64,000 nucleotides of DNA, taken from assembly GCA_045636065.1 (NCBI GenBank), contig JAZTWW010000046.1, forward strand, positions 1,489 to 65,488. The letters are read 5' to 3'. Of this stretch, positions 1 through 64,000 are shown one piece after another. Made by a program: the position numbers and the translations under genes. Within the stretch, counting starts at the first letter, position 1, and every line of letters begins with the position of its first letter. Source of the DNA: Kiritimatiellia bacterium (lineage in GTDB: Bacteria; Verrucomicrobiota; Kiritimatiellia; RFP12; UBA1067). A model generated the notes under the pieces. It was not told the origin of the DNA. It did not search any database and saw only the letters and a program-made list of their open reading frames with translations.

Positions 1-285
1 CTGGGCGTATTTCCGGGCGAGCCGCCAGTACGCGCGGCGGTACTCCACGCCGTCGACCCTTACGACATGGCGGTGGAACCAGTCGAGGAATGCCGCGAAC
101 GACGGATCCTCGCTCCTCAGCCCGTCGCGGATCGCCTTGAGATCGAACTCCTCGTCGGCGTGGTCGGAGAACTCGAACCTCTCCCCCCTGCCCCTTACGC
201 GGACCTCTTTCCTGCGGCCTTCGCCGTCATGGGTGTCCACCTTGACGCCCCTTCTCTCAAGATATCGCCTTTTCTGCCTGTCCAT
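1..285 (-). CDS. hypothetical protein (5' portion; C-terminus outside window)
   Basis: Minus-strand ATG at 283-285 preceded by AGGAGGTG SD. Translation MDRQKRRYLERRGVKVD... runs off window start. High GC like backbone. Not in ORF track because it is open-ended. Confidence 0.4.
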   Translation of the reverse strand, partial: MDRQKRRYLERRGVKVDTHDGEGRRKEVRVRGRGERFEFSDHADEEFDLKAIRDGLRSEDPSFAAFLDWFHRHVVRVDGVEYRRAYWRLARKYAQ

Positions 286-305
286 ACTCCACCTCCTAGA
301 CGCGA

Positions 306-320
306 ATATTATACCAAATC
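306..320 (-). promoter_or_regulatory. extended -10-like promoter motif (TTTGGTATAATAT on minus strand)
   Basis: Plus-strand tattataccaaat ~20 nt upstream of the ATG at 285. Member of a 12-copy conserved motif family in this window. Confidence 0.4.
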
Positions 321-400
321 CGCGACGGGAAGTAAATGAGAATATGTTTCGGACTAATTCTCAGAGGGGAGATCTGGTGGATGATGGGTGGGCGGGGGAG

Positions 401-437
401 CAAAAACAAAACGCCCGGATGGAGGGCCATCCAGGCG
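401..437 (-). terminator. putative rho-independent terminator ending the polysaccharide operon
   Basis: Minus-strand hairpin CGCCTGGATGG-ccct-CCATCCGGGCG (11-bp stem, 1 mismatch) followed by TTTTGTTTTTG. Lies just downstream of the last locus gene (stop 483). Confidence 0.45.
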
Positions 438-482
438 TTTGTGGGAATGTACGGGGGTATGGGGATTTATAACGGTGTAGAG

Positions 483-1436
483 TTACATATCTTCGATCGA
501 TTCGTCCCAGACCGGTGGGTTTGAACTTACAGTCCCCTGCAGTGTCTGGTGTACCTTCTCCGGAGTGGTCGGGCGTGGCTTTCCCGACATTCTTTCCGTG
601 GGAAGCGAATTCGGGGTTCTGTGCGATTTGAAGACGAAACCCCAGATCTTGAAGAGGTACTTGAGGTAGATAAGCGGGAGGCAAGACCAGATGCCGTGGG
701 AGCGGAGAGCACGCAGATCCTCAACGTTTATCTCGACATTCGAGCGCCAGCCGGCGGTGGAAGCCCCACCCATGCGCATCACAACCACACACTCCGGGAG
801 GTACGCCGCTTTCAACTTCGCCAAGTATAGATACCGCAACTCCAGCTCAAAGTCGGCACAGATGCGGTAGTCGAGCGAATAGCCTCCAAGGCGCTCAAAA
901 CACTCGCGCCGGACATAGAACGATGGATGCGGCACCATTGCGCCAAAGCGGAACATCCACGGCCGCCACCTCTTCGCCGAGCAGTAGCGCACAGTTGGCG
1001 CTTCGCGCAAAGCCTCAAGCGTGTCACCAGACCTCACAAAACGGATGTCGGCATACATACAATCCACTCCAGAACCACCGTCTTCCACACTGTCACCCTT
1101 GCGCGCATTGCAGCTGAAAGCACTGGCAATCTTTGCGAGAGTATCGTCCGAGGCAAGGACATCATCCGCATTCAGAATACCGACAACATCCCCTGTTGCC
1201 ATCTTAATGCCCTTGTTGATGGCGTCATACATGCCCCTGTCCGGTTCACTAATCCATCGCATCCTGCCATTGAACTTGGGCTCGTAATCCTTCAGCAGCC
1301 CAACAGTGCCATCCTTGCTACCGCCATCGACAACAATGTACTCAACATCGACGCCCTTCTGCGCCAGGACAGACTCTATCGCCGTATGGATTGTTGCCTC
1401 ACTATTGTAGCAGGCGGTTATAAGGGTTACCTTCAT
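483..1436 (-). CDS. glycosyltransferase family 2 (GT-A fold)
   Basis: Family motifs LITACYNSE...VVDGGSKDGT...ILNADD (GT2 DxD region). ATG confirmed at 1434-1436. Confidence 0.8.
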   Translation of the reverse strand: MKVTLITACYNSEATIHTAIESVLAQKGVDVEYIVVDGGSKDGTVGLLKDYEPKFNGRMRWISEPDRGMYDAINKGIKMATGDVVGILNADDVLASDDTLAKIASAFSCNARKGDSVEDGGSGVDCMYADIRFVRSGDTLEALREAPTVRYCSAKRWRPWMFRFGAMVPHPSFYVRRECFERLGGYSLDYRICADFELELRYLYLAKLKAAYLPECVVVMRMGGASTAGWRSNVEINVEDLRALRSHGIWSCLPLIYLKYLFKIWGFVFKSHRTPNSLPTERMSGKPRPTTPEKVHQTLQGTVSSNPPVWDESIEDM

Positions 1437-1589
1437 ACTTTAGACATGCTCTATGGATTCATCGCAGACGCTTGACTTGCCAGTCTTGCCATCGCCATTG
1501 TACTCCTTCGGCGGGAACAGCGCGGCGATAGTGACGCACACCGAACCTATTTATCAACAAAACAATCCCGATCCCCGCAGCGACTTTCA

Positions 1590-2597
1590 TCAAGATCGAC
1601 ATGCCAATTCCTCAATAGCATTCTTCAGCAACCACACACGCTCTTCAGGAGTGCCATCCCGATAACCCTTCAAGTAAATCAGCCTCCCACCATACCCTTT
1701 CCATATTTGCGATTCTGGCTGGTTATTGGGATTGGATATTGGCAACATTTCCACACTGTCACATTCCTCCGGCCCCCACGCCGGAGCGCCATCTGTGGTA
1801 ATGACTCGCTTGCCGCGTTCCAGGGCTTCGGCGATGACGAGGCCGAAGTTGTCGGATAGGGTCGGGAGTACAAGAACATCACACCATTCCCATACTTTCT
1901 CTAGTTCGTCGCCAAAGGCGTTGGAGATTATTTTCGCGCAGAGACGAGATGCGCCCGCGCCGCAAGGCGTCGGAATGGGTGAGCGAAGCGAACTGCGAAG
2001 CAGCCGCAAGGCCCCGCGAGGCGCAGAGGTTTCTTCAATCTGCCTAAGGGCAGCTTCGAAGCAGGAGAGACCTTTGAGGGGATGGCGGCGGCCGAGATAA
2101 AGCAAGTGGAGCTCCTTATTCTCTGCCTGCTCAAGCTCTACATGATCTACATGATTCAGATTAAAGAAGCGCTTGATGTCGGTGACTTCAACAGGCGGGC
2201 AATGCTTGCCTAGATACGACTGTATCCATCCCTTCTCTGCTTCGCAAGTCGCTACGAGAACCTTTGCCCGGCGAAGACAGAATCGCTCAATTGGGCCTAC
2301 AAGGGCTTTCTTCCAGCCATGGTAGCGAAGGCGGATCGGATCATAGCACGCTTCCGGCATCCAATGCACGTTACGGCCCCACAACGCCGCCCACCATAGG
2401 CATGGCAACCATCCGCAATGAATCCACACTTCATCAGCCGACCTCAGCTCGCGAACCTTCGCCCATGTCGTATATGAAACTTCGCATCCCTCGCGCTGCT
2501 GCTCGTCAATTATCATTCTGGCAATATTTGCCGCACCATTCCACGGCTGCCACCCAGCGCAGATGTGAAGGATATTCATTTGCCTATTTCGTCCCAT
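1590..2597 (-). CDS. glycosyltransferase family 4 (GT-B fold)
   Basis: C-terminal EX7E-type region VLVLPTLSDNFGLVIAEALERGKRVITTD. Contains an unusually GC-rich internal segment at ~1920-2040. Confidence 0.75.
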   Translation of the reverse strand: MGRNRQMNILHICAGWQPWNGAANIARMIIDEQQREGCEVSYTTWAKVRELRSADEVWIHCGWLPCLWWAALWGRNVHWMPEACYDPIRLRYHGWKKALVGPIERFCLRRAKVLVATCEAEKGWIQSYLGKHCPPVEVTDIKRFFNLNHVDHVELEQAENKELHLLYLGRRHPLKGLSCFEAALRQIEETSAPRGALRLLRSSLRSPIPTPCGAGASRLCAKIISNAFGDELEKVWEWCDVLVLPTLSDNFGLVIAEALERGKRVITTDGAPAWGPEECDSVEMLPISNPNNQPESQIWKGYGGRLIYLKGYRDGTPEERVWLLKNAIEELACRS

Positions 2598-3331
2598 CGC
2601 AGGCCACGATACCTGGCAGAATCAATCTTGCGCTTAAACCAGCTTCCGTCCAACATACTTGCCGCCCTTGTCACATTACGCCAAAAACCAGTGGACGCAA
2701 CATCATATTTCGCATTGACCCGCGCCCATTCCTCTAGCTGCGCACCACGATTCTCACCGCTACCCGTCTTAGAGCCGTCATGCGAACGGAAGCCCCAGGC
2801 ATAATCATTAAGACTAGCGAAGCGAACCCCCTCCTTTGCCCAACGAGTCCAGAGATCGATATCCATTACATACTTGAGATTAGCGTCGAATCCGCCAAGA
2901 CGCTCCCATAGGGTATGCCTGAAGAATGCACTTGGACCGCCAGTCCAGACACTCATCATGCACCCAAACCACGGCAGCCATTTCGCATCAGTCCTAACAT
3001 CCTTGATACGCCCATTCTCATCAAGATAGACAGTATCACCTGCGATCCATTCAATCCTGTCGGTCCTATTAATCCTGCCTAAAACTTTCTTAAGTGCCCC
3101 TGGTAGCAGCACATCATCTGCATTCAACCAGAATAACCACTCGCCCTTCGCCTCGGCAAAACCTTTGTTGAGCGCATCGCTCTGCCCCTCATCTGGCTTA
3201 ACGTCTCCATCTTGAACAATAATCTCAAGATCTTTGCCCAAGCCCTGGCTTTCAAGCGATGCTATCGCCTCATCAAAATAAGGACGCCGCCCCTTCACAG
3301 GGACAACGCAGCTGAAGAGAGGAGAAGACAA
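2576..3331 (-). CDS. glycosyltransferase family 2
   Basis: Motifs VVPVKGRRPYFDEAIASL, WLNADDVLLPGA and GGFD...YVMDIDLW. Paralogous to the gene at 17411-18247. Confidence 0.8.
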   Translation of the reverse strand: MSSPLFSCVVPVKGRRPYFDEAIASLESQGLGKDLEIIVQDGDVKPDEGQSDALNKGFAEAKGEWLFWLNADDVLLPGALKKVLGRINRTDRIEWIAGDTVYLDENGRIKDVRTDAKWLPWFGCMMSVWTGGPSAFFRHTLWERLGGFDANLKYVMDIDLWTRWAKEGVRFASLNDYAWGFRSHDGSKTGSGENRGAQLEEWARVNAKYDVASTGFWRNVTRAASMLDGSWFKRKIDSARYRGLRWDEIGK

Positions 3332-3403
3332 ACTCGTTATTAAATGAAATTATTGCCATTAAAGCAACAATTACTGCTTCAATGGCAACAGCTCACGCGC
3401 ATA

Positions 3404-3682
3404 TTAGCAATAATACCGTCTCTCACCAAAATATGAATCCCATTTTGCCAATATTTCATCGACTCTTGCTTCTATTATTCTCTCAATATTGGCAAGCACC
3501 CGCCTATTGATCCCAGAGTTGTTATTGGCAATAAGGCACTTCCCTGCAGATGTAATCCATATCTTTGTTGCATTGGCCACAGGAGCACCCTCTGCCACAT
3601 GCACATGGACTGGCTCCAGCGGAATGTTTTCATTGGACCAGAAATAAACCCAATATGGGCCCGCCTTAAAAACCTGAGGCAT
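3404..3682 (-). CDS. DUF4160 domain protein
   Basis: Small protein MPQVFKAGPYWVYFWSNE...VHVHVAEG typical of DUF4160. Likely start at the internal Met (ORF-track start 3706). Paired with a DUF2442 gene. Confidence 0.55.
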   Translation of the reverse strand: MPQVFKAGPYWVYFWSNENIPLEPVHVHVAEGAPVANATKIWITSAGKCLIANNNSGINRRVLANIERIIEARVDEILAKWDSYFGERRYYC

Positions 3683-3938
3683 TGTCGAATCCTCCAGTTT
3701 CGGCAAACTCCATAATCAAATGCGCAGTTGACTTGATGACTTTCTCGATCTTTGATACATCCGCTTTTGAAAATCCATTAATATCTTCCCACTGATACCC
3801 TGGCAACCAGCAGGTTGCATTGCAAAAACACAGCTTTTCATCAGGTCTCTCGGCAAAAACCTTGACGCGCCCATCCTGCTTTGTTTCAGAATGGACGATC
3901 TCCGTTCCATCATCGAGTGTGAGAAATGGATACATCAT
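3666..3938 (-). CDS. DUF2442 domain protein
   Basis: 90-aa protein immediately upstream of, and overlapping, the DUF4160 gene. This pair is recurrently co-encoded in many genomes. Confidence 0.55.
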   Translation of the reverse strand: MMYPFLTLDDGTEIVHSETKQDGRVKVFAERPDEKLCFCNATCWLPGYQWEDINGFSKADVSKIEKVIKSTAHLIMEFAETGGFDNASGF

Positions 3939-3993
3939 GGTTGTGCCCTCTTCAAATTTTCTGCTGATAGTATACCATTACTCTGATACAAAG

Positions 3994-4845
3994 TCAAATA
4001 CACACTTTGCTCATACTTGCCAATTGTTCTTTGCGCTTGCGCAACCGGCCTATCTCTTTATCAACTAACCATCTATACCACAACCCTTGCCAAAAATGCC
4101 AAAGAAAGCCTGGGAGTCCATCAAGGAAGCCGAGCTTGAGGAAGTAGCGGATGCAGAAATAAGCAAAGGCCCGGAAGTAGGGCGGGAGTTTGTAATACTT
4201 AATCTTCTTCCGATCTGTGGCTGTAGGATTTGCGAGACGTTCTGGATTGTTGAAAAGTGAGACGGCATCCATTGCTTCGCGCTTGGCATAACCACGATGC
4301 TTATCTTGCCACCAATCAAACGAGTTTAGGTTGTCGTCGTAGAATACGCCGTTAAAATCAGCGCAACAACCCTCCGAAAGAAGGATATGTTCATCCATCG
4401 CCCTATCTTCGATGCGCCCGACTCCATACCGAAAAATACGTAAAAGACGAATGCCATTCGTGCCATGATGAATCTCACCGCCAAGGAACTTTCGCTTCAA
4501 TTCCAAAGTCAACCCTGAAATATCATCTGGCACCTTTGGTAGCCCATCCTTAAGCCTTTCAATTGTCTCTGGTGTAAGATACTCATCCGCATCTAGACGC
4601 AGCACCCACTTAGCCTCAATAGGAAGATTATCTAATGCCCAATTGAATTGCTTAGCATATAGTCCAGGCCATTTGTTAAATGCAGTAATCGCCCCCATCT
4701 CGAGAGCGATTTCATGAGTGCCGTCACTAGGCTGAGACTCCACGACAAATGTTTGCCGCGCCTCAAGCGGCTTCAATCGCTCAAGACAGCGCCGAATGTG
4801 AAGTTTTTCTTGCCCTACAAGTATTATTACAGCGATATCAGTCAT
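3994..4845 (-). CDS. glycosyltransferase family 2
   Basis: N-terminal IAVIILVGQEKLHIRRCLERL plus LRLDADEY (DxD) motif. Hydrophobic C-terminal tail FWQGLWYRWL. Confidence 0.75.
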   Translation of the reverse strand: MTDIAVIILVGQEKLHIRRCLERLKPLEARQTFVVESQPSDGTHEIALEMGAITAFNKWPGLYAKQFNWALDNLPIEAKWVLRLDADEYLTPETIERLKDGLPKVPDDISGLTLELKRKFLGGEIHHGTNGIRLLRIFRYGVGRIEDRAMDEHILLSEGCCADFNGVFYDDNLNSFDWWQDKHRGYAKREAMDAVSLFNNPERLANPTATDRKKIKYYKLPPYFRAFAYFCIRYFLKLGFLDGLPGFLWHFWQGLWYRWLVDKEIGRLRKRKEQLASMSKVCI

Positions 4846-4846
4846 A

Positions 4847-5959
4847 TCAATTCAACGCGACATCACCCATACCTGGGCGAAGACGCCAGTTTGCTGGGTT
4901 ATTCATACCCTCTGGCTCCTTGAACGAACTATTGGGACGTACACGATAGCAAAAATTGGCATCACCAATATGCTGCCAACCGAGACGCCGCAGGAACTTC
5001 TGTACGAACAGCTCATATGCCGGGAACTCCACAGCATCCAGTTTTTTGCGGCGCTTCAGCGCCCAAAGGACAATTCTCCACAGCAAATTGTTTTCATATC
5101 CAGGCAAACAACCCCATTCAATAACCGAACCAAGCCACACATTCTTGAATCCGCGATGCGACGCCTGTTCATGAAAACGCTCTTTGACCATGAAGAAACC
5201 TATGGGCTTATCCCTTTTGTACATCAAATACGCCTTGGCCGGGTCATCTTTCGAAAAAGAATTATTTAACACCCACTTAAACCATCTCGCATCATGGATC
5301 TCGGAAAAACGTGCCTCATTAGCTTCTGTCATCTGGCCGAGGACAGACAATTGCGTGTTATCGCAAGTATCAACATTAACTACTTTGATGCCAGCAGCTT
5401 TAAATTTACCAATAAATGATACAATGTGCGAATAAATCCATATGCAACAATCAAGAATCGATGAGACTGGCTTTGCCAACCAATTCTTCACCTTCATCTC
5501 AACGACGGCTCTTGATTTAAGAAGCATGACAAACCGCGGATATTCAAAAACACAGCATCCGAGCAAACGATGTATCTTAACTGCGCGTTGAGACATCCCC
5601 ACACCAAAACCGACATCAAAGTCACCATCTCGACAATCCTCAAACATAGCTGATAACTCTACCCCCAAGCCACTTTTGCGCGCCCAAGGTTCCACACTCG
5701 TTGAACTGCCACCACCTGCCGAAACCTCAGCTCCATCACATTTTGCCAACAATGGGAACACATATTCACTACCCCCAACGCGTCCATTTACAATCCCAAC
5801 TTTTGCTATTACAACATTTTGATGCTGGCAGAATGGATTTGCCGACAATGCCTTGAGGATTCCTTCTGGGATGATAAAATGAGGAGTGCCTCCAACTACT
5901 CCATCGGAGGACACATCGGATAATTTTCTGAAAACAAGTGTAAAATCTTGCATAGGCAT
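4847..5959 (-). CDS. hypothetical protein, possibly FemAB/BioF2-like GNAT-fold acyl/aminoacyl transferase
   Basis: 370-aa ORF in the middle of the sugar-modification genes. No diagnostic motif recognised with certainty. Assignment from size, context and weak resemblance only. Confidence 0.3.
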   Translation of the reverse strand: MPMQDFTLVFRKLSDVSSDGVVGGTPHFIIPEGILKALSANPFCQHQNVVIAKVGIVNGRVGGSEYVFPLLAKCDGAEVSAGGGSSTSVEPWARKSGLGVELSAMFEDCRDGDFDVGFGVGMSQRAVKIHRLLGCCVFEYPRFVMLLKSRAVVEMKVKNWLAKPVSSILDCCIWIYSHIVSFIGKFKAAGIKVVNVDTCDNTQLSVLGQMTEANEARFSEIHDARWFKWVLNNSFSKDDPAKAYLMYKRDKPIGFFMVKERFHEQASHRGFKNVWLGSVIEWGCLPGYENNLLWRIVLWALKRRKKLDAVEFPAYELFVQKFLRRLGWQHIGDANFCYRVRPNSSFKEPEGMNNPANWRLRPGMGDVALN

Positions 5960-5965
5960 CCACCT

Positions 5966-6721
5966 TCAGAGCATACCACCAGAGTCAACTATATACTTCT
6001 GCCCTGAAAGAAAATTCGCCTTGTCAGAAAGCAGAAATACTGCGAAGCTGGCGACATCTTCAACTCTGCCCCATCCGAATGGGTGTTGATCGTCAACAAC
6101 TTCTTTCGCGCCGTATTTGTCACTTTCGGCAGAAGTTGTCATTGGCGTCTTTATCATAGAAGGCAAAAGGCTGTTCATCCGAATACCTCGAAAGGCGACT
6201 TCTCGCGCCATCCCCTTGATCGTTGCGGAAAGCGCGGCTTTCGACCCGGCATAAAGCGTCTGACCCCTTGTCGACACAAATGCATCCAATGACGAAAGAT
6301 AGACAAACGATGCCCCTCTACCGACATTGTTCCGTCTGTCAAGAAGACCTTTTGTCATCATTACTGGCGCAAAGTAGTTTATGTCAAAGATTCGCTTTGC
6401 GTAGTCGTAGTCAAAGGCCTGAACAGGCGAAACCGCCGTTACCCCAGCCGAATATGCCATGCCGCTGAACTTGCCGTATTTTTCACGAAGTTCTTTCACG
6501 TAGTCTGGCAAAGCACCGATATCCTGCGCCAAGTCCTTTACTTCAAGACATATTGCTACTGGATCATGAGCCTTGTTCTTGAGCGCCTGAAGTCTCTCTT
6601 CGTTGCGACCCATCGCAATAACAGTAGCTCCAAGTTCGTTCAGAAGCAAAGCGATACCCTCACCGATGCCCGACGATGCGCCAGTGACGATATACTTCTG
6701 GTCTTTTGTAAACGAAATCAT
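5966..6721 (-). CDS. SDR-family oxidoreductase (3-oxoacyl-ACP reductase-like)
   Basis: TGASSGIG cofactor motif with catalytic YAGSK (Tyr-x3-Lys) context. Confidence 0.85.
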   Translation of the reverse strand: MISFTKDQKYIVTGASSGIGEGIALLLNELGATVIAMGRNEERLQALKNKAHDPVAICLEVKDLAQDIGALPDYVKELREKYGKFSGMAYSAGVTAVSPVQAFDYDYAKRIFDINYFAPVMMTKGLLDRRNNVGRGASFVYLSSLDAFVSTRGQTLYAGSKAALSATIKGMAREVAFRGIRMNSLLPSMIKTPMTTSAESDKYGAKEVVDDQHPFGWGRVEDVASFAVFLLSDKANFLSGQKYIVDSGGML

Positions 6722-6939
6722 TAGAGTCCCGCCTTGCCCATGATGTCACCAAGCGTCGAAAGCGAACGAAAATCTGCCAGCTTCATCTTGACGCCAAAGT
6801 GCTTGTCAAGAAACGCCATCGTCGCCATGATCGAAAGCGAATCCCACTCATCAAGATCCGCAAGGACGGTGTCTGCGGTCAGTTCCGTGTCCGTTTGAAG
6901 GACGTCCTGCATTTCAGTCAGGAATTCATCACGTGTCAT
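6721..6939 (-). CDS. acyl carrier protein
   Basis: MTRDEFLTEMQDVL...DEWDSLSIMATMAF with a DSL phosphopantetheine site. ORF-track N-terminal extension to 7062 rejected. Confidence 0.75.
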   Translation of the reverse strand: MTRDEFLTEMQDVLQTDTELTADTVLADLDEWDSLSIMATMAFLDKHFGVKMKLADFRSLSTLGDIMGKAGL

Positions 6940-6940
6940 T

Positions 6941-8083
6941 TTATTCTCCTTTGTAGTATTTGAGCCAATGCTCAATTTGTTCTTCCCTCGTAGGCCGATT
7001 GGCTGGAGGCCGATAAGTCGTAATCCCGCCATTATACATGCCGGAAAGATCCAATGCGGCACCTGCCCATGAAAGGCCGATACCGAATGTCGCCAACACA
7101 GTCTTGCCTATCGTCTTGCCCACCTGATCACACAAGACGGTTACAACAGAGTTAGTTGAATTGTTCGCGTATTTGGAGAATACGTCAATAGGCGTTTTAT
7201 CAAGAGGTATGCCTGCCTTGCCAACAATCATCTCAAGTATCTGCTTATTCGCCTGATGTACGGCAAAAAGAGAAACAGCGTCAGTTGTCCATTCAGCTGC
7301 AGCCATCGTATCCATGATAAGTTTTGGTGCGACTTCCATTGTAAACGCAAATACGTCCTCGCCCTTCATCATCGACTGATTCGGAGTCCAGATATTCCCT
7401 AACGCATCGGTTGCGGAGTACTTGAACGTATCCTTGTCATATGGCAAGCGCATACCTCCAAATGGCATAATGAGCTTGTCCCATCCTTTGCCATCGGTAC
7501 CCAACACAAACGCACTTCCCCAATCCTCCTCAGTTCTAACAAGAAAAGTAGCCGAGGCCGCGTCGCCAAAAACAGGAGCAGACTTTCTGTTGTCTTGAGT
7601 TATTGTATGTGTAGGCAAATCACCCGCCAGAACAAGGCAATTCCCGACCGCACCCGATTCTATCAGTGCATGAGCATTCCAAAGTGCATACACATATCCA
7701 GAACACCCCAGATTGACGCTAAAACAGGGAATATCCTGTGATAGCCCCAATCTACCATGTGCGATACAAGCATCCGCTGGAGCGACATAGTCTGGACTCT
7801 GATTCACAAAGACAAGCGACTCTATTTCTTCACCCTTTACAGATATTTCCGACAAGAGCTTTTCTGCGGCATCAACCGCCAAATCAGTGACTGTAGTCTG
7901 CGCATCAGCCAGATAACGCCGCCCATAGCCAATCATCTTCTTCTGACGATCCAGTTTCTTCTGGTTCCCGCCAAAATACTTCAACTCATCATCAACATCT
8001 ATGTAATGTTCTGGAAGTGATGTCTTCACTCCGAGAATCTTGACATGAGTAAACTTTGACTTGCTCATATGTATGCACCTCAC
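6941..8083 (-). CDS. 3-oxoacyl-ACP synthase III (FabH-like KAS III)
   Basis: FabH-like thiolase fold: NLGCSGYVYAL (active Cys), VHQANKQI and FGIGLSWAGA. Alternative GTG/ATG starts at 8083 or 8068. Confidence 0.85.
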   Translation of the reverse strand: MRCIHMSKSKFTHVKILGVKTSLPEHYIDVDDELKYFGGNQKKLDRQKKMIGYGRRYLADAQTTVTDLAVDAAEKLLSEISVKGEEIESLVFVNQSPDYVAPADACIAHGRLGLSQDIPCFSVNLGCSGYVYALWNAHALIESGAVGNCLVLAGDLPTHTITQDNRKSAPVFGDAASATFLVRTEEDWGSAFVLGTDGKGWDKLIMPFGGMRLPYDKDTFKYSATDALGNIWTPNQSMMKGEDVFAFTMEVAPKLIMDTMAAAEWTTDAVSLFAVHQANKQILEMIVGKAGIPLDKTPIDVFSKYANNSTNSVVTVLCDQVGKTIGKTVLATFGIGLSWAGAALDLSGMYNGGITTYRPPANRPTREEQIEHWLKYYKGE

Positions 8084-8829
8084 TTGAATGTCAAATCGCA
8101 GGATGCTCCACCATCAACCATGACTTGGCTGCCGGTAATCCACCTTGCGGCGTCGGAAAGCAGGAACGCGACCACTCCAGCGACATCCTGTGGCTTTCCT
8201 GTACCCATTGGATGCCTATGGTTCATTGCAGCAACTGCAATTGGATCATTGAAGATTTCATCCGCCATTTCTGTATGAACTGCTGCGGGGCACACGGTAT
8301 TGATTCTCACCTTCGGGGCCAGTTCCACGGCGGAAGCACGGGCATAGGAATTGAGAATTCCCTTGCTTGCACCATAAAGCGACTTCCCTCTCGTCGCCTG
8401 CATCGCTGCGATACTAGAAACAAAAACGATACTCTTCATACTGGCACCAGCAACCTTGCGCTTCATAAGGGAACCTGTAAGCAGAATTGCCGATGTCGCA
8501 TTTGTGTCCATTATGCGACGGTAACTGGCAAGATCTATAGTCTTGATAGCAGTTAAGTATACCATCCCGGCGCAATGGACAAACTTTGAGATGCAACATC
8601 TGCTCTCCGCAACAAACTTCTCAAAGTCTGCTTGAAGCGTATCAACGTTGGACAGGTCATACGTCCAAATAACATGGTTGCCTTTGCCGCAAAGCCGCAT
8701 AGTCTCTTCCAGTTTTTGCCTATTGCGTCCATGCAAAATCAAATTATCCGTCTTTGATAATTCCACTGCTATCGCCCGGCCAATGCCAGATGATGCACCT
8801 GTTACAAGTGTATATGTTAATTCTGACAT
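8080..8829 (-). CDS. SDR-family oxidoreductase
   Basis: TGASSGIGRAIA motif and YGASKG catalytic motif. Confidence 0.85.
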   Translation of the reverse strand: MSELTYTLVTGASSGIGRAIAVELSKTDNLILHGRNRQKLEETMRLCGKGNHVIWTYDLSNVDTLQADFEKFVAESRCCISKFVHCAGMVYLTAIKTIDLASYRRIMDTNATSAILLTGSLMKRKVAGASMKSIVFVSSIAAMQATRGKSLYGASKGILNSYARASAVELAPKVRINTVCPAAVHTEMADEIFNDPIAVAAMNHRHPMGTGKPQDVAGVVAFLLSDAARWITGSQVMVDGGASCDLTFK

Positions 8830-8831
8830 CG

Positions 8832-9059
8832 TTATTTTGTCCTGTTCTTCTCGAAGAACGCCCAGAGATCCGCGACAGTGGTAAGGCCCTTCACATCAGG
8901 GAAGGTCAACGTAAATCCGAATTTTGAGTCTGCCAATGCGACAATCGAAAGGACCGCCAGCGAATCCCATGAAGCATAATCGCGAAGATTGGCGCCGTCT
9001 TCCACGCTCGCCTCATCAAGAATATTGGCGAGTTCATCAAGGAATGCATGTTTGTCCAT
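8832..9059 (-). CDS. acyl carrier protein
   Basis: 75 aa with a SWDSLAVLSIV phosphopantetheine-attachment motif. Confidence 0.8.
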   Translation of the reverse strand: MDKHAFLDELANILDEASVEDGANLRDYASWDSLAVLSIVALADSKFGFTLTFPDVKGLTTVADLWAFFEKNRTK

Positions 9060-9061
9060 TG

Positions 9062-10141
9062 TTATTCTCCTTTGTTTAGGTAGTTTATTGTTTCACAGAA
9101 ATCAAAGTTACCACAGTTCATCACTATGCCACCATAAGTAAGCCCCACGCCAAAGCCCGAGAAACAGACCAATTTCATTTCGCGGCAAAGCGTCTCGGCA
9201 TCGTTGAGCGCCATAGCAGAAGGTATTGTCGCTCCACTGGAGTTGCCATAGTTCTCGACGACATTATTCGGCATCTTATCATAGGGAACATCAAGCTTCT
9301 CCGCCAGCTTTTGCAGCATGAACCTGTTTGGCTGGTGGAAGTAGTACTTGTCGATTCCGGTGAAGTCCGTTCCAGCGTCCTTGACTAGGTCGGAAAGCAT
9401 AGGCGGCACATCTGCCATCACGAAATTGAAGACTGCCGTACCGTCCATAACAAGATTGTCAGGTGCGCGTTCGTTTCCTTCCTCGTCCGCCGACATGATT
9501 GCGGTCTCTGGTGTCGAAGGCTGGCGGAAGCCACCGGCAGGGACCTTGAGCGCCATAGAACGCGTACCGTCAAAACGGACATCGGCCACGACATCTCCTG
9601 CACCAGAACGATTCTCGACAATCGTTATGGTAGCGGCGTCACCGATGAGCGGATAGCTGTTGCGATCCTTAGGCGAGACCTTGCGACTAAGCACATCTGC
9701 GTTTACGACCGCAACCTTGCTTATGCCCTGCTGCTCCAGCAATTGGAACGCCTGCAAAAGGCCAACAACGAAACCGCAGCATCCCTGCGCGATATCCGTG
9801 CAGAAGCAGTCACGGCGAAGCCCCAACTTGCCATGAAGGATGCATGACGTCGGCGGCATGAAGTGGTCAGGCGAAAGCGTCACATAGACAAGTGCGTCAA
9901 TCTCCTCTGGCTTGACATTGCCAACTTCGAACAGATGCCTGAAACCATATTCCGCAAGATCCGAAGCGCACACGCCGTCCCCCACAACACGGTGGGCATT
10001 GTAGCCCATGACCATCGCCAACTTGCGTGAACGGTTTTCAGGGGCGTTGAACAGCTTCATGTCGTCTACGAACAGGCGTTTCTGTTCGGGGACGACGACC
10101 ATCATGCCAGTTATGGCCTTATCCTTGAATTTGAACTTCAT
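9062..10141 (-). CDS. 3-oxoacyl-ACP synthase III (FabH-like KAS III)
   Basis: Motifs CTDIAQGCCGFVVGL, HQPNRFML and FSGFGVGLTYGG. Paralog of the gene at 6941-8083. Confidence 0.85.
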   Translation of the reverse strand: MKFKFKDKAITGMMVVVPEQKRLFVDDMKLFNAPENRSRKLAMVMGYNAHRVVGDGVCASDLAEYGFRHLFEVGNVKPEEIDALVYVTLSPDHFMPPTSCILHGKLGLRRDCFCTDIAQGCCGFVVGLLQAFQLLEQQGISKVAVVNADVLSRKVSPKDRNSYPLIGDAATITIVENRSGAGDVVADVRFDGTRSMALKVPAGGFRQPSTPETAIMSADEEGNERAPDNLVMDGTAVFNFVMADVPPMLSDLVKDAGTDFTGIDKYYFHQPNRFMLQKLAEKLDVPYDKMPNNVVENYGNSSGATIPSAMALNDAETLCREMKLVCFSGFGVGLTYGGIVMNCGNFDFCETINYLNKGE

Positions 10142-10368
10142 CTTTTCTTCGACCTCTGAACTAGTGCCTCTATTGATTCGACGTTGGCGAAGTTCTCCGG
10201 CAGTATGTCCGTGCCATCGATCTTTATTGAAAAGCGCTCGTCAAGCGTAGAGACAAGCGTCATAAGGTCAAAGGAATCGAGCATCCCCTCGTCGAAGAAG
10301 TTCTCGACCCCCTCGAACTCGAATTCGGGACGGATCTCCTTCAGGATCTCTACAATCTGCTTCTGCAT
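10138..10368 (-). CDS. acyl carrier protein (DltC-like)
   Basis: 76 aa with GMLDSFDLMTLVSTL (serine attachment motif). Confidence 0.7.
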   Translation of the reverse strand: MQKQIVEILKEIRPEFEFEGVENFFDEGMLDSFDLMTLVSTLDERFSIKIDGTDILPENFANVESIEALVQRSKKR

Positions 10369-11210
10369 TACGCATTTACCTTTCCGTTGTTTTGCCCATA
10401 GGCAAATACCGTATCTTTCAGTTCCTCAAATTCAAAGCCGTAGTGCCTATAGCGCTTGATGGCATTTTCGTTGTCGGCCTTAACCCAGAAATACTGACGC
10501 TTGGTGTTCGCTCCTGCAGCAAACATCGAGCGCATCAACCGACCTCCAACTCCATTGCCGCGAGCGCCAGGCGAAACAAACCAATACCGCAGGTATAGCG
10601 CAGCGGGTGAAAGGTCGAAGATGACGAAACCTTCTATGTCATTTGCCGCTCCACTACGTGCGACAAGAATCGACTGCGCCGCAATCCAATCCTGGACTTC
10701 TGCCAGGCAGGGTATCTGCTCCTCCTCCGCAATGAAGTTACCGGTCAAAAGCCGGTGTATTGCGGGGGCATCGGACTGCTTTGCGACTTCTATTCCCATT
10801 TCTGCGCAATACCTGATGCCTGGCGTCCGCCGCGACATGCGCTGTAGTACTGTAAGGTGAGCAAAACCCATGTTTTTGAACACCCTCTCCATTGGCTCAC
10901 GCAAGGCGTTGCGCCCTAGGACATCCACCACCATCCGAACCGAACCATTAACCGAGATAAGCGACGATACATCTTTTGCCAGTGATTCGACATCTGCCGA
11001 CAGGAAATAGATGCTGCTGAAGCCTTCCTGACGGCGCATCAGGAATGTAGACCCGCCTAGTTCTACATAAGAGAACGTTCCGCTTTCGCACCACCTTGTC
11101 ATGCGTTTCTCGTCAGGGAAGAAGTTGGACACCATCCGTCCCTTGTCGCGTGACTCAGCCACGCAACTGGCAACCTCTTCCCATGTGCGGAAATTTGTCA
11201 TGTCAGCCAT
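10368..11210 (-). CDS. GNAT-family N-acyltransferase
   Basis: C-terminal GNAT core RYWFVSPGARGNGVGGRLM...GFEF. Confidence 0.6.
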   Translation of the reverse strand: MADMTNFRTWEEVASCVAESRDKGRMVSNFFPDEKRMTRWCESGTFSYVELGGSTFLMRRQEGFSSIYFLSADVESLAKDVSSLISVNGSVRMVVDVLGRNALREPMERVFKNMGFAHLTVLQRMSRRTPGIRYCAEMGIEVAKQSDAPAIHRLLTGNFIAEEEQIPCLAEVQDWIAAQSILVARSGAANDIEGFVIFDLSPAALYLRYWFVSPGARGNGVGGRLMRSMFAAGANTKRQYFWVKADNENAIKRYRHYGFEFEELKDTVFAYGQNNGKVNA

Positions 11211-12732
11211 TAACCTGCCTATTCAGCAACGCGCGGTCGATCTTGCCAGTACCGCCACGAGGCAGCTCGGCAAGGCGACGGAAATCCGATGGAATCATGT
11301 ACTTCGGAAGTATCTGCCCTATTGCCTTGCGGAACTCCGCAGGGGTAATCTCGCGCTCACACTCGTAGAAGAACACTATAACCTTCTCCGCCTTGTTGTA
11401 CACGATGCAGCCATTCGGCACAAGCTTGAGCGTATTGATGATTACATGCTCTATCTCTCCCAGTTCTATCCGGTAGCCGGAGTGCTTTATGAGCGTATCC
11501 TTGCGTCCCTTGAACATGATCTCGCCGCGCTCGTTGCGTGAAACGATGTCACCGGTTCGATATATGATTTCTGGATAGGCCGTGTTAAGCGGATTCTGCG
11601 TGAACGCCGCCGCCGTCTTCTCCGGATTGTTATAATAGCCCATGGCCAGCGAAGTGCCGCGTACGCAAAGCTCGCCCTCTTCATCACACTGCGCGGGCCT
11701 GTCCTCGGAATTGAGAATAAGGATATCCGAATTGCGGCAGGGGAATCCGATTGGCAGTGGCTCATCGTCCCGGAAGTCGCGCGTAACCTCAAACCATGTG
11801 CAGTCGAGTGTGATTTCGATTGGCCCATATAGGTTGACAAACCGCGCCCACGGGAGATTGCGCTTCCAGACATTGAACTGCTTTGTCGGGAACACCTCCC
11901 CGGCGAACCACACCATCTTAAGGTCTGGAAGAGGCATCTTCTCAAGAAGCCCCATGTTCGCCATGTTGACCATGATCGTTGGCACCCAGAATATCCAAGA
12001 CACCCTCTCCTTCTTAAGAAGTTCAAGTATCTTGACCGGGAACATCGCCCAGCTGTCCGGAATGAGAACCATTGTCGCCCGCTTAGCGACCAAGAGGCAC
12101 AGTTCAAAACTGTATATGTCGAAAATGACTGGGGAAAGAGAGCCAACGACAAGTCCATCCTCCAACTGCCATGTCTCAAACGCGCACTCCATGAAATCGA
12201 AGAAGCTGCGATGGTTCAAGACTACACACTTGGGTGTCCCTGTAGAACCAGAGGTATTGATGAGGCAAAGCGGGTCGGTATCTATACCCTGTTCTATGAT
12301 TGCATTCAAGCGCCCGTCTGCACCATCCTGCAACTCTAGCCTGTCGAGGTCTTCCGTAAGGACAACAGGCACATCGCCAGCAATAGGCTCGATGATGCCA
12401 CGATACCTGGCGTTCGTGATGATTGCCAGTGGCTGCGCCTGCTTCAGCACATTAGCAAGACGCTCCGGCGGCGTCTTGACATCCATGTTCATGTATGCGT
12501 TCCCGGAATGGATGATGGCAAGGTCGGCCACAATTGTATGGATGCACTTTGGCAGAAACACCGCTACCGGGCGCCGTGTCGTCTTATATGTAGACGCGAG
12601 CCAATCGGCTATCTTGGACTCGGAAGCCCGGACCGCCAAAAATGTGGTGCTTTGGTCTCCATCCCTGACAGCTATAGCGTCAGGGTGTGCCTCTACCGTC
12701 GCAATAAAATCCTGTATGAGATTCGTTCTCAT
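11203..12732 (-). CDS. AMP-dependent synthetase/ligase (DltA-like adenylation enzyme, acyl-ACP ligase candidate)
   Basis: Adenylation motifs TSGSTGTPKCV (A3), YGPIE (A5), YRTGD (A7) and GRKDTLIKHSGYRIELGEIE (A8/A10). Stand-alone A domain next to ACPs. Confidence 0.85.
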   Translation of the reverse strand: MRTNLIQDFIATVEAHPDAIAVRDGDQSTTFLAVRASESKIADWLASTYKTTRRPVAVFLPKCIHTIVADLAIIHSGNAYMNMDVKTPPERLANVLKQAQPLAIITNARYRGIIEPIAGDVPVVLTEDLDRLELQDGADGRLNAIIEQGIDTDPLCLINTSGSTGTPKCVVLNHRSFFDFMECAFETWQLEDGLVVGSLSPVIFDIYSFELCLLVAKRATMVLIPDSWAMFPVKILELLKKERVSWIFWVPTIMVNMANMGLLEKMPLPDLKMVWFAGEVFPTKQFNVWKRNLPWARFVNLYGPIEITLDCTWFEVTRDFRDDEPLPIGFPCRNSDILILNSEDRPAQCDEEGELCVRGTSLAMGYYNNPEKTAAAFTQNPLNTAYPEIIYRTGDIVSRNERGEIMFKGRKDTLIKHSGYRIELGEIEHVIINTLKLVPNGCIVYNKAEKVIVFFYECEREITPAEFRKAIGQILPKYMIPSDFRRLAELPRGGTGKIDRALLNRQVNG

Positions 12733-13541
12733 TGATTCTCCACGTAGTTGAGTTTATTAAAGTTCGCCAATTCAATATCTTGCAGTTCGCATCTTTCCCT
12801 GCAAACAGAAAAACACTCTTCCGTGTCAATTCTACGCCACGGCTCGTCAACTCCAGGGTGGACACCTATTTCCGTCACGCCGTCAGGCAATGAATCGACG
12901 GCCTTTGAGAACCATTCCGGATCGCTGGTATGTCCAGCATTCATAAGGAAATGATCTGTCGTCTTGAATCCTGCCTTGTCAATGCGGTTCTGCATTGGCC
13001 CATTTATGACGCGCGACAAAAGACCCAACTTCCCTCCTACAACAGCCAAATCCTGGCACCGCCTGACCTTTGTGAACCCCAACTCTTCCTTCAACGCTGC
13101 CAAAGCTTTGAGGCTTTGAGGGAGCCTGTGGTTATGCCCATGTCCGTCTACATGAGAAATTGGAACCCCTGCATTCTTTAGCGCAAGATATTGCGCGCGC
13201 ATCTCTCGCTTGAGGTCTTCAACCTTTATCAACCCGGCAAAATTCCTCACAATGAACTTACGCGTCTGCCAAAGCCGTCCAGTAGACGGGTCGATCATAC
13301 TCGGTATCTCTTCCGGCCTGCACATCGGTATTTCATCGACCAGATAGAAATGCACCCCGAATGAAAACTGCTGGTGGGATTTGGCATATTCAACCGCCTT
13401 TGCAACAGCTGGCATTCCTGCCATGAGTGTTGCACTCGTTATGGCGCCACACTCAAATCCCCTAATCGTCCACTCAACTGTGTGATCACTCAGTCCAAAG
13501 TCATCTGCGTTTATAATTAACCGTCTCATAGACAGACTCAA
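12729..13541 (-). CDS. YdjC/ChbG-family carbohydrate deacetylase
   Basis: Hallmark N-terminus LIINADDFGLS and HxDGH region HVDGHGHNH. Confidence 0.8.
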   Translation of the reverse strand: MSLSMRRLIINADDFGLSDHTVEWTIRGFECGAITSATLMAGMPAVAKAVEYAKSHQQFSFGVHFYLVDEIPMCRPEEIPSMIDPSTGRLWQTRKFIVRNFAGLIKVEDLKREMRAQYLALKNAGVPISHVDGHGHNHRLPQSLKALAALKEELGFTKVRRCQDLAVVGGKLGLLSRVINGPMQNRIDKAGFKTTDHFLMNAGHTSDPEWFSKAVDSLPDGVTEIGVHPGVDEPWRRIDTEECFSVCRERCELQDIELANFNKLNYVENQ

Positions 13542-14284
13542 TCCATCGCAATCGCTTCTTCTTCCGTAAGCCTATGGGCAAAATATGGAGACTCTACATG
13601 CGGTATCATATCTGACCTGAAATTAGGATCATACTTTCGCCAAGGTCCATATTCATCATCAAGAATGGCCTCAGCATTTTCAGGGATGTCGACAGTGACA
13701 CCATGAACAACCATTTCTTTTATGCCCGTCGGCGCAGAAAATTGAAACTCCAATGCAGAATTGTCTCGCGGTGTTGGATAGTTGCGACCCTTAAACCAGC
13801 GCAAGTACCGAACTGTGAGCTTCTTTTGCGTATCATCCAGATACTCGCTCTGAAATACATCCATTGACAAATCAACCTTAGGGTCCATCACCGTAAACTC
13901 CAACATCCGCCCCTGAAACTTATAGGCATATACAAAACGATATCCTTCAGATAGAAATCCTCTTAGAGCATTGGCAAGCGAGCCGTATTCTGGCAAAACA
14001 GAGAAATCAAAATCGGCATCCCCTTTTATAAAACCACCATCACGAACAAAACCAAGCAACGTCCCCGCATCGCAATAATATGGTATGCGATGCTTCATGA
14101 ACACGGAATGTGCTCTCGCAAGGATATCATATCCGTGTTCACTCATCAGCTTCCTTGCCTTAGGCAGCCGATAACTTAGCCAAATCGGCTTGAGGATCTT
14201 AATGTACACTTTTTCCCCAAGCCACGTCTTCTTGAGGATATTTTTCAACAAGTCGTTGATTTGAAGTACAATTGGTTTCTTCAT
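13538..14284 (-). CDS. LicD-family phosphotransferase (phospho-alcohol transferase)
   Basis: LicD motif YYCDAGTLLGFVRDGGFIKGDADFDF. Confidence 0.8.
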   Translation of the reverse strand: MKKPIVLQINDLLKNILKKTWLGEKVYIKILKPIWLSYRLPKARKLMSEHGYDILARAHSVFMKHRIPYYCDAGTLLGFVRDGGFIKGDADFDFSVLPEYGSLANALRGFLSEGYRFVYAYKFQGRMLEFTVMDPKVDLSMDVFQSEYLDDTQKKLTVRYLRWFKGRNYPTPRDNSALEFQFSAPTGIKEMVVHGVTVDIPENAEAILDDEYGPWRKYDPNFRSDMIPHVESPYFAHRLTEEEAIAMD

Positions 14285-14286
14285 AG

Positions 14287-14718
14287 TTAAAGGTCTTTAA
14301 TTATTGCTTTCAAAACCGTAGTGGAAATCCCTTCCGTTCGTGGCAGGGTCACGACTTCCTTGCCATTCTCTCCACACCACATGAACAACTTCTGAAACCT
14401 CTCGTTCGTATGTTCAGGACCGACAACAAGAATGTCAAAGTCAACATCCTTAACTGCATCGACACCGACAACATCGTACGGTATCGCCTTATCAACAGTC
14501 CGCAGAGTTTCGATCATCTTCTGCCGCGTCGAGAAGTCATACACCCTCTTGCAGCCCTTCTTGTATTTCTCAATCATCTCATCTACCTGAAGCATCACAT
14601 AGATCTTGCCGCTCTCGCCGACGAGCTCTCTGATTCTCCTGAACAGCTCAAAATGCCCAAAGTGGAGCAAGTCAAAGACACCAAATGTAATGGCCGTCTT
14701 GCCATTGTAGTTACTCAT
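14287..14718 (-). CDS. cytidylyltransferase, TagD-like (CDP-alcohol-forming)
   Basis: 143 aa with an FGVFDLLHFGHF (HxGH) nucleotidyltransferase motif. Size matches glycerol-3-phosphate cytidylyltransferase. Confidence 0.8.
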   Translation of the reverse strand: MSNYNGKTAITFGVFDLLHFGHFELFRRIRELVGESGKIYVMLQVDEMIEKYKKGCKRVYDFSTRQKMIETLRTVDKAIPYDVVGVDAVKDVDFDILVVGPEHTNERFQKLFMWCGENGKEVVTLPRTEGISTTVLKAIIKDL

Positions 14719-15323
14719 TTATGCATTGCCTCCGTTATTGCATCATACAGCTCGTCATACTCCTCCAGTGCCACAACATCAGGATTCTCGGCTCTTATCT
14801 TCTCCGGAGCACGGAAGAGGAACCCCGCCTTTGACGCACGAATCATCTCAAGATCGTTGTAACCATCACCTGCGGCAATCGTCTCAACGCCCATACAAGA
14901 CTGCAATCCCCTTACCGTGTCGCGCTTGGTATGCGCCGAGCGGAGACTATACCCAATCATGTAACCATCGGCATCAACTTCCACGTCATTGTGAAATAGC
15001 GTTGGCCAACCCAACTTACGCATCAATGGACGACCAAAGATATCGAACGTATCGGAGACAACCACAACCTGACAAACCTCACGAAGCCGTGCGATAAACT
15101 CCCTTGCACCGTCGAACGGTTCGATAGTGTTGATTACCTCGACCACCTTATCGATTGTGAATCCGTATTTCCTCATAAGGTCAATGCGATAATGCATCAA
15201 CTTGTCGAAATCAGGCTCATCGCGTGTGGTACGCTTGAAATCTGGGATGCCCACTTTGTCGGCAAACGCAATCCAATTTTCAGGCGTCAATACCCCTTCC
15301 ATATCAAGACACACTATTGTCAT
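14715..15323 (-). CDS. HAD-family phosphoserine phosphatase / homoserine phosphotransferase (ThrH-like)
   Basis: MTIVCLDMEGVLTPENWIAFA...VVVSDTF...AAGDGYND resembles Pseudomonas ThrH (MEIACLDLEGVLVPEIWIAFA...). Comparison from memory. Confidence 0.7.
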   Translation of the reverse strand: MTIVCLDMEGVLTPENWIAFADKVGIPDFKRTTRDEPDFDKLMHYRIDLMRKYGFTIDKVVEVINTIEPFDGAREFIARLREVCQVVVVSDTFDIFGRPLMRKLGWPTLFHNDVEVDADGYMIGYSLRSAHTKRDTVRGLQSCMGVETIAAGDGYNDLEMIRASKAGFLFRAPEKIRAENPDVVALEEYDELYDAITEAMHK

Positions 15324-15333
15324 CGCCTTATCC

Positions 15334-16458
15334 TCATTTCCCTAAAAGTTCTTCATAGGAAATTTTCATTCCCGATGCAATGGCTGGCCATGAATATTTG
15401 CTCTCAACCAGTTTCCGGCCACGTTCCCCCATCGCATTTCTCTCTTCATCACTCAAGTCCGTTAACTCCCGCAAAGCGAGATCCATTTCATCCCAACTAC
15501 CCGTATTTCTTGGCATTTCGACGTGCCAACCGCATTTCTCTGTTTCCAATTCATGCCAAGGCGTACCCCTTGTCGTTATAGTCGGCAATCCTGCATACAA
15601 CGCCTCGGCGACAACGATCCCGAAATTCTCAGAATAACTCGGCAGAATAAATGCATCAGCTCGGCGATATGCTTTCCACTTCTCCTCGTCAGGTAATGCG
15701 CCCGTAAAAATTATACTGTCATCCAATTTTAGTTCCCTAACACGGGCAAGAACTTTATCTTCATAATCCTTTTCTGCTTTCTCCTTAGCCGTATAAACAA
15801 GTTCCAACTCCCATCCAACAGGCCGAACCCTCGCCCATGAGTCAACAAGATTCAACAAACCCTTCTTCTCGTGCATTCTGCTTAAAAATAACGCCCTACG
15901 CTTCCCATTAAGGTCCTTGATTCTCGGAGGCATCGTTTCAGGCACATTCACACCGTTGGGACTCATGATTATCTTTTGCATAAACCCCAGCCTGCGGCAC
16001 TGATCCATTTCACTTTTTGCCGTCACATGCAATGCTATTGCATGCGAAAGATCCCTCCCTTGGTATGTTAACAGTGCAAGCTTCTTCTTGAGCCATTTTT
16101 GACGTAACGACCAGACTTCCAATGTCCCTCTCGGTGCCAAAATATATGGGATGTTCCGTCGCCTAGCTTCAACCACTCCAAAATGCAGCATCAACTGCCA
16201 AATGCTATGTATATGAACTAAATCTGGCTTGACTTCATCCATAACCCGTCCAATGGCTTTAGACACTCCAAGCCACTTCATCTTACCTATGCATTGAAAA
16301 TGCACTACCCCCTTCACCCAGGGCACTCCCAAGGGTTTTATTGCAAGTAGATAAGTGTCAACTCCGACTTCCTGCAACCCAGAGACCAATCCCTGTACAC
16401 TCCTAGAGGGGCCTCCGCCTGTCCGGGAAATTGAGGATACTATATGCAAGACTTTCAT
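15334..16458 (-). CDS. glycosyltransferase family 4
   Basis: GT-B C-terminal motif ILPSYSENFGIVVAEALYAGLPTITT. Confidence 0.8.
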   Translation of the reverse strand: MKVLHIVSSISRTGGGPSRSVQGLVSGLQEVGVDTYLLAIKPLGVPWVKGVVHFQCIGKMKWLGVSKAIGRVMDEVKPDLVHIHSIWQLMLHFGVVEARRRNIPYILAPRGTLEVWSLRQKWLKKKLALLTYQGRDLSHAIALHVTAKSEMDQCRRLGFMQKIIMSPNGVNVPETMPPRIKDLNGKRRALFLSRMHEKKGLLNLVDSWARVRPVGWELELVYTAKEKAEKDYEDKVLARVRELKLDDSIIFTGALPDEEKWKAYRRADAFILPSYSENFGIVVAEALYAGLPTITTRGTPWHELETEKCGWHVEMPRNTGSWDEMDLALRELTDLSDEERNAMGERGRKLVESKYSWPAIASGMKISYEELLGK

Positions 16459-17411
16459 TTACTCAATCCGCTCAAATCAATATACGACCCCAATTCATAA
16501 TTGAATGATTGAGGATAAAAGGCATTGCAACCATTCCCACCGGTAAAAGTTAATTCGCCAAATACAATCCGCTTCCCACCAAGTACATATAGATCGACAC
16601 GGCACTGCGGGAAATCACATGCGAGTTTCTGTGCGACATAAATCATTTCGTCAAGACATTCTGGTTTCTTGACAACATCCGTTTCCTTGCATGGATGCAA
16701 ACTGCCGCGCCCTGGCATAAAGTTCCATTTCGCATCATATATATTACGATACCGCACTATCCCATCAACAATCTTTGGCTTGGAATAGCCGACCTCTTGC
16801 ACAATGGGCCGACTATTGGACAATGACTCTGTGAAATCAACCCAAATGTATTTGGTTACGCCCCTGAACGTAAAAAGTTTGTAATCCCTCAAAACTGGTG
16901 TTTCTGAATCAACCAAAAACTTCTCACAGATAATCTGCGGCTTTATTTCATGATACTGCCATTCGCGGCCCACCCTGGAAAAATCACTCCGCAACCATTT
17001 GCGCATTTTTTTCTTAGCCAGATTCCAATCAATCTTTGACTTGTCCGGACAGATAATATTCCAACCCGAACCATGCGTGGCCTTCAAGACAAATTGACCA
17101 GGCAAATCGGCAAATGGTATCATGTCTACATCATCGTATACGTCAATACACTCGGCAAGATACTTTTCTCCTATGCGATCTTTAACAAACTCCCGCACCG
17201 CCCACTTGTCTGCACACGTCACCATAACAGGATTTCGATAGTGCAATTTAAGCCACTGTAGCTTTTCATTGAAATCCATTGGCGGATCAAGGTGCAACCG
17301 CTTGCCTGTCATTACATTGTATTGGAAACGGATATATTGTTCATCAGAGAGCAGGTTCGTCAACCCACTTCTCCTTGCAACTGCCCAAGCCATTCTTTGA
17401 ATTCTGGACAT
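16455..17411 (-). CDS. TupA-like ATP-grasp amidoligase
   Basis: 318 aa ATP-grasp-like protein with NPVMVTCADKWAVREFV...FVLKATHGSGWN pattern typical of TupA-family proteins in polysaccharide loci. Confidence 0.65.
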   Translation of the reverse strand: MSRIQRMAWAVARRSGLTNLLSDEQYIRFQYNVMTGKRLHLDPPMDFNEKLQWLKLHYRNPVMVTCADKWAVREFVKDRIGEKYLAECIDVYDDVDMIPFADLPGQFVLKATHGSGWNIICPDKSKIDWNLAKKKMRKWLRSDFSRVGREWQYHEIKPQIICEKFLVDSETPVLRDYKLFTFRGVTKYIWVDFTESLSNSRPIVQEVGYSKPKIVDGIVRYRNIYDAKWNFMPGRGSLHPCKETDVVKKPECLDEMIYVAQKLACDFPQCRVDLYVLGGKRIVFGELTFTGGNGCNAFYPQSFNYELGSYIDLSGLSK

Positions 17412-18247
17412 CAGTTATAAATCTCCTTATAGTTGTGACCCTTATACTTTCTTGAATCAATATATGAACGTAGATATGCACCTGATACCAATCTTTGGAA
17501 GCGATTTATCCATTCAGATATCTTTCGAATTCTCTTGGTTGCTCCATAACGCAGATTAATCCTGTCGGCCTCATCTGTCGTCCGATTCTTGACATGATGC
17601 TCCGTTATCGTGCTTGCCGTTTTTGATTGTTCATGCAACCTAAAGCACCAAAGATATCTTTTCATTGTATGAAGACATATTCCCTTCTGCCAGAATCTTC
17701 GCCACAAATCCACATCCATCACATAATGAGCATCAACATCAAATCCACCAACCGACCTGAGGTTGTCTAGCAAAAAGACAGAACTTGGTCCGTTCACGGG
17801 AGATGCCGGGGCAAACCTCCCCAAAAATGGCCACACCCTCACACATCTTGAACATCTCCACACATTCAACTCGGCATCCCCATACACCGTACTCCCTGCG
17901 AGCCACTCGCACTTTGGATGGCTGTTCAAGTATTCAAGAATGGCTTTTATCGCTCCTGGCATTAATATGTCATCTGCATTAAGCCAGAAACCGTATCTTC
18001 CTCTCGCATGTGCAAAACCCTTGTTGAAAGCATCAGATTGTCCTTTGTCCTTTTCTGAGACCCACCATGCAATTGATCCTAAATGCTTCTTGATTACATC
18101 CGTAGAATTGTCTGCTGAGCCTCCATCAACAACAATTAATTCGCATAAATCGAAGCCATCCTGTTCGACAACCGACATGAGTGCCGTTTCAAGGAAGCGA
18201 CCATAGTTGTAATTTGCCACAATAATACTAATCAATGGTTGTATCAT
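17411..18247 (-). CDS. glycosyltransferase family 2
   Basis: Motifs ISIIVANYNYGRFLETAL, VVDGGSADNS and WLNADDILMPGA. Paralog of 2576-3331. Confidence 0.8.
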   Translation of the reverse strand: MIQPLISIIVANYNYGRFLETALMSVVEQDGFDLCELIVVDGGSADNSTDVIKKHLGSIAWWVSEKDKGQSDAFNKGFAHARGRYGFWLNADDILMPGAIKAILEYLNSHPKCEWLAGSTVYGDAELNVWRCSRCVRVWPFLGRFAPASPVNGPSSVFLLDNLRSVGGFDVDAHYVMDVDLWRRFWQKGICLHTMKRYLWCFRLHEQSKTASTITEHHVKNRTTDEADRINLRYGATKRIRKISEWINRFQRLVSGAYLRSYIDSRKYKGHNYKEIYN

Positions 18248-19469
18248 TTAACAAATCCTCATAAACCTTACGCATATTGATTGCATAATTTTCCCAAGTA
18301 TAATTCTCTTTCATCATCTTTGACGCATTTCGTCCGATCTCTTCGCGTTCATTTGGATGCTCTATAAGCCACTCGATCTTATCAGCAATGGCATTTGCAT
18401 TTTTCATAGGAACAACGCAGCCATTAATACCATCAGTGATTGGCAAACCACTTTGATATGTTGCTACAACTGGTAGCCCCGCAGTCAGAGCCTCCATACC
18501 GCTCTGTGCGCAACCATCGGCTAGAGAGGGGAAAAGATAACAATCTGCTCTAGCTAAGAAATCCTTTAACTCATCCTGCGGCTTTTGACCATGATAAACA
18601 ACTGGCAACTCTGCATATTTCTCAAGCAAGATTCTTGGTGCTTCTACTCTACCAACTATATCATATTCAACTTTCACACCCCTATCCACCAATACTTTCA
18701 GAGATTCCAAAATATATTCTGCTCCTTTCAACAGAATGAATCCACCTGTAAATAGAACACGAAATGTATCATTGCAACTATAATCATCCTTTAATCCTTG
18801 AAAGTCTTCACGTACCCCCAAGTAAACCACTCGAAGTTTAGAAGCTGGATACCCTTGTTGAATAAATGAATCGCGTATATGATATGCATTGACTACGATC
18901 ATATCAGCTTCATTACAATCCCTAATCACATTAGTCCATACACCCACATCTGGATCAATCGTAGGCTTAAGCCCATATTTAGCGCAGTCGTCCCACAAAT
19001 TCCTTTTACTAGCAGCCGGATGCAATGCACTGTGATCAACCAACACTTTCATACCATGTCGCTTAGCATACCTAATAGCGCCACCTTGTCCGGCACCACT
19101 CCGGACATGAAAAATCTCCCCGCCATGCAAATGACGCTTGCTATACCATCCAAAGAAACTCCAAATATACTTGTACAACTTTCTATAAACGCCATTGAAA
19201 CACCTATCTAAAATCAGCAACACTTGATTCAAAAATTCTGGCGCATAGCAACTGCATACTTTTATCTTCGCATCATGAATCTGCCTCTTTCTTATAGCAC
19301 CAGTCAACTTTTTCCCTCTCAAAAAGGCCAAGAAACGAAGAATCGCCGATTTTTCATTTGTCGGCACATAGCCACAAATAAAACTTAGATTGTCCACTTC
19401 CTTCGCAACACTCTGCGCCGACGAGACTAAATGCAAGGGTCCAATGCCGCATGATAGTATAACTTTCAT
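18228..19469 (-). CDS. glycosyltransferase family 4
   Basis: C-terminal YLFPSLADGCAQSGMEALTAGLPVVAT GT-B motif. Confidence 0.8.
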   Translation of the reverse strand: MKVILSCGIGPLHLVSSAQSVAKEVDNLSFICGYVPTNEKSAILRFLAFLRGKKLTGAIRKRQIHDAKIKVCSCYAPEFLNQVLLILDRCFNGVYRKLYKYIWSFFGWYSKRHLHGGEIFHVRSGAGQGGAIRYAKRHGMKVLVDHSALHPAASKRNLWDDCAKYGLKPTIDPDVGVWTNVIRDCNEADMIVVNAYHIRDSFIQQGYPASKLRVVYLGVREDFQGLKDDYSCNDTFRVLFTGGFILLKGAEYILESLKVLVDRGVKVEYDIVGRVEAPRILLEKYAELPVVYHGQKPQDELKDFLARADCYLFPSLADGCAQSGMEALTAGLPVVATYQSGLPITDGINGCVVPMKNANAIADKIEWLIEHPNEREEIGRNASKMMKENYTWENYAINMRKVYEDLLNDTTID

Positions 19470-19470
19470 T

Positions 19471-20796
19471 TTAACATCCTATAGCAAGATTATTAAAACG
19501 ACGACTATTGGCCTCCTTTTGAGATAGCAAGCAAAGTATTATTATCACTACCTCTGGAATGCGGTTTCCTGCAGGTGAAAACATAATGTCCCATACAAAA
19601 ATTGGTATGCCTAGCGATAAGTACCCGAACAACTCCGGTATCGCATCAAGATTTCTAATTAGGGTCTTGAGCAATAACGCCAGTACATATGCCCAAAACA
19701 ACAAACCGAACACTCCATGCCACATCCAATATGTCATCAAATGCGAATGCGCCGGAATCCTTTTACGAATCCCTGGATGATTTGTAAAAAATTGCAACGC
19801 TCTTGCATAATCTTCCGGAGCACCATACTTATTTAGAAATTCAAGGTAAAGACCATCATAATCTATTGCCCATGATCCCCTACCGACAATTGGATGCTGT
19901 GATGCGGCATATCCGCCAACAAAGAATTCTATTCGCCCTGCCATTATCATGTGCAAGGCTGAACTACTGCCCCTTGTTTGCATTTCATACTTCCTTTGCT
20001 CTTCCTCTCCAAGGCACCCTTTCGTAACGGCATATTGATATAAATACTTGGCTCCCAACATCACACACAGCAATGCCATCCCTATAAAAATAAAATGCCT
20101 TTTTATAAATCTCCCTCCCTTCTTTGATTGTTTCCCAAAATAGACCAACACCAAGGATACTGCAAGGGCGAGGAATCCAGATCTAGCACCTATATACAAT
20201 GAATACGCAGCCACTCCAGCAATTGACAATATGCAATATAAATAAGGTGTAGAAACAAACCAAGCACGAACGGGCAATAAGACGAAATGATCAATTAGAC
20301 CTTTCCAATACAACTTATAAGCAATCGTCTTGTCTATAGCTTGTTCAAGCGACAATTCATCGTCAACAGAAGAAGCTCGCTGGAAAAGAAACGTAGAAAG
20401 CACATACGATAATGCGCATCCTAAAATAAACCATCTTGTCGCCTTTACATTTCTCCTTAAAAGATGATATAAGCATATCACATTACACAAATACACGACA
20501 GGAGTTGCGACACCCTTTAATGAAAATATTAAGTTGATTCCATTATATATATCTGCAAAAACAGCCCCTAAAAACCACAGCAACAGCAACGATATCAAAG
20601 TTATAATACCATCACGCCGAAAATTTGGCATCTCTCGCGTTACAACAAATGGTGTCGCGCAGATAAAAGCCAGCTCTGTAATCGCTAAACTTCCTCCGAT
20701 GCTGATACGTGCCATAGAAAAAAGCCCAACCCAGAACAAAAGAACAGCGTTTTGACGCTCATCCCTTATCGAATACATTTTCTGATTATCAATCAT
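19471..20796 (-). CDS. Wzy-like O-antigen/polysaccharide polymerase (O-antigen ligase family membrane protein)
   Basis: 441 aa, about 10 predicted TM helices with a large loop. Positioned between a GT and the Wzx flippase. Confidence 0.55.
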   Translation of the reverse strand: MIDNQKMYSIRDERQNAVLLFWVGLFSMARISIGGSLAITELAFICATPFVVTREMPNFRRDGIITLISLLLLWFLGAVFADIYNGINLIFSLKGVATPVVYLCNVICLYHLLRRNVKATRWFILGCALSYVLSTFLFQRASSVDDELSLEQAIDKTIAYKLYWKGLIDHFVLLPVRAWFVSTPYLYCILSIAGVAAYSLYIGARSGFLALAVSLVLVYFGKQSKKGGRFIKRHFIFIGMALLCVMLGAKYLYQYAVTKGCLGEEEQRKYEMQTRGSSSALHMIMAGRIEFFVGGYAASQHPIVGRGSWAIDYDGLYLEFLNKYGAPEDYARALQFFTNHPGIRKRIPAHSHLMTYWMWHGVFGLLFWAYVLALLLKTLIRNLDAIPELFGYLSLGIPIFVWDIMFSPAGNRIPEVVIIILCLLSQKEANSRRFNNLAIGC

Positions 20797-20867
20797 TTCT
20801 ACCGTATCTTTCAGACGCTTTATAACAACCTAACATGTGCCTTCAGGACACCTCAGAATCCTTGCTA

Positions 20868-22427
20868 CTAGGATGCCATCAATCTCTTAATATACATTTT
20901 TACCTTAAGAGTTAAATACAACCTATCGTCCGTATCAAAGAGAAAATTCCATGCAGAAATAAACATCACAGAAATCGAACAAAAAGACAAAACCACTAAT
21001 CTCACAAACGACTGAGCCATGACTGTCTGTAGAAAAAGCCCAGAAACAATCCCTACAATCGAAATACAACACAATGGCAAAACGACAAATCTAAGCCAGT
21101 ATCTTGCGCTTAATCCAGTATACAATCTTGCGACAAATACATCTGACAAGCATGCTAAGACTGTTGTAATTATCAATGCAATGCAAACCATGTATGGTTG
21201 TCTACAAATTAAGATCGTCACCATGGACAAAGGAATCGCCGTAAGACACGCAGTTCCCCTGAATAATTGGAACCAAGCGACCTTGCCAACAGCTCGGACC
21301 GCCTGCCCCTGACCAAGTGACAACTTTTCCAAGACAACAACGACAAGCCAACAAAGGCATAGAGATTCTGCATGTTCGGGGGGATTTTTAAGCCATACCT
21401 TCAACACTTCTGAAATCTCAAGGCCTATAGGAACCGCAAAAACCATCGTTAACAACGTCCCGAATTTACTCGCAGTATATGCTAGTTTTGTCATACGTTT
21501 CATATTTCCTTCGCCGTAAGCAGTTGTCACCGCTGGACCAAACGCCCCATTCAGTGCACCTGTTAAGGCAGCCGCCTCTCCCCCTACTGTCGATCCTACA
21601 GTATAAGCTGCGTTTACCTTTGGCCCGAATATCTTATTAACAATAATTTCAAGACACTGATGACGCGCAAGATAACCTATTCCTCCAAAAGCCTGCCACC
21701 AAGCATAGCTAGCCAACTGCTTAATTTTTTTTAAGTTCATTATCGAAGACAGAACCATTCTGCATTCAGGAAAAACTTTGAGTGCACGAACACAAATTAC
21801 CATTTGCGGCACAATAGCAATAATGCACATTGCACACCCATACCCCAACAACCAATCCCTTTCAATAGTAGTCATATAATAAACAAAACCAGTTCTGAAA
21901 AGGACCTGCGTTAAGCTATATGCCGTTAGCTCAGCTATATACTGTTTTGCAGTAAACATAGCCTGAAAAGGGACATTGATCATGCTTATAAAACAGGAAA
22001 TCATGGAGAAACGCCAAAGCCAAAGACATGTTTCAATTCTAGATGCTGGTATTGTGAGCCAGCCGGTGGTTATCGCCATTTTCCCTAACGGATAGCCAAG
22101 AGCAACCAGAAAAAGTGGAAGAATCGTATGAATCATAACACCTGTAGTAAACCATTCACGACATTCAGATATTGCTCTCGTTTTATCTGTTGTAGCGTTC
22201 GCCTTTCCGATTGAGTAAGCGTAAAATCTACTTAACGCTGCACTAAATTGGATATTTATGAAGCTTACAAATAGCACAAGGCTTCCTACAACGCCAAACA
22301 ACCCAAACTTCTCGTGCCCTAAGGCCATCAAAACCCACCTTGTAGAGAAAATACCGCACAATACGCCTACAAGTGTTCTTCCGTAAGTTGCAAGAACATT
22401 AACAACTATTCTCTGATTTGGGGACAT
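20868..22427 (-). CDS. Wzx-type oligosaccharide flippase (MOP superfamily)
   Basis: 519 aa with 12-14 TM helices and polysaccharide-biosynthesis-protein topology. Confidence 0.75.
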   Translation of the reverse strand: MSPNQRIVVNVLATYGRTLVGVLCGIFSTRWVLMALGHEKFGLFGVVGSLVLFVSFINIQFSAALSRFYAYSIGKANATTDKTRAISECREWFTTGVMIHTILPLFLVALGYPLGKMAITTGWLTIPASRIETCLWLWRFSMISCFISMINVPFQAMFTAKQYIAELTAYSLTQVLFRTGFVYYMTTIERDWLLGYGCAMCIIAIVPQMVICVRALKVFPECRMVLSSIMNLKKIKQLASYAWWQAFGGIGYLARHQCLEIIVNKIFGPKVNAAYTVGSTVGGEAAALTGALNGAFGPAVTTAYGEGNMKRMTKLAYTASKFGTLLTMVFAVPIGLEISEVLKVWLKNPPEHAESLCLCWLVVVVLEKLSLGQGQAVRAVGKVAWFQLFRGTACLTAIPLSMVTILICRQPYMVCIALIITTVLACLSDVFVARLYTGLSARYWLRFVVLPLCCISIVGIVSGLFLQTVMAQSFVRLVVLSFCSISVMFISAWNFLFDTDDRLYLTLKVKMYIKRLMAS

Positions 22428-22443
22428 GCTAACCTTGGAATGT

Positions 22444-23151
22444 CTAACCTCTTGCCAAAAAACTCAACCATTCATCCTTATTGCGACTTAAATACCATTT
22501 ATGGTTCGAGTAGTCCTTATAAAACATTGGCGCCATAGTGCTTTCCCATTGAACAACAGGCGTCTTCCAATCGCCGTAAAGCTTCTCTAAAACAACTTCA
22601 TAGTTATCAGGCACAAACGTTGTCACCCCATGAATAGATAGAGTTGCCAAGTTTTTAGGTATTGGCCAATAAAAAACTGGCCAGTAAATGTTCTTTTTAT
22701 CCGTGATATGGCATATTGATCTTCTGTCATCGTCAAAATGCAATTGAAAAAAATCTATGCTTACCTCTTTGTATCGCATTGAGAACTCGTGTAATTTATT
22801 GTCAAGCAACAAGAATCTTTCAAAAACAAACCCCTCATTCTCCAAAGACTCAAAAAAAGGTTTTACTTTCCCATTTTCGGGCATCATCGCAAAATCTATA
22901 TCCTCATCGTGTGGAATAAAGCCACCGTCTCGCACAAATCCCAACAAAGTGCCAAAAGCAGCATGATATGGCATAGAGACGCTCACAGCCACTTTGTATA
23001 TCCTCTCGACAGCTTCATAACCGTAACGCCGGATAAGGCGACGTTTAATCTTCAACACATGTACAGCAAACCATCTAACAAATGGATACAACAGCCTTTT
23101 GAGAATAGCATTTTCTCGTAACTTTATCCGCAAGTTCCTTAAAACGTCCAT
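22444..23151 (-). CDS. LicD-family phosphotransferase
   Basis: LicD motif AAFGTLLGFVRDGGFIPHDEDIDF. Confidence 0.8.
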   Translation of the reverse strand: MDVLRNLRIKLRENAILKRLLYPFVRWFAVHVLKIKRRLIRRYGYEAVERIYKVAVSVSMPYHAAFGTLLGFVRDGGFIPHDEDIDFAMMPENGKVKPFFESLENEGFVFERFLLLDNKLHEFSMRYKEVSIDFFQLHFDDDRRSICHITDKKNIYWPVFYWPIPKNLATLSIHGVTTFVPDNYEVVLEKLYGDWKTPVVQWESTMAPMFYKDYSNHKWYLSRNKDEWLSFLARG

Positions 23152-23167
23152 GTTAAGGTTCTTTCAA

Positions 23168-24031
23168 TTAGACATGGTTATATGCCCTGTGAAACAAATG
23201 CTCAGGTATTCGACTTTCTGGAGGTGGAAGTTCTCGCCAATTACCAAACAACTGCGTCAAATACAACTCCGCCATCGATGGAACAGATATACTTCCATCT
23301 TCAAATGGCACGACACGTCCTTCACCAAACATCCCCTTAGCAAATATTCTGTCTGTACGCATTTTAAAAAAGGCAAATTCAGCCACAGACTTACTTGTAG
23401 CATAAGGCCATCGCATAGCATATGTATCATATAATTCCATCATGGCATCATTATCAGCAGTCCGTGGATAAAGCCATGAAACAAAAAATCCAAGTATCCG
23501 ACATGCTGCATATACAAATGGCCGACTCTTGCCAGTCGCCTCTTTCGTAACTGTTGAACTATTCGGAAATCTATATAATTGGCATAAACGTAATGCACGT
23601 CGTCCGAGCCACCATTTTTTGATATCGCAAATTGACGTAGGTAGCCCATCCAAAATGAATATATCAATGGACGGCTCTCGATCCGTATCAATTCTTGTCG
23701 CTTGTCGCAATTTATCAAGGAGTCCACTCTCAAAATTCAATATTTTCCCGAAATATATAGACGACCGTCTTTCTACGCCACCTCGAATAAAACGCATATT
23801 TTTAGGTAATTCGTCATTAATGATTGCAACAAGTTTATTAAAGTCTTCTCGCGGCATTGCAACGTCAAAATCATCATCCCACGGTATAAAACCCTTGTGT
23901 CGAATTGCACCCAAAGCTGTGCCTCCAATTGCAAAATACAAAAGATTATGCTTTTGGCAAATTCTAGAATATTCGTGGAATATTTTTAATACTTCCAGCT
24001 GATACGGTCTCAAATCCCAACTTGGCATCAT
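23168..24031 (-). CDS. LicD-family phosphotransferase
   Basis: LicD motif AIGGTALGAIRHKGFIPWDDDFDV. Confidence 0.75.
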   Translation of the reverse strand: MMPSWDLRPYQLEVLKIFHEYSRICQKHNLLYFAIGGTALGAIRHKGFIPWDDDFDVAMPREDFNKLVAIINDELPKNMRFIRGGVERRSSIYFGKILNFESGLLDKLRQATRIDTDREPSIDIFILDGLPTSICDIKKWWLGRRALRLCQLYRFPNSSTVTKEATGKSRPFVYAACRILGFFVSWLYPRTADNDAMMELYDTYAMRWPYATSKSVAEFAFFKMRTDRIFAKGMFGEGRVVPFEDGSISVPSMAELYLTQLFGNWRELPPPESRIPEHLFHRAYNHV

Positions 24032-24037
24032 CTTCTC

Positions 24038-25390
24038 CTAAATGAGATATTGCCGCGCACATGTCAGCAATCGGAGTAGATTTTTAGAATTATCAGAAGT
24101 CCAAGCACTGCTTGAACTTTCTTGTTTTTGAATATTATTAATAAGATCTGCTAGTTCATAACGCAATCCATCTCCGACAAAAGAACAAAACACGCGTCTT
24201 GTTGTCTGTCCCATATCATTTCTAACCTCAAAATATTCGGTTTTCCACCAAGGGCTTGGAACATAAATATAACCAGTCGTTCCCGCCACAGTCAAGGCTC
24301 CCTCTGACTTTGCAGACAAGCCTACCGTGAAGATTCCTGTCGCGGAGGGATACTTGATCATACCCGTCGCAAAGGACTCAACGCGATCACTTGGGTCACG
24401 AAGCGGATGAATCGTCATTTGTGATGGGTCAGCCGGACCGAGCAACTTGATAATCGGACAGAGTACATACGAGGCAAGTTCAGATATCGCGCCACCACCC
24501 ATTGCCGGATCGTACTCACGAAGTGTCTTATCGAGCGTTAACTTAGTAAAGACGGCGTTCACTTGGCGAATCTTGCCAATCACGCCCCCCTTCGCCAAGT
24601 TGACAAGCCGTTTGAAGCATGGGGCAAAGGCTGTCTTAAGAGCCTCCTGAAGAACAACACCGTTTTTCGACGCCAAGGCATAGAGATCCTTTGCTTCTTC
24701 ATAGTCAAGCGTCAATGGTTTCTCGCACAGGACATGCTTCTTTGCCGTTAGCGCCTTACGCACATAGTCGGCATGGAATGGATGCGGTGTGGCAACATAG
24801 ACGACATCGACAGATTGCAACATCACGTCAAAATCTGAATATGCATCCTTAATCGAATGCTTCGCGGCAAACTCATCTGCGAGATTTCGCATTGGATTGC
24901 ATACGGCATCAAACACGATGCCTGACACAAATCGACTTTCGACGATAAACCGATTGGCTATTCTCCCACAGCCGACGATCCCACCGCGGAGAATGTGCCG
25001 CGAATCATTTCGGATCATTGTCGAGCTAATGCCCTTCGTTCGCGGCAGATAAACCACTTCGCACCATTCTTTCAGATAATCATACTTTCCGAGCCAGTCG
25101 TCGCCAATGACAAAAACATCTATGCCGTAGCGCTGTACGTCTTCAATCTTCTGCCCCTCATATTCTTCAACAAATATTACGTCTGCCATCCCACTATCCT
25201 TGACTTGCCCCATCCGTTCGATGAGACTTTGCACAACATTCAGCTTGCCGCGCTCACGATCGTAATTTTCGCTTGTGACCCCAACGAAGAGCTTCCCGCC
25301 CGTACCGCAATACATTCGTGCTCTTTCCAGAATGCGGCGATGCCCATCATGAAAGAAATCAAATGTTCCGTATGTTATCACATTAGCCAT
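24038..25390 (-). CDS. bifunctional TagD-like cytidylyltransferase / Gfo-Idh-MocA oxidoreductase fusion
   Basis: N-terminus ITYGTFDFFHDGH (HxGH CTase) followed by a Rossmann GIVGCGRIANRF and Gfo/Idh/MocA dehydrogenase body. ATG at 25390 with AAGGAG SD; ORF-track TTG start at 25408. Confidence 0.75.
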   Translation of the reverse strand: MANVITYGTFDFFHDGHRRILERARMYCGTGGKLFVGVTSENYDRERGKLNVVQSLIERMGQVKDSGMADVIFVEEYEGQKIEDVQRYGIDVFVIGDDWLGKYDYLKEWCEVVYLPRTKGISSTMIRNDSRHILRGGIVGCGRIANRFIVESRFVSGIVFDAVCNPMRNLADEFAAKHSIKDAYSDFDVMLQSVDVVYVATPHPFHADYVRKALTAKKHVLCEKPLTLDYEEAKDLYALASKNGVVLQEALKTAFAPCFKRLVNLAKGGVIGKIRQVNAVFTKLTLDKTLREYDPAMGGGAISELASYVLCPIIKLLGPADPSQMTIHPLRDPSDRVESFATGMIKYPSATGIFTVGLSAKSEGALTVAGTTGYIYVPSPWWKTEYFEVRNDMGQTTRRVFCSFVGDGLRYELADLINNIQKQESSSSAWTSDNSKNLLRLLTCARQYLI

Positions 25391-25533
25391 TCTTTCTACT
25401 CCTTTCAAACTCTAATTCGTAATGTTTAGCACCGCCAACACCCAGCAATATACGAGCAATCCTCATATGAGCGCATACAAACTCCGCCCATATGTGGCAA
25501 CAATGTTCAGAAATATGCGACGATTAGGGGACA

Positions 25534-25734
25534 TTACTTTTCCGGCACCAATTGCGCGGCATCCAACTTATACATCAGCATACTCGCGAACATCAATTTC
25601 CTGACAGCATCTTCTTTACTGATCATCATGTCCTCATGTGCTTTAGGATTCCTTATGGCACTCATCGCCCCAGAAAACATCATCATATATCCACGCTGCG
25701 TATCTTTATTGGTCTGAGTATCAAGATTACCCAT
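25534..25734 (-). CDS. small hypothetical protein (possible C-terminal fragment of a TIGR02391-like gene)
   Basis: 66 aa containing FSGAMSAIRNPKAHE, recalled as a TIGR02391-type RNPxAH motif (memory-based). Confidence 0.3.
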   Translation of the reverse strand: MGNLDTQTNKDTQRGYMMMFSGAMSAIRNPKAHEDMMISKEDAVRKLMFASMLMYKLDAAQLVPEK

Positions 25735-25881
25735 GAATCCTCTCTGTCACGTTCCACGGGCGGCTTTCCTCTTCTTCCTTTGTCATTGGACGACATTCCA
25801 ATATTCTACAAGGATTCTCCGTCGAGAACAAATCTATCTTGTTTAGTGCCATAGGCATAATTCGATAGTCTTACACTTATA

Positions 25882-26580
25882 TCATTTGGCATTGTTTTTG
25901 AGTTTTTCAACCAACACAAATGATGCCAAGAATTCTGAATACTTTATCACGAAGCGCAAATACTGCCATAAGAATGCTAATGATATCATAATGTTCAATA
26001 TCACAGCCACGACTACACATGGCCAAGATGAGCCTGATTCCACAAGTATCACGACAATTGGAAGCAGTGCGAAAACTGATGTCATAAAAAGCACTCTGTT
26101 CAGGCCATAATACGCCATGTAATTCATGCCAGCAGGCGGTTCTCCTCCAAAGCGTGCTTGAGCAATGAGTCGCAATTCCCTCCGAGAATCCTCGCATGGC
26201 CTATAACCGAAAATATGTTCAAATGTCTCATACATGGCCTTTGCTTTATCGCGTATTGAGGATGGAATCTCCGTCTCAGGATTCATTGCATCAATTACGC
26301 CTGCGAATGGGTGTTTCATTCGTGATAGGTGCTTTCTAGCAAATGTATGCTCAACCAGCAAACTCGAAAGCGCATTGGCTAGATGACCCGCTATGTAACC
26401 AAGAATGACAACAACAAAATACGACCACTTTGATGCCTCCATCCAAGAAAACAGTACTTGCGCCTTACCTGGGCAAAAGGCGTACAAGTAAAGCAACCCC
26501 ACACCAAGGAAGGCAAAGCCAGACACCCAATAGCAAAACAAATCGTAAAATGTCGCTCTATTTGATAGTGTGCTAGACAT
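25882..26580 (-). CDS. hypothetical 4-TM membrane protein
   Basis: 232 aa with two N-terminal and two C-terminal hydrophobic helices flanking an ~80-aa soluble loop. No recognisable family. Confidence 0.45.
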   Translation of the reverse strand: MSSTLSNRATFYDLFCYWVSGFAFLGVGLLYLYAFCPGKAQVLFSWMEASKWSYFVVVILGYIAGHLANALSSLLVEHTFARKHLSRMKHPFAGVIDAMNPETEIPSSIRDKAKAMYETFEHIFGYRPCEDSRRELRLIAQARFGGEPPAGMNYMAYYGLNRVLFMTSVFALLPIVVILVESGSSWPCVVVAVILNIMISLAFLWQYLRFVIKYSEFLASFVLVEKLKNNAK

Positions 26581-26598
26581 ATCTACTTTTTTTTATCG

Positions 26599-27123
26599 CT
26601 AATCGCACAAACAAGAAATCGTTGGAATTCCGTACGCAATAATCAGTTTTTCAACCAAAAGCACCGGATTATCCGGTGAGAACACACGCTGCATCAAGGT
26701 CTGCCCATCAAGTTCGATATTGAATCGCGACTGCACCTTAGCTTTGACTGCATTATTGACTTCCTTAAATGCACTCAAAACAGCATCTGCATATTGACGC
26801 GACTTCATACGCGACTCGGCCACACGCCATACTGCAGGATGAGATATACCTTCTGTGCCGTAAAAATCTTGAGATGCCATCATTCGCAATGACATTAACT
26901 TCTTTATAATTGCATTTGCATCCTCAACGTTCATTCGCTGATTTGATCTCGTTGGCAAATGTGCTACGCGCACATCACGAACTTCATTTTCAAGCGAATG
27001 CCAAACCGCAAACGCCAACAACTTATCAGCAAGCTCCGACACCTCCGGTGTATCACCGTCCACACGATGCTTGCTGTACAACTCTAAAACCCGCAAAATT
27101 AAATCATCTATCTCATCAACCAT
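26599..27123 (-). CDS. hypothetical protein (possible N-terminal part of a TIGR02391-like protein)
   Basis: 174 aa. C-terminal YADAVLSAFKEVNNAVKAKV...GQTLMQRVFSPDNPVL resembles the first half of that family (memory-based). Confidence 0.4.
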   Translation of the reverse strand: MVDEIDDLILRVLELYSKHRVDGDTPEVSELADKLLAFAVWHSLENEVRDVRVAHLPTRSNQRMNVEDANAIIKKLMSLRMMASQDFYGTEGISHPAVWRVAESRMKSRQYADAVLSAFKEVNNAVKAKVQSRFNIELDGQTLMQRVFSPDNPVLLVEKLIIAYGIPTISCLCD

Positions 27124-27671
27124 GTCTTACCATATAAATAGAATTCTTTCCGGACTTTCCGCTACACTGGTAGCAGGCTTATATCCAAGTATGCGTAAAT
27201 ATTGGTTACGTTTCTACAAAATGTGATCTTCTCACAAATTACCGTCGCCGTACGGCGCTATAAAACAACCATGCACCATTTGCACAACTGACTATTCGAC
27301 AGTGTAGTATCCACCAGTTTCCTTGTTGCCACGACACCCGATTGAATCCAGTATCTTGGTGTGGACAGTTCACGCGAAAGTATAGCCTGGGATTTCCCTT
27401 TCAATGCAATCAAAGCTAATAGGGATAAGCCCTATTAAAGGCCTTCGCGCATGCCACCTTGCGGTATGACTTCATGTTCTGCAAAGTATTCTTGCCTGTG
27501 AAAATACTGTAGCGGCAGGGATGCCTTCTGTTTTGCCGGAGCGGAGTTCGTCAAGTCTTGTACGGCATTCCGCTAGCCACGCTGATTCAATTTCCAGATC
27601 AGTTGCGTTGCATGCAGGCATAAATCTGCGGTTTTCGTTCACGATGTTCGTCTCGCTCGGTTTGCTTGGGA

Positions 27672-28289
27672 CTACATAGTCCGAACGAATTCACGTACTT
27701 TTGATTCTATCTTCTGCTTGACTTCTTTCCAAGTCATGTGGACTAGCATCTCTGGCATTGGATCAGGCTCGGCGTCATCGAAATATGTCAACCCTCTCAA
27801 GGCAAAAGAAAACTCTGTAAGGGAATACTTGCTTTGATACAGGTCAAACATTTCCTTCAGCGAAAATCTGTCCAAGAGGAATGATATATCGACAAAATCC
27901 TTCTTTCTGCCTCGGTTGGCTGTAGCAGAGATCTTCATAGGTACGATATCAAGGATATCCGCAAGTTTCACGCCATCCTCAACAATTGGAGCTTTCAACC
28001 ATGGGTATGGATAATTCACAAAATCGACCTTGACCCCATCTACTCTTAGAAACTGCATCTGCCCATTATCTCTTCCTTCTGCGGAATGCCCAGAATTCAA
28101 AAGCAGTGAGCGAAATGAAATATTTTCATCAAAACTGCCAAAGAGATCAAGATCTATTGATTTTCTGTGTCCAAGAATCAGTGCAAGCGCAGTACCGCCG
28201 ACAAGACGGATGTCTGCGGCAGCAGGCAACGACTGGATATCCCTCAATATATCCAGGGTGCTGGCGAGGACTGTTTCTGTGTGTAGCAT
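27672..28289 (-). CDS. nucleotidyltransferase AbiEii/AbiGii-family toxin (type IV TA)
   Basis: N-terminal LVGGTALALILGHRKSIDLDLF motif of AbiEii-type nucleotidyltransferases. Confidence 0.7.
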   Translation of the reverse strand: MLHTETVLASTLDILRDIQSLPAAADIRLVGGTALALILGHRKSIDLDLFGSFDENISFRSLLLNSGHSAEGRDNGQMQFLRVDGVKVDFVNYPYPWLKAPIVEDGVKLADILDIVPMKISATANRGRKKDFVDISFLLDRFSLKEMFDLYQSKYSLTEFSFALRGLTYFDDAEPDPMPEMLVHMTWKEVKQKIESKVREFVRTM

Positions 28290-28540
28290 CTGAAGTTCTC
28301 TCTCGGTTCATTGGCTACGCAGGCGATAAAGGATAAGGCCATTGGTTCAAGGGTGCGCAAGGATTTGGCAGTATCTATCACTTCTGGAAGGCCGTATGTC
28401 TTGAATGCAAAGCGCAAGTCGTCAACCGTGCCCCTTTCGAGGACACGCTGGACGACGTACTTCCTGTGCTTCGCCAAATCCAAATCATTGGGATCGGCAT
28501 CCCAAAACAGGTTCGGCGAAAATGTAGATGTGTTGGACAT
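28244..28540 (-). CDS. putative cognate antitoxin (DUF6922/AbiEi-like small protein)
   Basis: MSNTSTFSPNLFWDADPNDLDLAKHRKYVVQRVLERG... overlaps the toxin start by ~46 nt. Preceded by the conserved promoter motif. ORF-track start 28657 rejected. Confidence 0.5.
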   Translation of the reverse strand: MSNTSTFSPNLFWDADPNDLDLAKHRKYVVQRVLERGTVDDLRFAFKTYGLPEVIDTAKSLRTLEPMALSFIACVANEPRENFRCYTQKQSSPAPWIY

Positions 28541-28566
28541 GGTTATCTGATTGGTTTGCATTCTCA

Positions 28567-28578
28567 AGTCTGTGTGTA
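28567..28578 (-). promoter_or_regulatory. extended -10-like promoter motif (TATGGTATAATAC)
   Basis: Plus-strand tattataccata ~27 nt upstream of the antitoxin ATG. Confidence 0.4.
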
Positions 28579-28885
28579 TTATACCATACTTTGCGACAAG
28601 GATGCAAGTGAGCAAATGTAAATAATAAAGGGCTATTTGGATACCGTTGGGGCGCAAGAAAAAGGTAGAGGGCTATATGGATACCGGTGTGGGAAAAGAA
28701 AAATGTGCAAAAGCTCCGCTATCGTCAAGTATGCGGGATGCTTGACGTCTAGTGCCAATTGTAGGATGGTTTGGCATTGGATTTGCCCGGGAACCGTTAG
28801 GTGGTTCAAGGGGCTAATATAATACCATTTTAGGTGGGGAAGTTCAAGTAGAATTAGTAGGGTTTTTCAGAGGGAGGGGATGGGG

Positions 28886-29250
28886 GCTGACGCGATTGGT
28901 GAGGGGACTTAATTATCGCTGACTGTTTGAATTGGCGCTGACGCGCGACCACGAAAATTTGCTTGTCGGGGTATTGGCGCTGACGCGATTGGGGGATGGA
29001 CTAAATAATGGCAAAAAGTTCGATATGGCGCTGACGCGCGACCACGAAAACTGCTTAAGGCGAATCGCGCCCACGGCGCGATTGCAGCGAGCGGGTCGCT
29101 TCCCTGCTTGAAGACCGCGACTGAACTCCCCTTCACTTGGGTCGACTGTAATCTGAGCGGTCTTCGCAGGAAGCGACTCGCTCACTGCAACCCTTCGGGT
29201 TCTCGCCTTAAGCAGACACGAAAACCGCCTTCGGCGGACACGAAAAGGCT
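28886..29250 (+). repeat. repeat element copy 1 (~300 bp, orientation A) with gcgctgacgcg sub-repeats
   Basis: Near-identical inverted copy at 30160-30450 and direct copy of that at 31290-31530. Shared termini cacgaaaaggctggaaa and ggcgctgacgcgcgaccacgaaaa. Confidence 0.7.
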
Positions 29251-29812
29251 GGAAATCATTTGCTTGGAATCTGCATAGCGGTACTTCAATGCTACAAAAA
29301 GAGCATGGGATTGGAAATGTTGGGCATGGTTGACTTGGATGCTGCAAAAAGAGCATAGCGGCACAATGGAGAATATCAAAACATGCCGCCAACTTCAGAT
29401 GTAGGGGAATAACTTGCTCACATGGCGCATGGGGCACAATGGGGTTTATCGATATATGCCGCCAACTTAGGCAGGGTGAGACGTAAATTAATTGCTTGTG
29501 GGGGAGTGGGTGCTGATGCGCAGACACGAAAAGGCTGGAAAATTTTTACTTGGCATGGGACTAGTGTCACTTCAATGCTGCAAAAAGAGCATGGCGGCAC
29601 AATGGAGTATATCGGAACATGCCGGTAACTTGGGATGTAGGTCAATTACTTGCTCTGATGGCGCATGCGGCACAATGGGGGTTATCGACATATGCCGCAA
29701 GCTTGAGGAACTCGAGCGTAGAGCAGAGTCGCAGGTTAATTGCTTGCTCCAAAGGCGCATGCGGCACGAGGGGGTCTATCGACATATGCCGCAAGCTTCG
29801 GGAGCACTAAGA
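29237..29812. repeat. two tandem ~285-bp repeat units with hairpin sub-repeats
   Basis: Units begin ...acacgaaaaggctggaaa. Each contains gctgcaaaaagagcatggcggcacaatggag... and ggcgcatgcggcacaatggggg ttatcgacatatgccgc (GCGGCA/TGCCGC stem). Confidence 0.65.
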
Positions 29813-29894
29813 GAATGCTCTCTTTCACACTGCAATAATGCTTTCTGTATCACGGTGCAATAAAGCGTTTTTTTACGGTTGAATAAAGCTTTCG

Positions 29895-29990
29895 GTCTAA
29901 GGCCCATTGTTCAACTACGGCCTTTTGGCATGCACCGAAATTAACCAAAAGTCCGATTTTGCCACCGGTTATCCGAAGATGGTTCTATTA
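29895..29990 (-). pseudogene. truncated 3' fragment of a GxxExxY-family gene
   Basis: About 95 bp with ~90% identity to the 3' end (30610-30705) of the intact GxxExxY gene. No upstream coding continuation. Confidence 0.6.
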
Positions 29991-30159
29991 TTTGCTCAAT
30001 GGTGGAAATACTATATACCCTTTTGCAACATGCACGTGATTATTTGCCCATTGGAGCAAACGCCATGCTCATTTGCAGCATGCAAGTCACCCCATGCTCA
30101 AGAGTTCCAGTAACATGCTCTTTTGCAGCATAACAGGTGATTGTTCGCAAATTCTAAGC

Positions 30160-30450
30160 AAGATTTTCCAGCTTTTTCGTGTCCGCCGAAGGCGGTTTTC
30201 TATCTGCTTAAGGCGAAAACCCGAAGGGTTGCCGGCTGTCGCGGAGCTTCCTGCGAAGGCCGAGCATATGCAAGTGATGGATCCGTGAAAGAGTTGATAC
30301 TGGCCTTCAAGCAGGGAAGCGACGCGACAGGCGCAATCGCGTCGCAGACGCGATTCGCCTTAAGCAGTTTTCGTGGTCGCGCGTCAGCGCAAATGCAAAC
30401 ATAAGCAGGTTTCGTGGTGGTCGGTTGCGCGTCAGCACCAATGCGGATAG
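30160..30450 (-). repeat. repeat element copy 2 (inverted relative to copy 1)
   Basis: Reverse complement aligns with 28930-29250. Internal hairpin gaatcgcgtc-tgc-gacgcgattc carries compensatory changes relative to copy 1. Confidence 0.7.
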
Positions 30451-30606
30451 TGCGATAAATTAGGTGTCGCTTACGGCACAATAGGGTCTATCGACATATG
30501 CCGCCAACTTAGGCAGGGTGAGAGAACACCTGCTTTCACGGTGATCCAAGCACGAGACTATCTATGATGACGATATTGTGTTTCTATAAAGCATTCTGTC
30601 CAAACA

Positions 30607-30987
30607 TCATCTCGCCCATTGTTCAACTACGGCCTTTGGGTATGCACCGAAATTGACCAGAAGTCCGAGCTTGCATCCGGTAATCCGAAGATAGTTCATC
30701 AGCTGCTTCCTATGCTCCTTTACCAGTTCGGACACGGCCTTAATTTCGACTATGATCTTGTCGTAACAGAAGAAGTCCGGTATATATGTCTTGTCGATTG
30801 GCGCACCTTTGTAGAATAAGCGCAATTCCTTCTTGGCCTCAAAAGGTATGCCCCGAAAGACAAACTCCCTTTCAAGGCATTGCTGATAGACCTCCTCAGC
30901 AAATCCGTTCCCCATCTCTGTGTAAACCTCAAATATCGCACCGCGTATGAGATAGCATTCATCTGGATATGTCATATTGTTTTTCAT
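30607..30987 (-). CDS. GxxExxY-family protein (PD-(D/E)XK-like)
   Basis: 126 aa with GNGFAEEVYQ (GxxExxY) and typical length. Flanked by direct copies 2 and 3 of the repeat element. Confidence 0.7.
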   Translation of the reverse strand: MKNNMTYPDECYLIRGAIFEVYTEMGNGFAEEVYQQCLEREFVFRGIPFEAKKELRLFYKGAPIDKTYIPDFFCYDKIIVEIKAVSELVKEHRKQLMNYLRITGCKLGLLVNFGAYPKAVVEQWAR

Positions 30988-30993
30988 GACATG

Positions 30994-31005
30994 TATTATA
31001 CCAGA
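30994..31005 (-). promoter_or_regulatory. extended -10-like promoter motif (TCTGGTATAATAC)
   Basis: Plus-strand tattataccaga within ~10 nt of the GxxExxY ATG. Confidence 0.35.
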
Positions 31006-31184
31006 ATTTGACGCTTCTGCGCCAGCATTTTCGTTGCCAAAGAATCACCCCCCTCATGTCGTTAGCCCTCATACCTAATATTCCTTGAGTTGCTTCCATA
31101 ATGAGGCTCAAGATGATCCTTTGCTGCACATCAAATAAATGCAGGCATCTTGTGCTTCAAGCAAGTGTCCGCCCAATGGTGCAA

Positions 31185-31290
31185 ATACCATGCTCTTTTG
31201 CAGCATGCAAGTCACCCCATGCTCAAGAGTTCCAGTAACATGCTCATTTGCAGCATGACAGGTGATTGTTCGCAGATTGCAAGCAAGATT
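31185..31290. repeat. palindromic mini-hairpin cluster (CATGCTCnTTTGCAGCATG units)
   Basis: Three ~20-nt palindromic units. Same cluster in the same orientation at 30040-30140 and reverse-complement units (GCTGCAAAAAGAGCATG) in the opposite orientation at 29300-29600. Confidence 0.55.
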
Positions 31291-31530
31291 TTCCAGCTTT
31301 TTCGTGTCCGCCGAAGGCGGTTTTCTGTCTGCTTAAGGCGAAAACCCGAAGGGTTGCGGCTGTCGCGGAGCTTCCTGCGAAGGCCATGCACATGTAAAGT
31401 GGTGGATTAGTGAAAAGGTTGAAACTGGCCTTCAGGCAGGGAAGCGACGCGACAGGCGCAATCGCGTCGCAGACGCGATTCGCCTTAAGCAGTTTTCGTG
31501 GTCGCGCGTCAGCGCCATCTTGGATAATGC
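31290..31530 (-). repeat. repeat element copy 3 (same orientation as copy 2)
   Basis: ttccagctttttcgtgtccgccgaaggcgg...cagttttcgtggtcgcgcgtcagcgcc is nearly identical to 30160-30390. Confidence 0.7.
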
Positions 31531-31600
31531 ACAAACTAGGCGTACGAATCAAAGCGTGTTATGTTGCGCACAAAGCGGACCCTTCGGCAATCTCAAGTCT

Positions 31601-32338
31601 TCACTTCGCCTCTTTATCCCTAACCCAGACATGCGCCCCTGCGCCACCGACTTCAAACCTCTGTATGGCCCTGAGCATCTTGGAAAGCTGCGAATAGCCG
31701 TAGTTGCGGCTGTCGAAATCCGGGCGCTTCTTGCTTATCATGGATCCCAATGTAGAAAGCTGGCATTGCCCGCCCTCTCCGGAGGATTCCAATATGCATT
31801 GCGCAAGGAATTTTACGGTCTTGGGCGACAACGGCTTCTTCTGCGGTTGCGGCACCTGCGGTGAAGCAGGGACATCCACATTGGGCTTTGCCTCTATCTG
31901 AGGTTCAACAAGTATCTCCACATAAATGAATTTGTCGCATGCGGTTATGAATGGTCGGGGAGTCTTCTTCTCGCCAATGCCGTACACCTTCTTGCCTGAC
32001 TCCCGCAAGCGCAATGCCAGCGGAGTAAAGTCGCTGTCGCTTGAAACGATGACAAAGCCCTCAACCTTATCCTTATGAAGGATATCCATGGCCTCAATTA
32101 TCAATGCCGCATCAGTTGCGTTTTTCCCCTGCGTATAGGCATATTGCTGGATTGGGACTGCACCAATTTCAAGCAGCACTTCCTTCCACCCGACAAGCCG
32201 CCCCCAATCGCCATACGCGTGCTTTATCGTCGGGACGCCATACTTGGCGACTTCATCCATGATCGCCTTAAGGTTTGCCTTGGACGCATTGTCTGCATCA
32301 ATCAAAACCGCCAAACGCTGTTCACTATTCAATGACAT
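31601..32338 (-). CDS. NYN-domain protein with C-terminal OST-HTH/LOTUS-like domain
   Basis: N-terminal LAVLIDADNAS...VIVSSDSDFTPLALRLRE (NYN/LabA-like PIN fold). ATG overlaps upstream stop by 1 nt (TAATG). Confidence 0.7.
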   Translation of the reverse strand: MSLNSEQRLAVLIDADNASKANLKAIMDEVAKYGVPTIKHAYGDWGRLVGWKEVLLEIGAVPIQQYAYTQGKNATDAALIIEAMDILHKDKVEGFVIVSSDSDFTPLALRLRESGKKVYGIGEKKTPRPFITACDKFIYVEILVEPQIEAKPNVDVPASPQVPQPQKKPLSPKTVKFLAQCILESSGEGGQCQLSTLGSMISKKRPDFDSRNYGYSQLSKMLRAIQRFEVGGAGAHVWVRDKEAK

Positions 32339-34482
32339 TACTTATCTCCTGCGACGGGACAACTATCCCGCATATTTTCCTTCCAACAATTGACAATTGT
32401 CCCCTCTTCGCTCTTCCAGATCTCCAAACAATCGAAACGAATGGGGATGATCGATGGTGGGAGAGCTGATTCCGTGGGCGCTCCAATGGCATAGACTTTC
32501 TTTCCCTTTAGGGCCTCCTCGCCATATCGATTCAGAAATGAATGGACTGCACTTGCACTGGCGAAATGAACCGCATCAAAAATCGGCATTACAAGGGCTG
32601 TCCCCAAGCTAGATGGAACAGAGGCTGTCCCCGAATTGAGGTGGTAGATGGGGAGGTTGTCATATAGGACGATTTCATCGACTGAGGCGGCGCCGCAGGC
32701 GAGAAGAGCGCCTTTTACCGCTGTTGGGGCAAGGGAGCTTTTAAGCCGCAGGAAGCGCTTACCGGCGACCCTATCCATATTTCTACGAATTTCCGCATCA
32801 AATGGCGCAGTTCCGGCATTTATCGGTTGCAGCGGCTCACACCGTGCCACCCCTTCCGGCACACCGCATGACTTTTCTGACGGATAAAGGTCAGCCTTGA
32901 TACCATGCCTAAGAAGAGCTTCGGCCGTCTGAGCGCCTGTTGTCCATATTTCCGGAAGATGGCGGATATCCCCCTTCCAAGTCTCGAAAAAGCACCTTAC
33001 TGCCGCAGGGCTTGAAAGGATAAGCGCATCATACGAATGGACATCGACACCGTCTAAGGAATCTGACCTCGCCTCAAGTCGCACCATAGGCCACATTACG
33101 GCCCTGCCGCCAAAATCCTCAATCGCTGTCCTGATATGGGCTGAGACATCATTCGAGGCTGTCACGAGCACCCTAGCGCCCTTCAAAAGCCCGAGCCTTG
33201 GCCAGACGTGCCTTGTGCATGGTCCATTGAGCAACACGCCGGGCCTATCGTCTTCACGCTGGGTCCACCCTTTCACGATCTCTTCGCGCGGCCCCATTGC
33301 GTCATAGACCATTGTGCCGCCATCCATCACCTTCGTTCCCATAAAGGCGACTTCATTCTCTTCGCTGCCAGTCGAGCGCGGCGTAAACACCCTAAAGCCG
33401 CGCGCCTCGCCCCGCCTAGTAAGGAGCATGCCAGTTCCAGTGCTTGCCGCGAGAAGCGCACTCACTCCGGGCCTTACGACAAACGGTATGCCGTGCGCCT
33501 CCAAGGCATCAGTCTCCTCGGAAAGCCGCCCAAATAGGCCCGCATCGCCGCCTTTAAGCCGCACGACGCGCTTGAGCTTGCGCGCCTCGTCAAGGATGAG
33601 ACTAGTTATATCCTCCTGCCTAGCGCCCTTACCGCACCTCTTGCCAACATCAACCCACTCGGCGCGCGGCCTTAGCATGGCCTTCAAACCATGCGGAATC
33701 AGAGTGTCGGCAAGTATTATGTCAGCCTCGGCAACGTCGCGCGCGCAGCGTACTGTTATGGACTGGGCATCGCCCACGCCTGCGCTTGCGAACCTCACAG
33801 CCTTGACGAACATATCGCGCATCGAAACGAAACGCCTGTCCCCAAGCCTGAAGGCAACCGCAAGAACTCCCTGCCCTTCCGGCGGCTTGAGTTCCGCCTC
33901 TGGAATCGGGACAATATCAAATCGCGAAAGGTCGAGCCCAAGGCGGTTCAATCCGGCAAGCGCCATAATGGCGCCATCAAAGCGCCCTTCCTCTATCTGC
34001 GTAAGCCTTGCATCGACTGCGCCGCGCATGGGAAGAAGTTCAGCTTTGGGCCACCTCCTTTGTGCGTACTCCCTGCGCCTCGATGATGAAACCCCGATCC
34101 TTGCGCCATCGCGCAAAAGCCTGTCCGAAGCCCCCTTGAGCGACACTACGGCATCGCGCCTATCTTCGCGGCATGGAAGCCACATCCAGTCAAGGCCGTC
34201 CCTCGGCCTCTCCGGCATGTCTTTGGCGGAATGGATGGCGCAGTCAACCGCGCCCGAAAGAACGGCGTCATCAAGGTCGCGCGTGAAGAAATCACCTGCG
34301 GCCGACTCGATTGGAGTTAAGAGGTCACGGTCACCAGGGGTGGAAACAGGCAGAATATCCCAGTCGCTCCCAGGGCAACACCCCTTGAGAAAGGCGATCG
34401 CGCCCTCCGTCTGCCTTAGGGCAAGACGGCTTGAGCGCGTTCCAACCTTTATTGTTCCTAGCCTCTCCACAGGCGCCCCCAT
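32338..34482 (-). CDS. trifunctional HemC-CobA-HemD fusion: hydroxymethylbilane synthase / uroporphyrinogen-III C-methyltransferase / uroporphyrinogen-III synthase
   Basis: N-terminal TIKVGTRSSRLALRQTE (HemC), central tetrapyrrole-methylase region IILADTLIPHGL...LKGGDAGLFGR, and C-terminal HemD-like domain. ATG 34480-34482 overlaps upstream stop (TGATG). ORF track extends to 34524. Confidence 0.75.
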   Translation of the reverse strand: MGAPVERLGTIKVGTRSSRLALRQTEGAIAFLKGCCPGSDWDILPVSTPGDRDLLTPIESAAGDFFTRDLDDAVLSGAVDCAIHSAKDMPERPRDGLDWMWLPCREDRRDAVVSLKGASDRLLRDGARIGVSSSRRREYAQRRWPKAELLPMRGAVDARLTQIEEGRFDGAIMALAGLNRLGLDLSRFDIVPIPEAELKPPEGQGVLAVAFRLGDRRFVSMRDMFVKAVRFASAGVGDAQSITVRCARDVAEADIILADTLIPHGLKAMLRPRAEWVDVGKRCGKGARQEDITSLILDEARKLKRVVRLKGGDAGLFGRLSEETDALEAHGIPFVVRPGVSALLAASTGTGMLLTRRGEARGFRVFTPRSTGSEENEVAFMGTKVMDGGTMVYDAMGPREEIVKGWTQREDDRPGVLLNGPCTRHVWPRLGLLKGARVLVTASNDVSAHIRTAIEDFGGRAVMWPMVRLEARSDSLDGVDVHSYDALILSSPAAVRCFFETWKGDIRHLPEIWTTGAQTAEALLRHGIKADLYPSEKSCGVPEGVARCEPLQPINAGTAPFDAEIRRNMDRVAGKRFLRLKSSLAPTAVKGALLACGAASVDEIVLYDNLPIYHLNSGTASVPSSLGTALVMPIFDAVHFASASAVHSFLNRYGEEALKGKKVYAIGAPTESALPPSIIPIRFDCLEIWKSEEGTIVNCWKENMRDSCPVAGDK

Positions 34483-36617
34483 CAGAAGAGGACGCCTTTG
34501 CTCGGCTCTTCCTTGTCGTCCCACCAGGCGCCCTTTGTCGGGGATATGCGCGCAATGGCCTTGGTCGTCATCTGGAGCCCCTTTGCGGACGCCCCGCGCA
34601 CAGTCACCTGGTTCATGTCGAAGATCTGCTGGTGGATGCGCTGGTTCTTAGCGGGCTTGAACTTGACGTACAGGTTCTCGGGGCAGCCGCTCTGGAAGTA
34701 GAGGATCTTCCCCTTCTCGGGCGCAAGGCGGTACTCCTTGTTGTTTATCATGCCGCCGAACGTGAAGCGCTTGACGTACGTGAAGCCGTACATGGGCTCC
34801 TCGTACGCGCAGACGAACTCCTTGTCCCTGTCCTTCTCGGGGTTGAACACGAATACGTCAAGAAGGTCCTTGTCGACAAACTGCTTCTCTGGGGCCGGCA
34901 TCATCTTGTAGCGGCCGTCCTTCCAAACGAAGAGGAGCTTGTCGAGGCTGGAGCACTTGAACATCTCGTCGCCCGCCTTTATGCCGTAGCCGACGAAGTG
35001 GTTCTCCTTGTCGTGCCTGATGGAAAGCTCGCTTGCCGTTATGGCGCGCACGTCAACCGCCTTGAACGGCGTCTCCGACACCTTTGTGCACCTAGGATAC
35101 CTCTTCTGGTATGTCTTTATAAGGCCCTTAAGGTACTTTACGACATACGCCCTGAGGTGCGCAAGATCATCCTTTACGCTCGCCTCCTCGGCAACGATGT
35201 TCTCTATGTCCTTGCGGTTCTTGTCGATGTCGAACTGGGAGATGCGCCTGATGGGGATTTTAAGGAGTCTATCGACATCATCGTCGGTGACATCGCGTCT
35301 AAGCTCGGCCCTGAAAGGAATGAAGCCGGTCTTGACCGCCTTCTTGACGCCCTCCTCGGTCTTCTCCGTCTCGATCCTCTTGTAGATCCGCTCCTCGACG
35401 AAAATCCTGTCGAGCGTCCTTGCATGGAAGAGATCGTCAAGCTCGCCAAGCCTTATCTCAAGCTCGCGCTTTGTAAGGTCCATGAGGCGGGATGCGTTCT
35501 TCTCGAGTATCTGCGATACCGTCATCTCGCGCGGACGCCCCGCGTCCAGAACGACGGGCCTTGACGAAATGCTCTTTTCGCAGTTCGTGAAGGCGTAGAG
35601 CGCAGTGATGACCTTTTCCTGGCTCGCGCCAGTCTGCAGCTCAAGCTCTATCTCGACCTTTCCGCTTGTAAGGTCGTGAAGCTTCCTGACCTGCACCTTC
35701 TTCTTCTTGATCGCATCCTCGATCGACTCGGCGATGGAGTCGGTCGTTTCGCCCCAGGGAAGCTCCGTTATGACAAGCTTCGACTTCTCGCGCTTCTCAA
35801 TTACGGCCCTCACCTTGACCTTGCCAAGGCCATCCTGATACTCGCTCGCGTCCATTATGCCGCCGAGCTGGAAATCGGGGACGAGGCTGAACGGCTTCTT
35901 CTGGATGGCCGCGATCTCTGCCTCAAGAAGCTCGATGAAGTTGTGCGGGAGGATGCTCGTCGAAAGGCCGACGGCGATTCCGTCCGCGCCCAGCATAAGA
36001 AGAAGCGGGATCTTCGCCGGCAGCAGCACCGGCTCCTCGTTGCGCCCGTCGTAGCTCGGCGTGTAATCGGTAGTCTTCCTGTTGAAGACCTCCTTGCGCG
36101 CGAGCTCCGTAAGGCGGCACTCGATGTACCTTGACGCGGCGGCAGGCATCCCCGTATAGAGGTTGCCGAAATTTCCCTGCCCGTCGATGAGATACCCCTT
36201 CCCCTCGCCCCAGAGCTTGTTGGCGAGAACGACGAGCGCGTCGCTAATCGACGCATCGCCGTGCGGGTGGTACTGCATCGTGTGACCGACGATGTTCGCG
36301 ACCTTTGTGTACCTTCCGTCGTCCTTCTCGAAGAGAGCGTGCATTATGCGCCGCTGCACGGGCTTAAGGCCATCCTCAACTGCCGGTATGGCGCGCGAGC
36401 AGATGACATAGCCCGTATACTGGAGGAAGTTCCCGTCCATGAGGTTCCTCAGCGGCCCATCGCCGGTAAGTCCGACGGATGGCGGCGATGGAGCGGCCTC
36501 GGGGGCGGAGGACGGTTGTTCAGAAGCCGCGCCCGGCTCGGCTTCTGCCGGCGGGGCGGGTTTCTTCAAAGGCTCGAAAAGATCGCAGTCGTCAAATAGG
36601 CTTGGCGGTTCATCCAT
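34482..36617 (-). CDS. type IIA topoisomerase subunit A (GyrA/ParC family), short form
   Basis: Motifs DGLKPVQRRIMHAL and QYHPHGDASISDALV (YHPHGD). Pro/Ala-rich low-complexity N-terminus of ~50 aa. No adjacent B subunit. Confidence 0.75.
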   Translation of the reverse strand: MDEPPSLFDDCDLFEPLKKPAPPAEAEPGAASEQPSSAPEAAPSPPSVGLTGDGPLRNLMDGNFLQYTGYVICSRAIPAVEDGLKPVQRRIMHALFEKDDGRYTKVANIVGHTMQYHPHGDASISDALVVLANKLWGEGKGYLIDGQGNFGNLYTGMPAAASRYIECRLTELARKEVFNRKTTDYTPSYDGRNEEPVLLPAKIPLLLMLGADGIAVGLSTSILPHNFIELLEAEIAAIQKKPFSLVPDFQLGGIMDASEYQDGLGKVKVRAVIEKREKSKLVITELPWGETTDSIAESIEDAIKKKKVQVRKLHDLTSGKVEIELELQTGASQEKVITALYAFTNCEKSISSRPVVLDAGRPREMTVSQILEKNASRLMDLTKRELEIRLGELDDLFHARTLDRIFVEERIYKRIETEKTEEGVKKAVKTGFIPFRAELRRDVTDDDVDRLLKIPIRRISQFDIDKNRKDIENIVAEEASVKDDLAHLRAYVVKYLKGLIKTYQKRYPRCTKVSETPFKAVDVRAITASELSIRHDKENHFVGYGIKAGDEMFKCSSLDKLLFVWKDGRYKMMPAPEKQFVDKDLLDVFVFNPEKDRDKEFVCAYEEPMYGFTYVKRFTFGGMINNKEYRLAPEKGKILYFQSGCPENLYVKFKPAKNQRIHQQIFDMNQVTVRGASAKGLQMTTKAIARISPTKGAWWDDKEEPSKGVLF

Positions 36618-36646
36618 GTCTCAAATCGCATCCCAAAATCACAGTA

Positions 36647-37471
36647 TCAGAAGAAATTGCCCATGCGGCGGAACTTCGCGTACCTTGCCTCGACGAGCTC
36701 GTCCACAGGGACGGCCTTGAGCGCCCTGATGGCGGCGACGACGGCCTTCTTGACGGCCTCGGCCGCAGCCTTGACGTCGCATCCCGCGCCGCCCTCGGGC
36801 TCGGGGATGATGCCGTCGATGACGCCGAGCGAATCGAGGTCGCCGGCGGTTATCTTGAGCGCCTCGGCGGCCTCGGGGGCCTTTGTGCCGTCGCGCCAGA
36901 GGATTCCCGCGCACCCTTCGGGGGAGATGACCGAGTAGACGGCGTTCTCCATCATGAGGATCCTGTCCCCCACGGCGATCGCAAGCGCGCCGCCGGAGCC
37001 GCCCTCGCCAGTTATGACGACGACGATGGGCGTTTTGAGGAGGCTCGCGAACTCGAGGCTCTTGGCGATCGCCTCGGCCTGGCCGCGCTCCTCGGCCTCC
37101 TTGCCGGGATAGGCTCCGGGCGTGTCGACGAACGTCACCACGGGAAGATGGAACTTCTCCGCGAGCTTCATCAGGCGCATCGCCTTGCGGTAGCCGTCGG
37201 GGTTGGCCATGCCGAAGTTGGCCTCCATGTTCTCCTCGACGTTCGCACCTTTGTGGTGGCCTATGACGAGGCAGCGCTCGCCGTCGATCGTGGCGAAGCC
37301 GCCGATGAGGGCCCTGTCGTCGTTGACGAGCCTGTCGCCGTGCAGCTCCTCGAAGTCGCTTGCCATGCACTTGATGTAGTCGAAGATGTGCGGACGCTTC
37401 GCGTCGCGCGCGAGCTTCACGATCTCCATGGCCGTCAGGGGCGCGGCCTTCTTCGTTTTCTTTGCAGCCAT
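36647..37471 (-). CDS. accA: acetyl-CoA carboxylase carboxyltransferase subunit alpha
   Basis: Carboxyltransferase alpha subunit: PVVTFVDTPGAYPG and VVITGEGGSGGALA. Directly downstream of accD. Confidence 0.85.
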   Translation of the reverse strand: MAAKKTKKAAPLTAMEIVKLARDAKRPHIFDYIKCMASDFEELHGDRLVNDDRALIGGFATIDGERCLVIGHHKGANVEENMEANFGMANPDGYRKAMRLMKLAEKFHLPVVTFVDTPGAYPGKEAEERGQAEAIAKSLEFASLLKTPIVVVITGEGGSGGALAIAVGDRILMMENAVYSVISPEGCAGILWRDGTKAPEAAEALKITAGDLDSLGVIDGIIPEPEGGAGCDVKAAAEAVKKAVVAAIRALKAVPVDELVEARYAKFRRMGNFF

Positions 37472-37515
37472 TTGAAACCTTCCTTCCGCCCCGTTCGCGC
37501 GGGGCGCAGCAGATG

Positions 37516-38346
37516 TCAGAATCCGAAATACTTGAGCATCTTGACGATGAACGCCTTGAGCTCGGGACGCCTCACGACCTTGTCGATGAAGCCGTGCGCC
37601 TCAAGGTACTCCGCGCTCTGGAAGTCCTTGGGGAGCTTCTGGTGGATCGTGTTCTCGATGACGCGCCTGCCGGCGAAACCGATAAGGGCCTTGGGCTCGG
37701 TGATGTTGATGTCGCCAAGCATCGCGTAGCTAGCGCTGACGCCGCCGGTGGTCGGGTCCGTGAGGACGCTTATGTAAGGAAGCCCGGCCTCCTTGAGGCG
37801 GCCTATGGCGGCGCTCGTCTTCACCATCTGCATGAGCGAGAGGATGCCTTCGTGCATTCTCGCGCCGCCCGAGGCGGAGCAGATGATGAGCGGACGGCGT
37901 TCGGCTATCGCCTTCTCGGCGGCGCGCGCGATGCGCTCGCCCGTTCCCGAGCCGAGGCTTCCGCCCATGAACGCGAAATCCATTACGCCGATCATCACGG
38001 GGATCGAATCCATCGTGGCCGTGCCGGTCACTATGGACTCCGTCTCGCCGGTCTTCTTGATCGTCGCCTCGACCTTCTCCACGTAGGGGCCGGTGGCATC
38101 GTGGAACTTGAGGTGGTCGGAGTACGTCACTTCGCGGAAGCACTCCTCGAACGAGCCTTCGTCCGCGAGGAGCGCGATCCTTGCCCTGGCGCCGATGCGC
38201 CCATGGTAGTCGCAGTCCGGGCAAATCGAGCCGTTAGCCTTCCATACGTCGTTCGGCACGTAGCGCTTGCATCTCGGGCATACAGTCCAAAGCGCCTTTG
38301 TCGGCGGTATCTTCGCCGGTTGATCGCTCTTCTGAAACCAGGCCAT
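37516..38346 (-). CDS. accD: acetyl-CoA carboxylase carboxyltransferase subunit beta
   Basis: Carboxyltransferase beta subunit: N-terminal zinc ribbon CPRCKRYVPNDVWKANGSICPDCDYH, then MDFAFMGGSLGSG. Confidence 0.9.
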   Translation of the reverse strand: MAWFQKSDQPAKIPPTKALWTVCPRCKRYVPNDVWKANGSICPDCDYHGRIGARARIALLADEGSFEECFREVTYSDHLKFHDATGPYVEKVEATIKKTGETESIVTGTATMDSIPVMIGVMDFAFMGGSLGSGTGERIARAAEKAIAERRPLIICSASGGARMHEGILSLMQMVKTSAAIGRLKEAGLPYISVLTDPTTGGVSASYAMLGDINITEPKALIGFAGRRVIENTIHQKLPKDFQSAEYLEAHGFIDKVVRRPELKAFIVKMLKYFGF

Positions 38347-38402
38347 ATTGAAGAAACTCCTCTTTTTGCAGAAACCGTTACCCTCCCCGAAGGAGGAGTG
38401 GA

Positions 38403-38415
38403 TATTATACCAAAT
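38403..38415 (-). promoter_or_regulatory. extended -10-like promoter motif (TTTGGTATAATAT)
   Basis: Plus-strand tattataccaaat in the accD upstream intergenic region, ~58 nt from the ATG. Confidence 0.45.
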
Positions 38416-38445
38416 TTGAGGGCAGGAGTCAAAAAGCCGCGGGCG

Positions 38446-40596
38446 TCAGCCGCCGCGAAGGAGGCGAGCCTCTTCGTCGCGGTTGAGGACCTCGACGAGA
38501 TAGGGGCCGTGCGGGCCGCGGTGGAAAAGGCCGTGAACCGCCTCGGGGCCATCCGATGCGATGACGTTCTTTATGAGAGCCACCATCGCCTTCGTCACCC
38601 TGAGCCCCGGCAGGAACACCGGGATCCCCGGCGGATAAGGGACGAGGAACTGCGAGGCGATCCGCCCTTCGGACTCCTCGATCGAAACGAGTTCGCCGTC
38701 GCAGAGCGCCGCCGCGTGCGGGAGTACCGCTATCTGCCCCGAGACAGCCGCCGAGACGCCCGCCGACGCACCCGCCGCATCGGGCCTTCCGATAAGCCCC
38801 TTCAAGCTTCGGCAGATCCTCAGGAGATACTCGAAATGCTCCTCCTCCGTGCCGGCCGTCACGAGGAAGAGGATCGTCGTCGCCGTGGCCTTCTCCCACT
38901 GGATATGGGCCTTCAGGAGGGCGTCCTTGAAAGTCTGGCACGCCTTGGCGCTTTTGAGCATCAAGACGATCTTGAGGGGGTCTTTCATGTACCCTTCGCC
39001 GCGCCAGTCGTAGCCGGGTGCGGCTATCTCGGAGAGGTCCGCGAACACGTCGCGCTCCTCCCTCTGGCATATCTCGGCGACGCGCCGCCTGAAGGCCCGC
39101 ACCCATCTCAGCCTCTCGTCGACGACCCTAAGCCCCTCAAGGCGCATCTGGACGCCCGCGATGTCGAGCGTAGCCATGAACGGGTACAGCGGACTCGTCG
39201 AATGCCAGTACCTGAGGATCTCGTGGAAGTCGTGGCTGAACTTCTCGTAGCTTCCTCGTCCGTGCAGGGAGAACCTGCGCCTGAGCCAGCGGAAGCCGGG
39301 GTTCGCGTCCTCTTCGAGAAGCTGCTTGAACCTGCTCGAAACGTGGATCATCGAAGCCTGCGAGAACGCGGCCAAGGTCTTGTGCGTCGACTGCACGGCG
39401 AAGTGCGCGCCCGCAAACGGGTTGATCGCGTTGTACCTCACGGGGTCGTCGTCATCGGTGTAGTGGATGTACTCTGGATGGAACGAGAGGTATGCGGCCC
39501 ACGCCTCGTCGGCGTAGAAGAGGACGCCCGCGCGCTCGCACATCTCGCCTATCTTCCATACGGGATAGAGGATGCCCTCGTAGGTGCATGTGGTGAGGAT
39601 GAGAAGCCTCGGGCTATCGCCCTGCGGTACGGCGGGGAAGAGTTCGCGGCGTATGTCCTCAAGCGCGACTGGGCCCCATACGCCAAGCCTTGCGTTGTAC
39701 ATCGCCGGGAGATAGCGCGGCACCGCGCCCGACATCGCTATCGCGTGGTGGACGCTCTTGTGGCAGTTCCTGTCGACGAGAACGGTCTCGCCCGGCCTAA
39801 GGAGCGTCTGTAGCATCGCCTTATTTGAGGTGCTCGTCCCGTTGGTCACGTAGCAGCTCTGCGCCGTACCGAATATCTCGCTCGTCAGCTTCTGCGCGAG
39901 CGACAGGGGCGAATGCGCCTCGGGGGACGAAAGATCCCCAAGGCTCTCCACGCTCACCGAAAGGTCCGTCCTGAATATCTCGCCAGAGAACGCCTGCCTG
40001 AAGCCTTTGAGGAAACTCGACGAGGCGAACGCGCGCCCGCCGTTGTGCCCGGGCGTATGCCAGTTGGCGCCGCCCCTGTTGCGCACGTACTGCCTGAGCG
40101 CAGTCCAGAAGCGCGGCATCCAGAAGCTCTTGAAAAGGTGCACGAGCCTTTCGTGGTGGCGCTCGGGGTGGACGAAGACCTCGATCGACTTCTTCGTCCA
40201 GCGGCGCTGCGGCATCGCGTGCGCGGCGTGGCCGGGCCACGTGACGAGAACGCGCGGAAGTGCCGGGAAGTAGGCTCTAAGCCAGGTGCGGAGCGGAAGA
40301 TCCTCGACGTACGAGTCGATAAGCGCGTCGTCAACGAGGAAAAGGCATGCGCCCTGCCCGTCCTCGGTAAGGCCCTGCGATTCGTCACCGCCAATGAAGA
40401 GCGCGTTCTCAAGCTCCGTCGCGCTCGACGCCGCAACGAGCTTGAGGGCCGGATAGTCGAGCCGCTCTATCGTGTCGAACGTCTCGCGGCAGAAATCCGA
40501 GAAGGCGTCCGAAAGCCCGGACTCCATCTGCGGAAGGATTTTCGCGTCCTTCTCCCCTGTCTTGTGGAGATAGAAGACGGTCAGGTTCGCGGACAT
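38446..40596 (-). CDS. Orn/Lys/Arg decarboxylase family (large fold-I PLP enzyme)
   Basis: 716 aa with PLP-lysine motif STHKTLAAFSQASMIHV. LdcI/AdiA-like size and wing domain. Confidence 0.75.
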   Translation of the reverse strand: MSANLTVFYLHKTGEKDAKILPQMESGLSDAFSDFCRETFDTIERLDYPALKLVAASSATELENALFIGGDESQGLTEDGQGACLFLVDDALIDSYVEDLPLRTWLRAYFPALPRVLVTWPGHAAHAMPQRRWTKKSIEVFVHPERHHERLVHLFKSFWMPRFWTALRQYVRNRGGANWHTPGHNGGRAFASSSFLKGFRQAFSGEIFRTDLSVSVESLGDLSSPEAHSPLSLAQKLTSEIFGTAQSCYVTNGTSTSNKAMLQTLLRPGETVLVDRNCHKSVHHAIAMSGAVPRYLPAMYNARLGVWGPVALEDIRRELFPAVPQGDSPRLLILTTCTYEGILYPVWKIGEMCERAGVLFYADEAWAAYLSFHPEYIHYTDDDDPVRYNAINPFAGAHFAVQSTHKTLAAFSQASMIHVSSRFKQLLEEDANPGFRWLRRRFSLHGRGSYEKFSHDFHEILRYWHSTSPLYPFMATLDIAGVQMRLEGLRVVDERLRWVRAFRRRVAEICQREERDVFADLSEIAAPGYDWRGEGYMKDPLKIVLMLKSAKACQTFKDALLKAHIQWEKATATTILFLVTAGTEEEHFEYLLRICRSLKGLIGRPDAAGASAGVSAAVSGQIAVLPHAAALCDGELVSIEESEGRIASQFLVPYPPGIPVFLPGLRVTKAMVALIKNVIASDGPEAVHGLFHRGPHGPYLVEVLNRDEEARLLRGG

Positions 40597-42360
40597 CTAT
40601 CTGCGCTCCTCTTTCTCCTTTGCGAAGAATCTTTCCCAGCGCGGTATGTACCAATCGCGGATAAGCTCGGGGTATTCGCGGTTGGCGTAGTCGGAAAGCG
40701 TGGTGACGCCGTACTTGGGGTCGGTCCATGTGGTGATCATGCGCCTCAGGGCCTTGACTCCGCGCTCGCCTGCGCGGCGGCGGGCCTTCGCCTCGTAGGT
40801 GGAGAGCCTGAAAGCGGTGGGGACGTTGTCGGGGTTGGGGGCCATGATCTTCGCCATCTCGATGAAGTTGACTCTCGCCTCGGGATGGGCCTTGAGATCG
40901 GGAGCGATGGCGCGCAGCCTGTCCGCGCCGATCTGGCGAGTAAGGTCGAATATGTCGTACGCCATGTTCTCGAGCTCCGGCCCTTCAGGGATCGCCCCGT
41001 CGGCGATGCGCTCTTTAAGTACGGCCAAAAGCGTCTCGATCGCATCGTGGAGCTTCCAGGGCTCGTACCAGATTCCGAGCTTGGGGCCCCATGTGCTTAC
41101 GCTATCGACGTCCCATGCGGGCTCGGCGCAGATGACGTTCTCGACGGCCCCCTCCTGGCAGCGGGGGCAGGCGTAGACGGTATTCTCGAGTATGTGCCAC
41201 GCATCGAAGGCGCGCGTATCGCCGAAGCCGTAGCGGTTCGCGACCCAGGTGTGCAGCCAGTTGCGAAGCTCGCGCGCCGTCATTTCGCTTCCTTTGGGGC
41301 GCATCATCATCTCCTCGAAGAGATCGTAGCAGACGGGATTTGTGAAGAGGCCCTCGGAGAGCAAGCCGTATCCCCTGAACGTCTTGGCGCCCGGGCCCTT
41401 CGCGGCGCGCCCGAGGCGCGAGAAGGTCTTGAGGTTTCCGTAGAGGCCATTGTTGCCGCCGAAGTTGAGGACTTCGCACCATACCCAGGGAAGATCGCCG
41501 AACTCGATCTTGCAGACGGAATCCTCCGCGTCGAATGCGGACATGTCCTTTACCAGCGCCTCGACGAGCGTGAAGCGAGGATCTAGCCCGGCGCGCACCT
41601 CCTTTGTCGGGTTGGCCTGCCATGCCTGGACGACCCAGGTGACGCCAGGGAACGCCGCCTGCTGCGCGGCCTGCACGGCCTTCGTGGCGGCGGTGACGTC
41701 TATGCCGCCCGACTTGCCGCCTTCGTGGAAGAGGTCGCCTGCAAGGTACTTCGGCTTTATGCCGTACACCTTTTCTAGGTTCCTGTGCCAGATCGCGGCG
41801 ACCTTGGCGTATTCGGCGCCGGTGGGGTCGAGGATCGGCGGGCGTTCGTAGACGCTCCAGAGCCCCTGCGGGATGGTTCCCGGGTGGGCGAGCGGCATCA
41901 TGCCGGTGTATCCCTGGAGGATCGGCTCGATGCCGCGGCGCCTCATCTCGGCGGCGAGCCATCTGCCGCGTTCGCCGTCCTCGTCGACGGTCGCCTGGTC
42001 GAGCGGGCCGCCTTCGCCCGTCAGGTTGCCCATGAGCCACCACGCCCTTGCACATTCATCGGGAAGGAAGTCGAAGATCTCCTTGTCGCCGTAGCCGAGC
42101 TCGCGCAGCGTAAGCTCCCAGACCTTGAACGTGCCGTCCGTAAGGAGCGCGACATTGTATCCGGCCTTTTCTAGGCGGTCGAGCTCACCGGTCCATTCCT
42201 CGCGGCTGTAGAACGCGAAAGTGTACGAGAGCGTGCAGTAGTTGTACGCGATCCTTATAGGCGCGGGCCCTTCCTCCGCAGGCGGAGCTACAGGCGCAGA
42301 CGGCGTTTCGGTCGCGGCCACCGCCGCAGCCAGCATTGTCCCCCAAAGTGAAATTCTCAT
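40597..42360 (-). CDS. secreted alpha-N-acetylglucosaminidase (GH89, NAGLU-like)
   Basis: Signal peptide MRISLWGTMLAAAVAAT. NAGLU tim-barrel-like body with conserved motifs YNVALLTDGTF and NFGGNNGLYG. Confidence 0.75.
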   Translation of the reverse strand: MRISLWGTMLAAAVAATETPSAPVAPPAEEGPAPIRIAYNYCTLSYTFAFYSREEWTGELDRLEKAGYNVALLTDGTFKVWELTLRELGYGDKEIFDFLPDECARAWWLMGNLTGEGGPLDQATVDEDGERGRWLAAEMRRRGIEPILQGYTGMMPLAHPGTIPQGLWSVYERPPILDPTGAEYAKVAAIWHRNLEKVYGIKPKYLAGDLFHEGGKSGGIDVTAATKAVQAAQQAAFPGVTWVVQAWQANPTKEVRAGLDPRFTLVEALVKDMSAFDAEDSVCKIEFGDLPWVWCEVLNFGGNNGLYGNLKTFSRLGRAAKGPGAKTFRGYGLLSEGLFTNPVCYDLFEEMMMRPKGSEMTARELRNWLHTWVANRYGFGDTRAFDAWHILENTVYACPRCQEGAVENVICAEPAWDVDSVSTWGPKLGIWYEPWKLHDAIETLLAVLKERIADGAIPEGPELENMAYDIFDLTRQIGADRLRAIAPDLKAHPEARVNFIEMAKIMAPNPDNVPTAFRLSTYEAKARRRAGERGVKALRRMITTWTDPKYGVTTLSDYANREYPELIRDWYIPRWERFFAKEKEERR

Positions 42361-42387
42361 GATCCCTCTCCTTTCGCAGATGTGCGG

Positions 42388-42400
42388 ATATTATAACATA
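42388..42400 (-). promoter_or_regulatory. extended -10-like promoter motif (TATGTTATAATAT)
   Basis: Plus-strand atattataacata ~30 nt upstream of the GH89 ATG. Confidence 0.4.
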
Positions 42401-42426
42401 TTCACGAACAGTATAGCTAGAATATT

Positions 42427-42888
42427 TCACAGCCATCGCATCAAGGCGCAGAATGACTTGAGCCAGGAGAGCTCGCGGCGGCGCATGCGGGAATAGTCGC
42501 CGGGGGAATTGTCGTCCGCGCCGGAGAGGTGGTCCATCCCGTGGGCGATGTAGAGAAGGAGCTCCTTCTCGCGGCTCCATGTGCGCCTTGACGGGGCCGC
42601 GCGCACGGCCTGGTCGAAGTTTATGAATAGTTCGCCGTAGAGCCCCGGCTCCTCCGGCGGTATCGCGTCGTACGCCTGGGTTATCGCGTCGGTTGGGCCG
42701 TCGATCCCCATGATGGCCACATGCGCCTCGGCAGATCTCCTGTCATCGACGAGATGGACCACAACTTCGCGCCATACGGCCTTGACGCGCGCCGAGGAGC
42801 GCGCGGCGAACATCTCCGCCGCGGCCTTCAGTTCGCGACGCGTAATCTTGAAAGAGGCGGGAAGCCTACCTTCGATCATTATGTCCAT
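42427..42888 (-). CDS. ybeY: rRNA maturation endoribonuclease YbeY-like
   Basis: 153 aa with IAHGMDHLSG metal-binding region. Located downstream of uvrC. Confidence 0.6.
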   Translation of the reverse strand: MDIMIEGRLPASFKITRRELKAAAEMFAARSSARVKAVWREVVVHLVDDRRSAEAHVAIMGIDGPTDAITQAYDAIPPEEPGLYGELFINFDQAVRAAPSRRTWSREKELLLYIAHGMDHLSGADDNSPGDYSRMRRRELSWLKSFCALMRWL

Positions 42889-42889
42889 T

Positions 42890-44359
42890 TCACTTCTCCC
42901 CCGCCGCAGAGGCGGATATGCGCTTCACCTCTTTCGCAAGCTCAAGCCCGATCCCGGCGACGGCTGCGATCTCCTCGGCAGTGCGCCTTGCAATCGATCT
43001 CACGCTGTGGAACGCCTTTAGAAGCGCCGCCTTCTTCGCGGGGCCTATCCCCGGAATCTCGTCGAGGGCGCTTTCGCGGATCGTCCTCTCCCTGAGCGCG
43101 CGGTGGTACGTTATCGCGAAGCGGTGGGCCTCGTCCCTCAAGCGCGTCACCACCATAAGGGCCTCGGAGTCGCGCGGGAGAAGGATGCTTTCGCGCCCGT
43201 CGTCGAGGACAAGCTCCTCCATGCGCTTGGCTAGGCCGATCGCAGGGATGTCGCCCACGCCTATCTCCGCGAACGCGGCGCGGGCTGCCCTGAGCTGCGT
43301 TATGCCGCCGTCGCATATGTAGAGGTCGGCGCGCGGGCTTTTGGGGGCGATCGTCGACTCGGGGCCGTAGCGGCGCGCGACGACCTCGGCCATGGCACGC
43401 GGATCGTCCGCGCCCTTGAACGTCTTTATCCTGAAGTGCCTGTACCACCTGCCGTCCGGGAGACCGTCCACGGCGACGACGAGGCTAGCGACGTTGTGCG
43501 TGCCGAAAAGGTTTGAGATGTCGACGCATTCGATCACCTTCGGCGGGGCCTTGAGACCGATTGCGGCGGCAAGCTCCTCTATGCCTTTCAAGGCCGCCGC
43601 GCGCTTCATTTCGGGCGTGCGCCTTACGAAGTGCGCCTTTGTCATCTCCTTCAGGGCGAAGATCGTGTCCCTTAAGCGCGCGGCCTTCTCGAAGTCTGAC
43701 GCGGCCGCCGCGGCGCGCATGTCGCCGTCGAGCTCGTGGATGACGCCAGGGCGCTCGCCGCGGAGGAACGCGCAGGCCTCGTCGAAGCGCGCGCGGTAGT
43801 CCTCCTTAGAGACGCGCCCGAGGCAGGGTGCGGAGCAGGTGCGGATCACGTCGGCGAGGCAGTGGGTGTGGGACTCGGCATCGGGCAAGAGGTCGGCGCA
43901 TGACCTCAGGCCATAGCGCTTCTCGACGAAGTCCTTGGCGGCGCGCACGACGGGCGCGCTTGGGAAAGGCCCGAAATAGACGGCGCCGTCGTCGCGGACG
44001 ATGCGGCATGTGCGAAGCGCGGGGTAGTCGATGCCGGGATCGGCCCTGAGCGCCAGGTAGCGCTTGTCGTCGCGCATCAGGATGTTGAAATGCGGCTTGT
44101 ACTTCTTTATGAGGTTGGCCTCGGTGAGAAGCGCTTCGGCCTCGTTTCTGACGGTCATGAATTCGAGGTCGGCGACCGAGTTGACCATCGAGCGCACTTT
44201 CGGGGCAAGGTCGGCGCGGGGCCTGAAGTACGAAAGGACGCGCCGCCTGAGGTTCTTGGCCTTGCCCACATAGATTATGACGCCCCGGCGGTCGCGCATC
44301 ATGTAGCAGCCGGGGCGGTTGGGAACGGACTTTAGCCGCTCCTCGACCTCAGGGGTCAA
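42890..44359 (-). CDS. uvrC: excinuclease ABC subunit C (short form)
   Basis: GIY-YIG N-terminus GCYMMRDRRGVIIYVGKAKNLRRR, UvrB-interacting FEKAARLRD, and C-terminal HhH GIGPAKKAALL. Confidence 0.85.
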   Translation of the reverse strand: MTPEVEERLKSVPNRPGCYMMRDRRGVIIYVGKAKNLRRRVLSYFRPRADLAPKVRSMVNSVADLEFMTVRNEAEALLTEANLIKKYKPHFNILMRDDKRYLALRADPGIDYPALRTCRIVRDDGAVYFGPFPSAPVVRAAKDFVEKRYGLRSCADLLPDAESHTHCLADVIRTCSAPCLGRVSKEDYRARFDEACAFLRGERPGVIHELDGDMRAAAAASDFEKAARLRDTIFALKEMTKAHFVRRTPEMKRAAALKGIEELAAAIGLKAPPKVIECVDISNLFGTHNVASLVVAVDGLPDGRWYRHFRIKTFKGADDPRAMAEVVARRYGPESTIAPKSPRADLYICDGGITQLRAARAAFAEIGVGDIPAIGLAKRMEELVLDDGRESILLPRDSEALMVVTRLRDEAHRFAITYHRALRERTIRESALDEIPGIGPAKKAALLKAFHSVRSIARRTAEEIAAVAGIGLELAKEVKRISASAAGEK

Positions 44360-44544
44360 GCGTCGCCTTTCGGCTTGCCTGAGCCGTCCCCGTCAGACGT
44401 CTCCTTCTCGCCCTCCTTCATGCCCTTGGAGAATTCGCTCTTGGCCTTGCCGAGCGAACGCGCGAGTTCGGGAAGCTTCTTGCTTCCGAAAAGGAGGATG
44501 ATTATTATCGCAAGTATAAGAATCTGCCAAGGTCCGCTGAACAT
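44356..44544 (-). CDS. tatA: twin-arginine translocase subunit TatA/E
   Basis: 62 aa with an N-terminal TM helix ILILAIIIILLFGSKKLPELARSLG followed by a charged tail. Confidence 0.8.
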   Translation of the reverse strand: MFSGPWQILILAIIIILLFGSKKLPELARSLGKAKSEFSKGMKEGEKETSDGDGSGKPKGDA

Positions 44545-44589
44545 GTCTTTAGTCTCCTTTGTTTTTTGATGGGGCTACGGGTGAGAGGT

Positions 44590-45747
44590 CTATCTGACCT
44601 TCATGAAAAGCGTGAAAAGAAGCGGGATGAGAAAAAGCTGCAGGAGTGTGAAGCGCATGAGAACCTGGGCGTTCGACCACTTGAGGTTGCGCTTGCAGTG
44701 GTCGTGCAGCGGGCACCTTACGGCCCACGCGGCGCGCACGAGGAAGTTCTGCTTCATGCGCTCCTCCTCGGTAAGCTCCATGGAGGGCCTGACGTCCGCG
44801 CCCATCTTCTTGAAGCTCCTGAGAAGGACGAGCTTCGCGAGCCCCGCGCCGCCGTTGACGATGACGACGGGCATGAATGCGACGATGAGGAAAGGGTTGC
44901 CGGTTGCAAGGGCGCCAGCGCCCGCGAGAAGCCCGAGGAAGCGGCTTCCGGCATCGCCCATAAGGACCTTGGAGGGCTCGGCGTTCCACCAGAGGTAGCC
45001 GGCGAAGGCGCCTGCGGATGTCATGAGCATGACGGACCATCTCGCCGCGCAGCGCGATGCCGTGCCGCCGACGTCGATCAGGAAGTAGTGGGCGGTCCGC
45101 GTGTTGCCGATCACAAGGTAGAGTACGGCCGCAAGGCAGACGAGCGTAACCATCGTGAGGGTCCCCGCGAGGCCGTCGACGCCGTCAGAGCAGTTGGTGA
45201 CGTTCATTATGTACCAGAGGAAGAACGCCGCGGACGGGATGTACACGTACCACGGAACGGCGAGCATCCCTTTCCAGAAGGGAAGCCATACTCTCGCGTA
45301 CTCAAGCTGCCCCGTGCCCTTGACCATGCCGATATAGAGGCATGCGGCGACGCCTATCGCGGCGACGGCGTCGAGGAGGCCCTTTCTGAGCTGCCCCCAC
45401 GGCACTTCGGCGCGGTCGTCGAGGTATCCGCAGACCATGGCGACGAAAAGGAAGAAGATCGCCCCTAGCTCGGCGAGCGTCCACGGGACGACGAGGAGGT
45501 ACACCGGAAGCGCAAGGAGCGTCACGATGAATCCGGCGCCGGTATGCTTACCCTCGCTCTTCATGCCGTCCTTGCCGAGGATGGCCTTTCCGTGGTCCTT
45601 GGGGAGACGGTGCCAGAGGCGCGGCAGCATGCGCTGGACGAGAAGCGCCGTTCCCAACGTGCCAACGGCCATAAGAAACGCATTCGATCCGAAAAGCCTC
45701 AATGGACCCCAGAATCCGGCGAGCTGTTGTGATATACTGGAAAGCAT
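44590..45747 (-). CDS. MraY/WecA-family polyprenyl-phosphate sugar-1-phosphate transferase
   Basis: Motifs NVTNCSDGVDGLAG and MGDAGSRFLG with multiple TM helices. ATG at 45747 preceded by GGAGG. ORF-track TTG start at 45759. Confidence 0.7.
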   Translation of the reverse strand: MLSSISQQLAGFWGPLRLFGSNAFLMAVGTLGTALLVQRMLPRLWHRLPKDHGKAILGKDGMKSEGKHTGAGFIVTLLALPVYLLVVPWTLAELGAIFFLFVAMVCGYLDDRAEVPWGQLRKGLLDAVAAIGVAACLYIGMVKGTGQLEYARVWLPFWKGMLAVPWYVYIPSAAFFLWYIMNVTNCSDGVDGLAGTLTMVTLVCLAAVLYLVIGNTRTAHYFLIDVGGTASRCAARWSVMLMTSAGAFAGYLWWNAEPSKVLMGDAGSRFLGLLAGAGALATGNPFLIVAFMPVVIVNGGAGLAKLVLLRSFKKMGADVRPSMELTEEERMKQNFLVRAAWAVRCPLHDHCKRNLKWSNAQVLMRFTLLQLFLIPLLFTLFMKVR

Positions 45748-45765
45748 CTTTTCCTCCAAGGGACA

Positions 45766-45780
45766 TATTATACCATATTT
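45766..45780 (-). promoter_or_regulatory. extended -10-like promoter motif (TATGGTATAATAT)
   Basis: Plus-strand atattataccata ~20 nt upstream of the 45747 ATG. Confidence 0.45.
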
Positions 45781-45792
45781 GCGCCGGCAGTT

Positions 45793-46506
45793 CTAGAGGC
45801 GATTTATCAAGGCGGATGCGAAGGCGGGGACGGGGGTCTCGAAGGACATTTCGCGGCCGTCGTGCGGATGGAGGAACTTAAGCCGCCATGCGTGGAGGCA
45901 CATGCGCTTGGCGCCTTTGGCCGCGGGATTGTACTTCTCGTCCCCGACGACCGGGTGCCCGGCATCCTTGAACTGGACGCGGATCTGGTTGCGCCTGCCG
46001 CTTTTTAGGGCCACCCTCACAAGACTGTTGCCTTCCGGTGTCACGGCGACGAGCCGCCACTCGGTGCGGGCGAACTTGCCCTTGGACGGATCGGCGACGC
46101 TTCTCACGTAAAGATCCTCGTCCTCGGCGAGATAGCTCTCGAAAACGCCCTCCTCGCTCTCCATGCGCCCCTCGACAAGCGCAAGATACTCCTTCCAGGT
46201 GATCTCGTTCCAATGGCTGCGGAAGTACTGCTGCACCTCCTCGGTCTTGGCGACCATCATCACTCCGCTCGTCTCCCTGTCGAGCCTGTGGACGAGATAC
46301 ACCTTGAGCCGGCTCTTGAGCTGCCCCTTGCGCACATAGTCGCCAAGCATCGACTCGACGCTTCTCGTCTCGCCGCGCCTCGTTGGGCAAGTAAGGATGC
46401 CCGCCTCCTTCTCGACGACTATTACGTCCCTGTCCTCATACATTATCTCCACACCCCTCATCCTGCGCGACTTCGACCCGCCGCGCAGACCTGATCCGTC
46501 TTTCAT
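45793..46506 (-). CDS. RluA-family pseudouridine synthase
   Basis: Catalytic motif HRLDRETSGVMMVAK. Confidence 0.85.
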   Translation of the reverse strand: MKDGSGLRGGSKSRRMRGVEIMYEDRDVIVVEKEAGILTCPTRRGETRSVESMLGDYVRKGQLKSRLKVYLVHRLDRETSGVMMVAKTEEVQQYFRSHWNEITWKEYLALVEGRMESEEGVFESYLAEDEDLYVRSVADPSKGKFARTEWRLVAVTPEGNSLVRVALKSGRRNQIRVQFKDAGHPVVGDEKYNPAAKGAKRMCLHAWRLKFLHPHDGREMSFETPVPAFASALINRL

Positions 46507-47528
46507 CCTACAACTCCCTCTCCCGGAGGCATGTTCTCGCCAAGAAGCGACGCCTCGGGGTTTCTGCTTTCAAATCCCTGAATCCATCCGTTCTCGAACC
46601 CAAAAGCTTCTGCGGCATCCGTCACAAGCGAGTACTCATCCTCCGTGACCCCCCTGTTCCACGGAGCGGTTTCCTTGGCCAGGTAGCTTGGAGTGTACTG
46701 GCTCATGACGCTTATATGAACTTCGTTTGAAAGTTCGTCCGCTATCCACGCAAGATTCTCGACCGCCTCCTCCGCATGGCCCGGCAATACAAGAATCCGC
46801 ACAATTACGCCTTTTTTTGCAATTATACTACCATCCAAAGGGAGTCTGGCACCATTTTCAAGGAGTCTGGCACCGTTTTTGAGGGGACTGTCCCCATTCT
46901 CCGATGGGAGTCTGGCACCATTTTCAGGGAGTCTGGCACCATTTTCGGGGGCGGCTGCAAGGGGGCCGAGACGGGAGTAGAGGCTCTTCAGGGCGGCGCG
47001 GCTCGCCTCCACGTAACGGGGGGCGGAGCTTGCCGCCAAAGCCGTCTCGTTGCGGGAATATCTCAGATCGAAAAGCGCAATGTCGCAGAGATCCGCGTAC
47101 TCCTCCAAAGTCTCCACCCTTTCATAACCGCTCGAATTGTAGACGAAAGGGAGTCTGACCCCTTCATCGAGAAGCGGCTTTACCGCCTCCCTGATGGAGG
47201 GAAGATACGGCGTGGGCGAGACAAGGTTCCAGTTGGAGCACCTGTATTTGACGGCAAGCTCGCGCATGATCCCGGAAAGCCGCCCGACAGTCACGTCCTC
47301 GCCGCCGCCGCGCCAGCTCCAGGGGGAATTCTGGCAGTAGAGGCACTTCATCGTGCAATTCGAGAAGAAGATGCACCCTGAGCCGTTTTCGCCCACCAGG
47401 GGCGGCTCCTCGCCGAAATGCGGCCCCCATCTGAAAAGCCTGGGGCCGGCGCTGGCGCGGCAGAAGCCCAACCTCCCGCCGGCCCTGTCGGCCCCGCACA
47501 TCCTTGGACAAAGCTCGCAGAGGGACAT
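46503..47528 (-). CDS. radical SAM protein (PflX/COG1313-like activating-enzyme homolog) with internal heptad repeat insert
   Basis: CIFFSNCTMKCLYCQN cluster after MSLCELCPRMCGADR. ATG 47526-47528 overlaps the pssA stop. ORF-track start 47903 rejected as GC-rich read-through. Confidence 0.65.
   Translation of the reverse strand: MSLCELCPRMCGADRAGGRLGFCRASAGPRLFRWGPHFGEEPPLVGENGSGCIFFSNCTMKCLYCQNSPWSWRGGGEDVTVGRLSGIMRELAVKYRCSNWNLVSPTPYLPSIREAVKPLLDEGVRLPFVYNSSGYERVETLEEYADLCDIALFDLRYSRNETALAASSAPRYVEASRAALKSLYSRLGPLAAAPENGARLPENGARLPSENGDSPLKNGARLLENGARLPLDGSIIAKKGVIVRILVLPGHAEEAVENLAWIADELSNEVHISVMSQYTPSYLAKETAPWNRGVTEDEYSLVTDAAEAFGFENGWIQGFESRNPEASLLGENMPPGEGVVG
46832..46955. repeat. in-frame 21-bp tandem repeat (ENGARLP)x5 inside the radical SAM gene
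   Basis: Plus-strand units gggagtctggcaccattttc(a/g). Lower GC than the rest of the gene. One unit is degenerate. Confidence 0.8.
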
Positions 47529-48463
47529 CAAGCCTCCTCCACCGCGCCCTCCTGCCTCGTCTGCCCGCGAAGGTACCTGTCGCGGCTGCGGGTGAAGAGC
47601 CATATCGTCAACGGGACGGATAGGATGTATCCGGTACCGATGACGGCCATCGTAAGCCATAGATTGGCGACGAGGAAAGCTATGAGGAAAAGAAGCCCCG
47701 TCATCGTAGGCATAAGCCACTTCCGGGAGATGCGTACGCTCTTCAAGGAGATCGTCGGAAGCGTGCTTGCCATGAGCGAGCCCACGAAAAGGAGCATAAA
47801 GGACGTAAGCCACGGCGAGCGGAGCCACGCAAGGCACTCGACATCGGCCCCGTGCTGCGCAAGCGAAAGGTAGTAGCATGCAGGGACAACCACCATCCAG
47901 CATCCGCCCGGGGCGGGAACGCCCGTAAAGAAGTGCTTCCAGTAGGGGAGCGTCGGCTTTTCGAGCATGGTGTTAAATCTCGCGAGCCTGAAGGCGTCGC
48001 ATAGCGAATAGTAAAGCGCGAACGCGAGAAGGAAGTTCCTCGTGAAGCGCGACGTCTCGAACGGCATCGTGCTCGACACCCAGAAGTAGAGGAAGAGCGC
48101 GGGAGCCACGCCGAAGTTGACGAAATCGGCGAGCGAATCGAGCTCCGCGCCGAGCTTAGAGCTGCTCTTGAGAAGCCTCGCGATCCTGCCGTCGATGCCG
48201 TCGCATATGCAGGCGATGAGAAGCGCCACAAGGCACCAGAGCCACTGGCGCGGCGTCACAGGTACGCCCGAAAGCGTAAGCGCGTAGTTCTGCGCGGCGA
48301 ATGTTATCGACGTGATGCCCGCGCAGACGGCAAGGCTTGTAATGAGATTCGGGACTATCGCACGCACGGGCACCCGGTCGCGCTTCTCGGCGCGAGTCTT
48401 CCGGCGGCGGCCCCTAAGCCTGAACTTCTTCATCTTGCAATCCTCCTTAGGCGAGCCTGCCAA
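47528..48463 (-). CDS. pssA: CDP-alcohol phosphatidyltransferase, likely CDP-diacylglycerol--serine O-phosphatidyltransferase
   Basis: Motif CDGIDGRIARLL...GAELDSLAD (DGx2ARx8Gx3Dx3D). Adjacent to psd. True start may be Met11 (~48433). Confidence 0.7.
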   Translation of the reverse strand: MAGSPKEDCKMKKFRLRGRRRKTRAEKRDRVPVRAIVPNLITSLAVCAGITSITFAAQNYALTLSGVPVTPRQWLWCLVALLIACICDGIDGRIARLLKSSSKLGAELDSLADFVNFGVAPALFLYFWVSSTMPFETSRFTRNFLLAFALYYSLCDAFRLARFNTMLEKPTLPYWKHFFTGVPAPGGCWMVVVPACYYLSLAQHGADVECLAWLRSPWLTSFMLLFVGSLMASTLPTISLKSVRISRKWLMPTMTGLLFLIAFLVANLWLTMAVIGTGYILSVPLTIWLFTRSRDRYLRGQTRQEGAVEEA

Positions 48464-49178
48464 GAACCGTCTCGCCGGCCGTCATGATCTGGCCGATCTT
48501 CACTTCGGGCTTGACGCCCTTGGGAAGGTAGACGTCCAGCCTGGAGCCGAACCTTATAAGCCCGAAACGCGCTGCGCGCTTCAAGGTGTCGCCATTCTCG
48601 ACAAAGGGAACGATCCTTCTCGCGACGAGACCCGCTATCTGCGTCACTCCATACGTTTCGCCGCTTTCGACCTTGATGAGATAGTTGCACCTCTCGTTGT
48701 CCTTCGACGCCTTGTCGAGGCTCGCATTGAGGAACTTCCCGGGGACGTAGACCTTCTTGAGGATCGTGCCCGCCGTAGGCATGCGGTTCACGTGGACGTT
48801 GAATACGCTCATGAACACGGAAACGCGCCAGTACTTCTCGTCCTGGGCCTCGCCAAGCTCCTCGGGAAGAGGGACCTCGGCTATAAGGCACACTTTTCCA
48901 TCGGCCGGGGAAAGTATCGCCTTGGGATCGTCCGGCGGATACCTGTCCGGATCGCGGAAGAAGAGGAAGACGCCCCAGCTGAGAAGAAGGAGCGGCAGGA
49001 CGAGCCAGCTCACGCCCTTGAAGAGGATGGCTAGCACGAAGACGCCGAGCGTCACGGCAAGCGCGATAAGCCCGAACCTTATCCCTTCGGGGTTGATGTA
49101 CGGAAAAAGGTACGCCTTGTTCGAGAAATCGGGCTTCGATTCGCCCACGGGCATTACGGTCTGCGATTTATAGTCCAT
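48447..49178 (-). CDS. psd: phosphatidylserine decarboxylase family protein (short form)
   Basis: Start MDYKSQTVMPV with AAGGAG SD. C-terminal GETVLGRL and a TM segment. Coupled to pssA. ORF-track start 49490 rejected. Confidence 0.7.
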   Translation of the reverse strand: MDYKSQTVMPVGESKPDFSNKAYLFPYINPEGIRFGLIALAVTLGVFVLAILFKGVSWLVLPLLLLSWGVFLFFRDPDRYPPDDPKAILSPADGKVCLIAEVPLPEELGEAQDEKYWRVSVFMSVFNVHVNRMPTAGTILKKVYVPGKFLNASLDKASKDNERCNYLIKVESGETYGVTQIAGLVARRIVPFVENGDTLKRAARFGLIRFGSRLDVYLPKGVKPEVKIGQIMTAGETVLGRLA

Positions 49179-49194
49179 CTTTATCTCCTTGGCT

Positions 49195-49992
49195 TCAGGG
49201 CATCGGCGGGGGCGGCCCGCCCGGGCCCCTTCCCATCTGGGTGGCCTCGTACACGGCCTCGATTGTGTCGATGAAATCGGCGGCATCGTCGCCTTCAAGC
49301 CCCACGGTCCCGGCGGCGGCAGAAAGGAGCGCCGTGCGCTCCTCGCGCGCGGCGGCGCGAAGTTCGCGTTCAAGCTGGCGCATGGTCTCGAAGTTGGCGC
49401 GCCTATCGTCGTCGGAGAGGGATTCGTCGTCCGGCCTGAACGATGCGCGCATCTCGTCGACGGCATTTTGAAGCTCCTGGAACCTCGCATGCACGGCCTG
49501 CTGCTCGCTCGTGAGGATGCTCGTGTCGATGCTCGCTATTATGTCTCGCTTCTCGGCCTCGCGCTTCATCATGCTCGTGAAGTGGCGCTCCATCCTGGCG
49601 ATGCGGTTCGTGGTTCTCGTGTACTCCTCGGGGTCCTCCTTGGCGAGCTTGGCAAGCTCCTCCTCCGTGGGCGGACCAAAGCGCCGCTCGCCGCGCCCCC
49701 CAGGAAAACCACCGCGCTCGGGTCCGGAGACGGCGGGCACGGCCTCGATAGCGCTCTCGCGCGCCGGGGCCTCCTCGGCCTCCTTGAGGCGTGCTTCAAG
49801 CTCCTCGATGCGACGCCTGAGCTGCGGCACGAGATCGGCGCCGTCCTCGGAAGAGGCGGCGGCCTTGCGGACGCGGGTCTCAGGCCTATCCTTCACCTCG
49901 GCGTCGGGCGTGGCTATGGTGAAGCCCGCCCACCCGAGGGCGATCCCTGCAAAAAACGCAAATGCGTGGAATGTAATTGTCTTTCTGTCCAT
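49195..49992 (-). CDS. hypothetical secreted/membrane-anchored coiled-coil protein
   Basis: N-terminal hydrophobic segment FHAFAFFAGIALGWAGF, then a charged helical region and a Gly/Pro-rich C-terminus. Promoter motif abuts the ATG. Confidence 0.45.
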   Translation of the reverse strand: MDRKTITFHAFAFFAGIALGWAGFTIATPDAEVKDRPETRVRKAAASSEDGADLVPQLRRRIEELEARLKEAEEAPARESAIEAVPAVSGPERGGFPGGRGERRFGPPTEEELAKLAKEDPEEYTRTTNRIARMERHFTSMMKREAEKRDIIASIDTSILTSEQQAVHARFQELQNAVDEMRASFRPDDESLSDDDRRANFETMRQLERELRAAAREERTALLSAAAGTVGLEGDDAADFIDTIEAVYEATQMGRGPGGPPPPMP

Positions 49993-50000
49993 GGCCCGAT

Positions 50001-50009
50001 ATTATATCA
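50001..50009 (-). promoter_or_regulatory. extended -10-like promoter motif (TATGATATAATAT), leaderless configuration
   Basis: Plus-strand tattatatc 8 nt from the ATG at 49992. No SD. Confidence 0.4.
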
Positions 50010-51197
50010 TATTTTCGGCGTGTTGACCTTAACCCATTTCGAAATTCCGCCTTCGGCCGATTCGGCCTTTGCGGACTCCTCGATGGCCGTCGCGACGGCG
50101 ACGCTCCTGACGCCCTCCTCGATGCTCATTCCGAGGATCCTCTCGTCGTGCGAGCGGATCTTCTTGACGGTGCCGCGGATCTCGTCGTCGAAGTCGCGGT
50201 AGACGCGCGAAAGAGCCTCGATGTACGCATCGTTCGCGCCAAAGGGCGTAAGCGCGCTCGGGCCCTCGCCGTTGGCGCTGCGGTCGGTGAGTGTCTTCTC
50301 GGTGCCGTCGTTCTCGACGATCCTGAGCTCGCCCGGCCTGTCCTGGCGCCAGTACATGGCGGCCCTGTCGCCCGTAATCTCGAAGCTCAGCCCTTCGCTG
50401 TGCCCGACGGCAACGCTGCTCATCCTGAATACGCCGGCGGGGAGAGTCGTCGTCTTGACGAAGACGGCCGCATCGTCGGGCACCTGACGCCCGGGGACGA
50501 CTGCGCGCGCGAATGCGCAGACACTGCCGATCTCAAGGCCCGTAACCCATTCGAGCGCAAACTGGCAGTGGCACGAAAGCTCCGTTATCACGCCGCCCGG
50601 GCCGCTGTGGTGCGGGTCGGTGCGCCACAGGGCGCCCCTGTTGCCCTGGTTCTCGACGCGCCTCGCCATCCAGCCCTGCTGGAAGCAGATGTCGAAACGC
50701 CTCAAGATCCCGAGACGCCCCTCCTTGACGAGCTTGCGGGCCTTGACGAGCTGCGAGTAGGCCGGATACACCATGGCTATGCGGTATGGCACTTCCATGA
50801 AGCGCTGCTTCCTCGCGAGATTCGTGGCTTCGTCGAGGTTGCATGTGAACGGCTTTTCGCAGAGGACCGGCACATGGTTGTCCATCGCCGTCATCGTCAC
50901 AGGATAGTGGAGAGCGTTGGGCACGAGGACGCTCGCGAAGCGCGCGCGCTCCTGCGGGCTCTTGCGCCCCTCTCGCCTCAGGACGTCACGGTACGCGCCC
51001 ATGACCTGCTTCGAGTCGAGCCCATAGATTCCGGCGCTGTCGAAGCTCGACTGGCGCGTGGAACCGAACGCTCCGCTCGTTACTTCAAGACCGGCCTTCT
51101 TTATGGCCGCACGGTGCACGGCTCCCATGAAGGAGTTCATGCCGCCTCCGATGACACACAGTCCCGGACCCTTGCTAGCTGTAGGCAGTTTGCTCAT
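50007..51197 (-). CDS. Gfo/Idh/MocA-family oxidoreductase
   Basis: N-terminal Rossmann LCVIGGGMNSFMG and conserved EKP motif (VLCEKPF). Confidence 0.8.
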   Translation of the reverse strand: MSKLPTASKGPGLCVIGGGMNSFMGAVHRAAIKKAGLEVTSGAFGSTRQSSFDSAGIYGLDSKQVMGAYRDVLRREGRKSPQERARFASVLVPNALHYPVTMTAMDNHVPVLCEKPFTCNLDEATNLARKQRFMEVPYRIAMVYPAYSQLVKARKLVKEGRLGILRRFDICFQQGWMARRVENQGNRGALWRTDPHHSGPGGVITELSCHCQFALEWVTGLEIGSVCAFARAVVPGRQVPDDAAVFVKTTTLPAGVFRMSSVAVGHSEGLSFEITGDRAAMYWRQDRPGELRIVENDGTEKTLTDRSANGEGPSALTPFGANDAYIEALSRVYRDFDDEIRGTVKKIRSHDERILGMSIEEGVRSVAVATAIEESAKAESAEGGISKWVKVNTPKI

Positions 51198-51207
51198 CTT
51201 GGGTTAA

Positions 51208-51220
51208 ATCATACCAAATT
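51208..51220 (-). promoter_or_regulatory. extended -10-like promoter motif (TTTGGTATGATTT), leaderless configuration
   Basis: Plus-strand atcataccaaatt ~10 nt from the ATG at 51197. No SD. Confidence 0.4.
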
Positions 51221-51254
51221 TACCGCATCCAAATCAAGATAAAAATGCGGAAAA

Positions 51255-52925
51255 CTAAAATTTTATCCGCATATGGCGCTCCGCGCCGTACGGGAAATCC
51301 CCGGGCACGTATCCGGAGAGTCTGGGGCCGGTAAGCGAATAGCGCTGCGGATGGTACATGAATATCCAGGGGGCGTCCTCGCGGACGATCTCCTGGGCCT
51401 TGGCCCATAGCTCAGGCGCATCGGCCCTCGAGTGCGCGCTCGCCTCCATGGCCCTGTCGTAGGCATCGTCGAACGCTGCGCTTCTGTATCCCGTGTGGTT
51501 GGGGCCGGGAGAGACGTTCTTCGAGTGGAAGAGCTGGAGAAAGTTCTCGGCGTCCGGATAGTCGCCCACCCATCCCATCCTGAAAAGCTCGAGCCGCCCT
51601 TCGTCCACGGCCTGGAGAAATCCCGTCCACGTCATGAACCTAAGTTCAAGGTCTATGCCCACCTTCTCGTAGAAACTCTTGACGAGCTCAGCCTCTTCGC
51701 GGTCGGCCTGCGTGGCCCTGCCGAGCGTGTATGTGAAAGAGAGGCGCCTTCCGGTGGCGGGGTCGATCGTGTGGCAAGAACCGGTCGCCTCGTCGAACTC
51801 GACCTTGTACCCCGCCTCGGCGAGAAGGCTCCTTGCCTTGTCGAGATTGAAGGAATATGCGTAAGGAGTTTCAAGCCGCGCCGGCACCCCGGGAGGCACG
51901 GGGCCAGTCGCCTGCTCAACGCCTCCTTTCCTGAACGAGCGCCACTTCGGGAAATCGAAAGCGCAGTTGAGGGCCTGCCTGAGCTTCTTCTTCTCTGCAA
52001 GGCGCGGCGATGTGAGATTCATGCCTATATAGAAGACGTCGAGCGTATCGCCTGTATTGAACTCGAAGCCCTTTGCGGCAAGGCCGGGGTCGAGGCTCAA
52101 GGAGCCGTCGGGGTTCTGCGTCAAGATAGCGTCGCGGTAGTCCTGCGTTAGCTCGGGGAGGAAGTCGAGCTCGCCCTTGAGGAACATGAGCCACTGCGTG
52201 CTCGGGTCGTCGATGACGGAATAGACGATCCTCTCGATGATCGCGCCCTCGCCCGCCGTGGCCGAATCCCCTTCACGCGACCAGCCGGGCCAGTTGGGGT
52301 TGCGCACGAACTCCATCGTGTGGTTCCTGCGCCATCTCTCCATGCGGTACGCCCCGCTTCCAACGGGGTGAGAGCCGAAGCGCTTGGCGTACGTCTCCAC
52401 GGCCTCGTGCGGCACGACACCCGTGTACGCCATCGCAAGGAACCAAGGGAAGACGTGGAGAGAGGATTTGAGCGTTATCCTGACGGTCGTCTGATCCACG
52501 GCCTCAACGCTTTCGACGTTTGCCATAAGCCAGAGGCCGCTTGAGGCGTTGTTCTTGTCTCCAAGGCGCTTTAGGGAGTATACGATATCCTCGGCGACCA
52601 CGTCGCGGCCAAGCCCACCCTCAAAGCACGGGTCGTCATGGAACCTGCTTCCAGGGCGGAGCTTCAACGTGTATACGAGCCCTTCGGCATCGACCTCTGG
52701 TAGTTCGCATATGCCGGGCTTCAGCGTGTAGGGCCGCTTAAGGTAGTCGACTTCAAGAGGCGTCTCGTAGACGAGCTGCACGGCCGTCGCGTCGGGGACG
52801 GACGAGCTCCTTAAGGGGTCCATGCTCGCGACGCGCGATATCGGGCGGCGGAACACCGCCTCGGCGGACGCGAGCGACACGGCCAAAGCCGCAGCGAGAA
52901 AGATTGAACTTTTGAATGCCGGCAT
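51255..52925 (-). CDS. ABC transporter substrate-binding protein, family 5 (peptide/nickel/opine type), orphan
   Basis: Signal peptide MPAFKSSIFLAAALAVSLASA and SBP_bac_5-like length. No permease or ATPase genes nearby. ORF-track start at 52976. Confidence 0.7.
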   Translation of the reverse strand: MPAFKSSIFLAAALAVSLASAEAVFRRPISRVASMDPLRSSSVPDATAVQLVYETPLEVDYLKRPYTLKPGICELPEVDAEGLVYTLKLRPGSRFHDDPCFEGGLGRDVVAEDIVYSLKRLGDKNNASSGLWLMANVESVEAVDQTTVRITLKSSLHVFPWFLAMAYTGVVPHEAVETYAKRFGSHPVGSGAYRMERWRRNHTMEFVRNPNWPGWSREGDSATAGEGAIIERIVYSVIDDPSTQWLMFLKGELDFLPELTQDYRDAILTQNPDGSLSLDPGLAAKGFEFNTGDTLDVFYIGMNLTSPRLAEKKKLRQALNCAFDFPKWRSFRKGGVEQATGPVPPGVPARLETPYAYSFNLDKARSLLAEAGYKVEFDEATGSCHTIDPATGRRLSFTYTLGRATQADREEAELVKSFYEKVGIDLELRFMTWTGFLQAVDEGRLELFRMGWVGDYPDAENFLQLFHSKNVSPGPNHTGYRSAAFDDAYDRAMEASAHSRADAPELWAKAQEIVREDAPWIFMYHPQRYSLTGPRLSGYVPGDFPYGAERHMRIKF

Positions 52926-52956
52926 TGCCCAAGCCTCCGGTTGCGGCAGACTTCCC

Positions 52957-53382
52957 TTAACCGAGAAGCGCCTCAAGGGCGAGGATGTAGCCCTTCGGCC
53001 CGAGGCCGCATATCTGGCCTACGCATGCGCTTACGGTAAGCGACACGCTACGGTAGCTTTCGCGGCGGTGGACGTTCGATATGTGCACCTCGATCGTGGG
53101 AACGCCGCTCGCGAGGATCGCGTCATGCAGCGCCACGCTCGTATGCGTGTAGGCGGCGGGGTTTAGAATTATCCCATCATAGACGCCTTTCGCGCCATCG
53201 ATCATACGGGCGAGGGCGCCCTCATCCTCGCTCTGGAAATCGTCGAGCCTGGCTCCGCGCGCCTCCGCCGCAGCCCTCACCGCGCCGACTATGTCCGCAA
53301 GCGTAGTGGTGCCGTATATCCCGGGCTCGCGCGTTCCGAGCATCCCGAGATTCGGTCCGTTCAAAAGAAGTATCCTCTTCAT
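52957..53382 (-). CDS. aroQ: type II 3-dehydroquinate dehydratase
   Basis: Motifs LLLNGPNLGMLGTREPGIYG and IILNPAAYTHTSVALHDA. Confidence 0.85.
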   Translation of the reverse strand: MKRILLLNGPNLGMLGTREPGIYGTTTLADIVGAVRAAAEARGARLDDFQSEDEGALARMIDGAKGVYDGIILNPAAYTHTSVALHDAILASGVPTIEVHISNVHRRESYRSVSLTVSACVGQICGLGPKGYILALEALLG

Positions 53383-53413
53383 TGCACACCTCCAAAATCC
53401 GTCATGCGGCCGG

Positions 53414-54112
53414 TCAGCCGCCTATCGCGAATGTTCCGCCCATCTCGATGAGATCGGGCCTCATGCGCCCCGTAAGGTCGAAGGCCTGGCGCCTGCGCCA
53501 CGATTCGGCCTTCGCGTGGTCGCCGCAGGAAAGCTCTCCGGGAACGGCGACGCCCCTGAAAACGGGCGGCCTCGTATACTGCGGAGCCTCGAGAAGCCCG
53601 CCCTCCGAGAAGCTCTCCTTTGTCGTGGCGGCCGTGCCGCCGCCGAGAACTCCGGGGATAAGCCTCACGATCGAATCGATCATCGCGGCAGCAGGGATCT
53701 CGCCGCCCGTAAGAACGAAATCGCCGATGGACACCTGGTCCGTCGCCAGGGCGTTGACCCTAGCGTCGATGCCCTCGTAGTGGCCGCAGATGAAAACGAG
53801 GTGTTCCTCCTTGGAGAACGCCTCGCTGTCGCGCTGGGAGTAGCGCCTGCCGGCGGGGGTCGTCATTATTATCCGGGAGCCGGGCGTCGCGACGGATTCA
53901 ATGGCGTCGAACCAGACGTCCGGCTTCATCAGCATCCCGGGGCCGCCCGAATAGGGACGGTCGTCCACGGTGCGGCGCCTGTCGCGCGCGAAGTCCCTCA
54001 GATCGACCGTCCTAATGAAAACCTTTCCCGCGCGGGCGGCGCGGGAAAGGATGCTCTCACCCAGAAATCCCCTGAACATCTCAGGGAACACGGTGATGAT
54101 GTCAATCTGCAT
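53414..54112 (-). CDS. trmD: tRNA (guanine37-N1)-methyltransferase
   Basis: Motifs MQIDIITVFPEMF, FICGHYEGIDAR and VLTGGEIPA. Confidence 0.9.
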   Translation of the reverse strand: MQIDIITVFPEMFRGFLGESILSRAARAGKVFIRTVDLRDFARDRRRTVDDRPYSGGPGMLMKPDVWFDAIESVATPGSRIIMTTPAGRRYSQRDSEAFSKEEHLVFICGHYEGIDARVNALATDQVSIGDFVLTGGEIPAAAMIDSIVRLIPGVLGGGTAATTKESFSEGGLLEAPQYTRPPVFRGVAVPGELSCGDHAKAESWRRRQAFDLTGRMRPDLIEMGGTFAIGG

Positions 54113-54480
54113 TATTTCTTCACGAGCTTGCGCACGGCCTTGTGGCTGCAGAATGTACGCTCGGTGTAGAGCTTGGCGCGGCGGCTCGGGTTGCGCTTGA
54201 CGACCGTGATCTTCTCGACGGCCGGGGAAGCGAACGGGAAGAGCTTCTCGACCCTGACGCCGTATGCGTCGCGGGAGACGGTGAAGTTGCCGGAGGCGTT
54301 CTTGGCGCCGTTGTCGATCGCGAGGACCTTGCCCTCGAAATCCTGGATACGGCTCTTCTCGCCTTCCTTGATGCGCACGGAGACGCGGACGGTGTCGCCG
54401 GTGTGGAACTCGGGGAAGTTCTTCGCGGAGATCTTCTTGGCCTGCTCGGCGTTGATCTTGTCAATAAGTTTGATACCCAT
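54112..54480 (-). CDS. rplS: 50S ribosomal protein L19
   Basis: Motif FHTGDTVRVSVRIKEGEKSRIQDFEGKVLA. Confidence 0.9.
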   Translation of the reverse strand: MGIKLIDKINAEQAKKISAKNFPEFHTGDTVRVSVRIKEGEKSRIQDFEGKVLAIDNGAKNASGNFTVSRDAYGVRVEKLFPFASPAVEKITVVKRNPSRRAKLYTERTFCSHKAVRKLVKK

Positions 54481-54501
54481 TTCTCACCTCTTTCTGGCCG
54501 C

Positions 54502-54792
54502 TTAAGCCTTCTTCTCGGCCTTCTTGGCCTTGACCGCGTGGTGCGGCTTGAGCTGCGGGTTGCGGGCGCGGCGGATGAGGGAGGCGACCGTCTCGGAGGG
54601 CTGGGCGCCCTTCTTGAGCCAATCGTCCACGCGCTCGAGGTCGATCTTGAAGTTGTTCTCCTTCAGCGCGGTATCGTACCAGCCGAGGATCTCGATGAAC
54701 TTGCCATCACGGGGCGAGCGAGCATCCGCCGCCACGATACGGTATGTCGCGTGGTTCTTGCAACCTGTGCGACGCATTCTGAGCTTAACCAT
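54502..54792 (-). CDS. rpsP: 30S ribosomal protein S16
   Basis: Motif MVKLRMRRTGCKNHATYRIVAADARSPRDGKFIE. Confidence 0.9.
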   Translation of the reverse strand: MVKLRMRRTGCKNHATYRIVAADARSPRDGKFIEILGWYDTALKENNFKIDLERVDDWLKKGAQPSETVASLIRRARNPQLKPHHAVKAKKAEKKA

Positions 54793-54872
54793 TTTCTTTC
54801 CTTTTCTCTTCCCCTTTGGGGAGCCTTCCTTCTGTACGCGGAAGACGCCCTCCGAACGCGAGAAGTGGGTGG

Positions 54873-54885
54873 TAGTATACCAAAT
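54873..54885 (-). promoter_or_regulatory. extended -10-like promoter motif (TTTGGTATACTAC)
   Basis: Plus-strand tagtataccaaat ~80 nt upstream of rpsP. Confidence 0.4.
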
Positions 54886-54948
54886 TTTCCGCCCGGTTGC
54901 AAGTGTTTTTTAGATAAGCCGAAATTTGCGGATTTGCGTCAGGGATGT

Positions 54949-55938
54949 TCATCCCCTGAACCTGTGCGTGGCGCTTCTTGTGAAACGCTCCATCGCAGCG
55001 GCCTCGCGCGCCGTTTCGGCCTTGAGCCTCAGGTACGCGCGCCAGCGCGACTCGTCGAGCGTTCCGTCCTCGAGGGCCGCCTTTACGGCGCATCCGCCTT
55101 CCGTATCGTGGCGGCAGTCGGAAAAGCGGCACTTGCGGAAGAGCGCTTCGATGTCGGGGAACGTCTCGCCGATCCCCTCGCCGGCCTCCCACATGCCGAT
55201 CTCGCGCATTCCAGGGGTGTCGATCACGAGCGCCCCTGAAGGGAGTTTCACGAGTTCGCGCTCGGTAGTCGTGTGGCGGCCCTTGTCGTCCCACTCGCGG
55301 ATTTCGAGGGTTGGCATCAGCTCCTCTCCGGCGAGGGCGTTAACGAGCGAGCTTTTGCCTACGCCGGAGCTTCCAACAAGGGCGATCGTGCGCCTTGGCG
55401 CGGCGATCTCGCGGATGGCGTCCATGCCACGGCCGGTCAAGGAGGATATCGCAAGGACGCGCGAGCCCTGCGAATGGCGTTCGGCCTCGGCCACGCATTC
55501 CGCCCCGAAGTCCTCCGTGAGGTCGCACTTGGTTATTACGGTGACGACTTCGGCGCGGCTTGCCCTGCCGAGGGCGAGGAAGCGCTCAAGGCGCCTTACG
55601 CTGAAGTTCATGTTGGCGCTCATGAGGAAAAGGAGCGTATCGAAGTTCACAGCGACCGTCTGCGCCCGGCGCCCGGCGGACGAAGGGTCGGCCCTTGTGA
55701 ATTCGCTCTTTCGCGGAAGTGTTTCCGTTATGCGGCTTTCTCCGTGCGGATTCCAGCGGATCCGAACGAAATCGCCAGTGGCGGGCCTTTGGGCCCCTTC
55801 GCGCCTGAAGTACGCGCCCTTCTTCGTGCGCGCCACCCCCTCGCCCTCGTCGCAGACGATATGGAAGTAGTCGCCGTAGGCGGCGGTGACGCGCGCTACG
55901 CCGGCGGAATCGCCGTCATATCCCCAGTCATACAGCAT
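54949..55938 (-). CDS. rsgA: ribosome small-subunit-dependent GTPase A
   Basis: Motifs VGSSGVGKSSLVNAL, TTTERELV and zinc finger CRFSDCRHDTEGGCAV. ATG at 55938. ORF-track start 56124 rejected. Confidence 0.8.
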   Translation of the reverse strand: MLYDWGYDGDSAGVARVTAAYGDYFHIVCDEGEGVARTKKGAYFRREGAQRPATGDFVRIRWNPHGESRITETLPRKSEFTRADPSSAGRRAQTVAVNFDTLLFLMSANMNFSVRRLERFLALGRASRAEVVTVITKCDLTEDFGAECVAEAERHSQGSRVLAISSLTGRGMDAIREIAAPRRTIALVGSSGVGKSSLVNALAGEELMPTLEIREWDDKGRHTTTERELVKLPSGALVIDTPGMREIGMWEAGEGIGETFPDIEALFRKCRFSDCRHDTEGGCAVKAALEDGTLDESRWRAYLRLKAETAREAAAMERFTRSATHRFRG

Positions 55939-56299
55939 AAGGCCCGAGAAACTCCTCGGCGAAATCGAAGCCGCCGATGAAATCGTCGCGCGAGTCGCAC
56001 TCCGACTTGCCGACCATGCCTGCGTCATGCAGGTTGTAGACGATGTTACCCACGTCCTCGCAGCACTTGATCCCCCAGTCCTCCATGACGGCGTACGCCA
56101 TGGGCCCGAATGCGTCGAGCGCAAGGTCGCGGAAGGTGTCGACGAGGACGCTTCCGGGGACGGACTCCCCCTTCGCCTCCTCGGACGCGCGCTCTAGCAC
56201 GGCGAGTATGAAGTCGTACGCGTGCGCGTCGTATCTCGAGTCCTTCGCAAGTATGGCCGAATAGTCGGCCGTGCCGTATGCTATCTGGGGTATCTGCAT
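55928..56299 (-). CDS. hypothetical protein
   Basis: 123-aa acidic protein between HIT and rsgA genes in the same operon. No motif recognised. Confidence 0.45.
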   Translation of the reverse strand: MQIPQIAYGTADYSAILAKDSRYDAHAYDFILAVLERASEEAKGESVPGSVLVDTFRDLALDAFGPMAYAVMEDWGIKCCEDVGNIVYNLHDAGMVGKSECDSRDDFIGGFDFAEEFLGPYAV

Positions 56300-56704
56300 C
56301 TACTGCATCCTGATGCGAGCGGCGAGCGCGGCGAGCTCGGCCATGTCGGCCTTGCGGCCCGCAAATTCGAGAGGGTCGCCGTTTTTGCGCGGGATGATGT
56401 GGAAATGTATGTGGGGGACGGTCTGCCCGGCGGCGGCTCCGTTGTTCTGGAGGATGTTGAAGCCGTCGGCGCCAAGGGCTTCCTTCAGGTGGGCGGCGAC
56501 CTTCCTTACGCGGGCGATGAGGGATGCGAGCAGCTCGTCGCCGGCATCGAGAAGGCCCGTCCTGTGCTCTTTCGGTATCACAAGCGTGTGGCCTTCAGCA
56601 AAGGGATTGATGTCAAGGTAGGCAAGGGCGACGTCGTCCTCGTATATCTTGAACGAAGGGATTTCCCCTTCCGCTATCGCGCAGAATATGCAATCGTTTT
56701 TCAT
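56300..56704 (-). CDS. HIT-family (histidine triad) hydrolase
   Basis: Motifs MKNDCIFCAIAEGEIPS and HIHFHIIPR. ORF-track start 56926 rejected. Confidence 0.8.
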   Translation of the reverse strand: MKNDCIFCAIAEGEIPSFKIYEDDVALAYLDINPFAEGHTLVIPKEHRTGLLDAGDELLASLIARVRKVAAHLKEALGADGFNILQNNGAAAGQTVPHIHFHIIPRKNGDPLEFAGRKADMAELAALAARIRMQ

Positions 56705-56710
56705 GCGCGT

Positions 56711-56723
56711 ATTATACCAAAAC
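56711..56723 (-). promoter_or_regulatory. extended -10-like promoter motif (TTTGGTATAATAC), leaderless configuration
   Basis: Plus-strand tattataccaaaa 7 nt from the HIT ATG. Confidence 0.45.
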
Positions 56724-56750
56724 GCCGCATGCGAGGCAAGCCTCTCGGCA

Positions 56751-57548
56751 TCAAGACGCGAGGAGGAGGGTGAGGAGGCCGGCGAAGATGCAGTACGGGC
56801 CGAAGAGCCAGAAGCCCCTTCCGCGTATGACCTTGACGAGAAGCGCGAGAGATGCGTAGCCGATGACGGCAGAGACGGCAACGCCCCAGAAAAGCCAGCC
56901 CCATCCAACCTCCACCGCGCCTTCAACCGCGCATGCCTCGGATGAAAAAGCCTCGAAAGCCTGAAGGATCGTCCCGCCGATGATCAGCGGCGCGCTCATA
57001 AGGAAGGAGAACTCCGCAGCCTTCGCGCCGTCCACCCTTGCGCCGCGCGCCGCGGCAAGCGTCATGCCGCTGCGGCTGACGCCCGGAAGGAGCGCCACGG
57101 CCTGCCCTATGCCCATTATGACCGCCCGCCACCAGCCGACGTTCTTGTAGCCGCGCGGCATAAGCCTCGTGCCAAGAAGAACCGCGCCCGTGAACATGAG
57201 AAGCGCGCCGACCATCTGGACGTTCTCCTGGAGAGACTCGATCCCGTCACGGAAGAGGAAATAGACGGGCACCGCGGGGATGGCCGCAACGATCAGCTTC
57301 CCTGAGTATTCGAGCCAGTCGCGCTCGAGCCTGAGGCACCCGGCAAGGATCGCAAGGATCTCACGCCTGTAGTACGCGAAGATCGCAATGAGCGTGCCGA
57401 AATGGAGCATTACGTTTAGCCTCATCCCGGCATCGTGCATGCCGAGGAAATGCTGCCCTATCACAAGATGGCCGCTGGACGAGACCGGAAGGAACTCGGC
57501 CACGCCCTGAAGAACTGCAAGTGCGGTTACGCTTAGAAATTCACCCAT
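56751..57548 (-). CDS. uppP: undecaprenyl-diphosphate phosphatase
   Basis: BacA/UppP motifs FLPVSSSGHL, LPGVSRSGMTL and multiple TM helices. Confidence 0.85.
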   Translation of the reverse strand: MGEFLSVTALAVLQGVAEFLPVSSSGHLVIGQHFLGMHDAGMRLNVMLHFGTLIAIFAYYRREILAILAGCLRLERDWLEYSGKLIVAAIPAVPVYFLFRDGIESLQENVQMVGALLMFTGAVLLGTRLMPRGYKNVGWWRAVIMGIGQAVALLPGVSRSGMTLAAARGARVDGAKAAEFSFLMSAPLIIGGTILQAFEAFSSEACAVEGAVEVGWGWLFWGVAVSAVIGYASLALLVKVIRGRGFWLFGPYCIFAGLLTLLLAS

Positions 57549-57563
57549 CGGAAATCCCCTTCA

Positions 57564-57595
57564 ACAAAAAAAGAATCCTCTTTCCGAGGATTCCT
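57564..57595 (-). terminator. rho-independent terminator downstream of tRNA-Asp
   Basis: Minus-strand GGAATCCTC-ggaaa-GAGGATTC hairpin followed by TTTTTTTG. Confidence 0.6.
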
Positions 57596-57613
57596 TTTTC
57601 CACGCTTCACAAC

Positions 57614-57688
57614 TGGCGGGCTCAAGGGGAATCGAACCCCTCTCTCCGGATCGACAGTCCGGGGTCCTAACCGATGAACGATGAGCCC
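57614..57688 (-). tRNA. tRNA-Asp (anticodon GTC), CCA encoded
   Basis: Manual fold: acceptor GGGCTCA/TGAGCCC, D-arm GTTC...GGAC, anticodon stem CCGGA/TCCGG with loop CTGTCGA, T-arm AGGGG-TTCGATT-CCCCT, discriminator G. Confidence 0.8.
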
Positions 57689-57710
57689 CTCGTGTCGTGA
57701 AGACGGTGTG

Positions 57711-57723
57711 TATTATACTAAAT
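57711..57723 (-). promoter_or_regulatory. -10-like promoter motif (TTTAGTATAATAC) for tRNA-Asp
   Basis: Plus-strand tattatactaaat ~23 nt upstream of the tRNA 5' end. Confidence 0.45.
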
Positions 57724-57749
57724 CCCCGTTTGAAAATCAAGTGGTATTT

Positions 57750-58748
57750 TCAAAAAATTTTCATCTCCTGGCATGCCATCACTGCCGTATAGGCAACCAT
57801 TATAAGAAGCCACACGAGGCCCTTCCATCGCGTCACGAGACCGTTCTCGCGCACGTTGCGCCAGTTGAGGCCGAAAAGCGTTATGAGAACGCTCACAAGG
57901 ACCATCACGGGCATGTCGCGCGTAAGCACGTACGGGGATATCCTCTCGAACGGCTGGATCGTCCCTGCAAGGCCGACGACCGCAAGGATGTTGAAGAAGT
58001 TCGAGCCTATTATGTTCCCGAGAACGAACTCGTGCTCGCCCTTCCTCGCGCTCACGATCGCGCTCGCCAGCTCGGGGAGGCTCGTTCCGACGGCGACAAT
58101 CGTAAGGCCGATCATAAGGTCGCTCACACCGGCCGAGCGCGCCGTCTGGACGCAGCCCCATACGAGGATGTGCGAACTGCCGGCAAGGAGCGCAAGCCCC
58201 ACGGCGAGCTTGACGGTAGAGCTCCACCCTTCGCCCTTGGCGGGCGGCGCCTCCTCCTTCTTCGGAGCCTTGGAGGATATGCGCTGGTCGAATATGCAGT
58301 AGAGCGGCAGCAGTATGAAGAAGGCCGCAAGCTCGAGGATGCCGTCCGTCCTGCTGAAGCCGTCACCAGCGCCGACGAGAAGGCAGCTGAAAAGCGATAT
58401 CGCGACCAAGGCCGGCGCCGCCACGAGGCTTACGCCCGGCTTGACGGGAAGAGGCCTTATGAGCGCCGCGATTCCAAGTATGAACGCTATATTGAAGATC
58501 GCGCTTCCGTAGGCGTTGCCGAGGCTCAGGTCGCTGTGGCCGCCGCTCGCCGAAAGAGCGCTCACGCAAAGCTCGGGCGCGCTCGTCCCGAAACCGATTA
58601 TCACCATGCCGACGATAAGCGGCGATATCCCCAGGACGCGCGCAAGGGATGCGGCGCCTGCGACGAACATGTCCGCGCTCCACGCGAGAACCGCAAGCCC
58701 CGCGACTATGAACAAAATGGCGATCCAAAGCTGGATTTCAGGATACAT
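57750..58748 (-). CDS. calcium/sodium:cation antiporter (CaCA / YrbG family)
   Basis: Duplicated alpha-repeat motifs GTSAPEL and GTSLPEL. About 10 TM helices. Confidence 0.8.
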   Translation of the reverse strand: MYPEIQLWIAILFIVAGLAVLAWSADMFVAGAASLARVLGISPLIVGMVIIGFGTSAPELCVSALSASGGHSDLSLGNAYGSAIFNIAFILGIAALIRPLPVKPGVSLVAAPALVAISLFSCLLVGAGDGFSRTDGILELAAFFILLPLYCIFDQRISSKAPKKEEAPPAKGEGWSSTVKLAVGLALLAGSSHILVWGCVQTARSAGVSDLMIGLTIVAVGTSLPELASAIVSARKGEHEFVLGNIIGSNFFNILAVVGLAGTIQPFERISPYVLTRDMPVMVLVSVLITLFGLNWRNVRENGLVTRWKGLVWLLIMVAYTAVMACQEMKIF

Positions 58749-58749
58749 C

Positions 58750-59760
58750 CTAGAGTCTCCCCGTTTTGCGGACCTGATCGAGTGCGGCGTCCACCGCCGG
58801 GAGGCCAGAGTGCTGGACCATCCTGAAGGGAAGCTGCATTGAAAGCGGCCTTAGAAAGCGCATCATGCGCCCGTTTCTCACGCGGATTGTGCCGGGCACC
58901 CGCCCTTCGCGCACCATCACCGTAAGAAGCCTCTGCGCAAGGCTCTCCCAGAGCCTCTGAAGCCCCGCGCCAGGGCCTGAAAGTATCGCATGGGGATCGT
59001 TCTCGTCCGCGGGGACGTCTCCAACGCTCATCATGTTCCAGAGGATGCGGCCGCCGCCCTGCGAATCCATCACGGCGAAGATGTAGAGGATCCTCGGGCG
59101 CTTCTCGTTCGTGCGCCACTCGGGCATGGGAATGAAGTCGGCCTCCCATTCGACATCCTTCTCGACGGGAAGCTTCTTCGCCTTCGCGAGATCGGCGTTC
59201 CTCAAAGCGACGCGCTCGGAACGCGCGAGCCCGGGATCGGGTGGAAGAGTGAACTTCCCGTCGCGCCATGCGCCGCCGCCGTCCTGCCGCCTTGCGAAAA
59301 GCGCCCTTTCGGACGCATGCTTCATGAGAAGTTCGGGATCCTCCTCTATGCGCATCATAAGCCCGTAGCATTCGTAGAGGACGTGCGCGAGCGTCTGCCT
59401 CTCGCGCTCGTCATCGACAAGGTGGGGGATGAAACCCGGCATGTAGGAGAATATCTCGAACCCGCCGTCGGAGCCTACGAGAAGCGCCGTGTGCATGAAA
59501 TCGAGCTGGCTACGCCCGACGCCGTACTCGGGGAAACGCTGCGCGATCGCAAAATCGCGGAACGTGTCGAATCCGCTGAACATGAGCAGCTTCGCCTTTA
59601 TGTACTTGCCCGAGGAGGCGGGCTTTGCGGCTCTCTCCACGGCGCAGATGAACGGCGCCTCCGCCCCGCGCGGCACGACGGCCCACTGGTGCTTGACCCT
59701 GTCCCAGACGTCAAGGGCGACTATCGCCTTCGCGACCTCGTATGGATTGTCCCTGTCCAA
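58750..59760 (-). CDS. hypothetical protein
   Basis: 336-aa soluble protein between fkp and the antiporter in one operon. No family recognised. Confidence 0.45.
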   Translation of the reverse strand: MDRDNPYEVAKAIVALDVWDRVKHQWAVVPRGAEAPFICAVERAAKPASSGKYIKAKLLMFSGFDTFRDFAIAQRFPEYGVGRSQLDFMHTALLVGSDGGFEIFSYMPGFIPHLVDDERERQTLAHVLYECYGLMMRIEEDPELLMKHASERALFARRQDGGGAWRDGKFTLPPDPGLARSERVALRNADLAKAKKLPVEKDVEWEADFIPMPEWRTNEKRPRILYIFAVMDSQGGGRILWNMMSVGDVPADENDPHAILSGPGAGLQRLWESLAQRLLTVMVREGRVPGTIRVRNGRMMRFLRPLSMQLPFRMVQHSGLPAVDAALDQVRKTGRL

Positions 59761-59785
59761 GATGCGTTTCCCTTCGCAGAAGATG

Positions 59786-62569
59786 CTAGAGGACCGTCAC
59801 CTTCATGCCTTCGTCGTCTATCGCGAAATCGAAGAAACGCCCGTCGCCGTTCGGCGGATCGGCTTCGAAGTCCTCCCTGATGGCGCGTGCGTCCTCAGCG
59901 CTCTTTGCGATCATGAAGACGAATCCGCCGCCGCCCGCGCCAGGGAGCATCGCGACAAGGACGCGATCCTTGACGCGTTCGAGCATCTCCTCGATCTGCT
60001 CCGTCGTGGAGCCGGGATCGATCGACTTCTTGAGCGACCAGTATTCCGCGACACCCTGCGCAAAGGCCTCGAGGTTCTGCGCGTCAAGGGCGCGGCGCGT
60101 CCTCTCGGCGCCTTCCTTGAGGCGGACGACTGTATCCATAAGGCCGCGGTCCCTGTCGAGATAGCGGTTGACGACGTTCTTGAGGATGTTCTTCGCAAGC
60201 CTCTTGCGGCCCGTGAAATAGAGGAGCGAACGCGCCCTGAAATCGTCGCCGAAGAGCCTCGCGGGAGTCCACCTGAGGCTCGGGGTCTGGTCGGGGCCGG
60301 GCTCGGTCCTGACGAGCTTGACGCCCGGGAGCATGCCGCCGAGCTGGTCCTGCCAGCCGCCGCCGGTACTCATCCTCTGCTCGAGGACGCTCGTAAGAAG
60401 CGTAAGGCGCTCCGGGTTGAACGGCTCGCCCGAAACCCTGTCGAGGCAGGCGAGAAGCGCGCAGCCGAGGATGCTCGAAGTGCCCATGCCGCTACCCTTG
60501 GGAAGCGCGGAGAATATCGTGATGTCAAGGCCTCCGCCAAACGCCTCAAGCCTCCTGGAGAGGCTCTCGCGCGGATCGGAGGGGACGATTCCCGTAAGGA
60601 CTAGCGCGGCCCTTGCAAGCGAATCCCATGCGTGGGGGTCGGGCGGCGCGAGAAGATCGGCCGTCTTCGTGTACGTTATGCTCTCGCCAAGGTCTATCGA
60701 GCTTACGCGGATCGCGTTCTTGCCGTTTAGCTTGGCCATCACCTGGACGGGGTACTGGCCATTGAGCGTGACGGCCGCATTGAGGACGCTTCCGCCAAGC
60801 TCCGTGGAGATCGGGGGAGTGTCGCTCCAGCCGCCCGCGAAATCGAGCCTCACGGGAGTCGTCACCCACACCACCTGGTCGCGGAGGATTGCGGCCTTCC
60901 TAGGCGGCATCTCGGGCGCGTTCTTCTGCACCCCGGCCGCAACCGCGTCGAGCGCGCGCTGCTGCCACTCCTGGGCCTCCTTCGCCCCCGAGATGTGGAC
61001 CATCAGCCGCGCGGCGCGCGCCTTGAGCGCCAGATCCTGCGTCCTTTCGACATACGCCGAAAGGACCTCCTTGAGCGAACGGCGCTCAGAGGGCGTTCTC
61101 ACGTCGGCAAGGATCGAACGTGCCTCAAGCCTGTCGTCTGATTCAAGCCTCGCTATGACCGTCTTCAAATTTACCGTGCGGGCGATCTCGCGCCTTACCG
61201 CGAGGAGCCTCGCGTGGTTCACCTGCGGCATCAGCTCCTTGAGCGAGCGCTTGCGGCCCCTTGCCGTGCCGGAGACGACGGCGTTGATCTCCCCGACCGC
61301 GAAGAGCGGCGCGTCCCAGAGGGTGCCCTCGCCTGTCATGGGCCTGTTGAGATACGTGCCTCCGCGCTCGAATGGCGTCTTGAAGTCGTCCTCGAGGCCG
61401 TACCTTACAGCGGCCCAGTCCTTCTCGCCGACAGGTATCGCGACGAGCCCCTCCCCCTGGCCGAGGATCACGTCAGCCGTACACTCCTTCGGAAGGCCGG
61501 TAAGGATGTTGCCGCCTGAAAGTATCGTGCGGCCCTTGACGCGGTGGCAGCCCTCGATGACGGCGCGCCCCCTGACATCCGGCGGAACGGAGAAGGAACT
61601 GTTGAAGATGAACGCGGAGCCCGGCGCGCCAAGGGGCGCAGGATCGTCAGGCGCGCAGCCGGAGCCTGCCGCGAAGGCGTACTGCGCGGCCGTCTTCGTG
61701 GGCTCCGTGAAGCCGGAGAGGAATTCCCTGGAGCTTCCGATGTGGAAGAACTCGCAGAACGGAAGGACGTTCACCGTGAAGCCCGTCCCCTTCATGGCGT
61801 CCCAAAGTTCGCCAAGCGCGGGGTTCTTCTTGGCGGCGAAGCGTTCGAGGTAGGCGTCTCGGCCGGTGACGAGAGCAAGGGTGAACTCCTCGTAGATGTC
61901 TGTTGCGGGAAGGTCGATCGTCCAGTTCCACGAAACGAGGCTGCGACAGGCGGCCGCATCGAGCGAGAGGATGCCCGTATCGACGGCGACGCGCGAAAAG
62001 ACGTCGCAAGCTCCGGCGGTGCGGGCCTCTGCGGGGGACGGCTTCTGCAGGAAGCCCGTCACCTTGACGCCGTCTGGGGCGACATATACGCCGTGGCGGC
62101 TTCCCTGGTCCATCGAGTCCCAGTAGGCTACGCCGGTGACGCCCGGGCGCGAAAAGTCGACGCCGCGGGGATCGAAGGTTAGAAGGACGTCGCCAGACAT
62201 GACGAGGAGCTGGCCGCCCTCGGGTGCGGGAAGCTCGGCGGCGTTCCTGACGATCAGGTCGAAGAGCGACGCGCCGCACGGCATGGGCGTAAAGATCTTT
62301 CCTGCGGCGGCATAGGCCGGGAGGCGCTTCGAATCGCCGCCCGAATGGCAAACGAGAATGCGCCTCGAACCGATGTCCCCCACGAGCCTCAGGACGTTCA
62401 CGGTGGCGGCGAGGCTTCCGACGCGCTTCCCGCCCGGATCGCACACGACGCGCACCTCGTCGGCGAACGCCTCAAGCCCCGAGCCCATGCGCCAGGCCAG
62501 TTCGGCCCTGTATCCGGCGGCCTGCGCCTCGTTCGCGGCCGTCACAACGAGCATATCGAATTTTTGCAT
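59786..62569 (-). CDS. fkp: bifunctional L-fucokinase / fucose-1-phosphate guanylyltransferase
   Basis: 927 aa with N-terminal pyrophosphorylase domain and C-terminal GHMP-kinase motif LPKGSGMGTSSILGCALLACL. Architecture of Bacteroides Fkp. Promoter motif abuts the ATG. Confidence 0.8.
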   Translation of the reverse strand: MQKFDMLVVTAANEAQAAGYRAELAWRMGSGLEAFADEVRVVCDPGGKRVGSLAATVNVLRLVGDIGSRRILVCHSGGDSKRLPAYAAAGKIFTPMPCGASLFDLIVRNAAELPAPEGGQLLVMSGDVLLTFDPRGVDFSRPGVTGVAYWDSMDQGSRHGVYVAPDGVKVTGFLQKPSPAEARTAGACDVFSRVAVDTGILSLDAAACRSLVSWNWTIDLPATDIYEEFTLALVTGRDAYLERFAAKKNPALGELWDAMKGTGFTVNVLPFCEFFHIGSSREFLSGFTEPTKTAAQYAFAAGSGCAPDDPAPLGAPGSAFIFNSSFSVPPDVRGRAVIEGCHRVKGRTILSGGNILTGLPKECTADVILGQGEGLVAIPVGEKDWAAVRYGLEDDFKTPFERGGTYLNRPMTGEGTLWDAPLFAVGEINAVVSGTARGRKRSLKELMPQVNHARLLAVRREIARTVNLKTVIARLESDDRLEARSILADVRTPSERRSLKEVLSAYVERTQDLALKARAARLMVHISGAKEAQEWQQRALDAVAAGVQKNAPEMPPRKAAILRDQVVWVTTPVRLDFAGGWSDTPPISTELGGSVLNAAVTLNGQYPVQVMAKLNGKNAIRVSSIDLGESITYTKTADLLAPPDPHAWDSLARAALVLTGIVPSDPRESLSRRLEAFGGGLDITIFSALPKGSGMGTSSILGCALLACLDRVSGEPFNPERLTLLTSVLEQRMSTGGGWQDQLGGMLPGVKLVRTEPGPDQTPSLRWTPARLFGDDFRARSLLYFTGRKRLAKNILKNVVNRYLDRDRGLMDTVVRLKEGAERTRRALDAQNLEAFAQGVAEYWSLKKSIDPGSTTEQIEEMLERVKDRVLVAMLPGAGGGGFVFMIAKSAEDARAIREDFEADPPNGDGRFFDFAIDDEGMKVTVL

Positions 62570-62575
62570 AGGTGT

Positions 62576-62588
62576 ATTATACTAAATC
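62576..62588 (-). promoter_or_regulatory. -10-like promoter motif (TTTAGTATAATAC), leaderless configuration
   Basis: Plus-strand tattatactaaat 7 nt from the fkp ATG. Confidence 0.45.
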
Positions 62589-62664
62589 CATCCCTTTAGT
62601 TCAAGGACAACGCGCGGAGGGGAGAAACGGACGCATTGGAAACGTTTCAGCGATCAGCAGCCGA

Positions 62665-63360
62665 CTATTGCATGGCGGCAAGGCGCTCGAGGACGAGATG
62701 GGCGAGATTTAGGCCCATGGCGGCCGTGACCTGCATGGCAGAGGCAAGCGTAGTCGAGCCGGCAGGGCGCGAAACGCGTTCATCGCTCCAGGCGCACATG
62801 AAAGGCCTCTCCGGGATGCCGCCCGTCCGGCGGAACGTGTGGCGCAGGGCCCTTGCAAGCGGATCGCCTTCGATGCGGGAGAAGAGATCGGTCCTGACCC
62901 TGCGCGGATCGAACCTCAAAGCGGCCCCCATGGCGGAAAAAAGCTCCGTCCCTTCAAGGGAGAGGGCATGGCGTATGAGATCGGCCTTGTCGGGGACGGA
63001 ATCTATCGCATCGACGATGGCATGATGGCCTTCAAGATCGAAAGAGGTGGCAGTCTCTTTTGTGTACCGCGATGGAAAGACGGCGAGGGATATAGCGGGA
63101 TTGATCTCCTTTAGCCGCGCTGCAAGAACTTCCACCTTGGGTAGGCCGACAGTCTTCGCTGTCGCCATCACCTGGCGGTTTACGTTAGTCTCCTCGACCT
63201 TGTCGAAATCGACGAGCGTGAGATGGCCTACGCCCGAGCGTGCAAGGCATTCCGCGCACCATCCGCCCACCCCGCCGACGCCGAACACGGCGACGCGCCC
63301 TGAGGATATGCCGCCGAAACGTGGCCCGTAGAGGGCCGCAACCCTGTCGAAAGCGCCCAC
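62665..63360 (-). CDS. tcdA: tRNA threonylcarbamoyladenosine dehydratase (ThiF/MoeB E1-like)
   Basis: Motif VAVFGVGGVGGWCAECLARSGVGHLTLVDFDKVEETNVNRQ. Confidence 0.8.
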   Translation of the reverse strand: MGAFDRVAALYGPRFGGISSGRVAVFGVGGVGGWCAECLARSGVGHLTLVDFDKVEETNVNRQVMATAKTVGLPKVEVLAARLKEINPAISLAVFPSRYTKETATSFDLEGHHAIVDAIDSVPDKADLIRHALSLEGTELFSAMGAALRFDPRRVRTDLFSRIEGDPLARALRHTFRRTGGIPERPFMCAWSDERVSRPAGSTTLASAMQVTAAMGLNLAHLVLERLAAMQ

Positions 63361-63375
63361 GGGAAGACTCCGGCG

Positions 63376-64000
63376 CTAGCGCTTGGACTGGACGAACCTG
63401 ATGAACTCCTCGCTCTCCGCCTCGTTCGCAGTGTGGGCGATGTAGAACTGCTGGCCCATCTGCGGCCACATGAGCGGAGGGTTCCTGCCGACCATGGCGA
63501 TCTGCGGACCCCAGCGGTCGAGGATCTCCTCGTTCGAATGGACGTAGGTGTGGATGTCGCGGCGGCCCGCGTAGACGCACGAGTGGTCCTCGTGCCTGTC
63601 GGGAAGGCGCCTGCCGTCGAAAGTCACCATGTCGGCCCAGATCTGGAAGACGTCCGTGGAATGGCCCCAGTTCATCATGTCTGGCGTATGGCCGCCCGGC
63701 GGACGCATATTCACCTCAAGGCCCACGAAATCGCCTGCCTCGCCGAGCCCGGGCTTGGCGCTTCTCAGGCGGAAGAACTCGAGATGCACGAAGCGGCTCT
63801 TCGCGTTGAACGCCCTCACGCTTGCACGCCCGAGCTTCCTGAGCGAATCGGGCATCGAGGGGGCCGTGTAGTATGCGAGATCGAGCTGCTTCGTCACGAT
63901 CTCAGCGATGGAAGGCGGCCACACCGTCATGTTCTCGAAAAGCGGATGGCAGTGGGAGTCGGTGATGGCGTCGTACGAGAAGATGTCGCCGTCGATGAAC
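63376..64000 (-). CDS. ATP-grasp domain protein (partial; N-terminus outside window)
   Basis: Reading frame stays open to the window end. C-terminal ATP-grasp ExN motif GLEVNMRPPGG. ORF-track internal Met 63930 probably not the start. Confidence 0.4.
   Translation of the reverse strand, partial: FIDGDIFSYDAITDSHCHPLFENMTVWPPSIAEIVTKQLDLAYYTAPSMPDSLRKLGRASVRAFNAKSRFVHLEFFRLRSAKPGLGEAGDFVGLEVNMRPPGGHTPDMMNWGHSTDVFQIWADMVTFDGRRLPDRHEDHSCVYAGRRDIHTYVHSNEEILDRWGPQIAMVGRNPPLMWPQMGQQFYIAHTANEAESEEFIRFVQSKR

Follow-up and report, generated by a model that had tools for sequence, protein, structure and literature searches.

The three genes considered here lie head to tail in one common reading frame beside an AbiE-type toxin–antitoxin locus in the window (the whole 64,000-nt stretch of DNA that was analysed), and encode products of 174, 232 and 66 aa. 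This raises the question as to whether they form a three-component module of soluble sensor, membrane effector and small partner, or whether an unrelated gene has been inserted into what was once a single gene of the TIGR02391 type. The initial annotation had put forward both possibilities. The features from which the question arises are as follows:

27123..26599, minus strand: Ymh 5' ORF, 174 aa (from the ORF list).
26580..25882, minus strand: membrane-protein ORF, 232 aa (from the ORF list).
25734..25534, minus strand: Ymh 3' ORF, 66 aa (from the ORF list).
27672..28289: AbiEii gene (PF08843, E 6.6e-11).

Two halves of one HEPN domain

It had been suggested that the 174-aa product ends with the first half of a TIGR02391 protein and that the 66-aa ORF carries the C-terminal motif of the same family, and profile searches bear out both proposals. 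Residues 95-158 of the 174-aa product match positions 4-63 of the 119 positions of PF09509 (Hypoth_Ymh; 43.1 bits, E 4.7e-11), and residues 1-56 of the 66-aa product match positions 62-118 (49.6 bits, E 4.3e-13). The TIGR02391 profile is divided in the same complementary way, with positions 2-63 of 125 covered by the 174-aa ORF and positions 62-124 by the 66-aa ORF. Taken singly, both halves exceed the PF09509 cut-off of 25 bits, as does the rejoined protein, but with 26.4 and 33.9 bits they both miss the curated TIGR02391 cut-off of 39.45 bits. Joining residues 1-158 of the first product to residues 2-66 of the second restores one unbroken, full-length PF09509 match (profile 4-118 of 119, 99.2 bits, E 1.9e-28). 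In the window, the Ymh domain is not one contiguous polypeptide: it is broken after residue 158, the two ORFs are 865 bp apart, and the 918 bp between the Ymh halves contain stop codons in every frame.

Ymh is a family of predicted RNases of the HEPN superfamily, with a conserved Rx4-6H motif, that is encoded by solo genes or as fusions in defence and restriction-modification settings (Anantharaman et al. 2013, PMC3710099). The rejoined window protein resembles this family in its full-length domain match, in its Rx4H sequence RNPKAH and in being a solo gene beside AbiEii; the N-terminal domain of ~90 aa is the window subfamily's own and carries no family assignment. The FSGAMSAIRNPKAHE motif, which includes the HEPN Rx4H signature, is found in the rejoined protein, and RNPKAH itself sits in the 66-aa ORF, in a column that is invariant in 38 homologues. 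The earlier view that none of the three genes has an assignable function therefore needs amending for the Ymh domain, a predicted HEPN RNase (PMC3710099). Among PADLOC models, the rejoined HEPN part (residues 95-218) matches the C-terminal region of PD-Lambda-3 protein B (143-264 of 270, E 1e-12) and that of an Argonaute-associated HEPN protein (255-379 of 382, E 2e-9). The likeness to these two systems is limited to the HEPN domain, whereas their N-terminal parts and partner genes are absent here, and none of the flanking ORFs scanned against PADLOC matched the PD-Lambda-3 models. A PDB sequence search with the Ymh profile gave nothing meaningful.

The AbiEii-type system noted beside the genes is indeed present: a PF08843 match lies 549 bp upstream of the Ymh start, with a 56-aa antitoxin remnant between the two. 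Apart from the Ymh fragments themselves, the neighbours in the window are the AbiEii pair and sugar-biosynthesis genes, and no ORF is longer than 927 aa.

The empty site in intact orthologues

A search of 5.8 billion proteins returned about 40 Ymh homologues, nearly all of which are 219-235 aa long, span residues 1-159 of the 174-aa product and run on beyond it; thirty-odd are intact at that length, and no other homologue among them is split. The homologues are continuous as ...NPVLLVE-GNLDTQTNKD..., in which the last Ymh residues of the 174-aa product lead straight into residue 2 of the 66-aa ORF. Intact orthologues of 221-223 aa reach 91% identity to the rejoined window protein, and the closest Ymh from a named genome is 47% identical. 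At the nucleotide level, positions 978-1457 of the orthologous locus L005 match window positions 27130..26651, and positions 1458-1718 match window positions 25732..25472; L006 and L007 are alike. Positions 1457 and 1458 of L005 are adjacent and correspond to 26651 and 25732 in the window. All three of these independent loci have the empty site GTTGA/GGGTAAT (the slash marks the insertion point) where the window has GTTGA-(918 bp)-GGGTAAT, which establishes that foreign DNA was inserted into a single ancestral TIGR02391-type gene, as one of the two original proposals had it. The insertion point lies between codon 158 (Glu) and codon 159 (Gly), and the target bases are neither duplicated nor lost. 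On this basis the region divides into the following parts:

26651..27123, minus strand: Ymh gene 5' part, codons 1-158, comprising the N-terminal helical domain and the first HEPN half, with the end ...FSPDNPVLLVE (90% nucleotide identity to L005 978-1457; PF09509 4-63; alignment to P0010 and others).
26599..26650, minus strand: non-Ymh end of the 174-aa ORF, read through into the insert as KLIIAYGIPTISCLCD followed by a stop (homology to the intact orthologues ends at 26651).
25733..26650, minus strand: insert, 918 bp or 306 codons, in frame (empty sites in L005, L006 and L007).
25534..25732, minus strand: Ymh gene 3' part, the second HEPN half with RNPKAH (93.5% nucleotide identity to L005 1458-1718; PF09509 62-118).
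25461..25533, minus strand: truncated 5' stub of a Wzx-like flippase gene (MSPNRRIFLNIVATYGRSLYALI, then stop), right after the Ymh stop codon (same stub after intact Ymh in L005-L007).

Judging from these contigs, the flippase stub belongs to the ancestral Ymh unit. In several related contigs, the Ymh gene and the stub together occupy a variable slot that extends from toxin–antitoxin or defence genes to a polysaccharide-biosynthesis cluster, and in the locus L001 it is the membrane gene that fills the slot held elsewhere by the Ymh unit. This difference in slot occupancy between L001 and the Ymh contigs fits DNA exchange between strains with alternative occupants. The labels of the related metagenome samples and MAGs read as if they came from studies of the animal gut or the rumen.

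P0010, an intact orthologue, has an AF2 model (pLDDT 83) that places the break within an inter-helix loop, between helix 140-147 and helix 164-182, and the latter helix runs into the catalytic Rx4H motif. A Foldseek search with this model returned HEPN proteins among the best matches, none of them significant. The two Ymh halves carry 2 private changes at conserved columns, compared to 0-5 in intact homologues, and have an overall dN/dS of ~0.16, a pairwise value that says nothing about the time since insertion. Relaxed selection on the halves was considered and rejected, as the private substitutions are not in excess.

Family and origin of the inserted DNA

The 232-aa protein has hydrophobic segments at residues ~14-35, 55-76, 160-181 and 186-212 by hydropathy, and its AF2 model is confident and all-helical with long helices (pLDDT 88). 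Its initial description as a four-TM protein of no recognisable family holds for direct matches, since neither Pfam, NCBIfam nor PADLOC gives one, but not for remote homology. Against the PADLOC Csx27 model the window protein itself yields nothing at E<=1, and it does not match PDC-M48A; among NCBIfam models none recognises the membrane family. An exhaustive profile search of 1.84 billion representatives did return 48 distant relatives, which are comparable in length and have motifs in common. Eight of the 21 aligned family members match the PADLOC Csx27 model, with a best E of 3e-8 over positions 3-197 of 206, and seven of the 21 match the PDC-M48A model weakly (best E 6e-4). Compared by hhalign, the window subfamily and the Csx27-matching subset are related with 99.9% probability (E 6e-33). 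By remote homology, the 232-aa protein is thus a predicted member of the extended Csx27 / PDC-M48A family. The subfamily is very rare, with 8 clusters in the 5.8-billion-sequence database and no relatives either in 185,579 species-representative genomes or on viral contigs. With a dN/dS of 0.13 relative to L001, the membrane gene was under purifying selection.

Genomic context separates the relatives of this protein from Ymh. They adjoin metallo-β-lactamase (MBL)-fold genes in ~18 of 19 metagenome loci, and the MBL-fold neighbours of distant relatives match PADLOC PDC-M48B (E 3e-63 and 2e-58). Taken together, the neighbours are MBL-fold genes, a gene that we call X, SIR2 or other genes and never Ymh. 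According to Makarova et al. 2019 (FEMS Microbiol Lett 366:fnz088, relayed by PMC7642515 and PMC11662929), the extended Csx27 family consists of four-TM proteins whose genes accompany those for parts of the natural-transformation machinery, and the MBL-fold neighbours agree with this description. The window protein is like Csx27, the accessory of type VI-B1 CRISPR-Cas13b, in its length of ~230 aa and its four TM helices, and MBL-fold (ComEC-type fold) genes are the usual neighbours of the family, the native partners in the present case being a PDC-M48B-like MBL and X. In contrast to strict Csx27, the membrane gene in the window has neither cas13b nor a CRISPR array next to it. Compared with PDC-M48, which consists of the membrane component PDC-M48A and the MBL-fold component PDC-M48B, the window has the membrane component only and PDC-M48B is missing. 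PDC-M48 is a bioinformatic candidate system, for which we found no published mechanism in the literature.

The source of most of the insert can be read from three loci (L078, L079 and L082) that match window positions 26586..25730 with 80% identity along 857 nt and reach the right junction. This match accounts for 857 of the 918 bp and spans the 75%-identical membrane gene and the whole of the 149-nt trailer that follows it. In related metagenome contigs the native operon is intact, in the order PDC-M48B-like metallo-β-lactamase gene, 232-aa 4-TM gene and 255-aa gene X, and the start of X overlaps the stop of the membrane gene in native loci. In L082, the C-terminal end of a PDC-M48B-type gene (PADLOC PDC-M48B, E 4e-20) lies upstream of the membrane gene. 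The donor fragment begins 6 nt upstream of the membrane gene and breaks off within codon ~52 of X; every other copy found diverges from the insert by 20%. A PDB sequence search with X gave nothing meaningful. By eye, X (P0098) shows possible motifs of an ADP-ribosyltransferase-like kind. The insert is composed of the following elements:

26587..26650, minus strand: leader, 64 nt (homology to the native loci L078 and L082 starts only at 26586).
26645..26658, minus strand: left copy of a 14-nt exact repeat, TTGGTTGAAAAACT, made up of 8 nt of target and 6 nt of insert, across the left junction.
25882..26580, minus strand: intact 232-aa four-TM gene, putatively of the extended Csx27 / PDC-M48A-like family, an orphan here (homologues 75-77% identical, of equal length).
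25901..25914, minus strand: right copy of the 14-nt repeat, in the native 3' end of the membrane gene, codons LVEKL.
25733..25881, minus strand: trailer, a decayed 5' remnant (~52 codons) of X (80% nucleotide identity to L078 and L082 over the membrane-gene end and the X start).
25858..25727, minus strand: 43-aa ORF inside the trailer (LFSTENPCRILE...), the N-terminus of X.

Close to where native X begins, the X remnant is interrupted in frame by two TAA stops. The 43-aa spacer ORF had been considered as a second Ymh fragment; it has no Pfam match, the unfiltered family HMM is silent in all frames of the insert, and homology to L078 and L082 revealed it to be the N-terminus of X. The point at which homology of the insert to other loci stops varies: L001 shares the ORF only, and L078 and L082 continue into X.

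Both junctions can be followed to the nucleotide. On the left, the target octamer TTGGTTGA followed by AAAACT makes up the 14-mer, so that the first 6 nt of the leader and the 8 preceding target bases together duplicate the 3' end of the membrane gene. The 14-mer is present in just two copies in 64 kb, against 0.02 expected, and its site is native to the membrane gene, with TTGGTTGCAAAACT in L001 and TTTGTTGTAAAATT in L078 at the equivalent place. Neither the 64-kb window nor 80 fetched loci yielded a source for the other 58 nt of the leader. Recombination between the two 14-nt repeats would leave Ymh unrestored, with the junction ...LVEKLKNNAK-stop. On the right, the donor reads ...ATACATGGG/ATATG, the target ...GTTGAGGG/TAATC and the window ...ATTCATGGG/TAATC, which places the joint in a GGG microhomology and makes the right end of the insert ambiguous by these 3 nt (25730-25732). 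The same sequences reveal that the ATG of the 66-aa ORF arises by chance from the gene X codons CAT GGG, making its start an accident. Microhomology at the joints is expected for template switching or microhomology-mediated end joining, and its presence at both junctions of the insert indicates illegitimate recombination.

A hairpin with a 7-bp stem is located 11 nt upstream of the insertion point. Transposon-type ends were looked for at the sequence level and are absent: the insert has no terminal inverted repeats, no target duplication and no ORF for a transposase, recombinase or endonuclease. An intron or structured RNA was likewise rejected, as an Rfam scan of 24,500-31,500 gave nothing at E<=1 and no match to group I or group II introns.

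Accident, module or artefact

We consider it probable, at roughly 0.8, that a 223-aa Ymh gene was disrupted by one accidental insertion of a fragment of another operon through illegitimate recombination. The three ORFs are then most likely the wreckage of a gene within a defence island rather than a new system of three parts. The ancestral locus would have consisted of one defence or toxin gene, whose 223-aa Ymh product joined a helical domain at the N-terminus to a HEPN RNase domain at the C-terminus. One event would have put 918 bp between codons 158 and 159, the inserted DNA being a piece of an MBL / Csx27-like TM / X operon, cut off inside X, plus the 64-nt leader. The right joint would have formed at the GGG microhomology, and the left joint at 8 target nt that the membrane gene also has at its 3' end, from where 6 nt would then have been copied. 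The process may have been template switching, perhaps with more than one switch, or microhomology-mediated end joining; we infer the template-switch model from the joints.

The three-component module of sensor, effector and partner is not supported, given an arrangement unique to one contig, an insert that is truncated in its second gene and the accidental start of the 66-aa ORF. A more elaborate version, with the genes in pieces, would have both HEPN fragments made and reassembled non-covalently, and the Csx27-like protein regulating or partnering the RNase. The insert is in frame and both Ymh halves are open and undecayed, the cut lies in a loop between helices of the HEPN model, the membrane gene is intact and has been under purifying selection, and its family includes Csx27, the accessory of the HEPN nuclease Cas13b (PMC11662929). 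There is also a precedent in nrdA of phage Aeh1, a functional enzyme split by an inserted gene (PMC3045599). As in the window, a gene (mobE) is inserted in a coding sequence and both resulting ORFs are open (PMC3045599). However, mobE encodes a self-mobilising homing endonuclease and the split enzyme was shown to work (PMC3045599), whereas the window insert consists of a non-mobile membrane gene and debris of a neighbouring gene, and function of the split product appears unlikely. Against such a module, moreover, the 174-, 232- and 66-aa products are each singletons, found on one contig among ~15 billion proteins, and the other close Ymh homologues are unbroken. Relatives of the membrane protein pair with MBL-fold, X, SIR2 and other proteins and never with Ymh, the start codon of the C-terminal half is fortuitous, and the dead X remnant and 64-nt filler within the insert mark an accident. 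We therefore regard the genes-in-pieces arrangement as improbable. Its most far-reaching form, in which the HEPN halves reassemble and the membrane protein gates or anchors the RNase, would make the locus a minimal analogue of the Cas13b-Csx27 pair, independent of CRISPR and at its birth, and the capture of this particular gene no coincidence; we would give that form even less credence.

Two further readings concern the insert as such. A site-targeting mobile element or cassette (a transposon, MITE, integron-type or IS200/IS605-like passenger, intron or homing element) could account for a precise insertion that keeps all target bases, for the hairpin near the insertion point and for the presence of the membrane gene in several distinct genomic contexts. 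Yet the segment has none of the hallmarks and genes of such elements sought above and matches no Rfam intron family; its ends are not constant, as a comparison of L001 with L078 and L082 shows, it contains a truncated gene, and no copies occur on viral contigs. Such an element seems to us a poorer candidate again. Poorest of all is an assembly artefact, in which reads of two strains or loci would have been joined into a chimera. The arrangement does occur in a single assembly, and the DNA may stem from a metagenome-assembled genome, in a community with related strains, but both flanks run seamlessly in one Ymh gene, the sequence shared at the joints (3 and 14 nt) is far below assembler k-mer sizes, and a 20% divergence from every other copy found means that the insert is not the collapsed copy of a sequenced relative.

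Under the preferred reading, an accidental insertion by illegitimate recombination, the predicted HEPN RNase would be inactivated, because its catalytic half has been separated and has only an accidental start codon; we judge this far more likely than a functional split. Since the Ymh halves are undecayed, the presumed loss of function rests on architecture and not on sequence erosion. The 66-aa ORF starts in the context GAGAGG...ATG and overlaps the stop codon of the upstream remnant ORF, which makes some translation of the C-terminal Ymh half conceivable. Transcription that reads through from the Ymh promoter probably keeps the membrane gene expressed, but its MBL-fold and X partners are missing here. 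The insertion is likely to have been a neutral or toxin-disarming accident rather than an adaptive design.

Annotators should mark the 174-aa and 66-aa ORFs as pieces of one disrupted gene. The components are new members of known families, and the event is ordinary in kind and unusually well resolved. The locus provides a resolved example of defence-island remodelling in which donor operon, empty target and microhomology joints are all recoverable, and on the reading preferred here it documents how illegitimate recombination can disarm a toxin-type gene and orphan a membrane component. Finally, it ties a rare membrane subfamily to Csx27 / PDC-M48A, and the native context of that subfamily, with MBL-fold, TM and X genes, could aid studies of Csx27-like proteins.

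Sequence features around the insertion point

The insertion point, where a 918-bp insert splits the Ymh/TIGR02391 (HEPN) gene, lies close to a short palindrome.

26662-26678, minus strand: hairpin with a 7-bp stem, CACCGGA-TAA-TCCGGTG

The codons for SPDNPV, 11 nt upstream of the split, make this hairpin, and in intact Ymh orthologues it is less perfect than in the window. Replication may pause at the hairpin, which would bear on template switching, or its position near the insertion point may be a coincidence.

Several further features lie on either side of the split gene:

25461-25533, minus strand: truncated Wzx-like flippase gene, 5' stub only (MSPNRRIFLNIVATYGRSLYAL...)
27472-27642, minus strand: 56-aa ORF with an antitoxin-family match
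27672-28657, minus strand: AbiEii-type nucleotidyltransferase toxin (205 aa) and DUF6922 protein (137 aa)
28876-30520: non-coding repeat complex of about 1.6 kb

The 56-aa ORF, which matches only the C-terminal part of Unstab_antitox/TIGR02574 (profile 23-54/54) and has no adjoining toxin gene, is a further gene remnant of the same islet. The partner of the AbiEii-type toxin gene is an overlapping gene for the DUF6922 protein (E 9e-19), not a canonical AbiEi antitoxin. In the repeat complex, long imperfect inverted repeats (e.g. 29028-29116 vs. 30302-30390, 89 nt, 88%; 29220-29255 vs. 30165-30200, 36 nt, 97%) flank on both sides direct repeats of 71-136 nt each, spaced by 94 or 236 nt. No Rfam family matched the complex, which could act upstream of the toxin-antitoxin genes and the polysaccharide cluster as an invertible or regulatory region.

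A recurrent flippase stub

The flippase stub has the same N-terminal peptide as the intact flippase of the window (22427..20868), and further copies are present in the loci L001 (1307-1341), L002 (8230-8295), L081 (2293-2349) and L003, the last with four within 12 kb. It is found repeatedly at the edges of polysaccharide loci, in intergenic positions, and resembles a scar or hot spot of recombination that delimits exchangeable gene slots.

Neighbours of the membrane gene in other loci

In its native loci, the four-TM membrane gene carried by the insert is followed by a gene that we call gene X.

L082 1506-2273 and L078 1495-1998: gene X (proteins P0098 and P0099)

Its product (231-255 aa) forms only two clusters among 5.8 billion sequences and has no match in Pfam, PADLOC or PDB sequences. 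Inspection by eye suggested HAG ... STS ... (E)LEVLF motifs, which are reminiscent of ADP-ribosyltransferases.

The membrane gene also has further close copies in defence-type neighbourhoods (L002 1264-8169; L003 3939-7344). L002 places it among genes for a GHKL-type ATPase, a PDC-S35 TIR protein (E 1e-81) and a protein of 674 aa that matches NERD weakly. The L003 copy, N-terminally truncated to 149 aa, directly follows a SIR2_2 gene amid small ORF debris and precedes a gene whose 263-aa product weakly matches a TIR effector. In several metagenome loci of distant relatives (L057, L061 and L070), the Csx27-like membrane gene is flanked by two different PDC-M48B-type MBL-fold genes, one upstream (product of about 290 aa) and one downstream (about 375 aa). 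This arrangement hints at a variant of the candidate defence system PDC-M48 with three genes.

Follow-up and report, generated by a model that had tools for sequence, protein, structure and literature searches.

The locus lies between positions 28876 and 31517 of the window (the whole 64-kb stretch of DNA that was analysed) and contains three structured repeat copies, referred to here as arms, of which one is on the minus strand and two are on the plus strand. Each arm was found to combine TTTCGTG boxes and a small GC hairpin with a four-way junction of 165 nt and a fixed terminus of 23 nt (TTTTCGTGGTCGCGCGTCAGCGC). Read 5' to 3' toward the end of the putative element, the boxes separated by the GC hairpin come first, followed by the four-way junction and then the terminus. 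An earlier note on this DNA had described three copies of about 300 bp, and these were recovered with larger extents: copy 1 occupies the minus strand at about 28876-29356 (28886-29250 in that note), copy 2 the plus strand at 30046-30455 (30160-30450) and copy 3 the plus strand at 31171-31517 (31290-31530). The inverted orientation that had been assigned to copy 1 relative to copies 2 and 3 was confirmed by nine inverted matches, including the 25-nt pair 28933-28957 and 31493-31517, which is 100% complementary in the self-comparison of the window. The core motif CTGCTTAAGGCG occurs seven times (six of them exact, all within the repeat region) against 0.26 expected by chance, and TTTTCGTG occurs ten times against 2.7 expected, with nine of the ten inside the repeat region.

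The outer end of the left arm (28876-29050, minus strand) is built of two 93-bp units with the terminal motif at the end of each; the two copies of the 23-mer were placed by self-comparison at 28933-28957 and 29026-29050 (minus strand), and P4-like CCAATCGCGTCAGC motifs are found within the same segment. The core of arm copy 1, with box, four-way junction (P1-P4) and 23-nt terminus, is located at 29027-29222 (minus strand; covariance model R1 90.8 bits, E 1e-22) and its leader, formed by a TTTTCGTG box, a CCGCCGAAGGCGG hairpin, a second box and two ATGCTCTTTTTGYAGCAT hairpins, at 29217-29356 (minus strand). The centre filler (29357-29810, no strand assigned) holds five GGCAC...ATGCCG modules, one further ATGCTC hairpin and, at 29510-29532 on the minus strand, a fusion of box and terminus without a junction. 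It is followed on the minus strand by what remains of a second GxxExxY gene copy, a truncated 3' end (29902-29985, 88% identity to 30614-30697) that had already been recognised in the earlier note. The leader of arm copy 2 (30046-30196, plus strand) has two ATGCTC hairpins and then box, hairpin and box, and leads into a core with the four-way junction and 23-nt terminus (30197-30391, plus strand; R1 71.8 bits, E 2e-17). A degenerate second terminal motif (30410-30440) and one GGCAC...ATGCCG module fill the plus strand of 30410-30515. Arm copy 3 has a leader of the same composition (31171-31321, plus strand), and its core of four-way junction and 23-nt terminus (31322-31517, plus strand; R1 76 bits, E 1.5e-18) forms the right end of the putative element.

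The intact GxxExxY gene, encoding 126 residues, is located on the minus strand at 30607-30987. An extended -10-like TGGTATAAT (30995-31003, minus strand) was observed 7 nt upstream of its ATG, which would imply a leaderless GxxExxY mRNA, and the same layout is present upstream of the GxxExxY gene in the related loci L042, L043, L045, L024 and L065. Arm copies 2 and 3 share 94% identity over 187 + 119 nt at a constant offset of 1125 bp. Two registers were seen in the self-comparison of the window, one of 1125 bp (three direct-repeat pairs) and one of 712 bp (two pairs), and together they define an internal duplication and a subsequent deletion. Copies 2 and 3 had been suggested to mediate excision or duplication of the gene; the link to duplication was right, but the copies are themselves products of a 1125-bp tandem duplication, which was followed by a deletion of about 410 bp in one gene copy. 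What had been taken for 285-bp tandem repeats is a two-copy segmental duplication in the centre filler with offsets of 286 and 236 bp, and TRF made no call for a 285-bp tandem array. The recurrence of hairpins in both orientations holds for the seven ATGCTCnTTTGCAGCAT hairpins, whose orientation follows that of the arms, and not for the six GGCAC...ATGCCG modules, every one of which is on the plus strand.

The arms match no Rfam family at gathering or permissive thresholds (best E 0.56 for 28000-32500), and a tRNA at 57.6 kb is the sole Rfam match in the whole window. Searches with the 23-mer returned 19 metagenome loci, while its 20-nt core returned 22 genome loci, mostly in MAGs labelled Kiritimatiellae, Lentisphaerae or Verrucomicrobia, and the arms were found to recur across dozens of gut and rumen metagenome contigs. 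Judged from these sequences, they appear to form a previously undescribed family of four-way-junction repeats that is probably specific to gut and rumen Kiritimatiellae. When 27 copies were aligned with MAFFT and folded with RNAalifold, just 16 pairs were recovered because the sequence alignment is not structural, and this alignment was replaced by the covariance model R1, seeded on one subfamily. R1 gave 40 strong matches, among which the three copies of the window score 72-91 bits. Double changes were observed in 49 of the 51 pairs across these 40 arm copies, which come from many genomes, and 91.9% of cells pair, whereas shuffling gives 57% and sliding about 35%; the stem sequences vary among the copies while the pairing persists. 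An exact P1-stem pattern had no match in genome contigs because P1 covaries between copies. Two arm patterns had no match in viral contigs either, which gives no pointer to phage.

Several proposals of the earlier note can be assessed with these alignments. The compensatory substitutions noticed in an internal hairpin are real and are located in helix P4; in total, four to five double compensatory changes separate copy 1 from copies 2 and 3. Selection on secondary structure, which had been put down to a structured RNA or to an element of REP/MITE type, is backed by very strong covariation in the 40 copies, and the REP/MITE-like character by the inverted termini of 23-25 nt, the dispersal to many unrelated loci and the gene-less derivatives. 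The possibility of an element unique to this locus and without covariation elsewhere does not apply, as the arms recur and their stems covary.

Arm copy 1 (29020-29260) folds with z = -9.9 and -8.6 on the two strands relative to shuffles, and its core has an MFE of -103 kcal/mol. The sense strand is the more stable one in all 37 arm copies compared. Its loops are GNA in 39 of 51 triloops and GNNA in 38 of 50 tetraloops, with none of either on the antisense strand; GNRA makes up 15 of the 50 tetraloops and the triloops are mainly of the C-GAA-G type. G-A/A-G mismatches were also more frequent (79) than C-T/T-C mismatches (13). As read from sequence, structural selection is acting on one strand of the arms. 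Each fold has the conserved box TTTCGTG on either side, as direct repeats. The CCGCCGAAGGCGG hairpins with TTTT were called terminator-like, with four calls in total against 4.3 in shuffles, and the T run of 3-4 nt behind the hairpin belongs to the conserved box.

Four close GxxExxY homologues led to 17 loci, and in all 17 arms adjoin the gene; this GxxExxY clade is strictly linked to the arms in every locus examined. The canonical layout is seen in L065, a solitary element of 856 bp in which terminus, junction, boxes, gene, boxes, junction and terminus follow each other; it is located between two co-directional genes and its two arms are the only ones in 20 kb. L024 has the same arm-gene-arm-arm topology as the window. 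For the majority of arms retrieved with the 23-mer, the few kb of sequence obtained around them hold no GxxExxY gene, so the gene may often be present as a passenger. Intergenic regions also contain scattered arm pairs of 0.1-0.65 kb that lack the gene and look like MITE-type derivatives, and a genome seems to have no more than tens of arm copies. Inverted termini of 23-25 nt were found in the window and L065, both with the gene, and in the gene-less pairs L005, L011, L013, L015, L022 and L032.

Homology between the copies stops exactly at the 23-mer, and the arms are dispersed to unrelated loci. No target-site duplication was found flanking the termini in L005, L011, L015, L022b, L032 and L065. 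Orthologues of the SSF transporter in related species are without the element, but they offer no clean empty site because synteny breaks downstream, where the genes differ. A single chromosomal site can carry different junction subfamilies in different strains, and the modules between the boxes are absent from some copies. L019 and L047 differ by an indel of 1160 bp comprising GxxExxY plus an arm, and one arm is in opposite orientation, accompanied by a different arm type. As another example, the centre is inverted relative to the flanking genes between L013 and L015, where the arm type differs too. At these loci, outside the window, arms are involved in inversions and deletions between strains. 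The termini are arranged in two opposite ways relative to the gene, outward in L065, L024 and the window and inward in L042-L047 and L050-L055, and a single simple mechanism fails to explain both.

GxxExxY/PDDEXK_3 genes form a very large family that is common across bacteria and often multicopy. The protein of the window matches TIGR04256 with 132 bits (cut-off 35; E 1e-38) and PF13366 with 137 bits (cut-off 22; E 5e-40). The PD-(D/E)XK residues P70, D71, E81 and K83 (P70 D71 ... E81 x K83) are invariant across 42 homologues, and the protein is a predicted PD-(D/E)XK nuclease with no apparent likeness to any known transposase. Foldseek against the PDB returned generic PD-(D/E)XK matches alone, with E 0.01 or worse and I-Bth0305I as a weak fold match, and these weak, generic matches give no structural support to identity as a Holliday-junction resolvase. 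The only match in a PDB sequence search was T7 endonuclease I at a non-significant E of 0.66. PADLOC gave no defence-system assignment, its sole match being PDC-M36A (2e-4) over 52 residues. A survey of the PD-(D/E)XK superfamily lists the function of GxxExxY/PDDEXK_3 as unknown, and a search of the literature on Kiritimatiellae repeats, GxxExxY, PDDEXK_3 and intervening-sequence proteins found nothing relevant beyond this statement.

These observations lead us to read 28876-31517 differently from the non-coding repeat array with a gene cassette described before, as a GxxExxY element whose repeats are the arms of the gene itself. We give about an even chance to the interpretation that the segment is one small selfish element which encodes a GxxExxY PD-(D/E)XK nuclease and is bounded by inverted structured arms. 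Such an element would be delimited by the perfect 25-nt inverted termini and would have undergone a tandem duplication of 1125 bp in its interior, comprising arm and gene, after which one gene copy would have lost its 5' two thirds. The gene-less arm pairs would relate to the gene-carrying element as MITEs do to an IS, or REPs to the RAYT gene. The strand that ends 3' at each terminus may fold, either as single-stranded DNA or as an outward transcript, and the nuclease, perhaps together with a conserved tyrosine recombinase that is found at termini in other loci, may recognise the box or terminus beside this fold. Cutting or recombination at these sites could then drive copying, module swapping, inversion and deletion. 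A nuclease by itself cannot join DNA. Both the mobility of the element and the part played by the nuclease are expected rather than observed properties.

An unlikely alternative has the arms function as structured RNA, be it as leaders, insulators, tandem terminators or a small non-coding RNA. Each arm pair would be transcribed from its centre outward and act in cis on the neighbours, and GxxExxY would then be just one small accessory gene among those in such regions. The covariation and the strand-specific GNNA/GNA loops would suit a folded transcript, although C-GAA-G triloops dominate, GNRA is limited to 15 of 50 tetraloops and no Rfam family is matched. Small hairpins with T runs also fit terminators: those with TTTT were called terminator-like, and TTTT follows P1 as well. 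Arms are often directed at the start of the following gene, in about 17 cases against 8 (a tally from the ORF list), which a regulatory RNA or promoter-region element also fits, and several genes begin 60-70 nt past the 23-mer behind a C/A-rich leader with no promoter between. In several loci, by contrast, an extended -10 promoter is found downstream of the arm, which places the arm outside that transcript. Both L019 and L047 have a NusG-like gene downstream of arms; in L024 the gene behind an arm is sugar-nucleotide dehydratase-like, and the window has a sugar-biosynthesis-like gene (24038-25408) downstream of arm 1. The arms might, for example, form a termination/antitermination module together with the NusG-like protein adjoining some copies. 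Against an RNA, inverted symmetry of this kind, in which both ends carry the same 23-nt terminus, is a typical property of DNA elements, the homology stops exactly at the termini with the arm unit found in unrelated loci, and the arms at every fetched gene of this GxxExxY clade would be left unexplained.

It is similarly improbable, in our view, that the conserved tyrosine recombinase acts on the arms and their 23-nt termini in an inverton, shufflon or integron-like system with GxxExxY as cargo, where promoter-bearing arm pairs would be flipped or cassettes (GxxExxY, toxin-antitoxin, methylase, NusG-like) swapped. A tyrosine recombinase often abuts an arm terminus in other loci; one integrase family (PF00589) ends 2-6 bp from the 23-mer in L005/L007, L012, L019 and L047/L048, and the same integrase-plus-element is seen with differing downstream genes. 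No homologue of this integrase was found in the 64-kb window, which has no NusG-like gene either, nor in the 20 kb around the solitary element of L065. The inverted centre in L013 relative to L015 and the flipped arm in L019 relative to L047 would suit recombination, as would the lack of target-site duplication and the arm-flanked genes, which are typical cassette cargo, but strains that differ in orientation also differ in arms, so that no clean flip was seen. The order of integrase, arm pair and NusG-like gene in L019, with arms, GxxExxY and further arms in between in L047, resembles the recombinase-plus-invertible-promoter layout known from Bacteroides capsule loci, in which recombinase, inverted-repeat segment and NusG-like gene follow in order; the arms differ in being far longer and structured repeats. 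The attC consensus boxes are absent, gene orientation relative to the arms is non-uniform, and the need for a four-way junction of free sequence would be left unexplained. An assembly artefact or a locus-specific duplication without wider meaning is hardly credible. The window does appear to come from a metagenome-assembled contig, in which repeats can be put together wrongly, and copies 2 and 3 are 94% identical; the comparative data already contradict this reading, as dozens of independent contigs and MAGs, obtained from different samples and differing in stem sequence, show the same architecture, and L024 reproduces the topology independently.

The selfish element proposed here shares features with several known systems. 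Like REP/RAYT (REPtron) units it has a single nuclease-type gene flanked by inverted copies of a structured repeat, and the repeat is otherwise gene-less, intergenic, dispersed and often in inverted pairs, with structure that matters on one strand and no target-site duplication. The gene is PD-(D/E)XK GxxExxY (PF13366/TIGR04256), whereas RAYT is a Y1/HUH transposase; the arm is modular with covarying stems and measures 150-250 nt, unlike the 20-40-nt REP palindrome with its GTAG head, and arm copies per genome seem to be tens at most where REPs number hundreds. Membership in REP/RAYT was rejected since no Y1/HUH gene lies between the arms, the arms are not short palindromes and the box is TTTCGTG; the sole Y1_Tnp ORF seen (in L004) is about 2.6 kb from an element. 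IS/MITE families such as Correia of Neisseria and BOX of Streptococcus are similar in the terminal inverted repeats of 23-25 nt, in the gene-less short derivatives that share ends with a gene-carrying element and in intergenic insertion with possible promoter or terminator effects, and BOX also in its modular build. The arms differ in having no target-site duplication and no recognisable transposase, and their internal sequence varies freely with pairing kept, which transposase-bound ends do not. IS200/IS605 was rejected because terminal inverted repeats are present and TnpA (Y1)/TnpB genes are absent between the arms in the window.

In integron attC and the folded attP of CTX phage, as proposed for the arms, the fold of one DNA strand rather than its sequence defines recombination sites; further likenesses are the small conserved boxes where the fold begins and ends, the presence of a tyrosine recombinase beside some copies and the small accessory genes between the sites. 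The fold here is a four-way junction as opposed to a bulged hairpin, the arms have no RYYYAAC/GTTRRRY boxes, the flanking boxes are direct instead of inverted, cargo orientation is non-uniform and the window has no integrase. Membership in attC was rejected on the direct TTTCGTG boxes and the absence of R''/R' (RYYYAAC ... GTTRRRY). Some homing endonucleases are PD-(D/E)XK enzymes, for example I-Bth0305I, and free-standing homing endonuclease genes resemble GxxExxY of other phyla as small nuclease genes with their own promoter wedged between conserved genes; those genes have neither long structured inverted arms nor gene-less dispersed derivatives.

In Bacteroides, Bernardetia and Sphingomonas, GxxExxY genes lie between inverted repeats of 25-30 nt, and in these and other matches the gene has unrelated neighbours on its two sides, some of them housekeeping genes (radA, fabD/fabG). 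In B. finegoldii a gene-less pair of the same bracketing repeat was observed, with repeat-arm matches in 12 more contig records. We tentatively suggest, as a doubtful but possible generalisation, that a new class of small mobile elements uses GxxExxY proteins as its enzymes and has ends that are recognised as folded single strands. The ends would be a Holliday-junction-like four-way junction near short boxes here and inverted repeats of tandem boxes in other phyla, the dispersed gene-less repeats would be non-autonomous derivatives, and spread would be nuclease-driven and transposase-free, either through cut-and-repair or jointly with a tyrosine recombinase of the host.

The linkage offers a first testable clue to the role of the widespread GxxExxY nuclease family, as it pairs one clade with a defined nucleic-acid partner made up of boxes, a hairpin, the four-way junction and the 23-mer, and hence suggests a candidate enzyme-substrate pair. 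Relatives in other phyla likewise lie between inverted repeats of which gene-less copies exist. The structural support, with 49 of 51 pairs covarying, is unusually strong for an element absent from Rfam. The arms mark variable regions with toxin-antitoxin, methylase and NusG-like genes in an abundant, poorly known gut and rumen lineage. They also break metagenome assemblies, and many GxxExxY homologues are found on contigs of about 1 kb.

The region at 28876-31517 was found to contain three copies of one structured unit (here called an arm), as the earlier note had claimed and as both our reading of 28500-32000 and a repeat search bore out. In the repeat search, copies 2 (30046-30455) and 3 (31171-31517) lie on the plus strand with 94% identity over 187 and 119 nt at a constant offset of 1125 bp, and copy 1 (about 28876-29356) lies on the minus strand. 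A perfect 25-nt inverted pair is formed by 28933-28957 and 31493-31517. The sequence CTGCTTAAGGCG occurs seven times (six exact, all within the repeat region) where 0.26 are expected, and TTTTCGTG occurs ten times against 2.7 expected and is strongly over-represented in the repeat region. What had been described as a 285-bp tandem repeat proved to be a segmental duplication in two copies, offset by 286 and 236 bp, and received no TRF call. Two types of small hairpin were also observed: a GGCAC-~19 nt-ATGCCG module, with six copies in 29360-29791 and 30475-30503, all on the plus strand, and the ATGCTCnTTTGCAGCAT hairpin, with seven in the window. Both appear to be specific to the genome of the window because neither was found in the L001-L041 loci scanned, which were fetched from other genomes and metagenomes. 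Short tandem repeats lie at 28626-28705, where a 40-bp unit occurs twice (80% identity), and at 29814-29863, where the unit is 25 nt long and also occurs twice.

Read on the strand that carries TTTCGTG, an arm runs through the genome-specific ATGCTCnTTTGCAGCAT hairpins to a TTTTCGTG box, which the hairpin CCGCCGAAGGCGG separates from another box; a four-way junction follows, and then the terminal 23-mer, TTTTCGTGGTCGCGCGTCAGCGC, where similarity between the copies ends. Within the junction, P1 has 13-14 bp, P2 is CCCGAAGGG, P3 is long with a conserved 3' AA/AG bulge ('TCAAG') and P4 has 6-8 bp. The fold of copy 1 (29020-29260) is far more stable than those of its shuffles on either strand (z -9.9 and -8.6). 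The modules between the boxes are sometimes absent, as observed in loci L003, L004, L009 and L026 and at 29510-29532 of the window. An IS200-like Y1 transposase ORF was seen once, at 3862-4731 of L004, not adjacent to but some 2.6 kb away from an element that lacks the junction.

No Rfam family matches the arm, no description of it was found in Rfam or the searchable literature, and a search of viral contigs returned nothing. The 23-mer was found in 19 metagenome contigs and a 20-mer in 22 stretches of species-representative genomes; among the latter, almost every one that has the complete structure comes from a rumen or gut MAG with the label Kiritimatiellae, Lentisphaerae or Verrucomicrobia, and several of these MAGs have 3-5 matches apiece. 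Boxes and 23-mer are identical from locus to locus, and the junction stems are wholly different in sequence, with the same geometry. A covariance model seeded from one arm subfamily gave 40 strong matches, and the three copies in the window reached 90.8, 76.0 and 71.8 bits. In the arm alignment, which is fitted to this model and therefore biased towards pairing, 91.9% of cells pair as opposed to 57% when shuffled and 33-37% with slid partners, changes on both sides were observed in 49 of 51 pairs, and the covariation score is 0.78 against 0.18. The slid controls and independent single-sequence folds are consistent with the fitted pairing.

The mismatches are unevenly distributed between the two strands, with 47 G-U/U-G cells against 28 A-C/C-A and 79 G-A/A-G cells against 13 C-T/T-C in the arm alignment. 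When folded alone, the TTTCGTG strand was more stable than its complement in all 37 copies, by a mean of 7.9 kcal/mol. On this strand triloops are GNA in 39 of 51 cases (GAA in 32) and tetraloops are GNNA in 38 of 50, and neither type was observed on the complement. The mismatch asymmetry, the strand stability and the strand-limited loops together establish that one defined strand of the arm is under selection. The C-GAA-G loop is a classic, very stable DNA mini-hairpin. As it dominates the loops and just 15 of 50 tetraloops belong to the GNRA type, we lean slightly towards single-stranded DNA as the folded molecule, with RNA as the alternative.

The sole real gene inside the element (30607-30987, minus strand) encodes a 126-aa GxxExxY protein of the PD-(D/E)XK nuclease family, which matches PF13366 (5e-40) and TIGR04256 (1e-38). 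The PD...ExK residues are invariant in 42 homologues, and the predicted fold (pLDDT 78) gave weak, generic PD-(D/E)XK matches and no others. No function has been assigned to GxxExxY proteins in the searchable literature. The truncated duplicate of this gene, also claimed previously, is present as an 84-nt copy of the 3' end at 29902-29985. A protein search returned over 1300 relatives; of these, the 120 best are 70-100% identical and many lie on contigs of about 1 kb. In the contigs fetched for four relatives (17 loci), the covariance model found arms beside the gene in 17 of 17. The sheep-ileum Kiritimatiellae MAG locus L024 has the topology of the window, arm(-), arm(+), GxxExxY(-), arm(+), with another junction subfamily. 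The clearest case is locus L065, where the only two arms in 20 kb bracket the gene in an 856-bp unit that separates two glycan-use cluster genes running in the same direction. The unit reads 23-mer, junction, box-hairpin-box-hairpin-box, extended -10 promoter and leaderless ATG, and the gene is followed by box-hairpin-box-hairpin-box, junction and 23-mer. With L065 as template, 28876-31517 reads as one element with an internal tandem duplication of arm, gene and downstream hairpin module, in which one gene copy carries a deletion of about 410 bp. In several genomes, extended -10-like TGGTATAAT/TGCTATAAT motifs were observed 7 nt upstream of the GxxExxY start codon; they occur on the minus strand of the window (30995-31003, 28819-28827 and 28578-28586) and in L042, L043, L045, L024 and L065. 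This spacing implies that the lineage has leaderless mRNAs.

Most often, arms are found in divergent pairs with 90-350 bp between them, and the two 23-mers then face outwards as the terminal inverted repeats of a non-coding unit of 0.1-0.65 kb. Such units were found within unrelated flanks, and one flank can carry different junction subfamilies according to strain (L011/L012 against L014, L017 against L022a and L013 against L015). Many arms have no GxxExxY gene nearby, and the termini around the gene are found in two opposite arrangements. By our own tally from the ORF list, arms that point at a gene start outnumber those that point at a gene end by about two to one. Their neighbours include toxin-antitoxin parts, a C5 methylase, an HU-like gene and sugar-nucleotide genes.

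We give roughly even credence to a selfish element that encodes GxxExxY and has ends that are recognised in the form of folded single strands, the gene-less pairs being derivatives and the nuclease, possibly with a recombinase, acting at the box or terminus. The folding strand of each arm would be the one with its 3' end at the terminus, so that a cut at the end of the element followed by 5' resection could expose it. Against this reading, no empty site was found, the ends show no target duplication, the termini around the gene have two opposite arrangements and many arms lack a gene nearby. This element works most like REP/RAYT and IS/MITE pairs; however, it differs from the former in having no Y1 gene and from the latter in having neither target duplication (none was seen at arm-pair ends) nor a known transposase, and on these grounds we place it in neither class.

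That a recombinase drives an inverton or cassette system in which GxxExxY is cargo seems unlikely to us. In L005/L007, L012, L019 and L047/L048, genes of one tyrosine recombinase family (PF00589) end 2-6 bp from a 23-mer; the window encodes no recombinase of that family. A NusG-like gene follows the arms in L019 and L047, on the side opposite the recombinase, and these loci differ in a 1160-bp segment (GxxExxY and arms) and in the orientation of one arm. We regard as similarly improbable that the arms act in cis as a structured RNA, terminator or insulator, a reading which their bias towards gene starts fits and the dominance of C-GAA-G loops speaks against. That the repeats are an artefact is hardly credible. 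These readings are not mutually exclusive.

Matches of tblastn to plasmid and chromid records place GxxExxY genes of other phyla between unrelated neighbours, several of them housekeeping: radA and a FAD protein in Bacteroides finegoldii, ade and a guanylyltransferase in Bernardetia, and fabD and fabG in Sphingomonas. In these three of eight cases, 25-30-nt inverted repeats (86-92%) with short tandem boxes bracket the gene, and Treponema has a 16-nt pair. In B. finegoldii a gene-less pair of the repeat lies between two other genes, its arms match 12 more contig records of the same assembly, and the repeat also matches Gemmatirosa (94% over 33 nt). The bracketed genes and the gene-less pair correspond to L057 2431-2902, L058 1507-1690, L060 536-986 and L062 529-965. 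These repeats are a tentative lead, consistent with GxxExxY elements that have given rise to non-autonomous derivatives.

The element sits near the high-coordinate end of a low-GC block: 3000-32000 has 38-54% GC (mostly 40-50%) with chiefly minus-strand ORFs, and 33000-64000 has 56-67%. A cytidylyltransferase fused to a GFO/IDH oxidoreductase at 24038-25408 suggests that this block may be a horizontally acquired sugar or polysaccharide cluster. The small accessory genes that flank the element at 27472-28657(-) and 31601-32338(-) comprise those of an Unstab_antitox component, of an AbiEii nucleotidyltransferase and its DUF6922 partner, and of a protein that has NYN and OST-HTH domains. A single 728-aa ORF at 32338-34524(-) combines porphobilinogen deaminase, tetrapyrrole methylase and uroporphyrinogen-III synthase domains.
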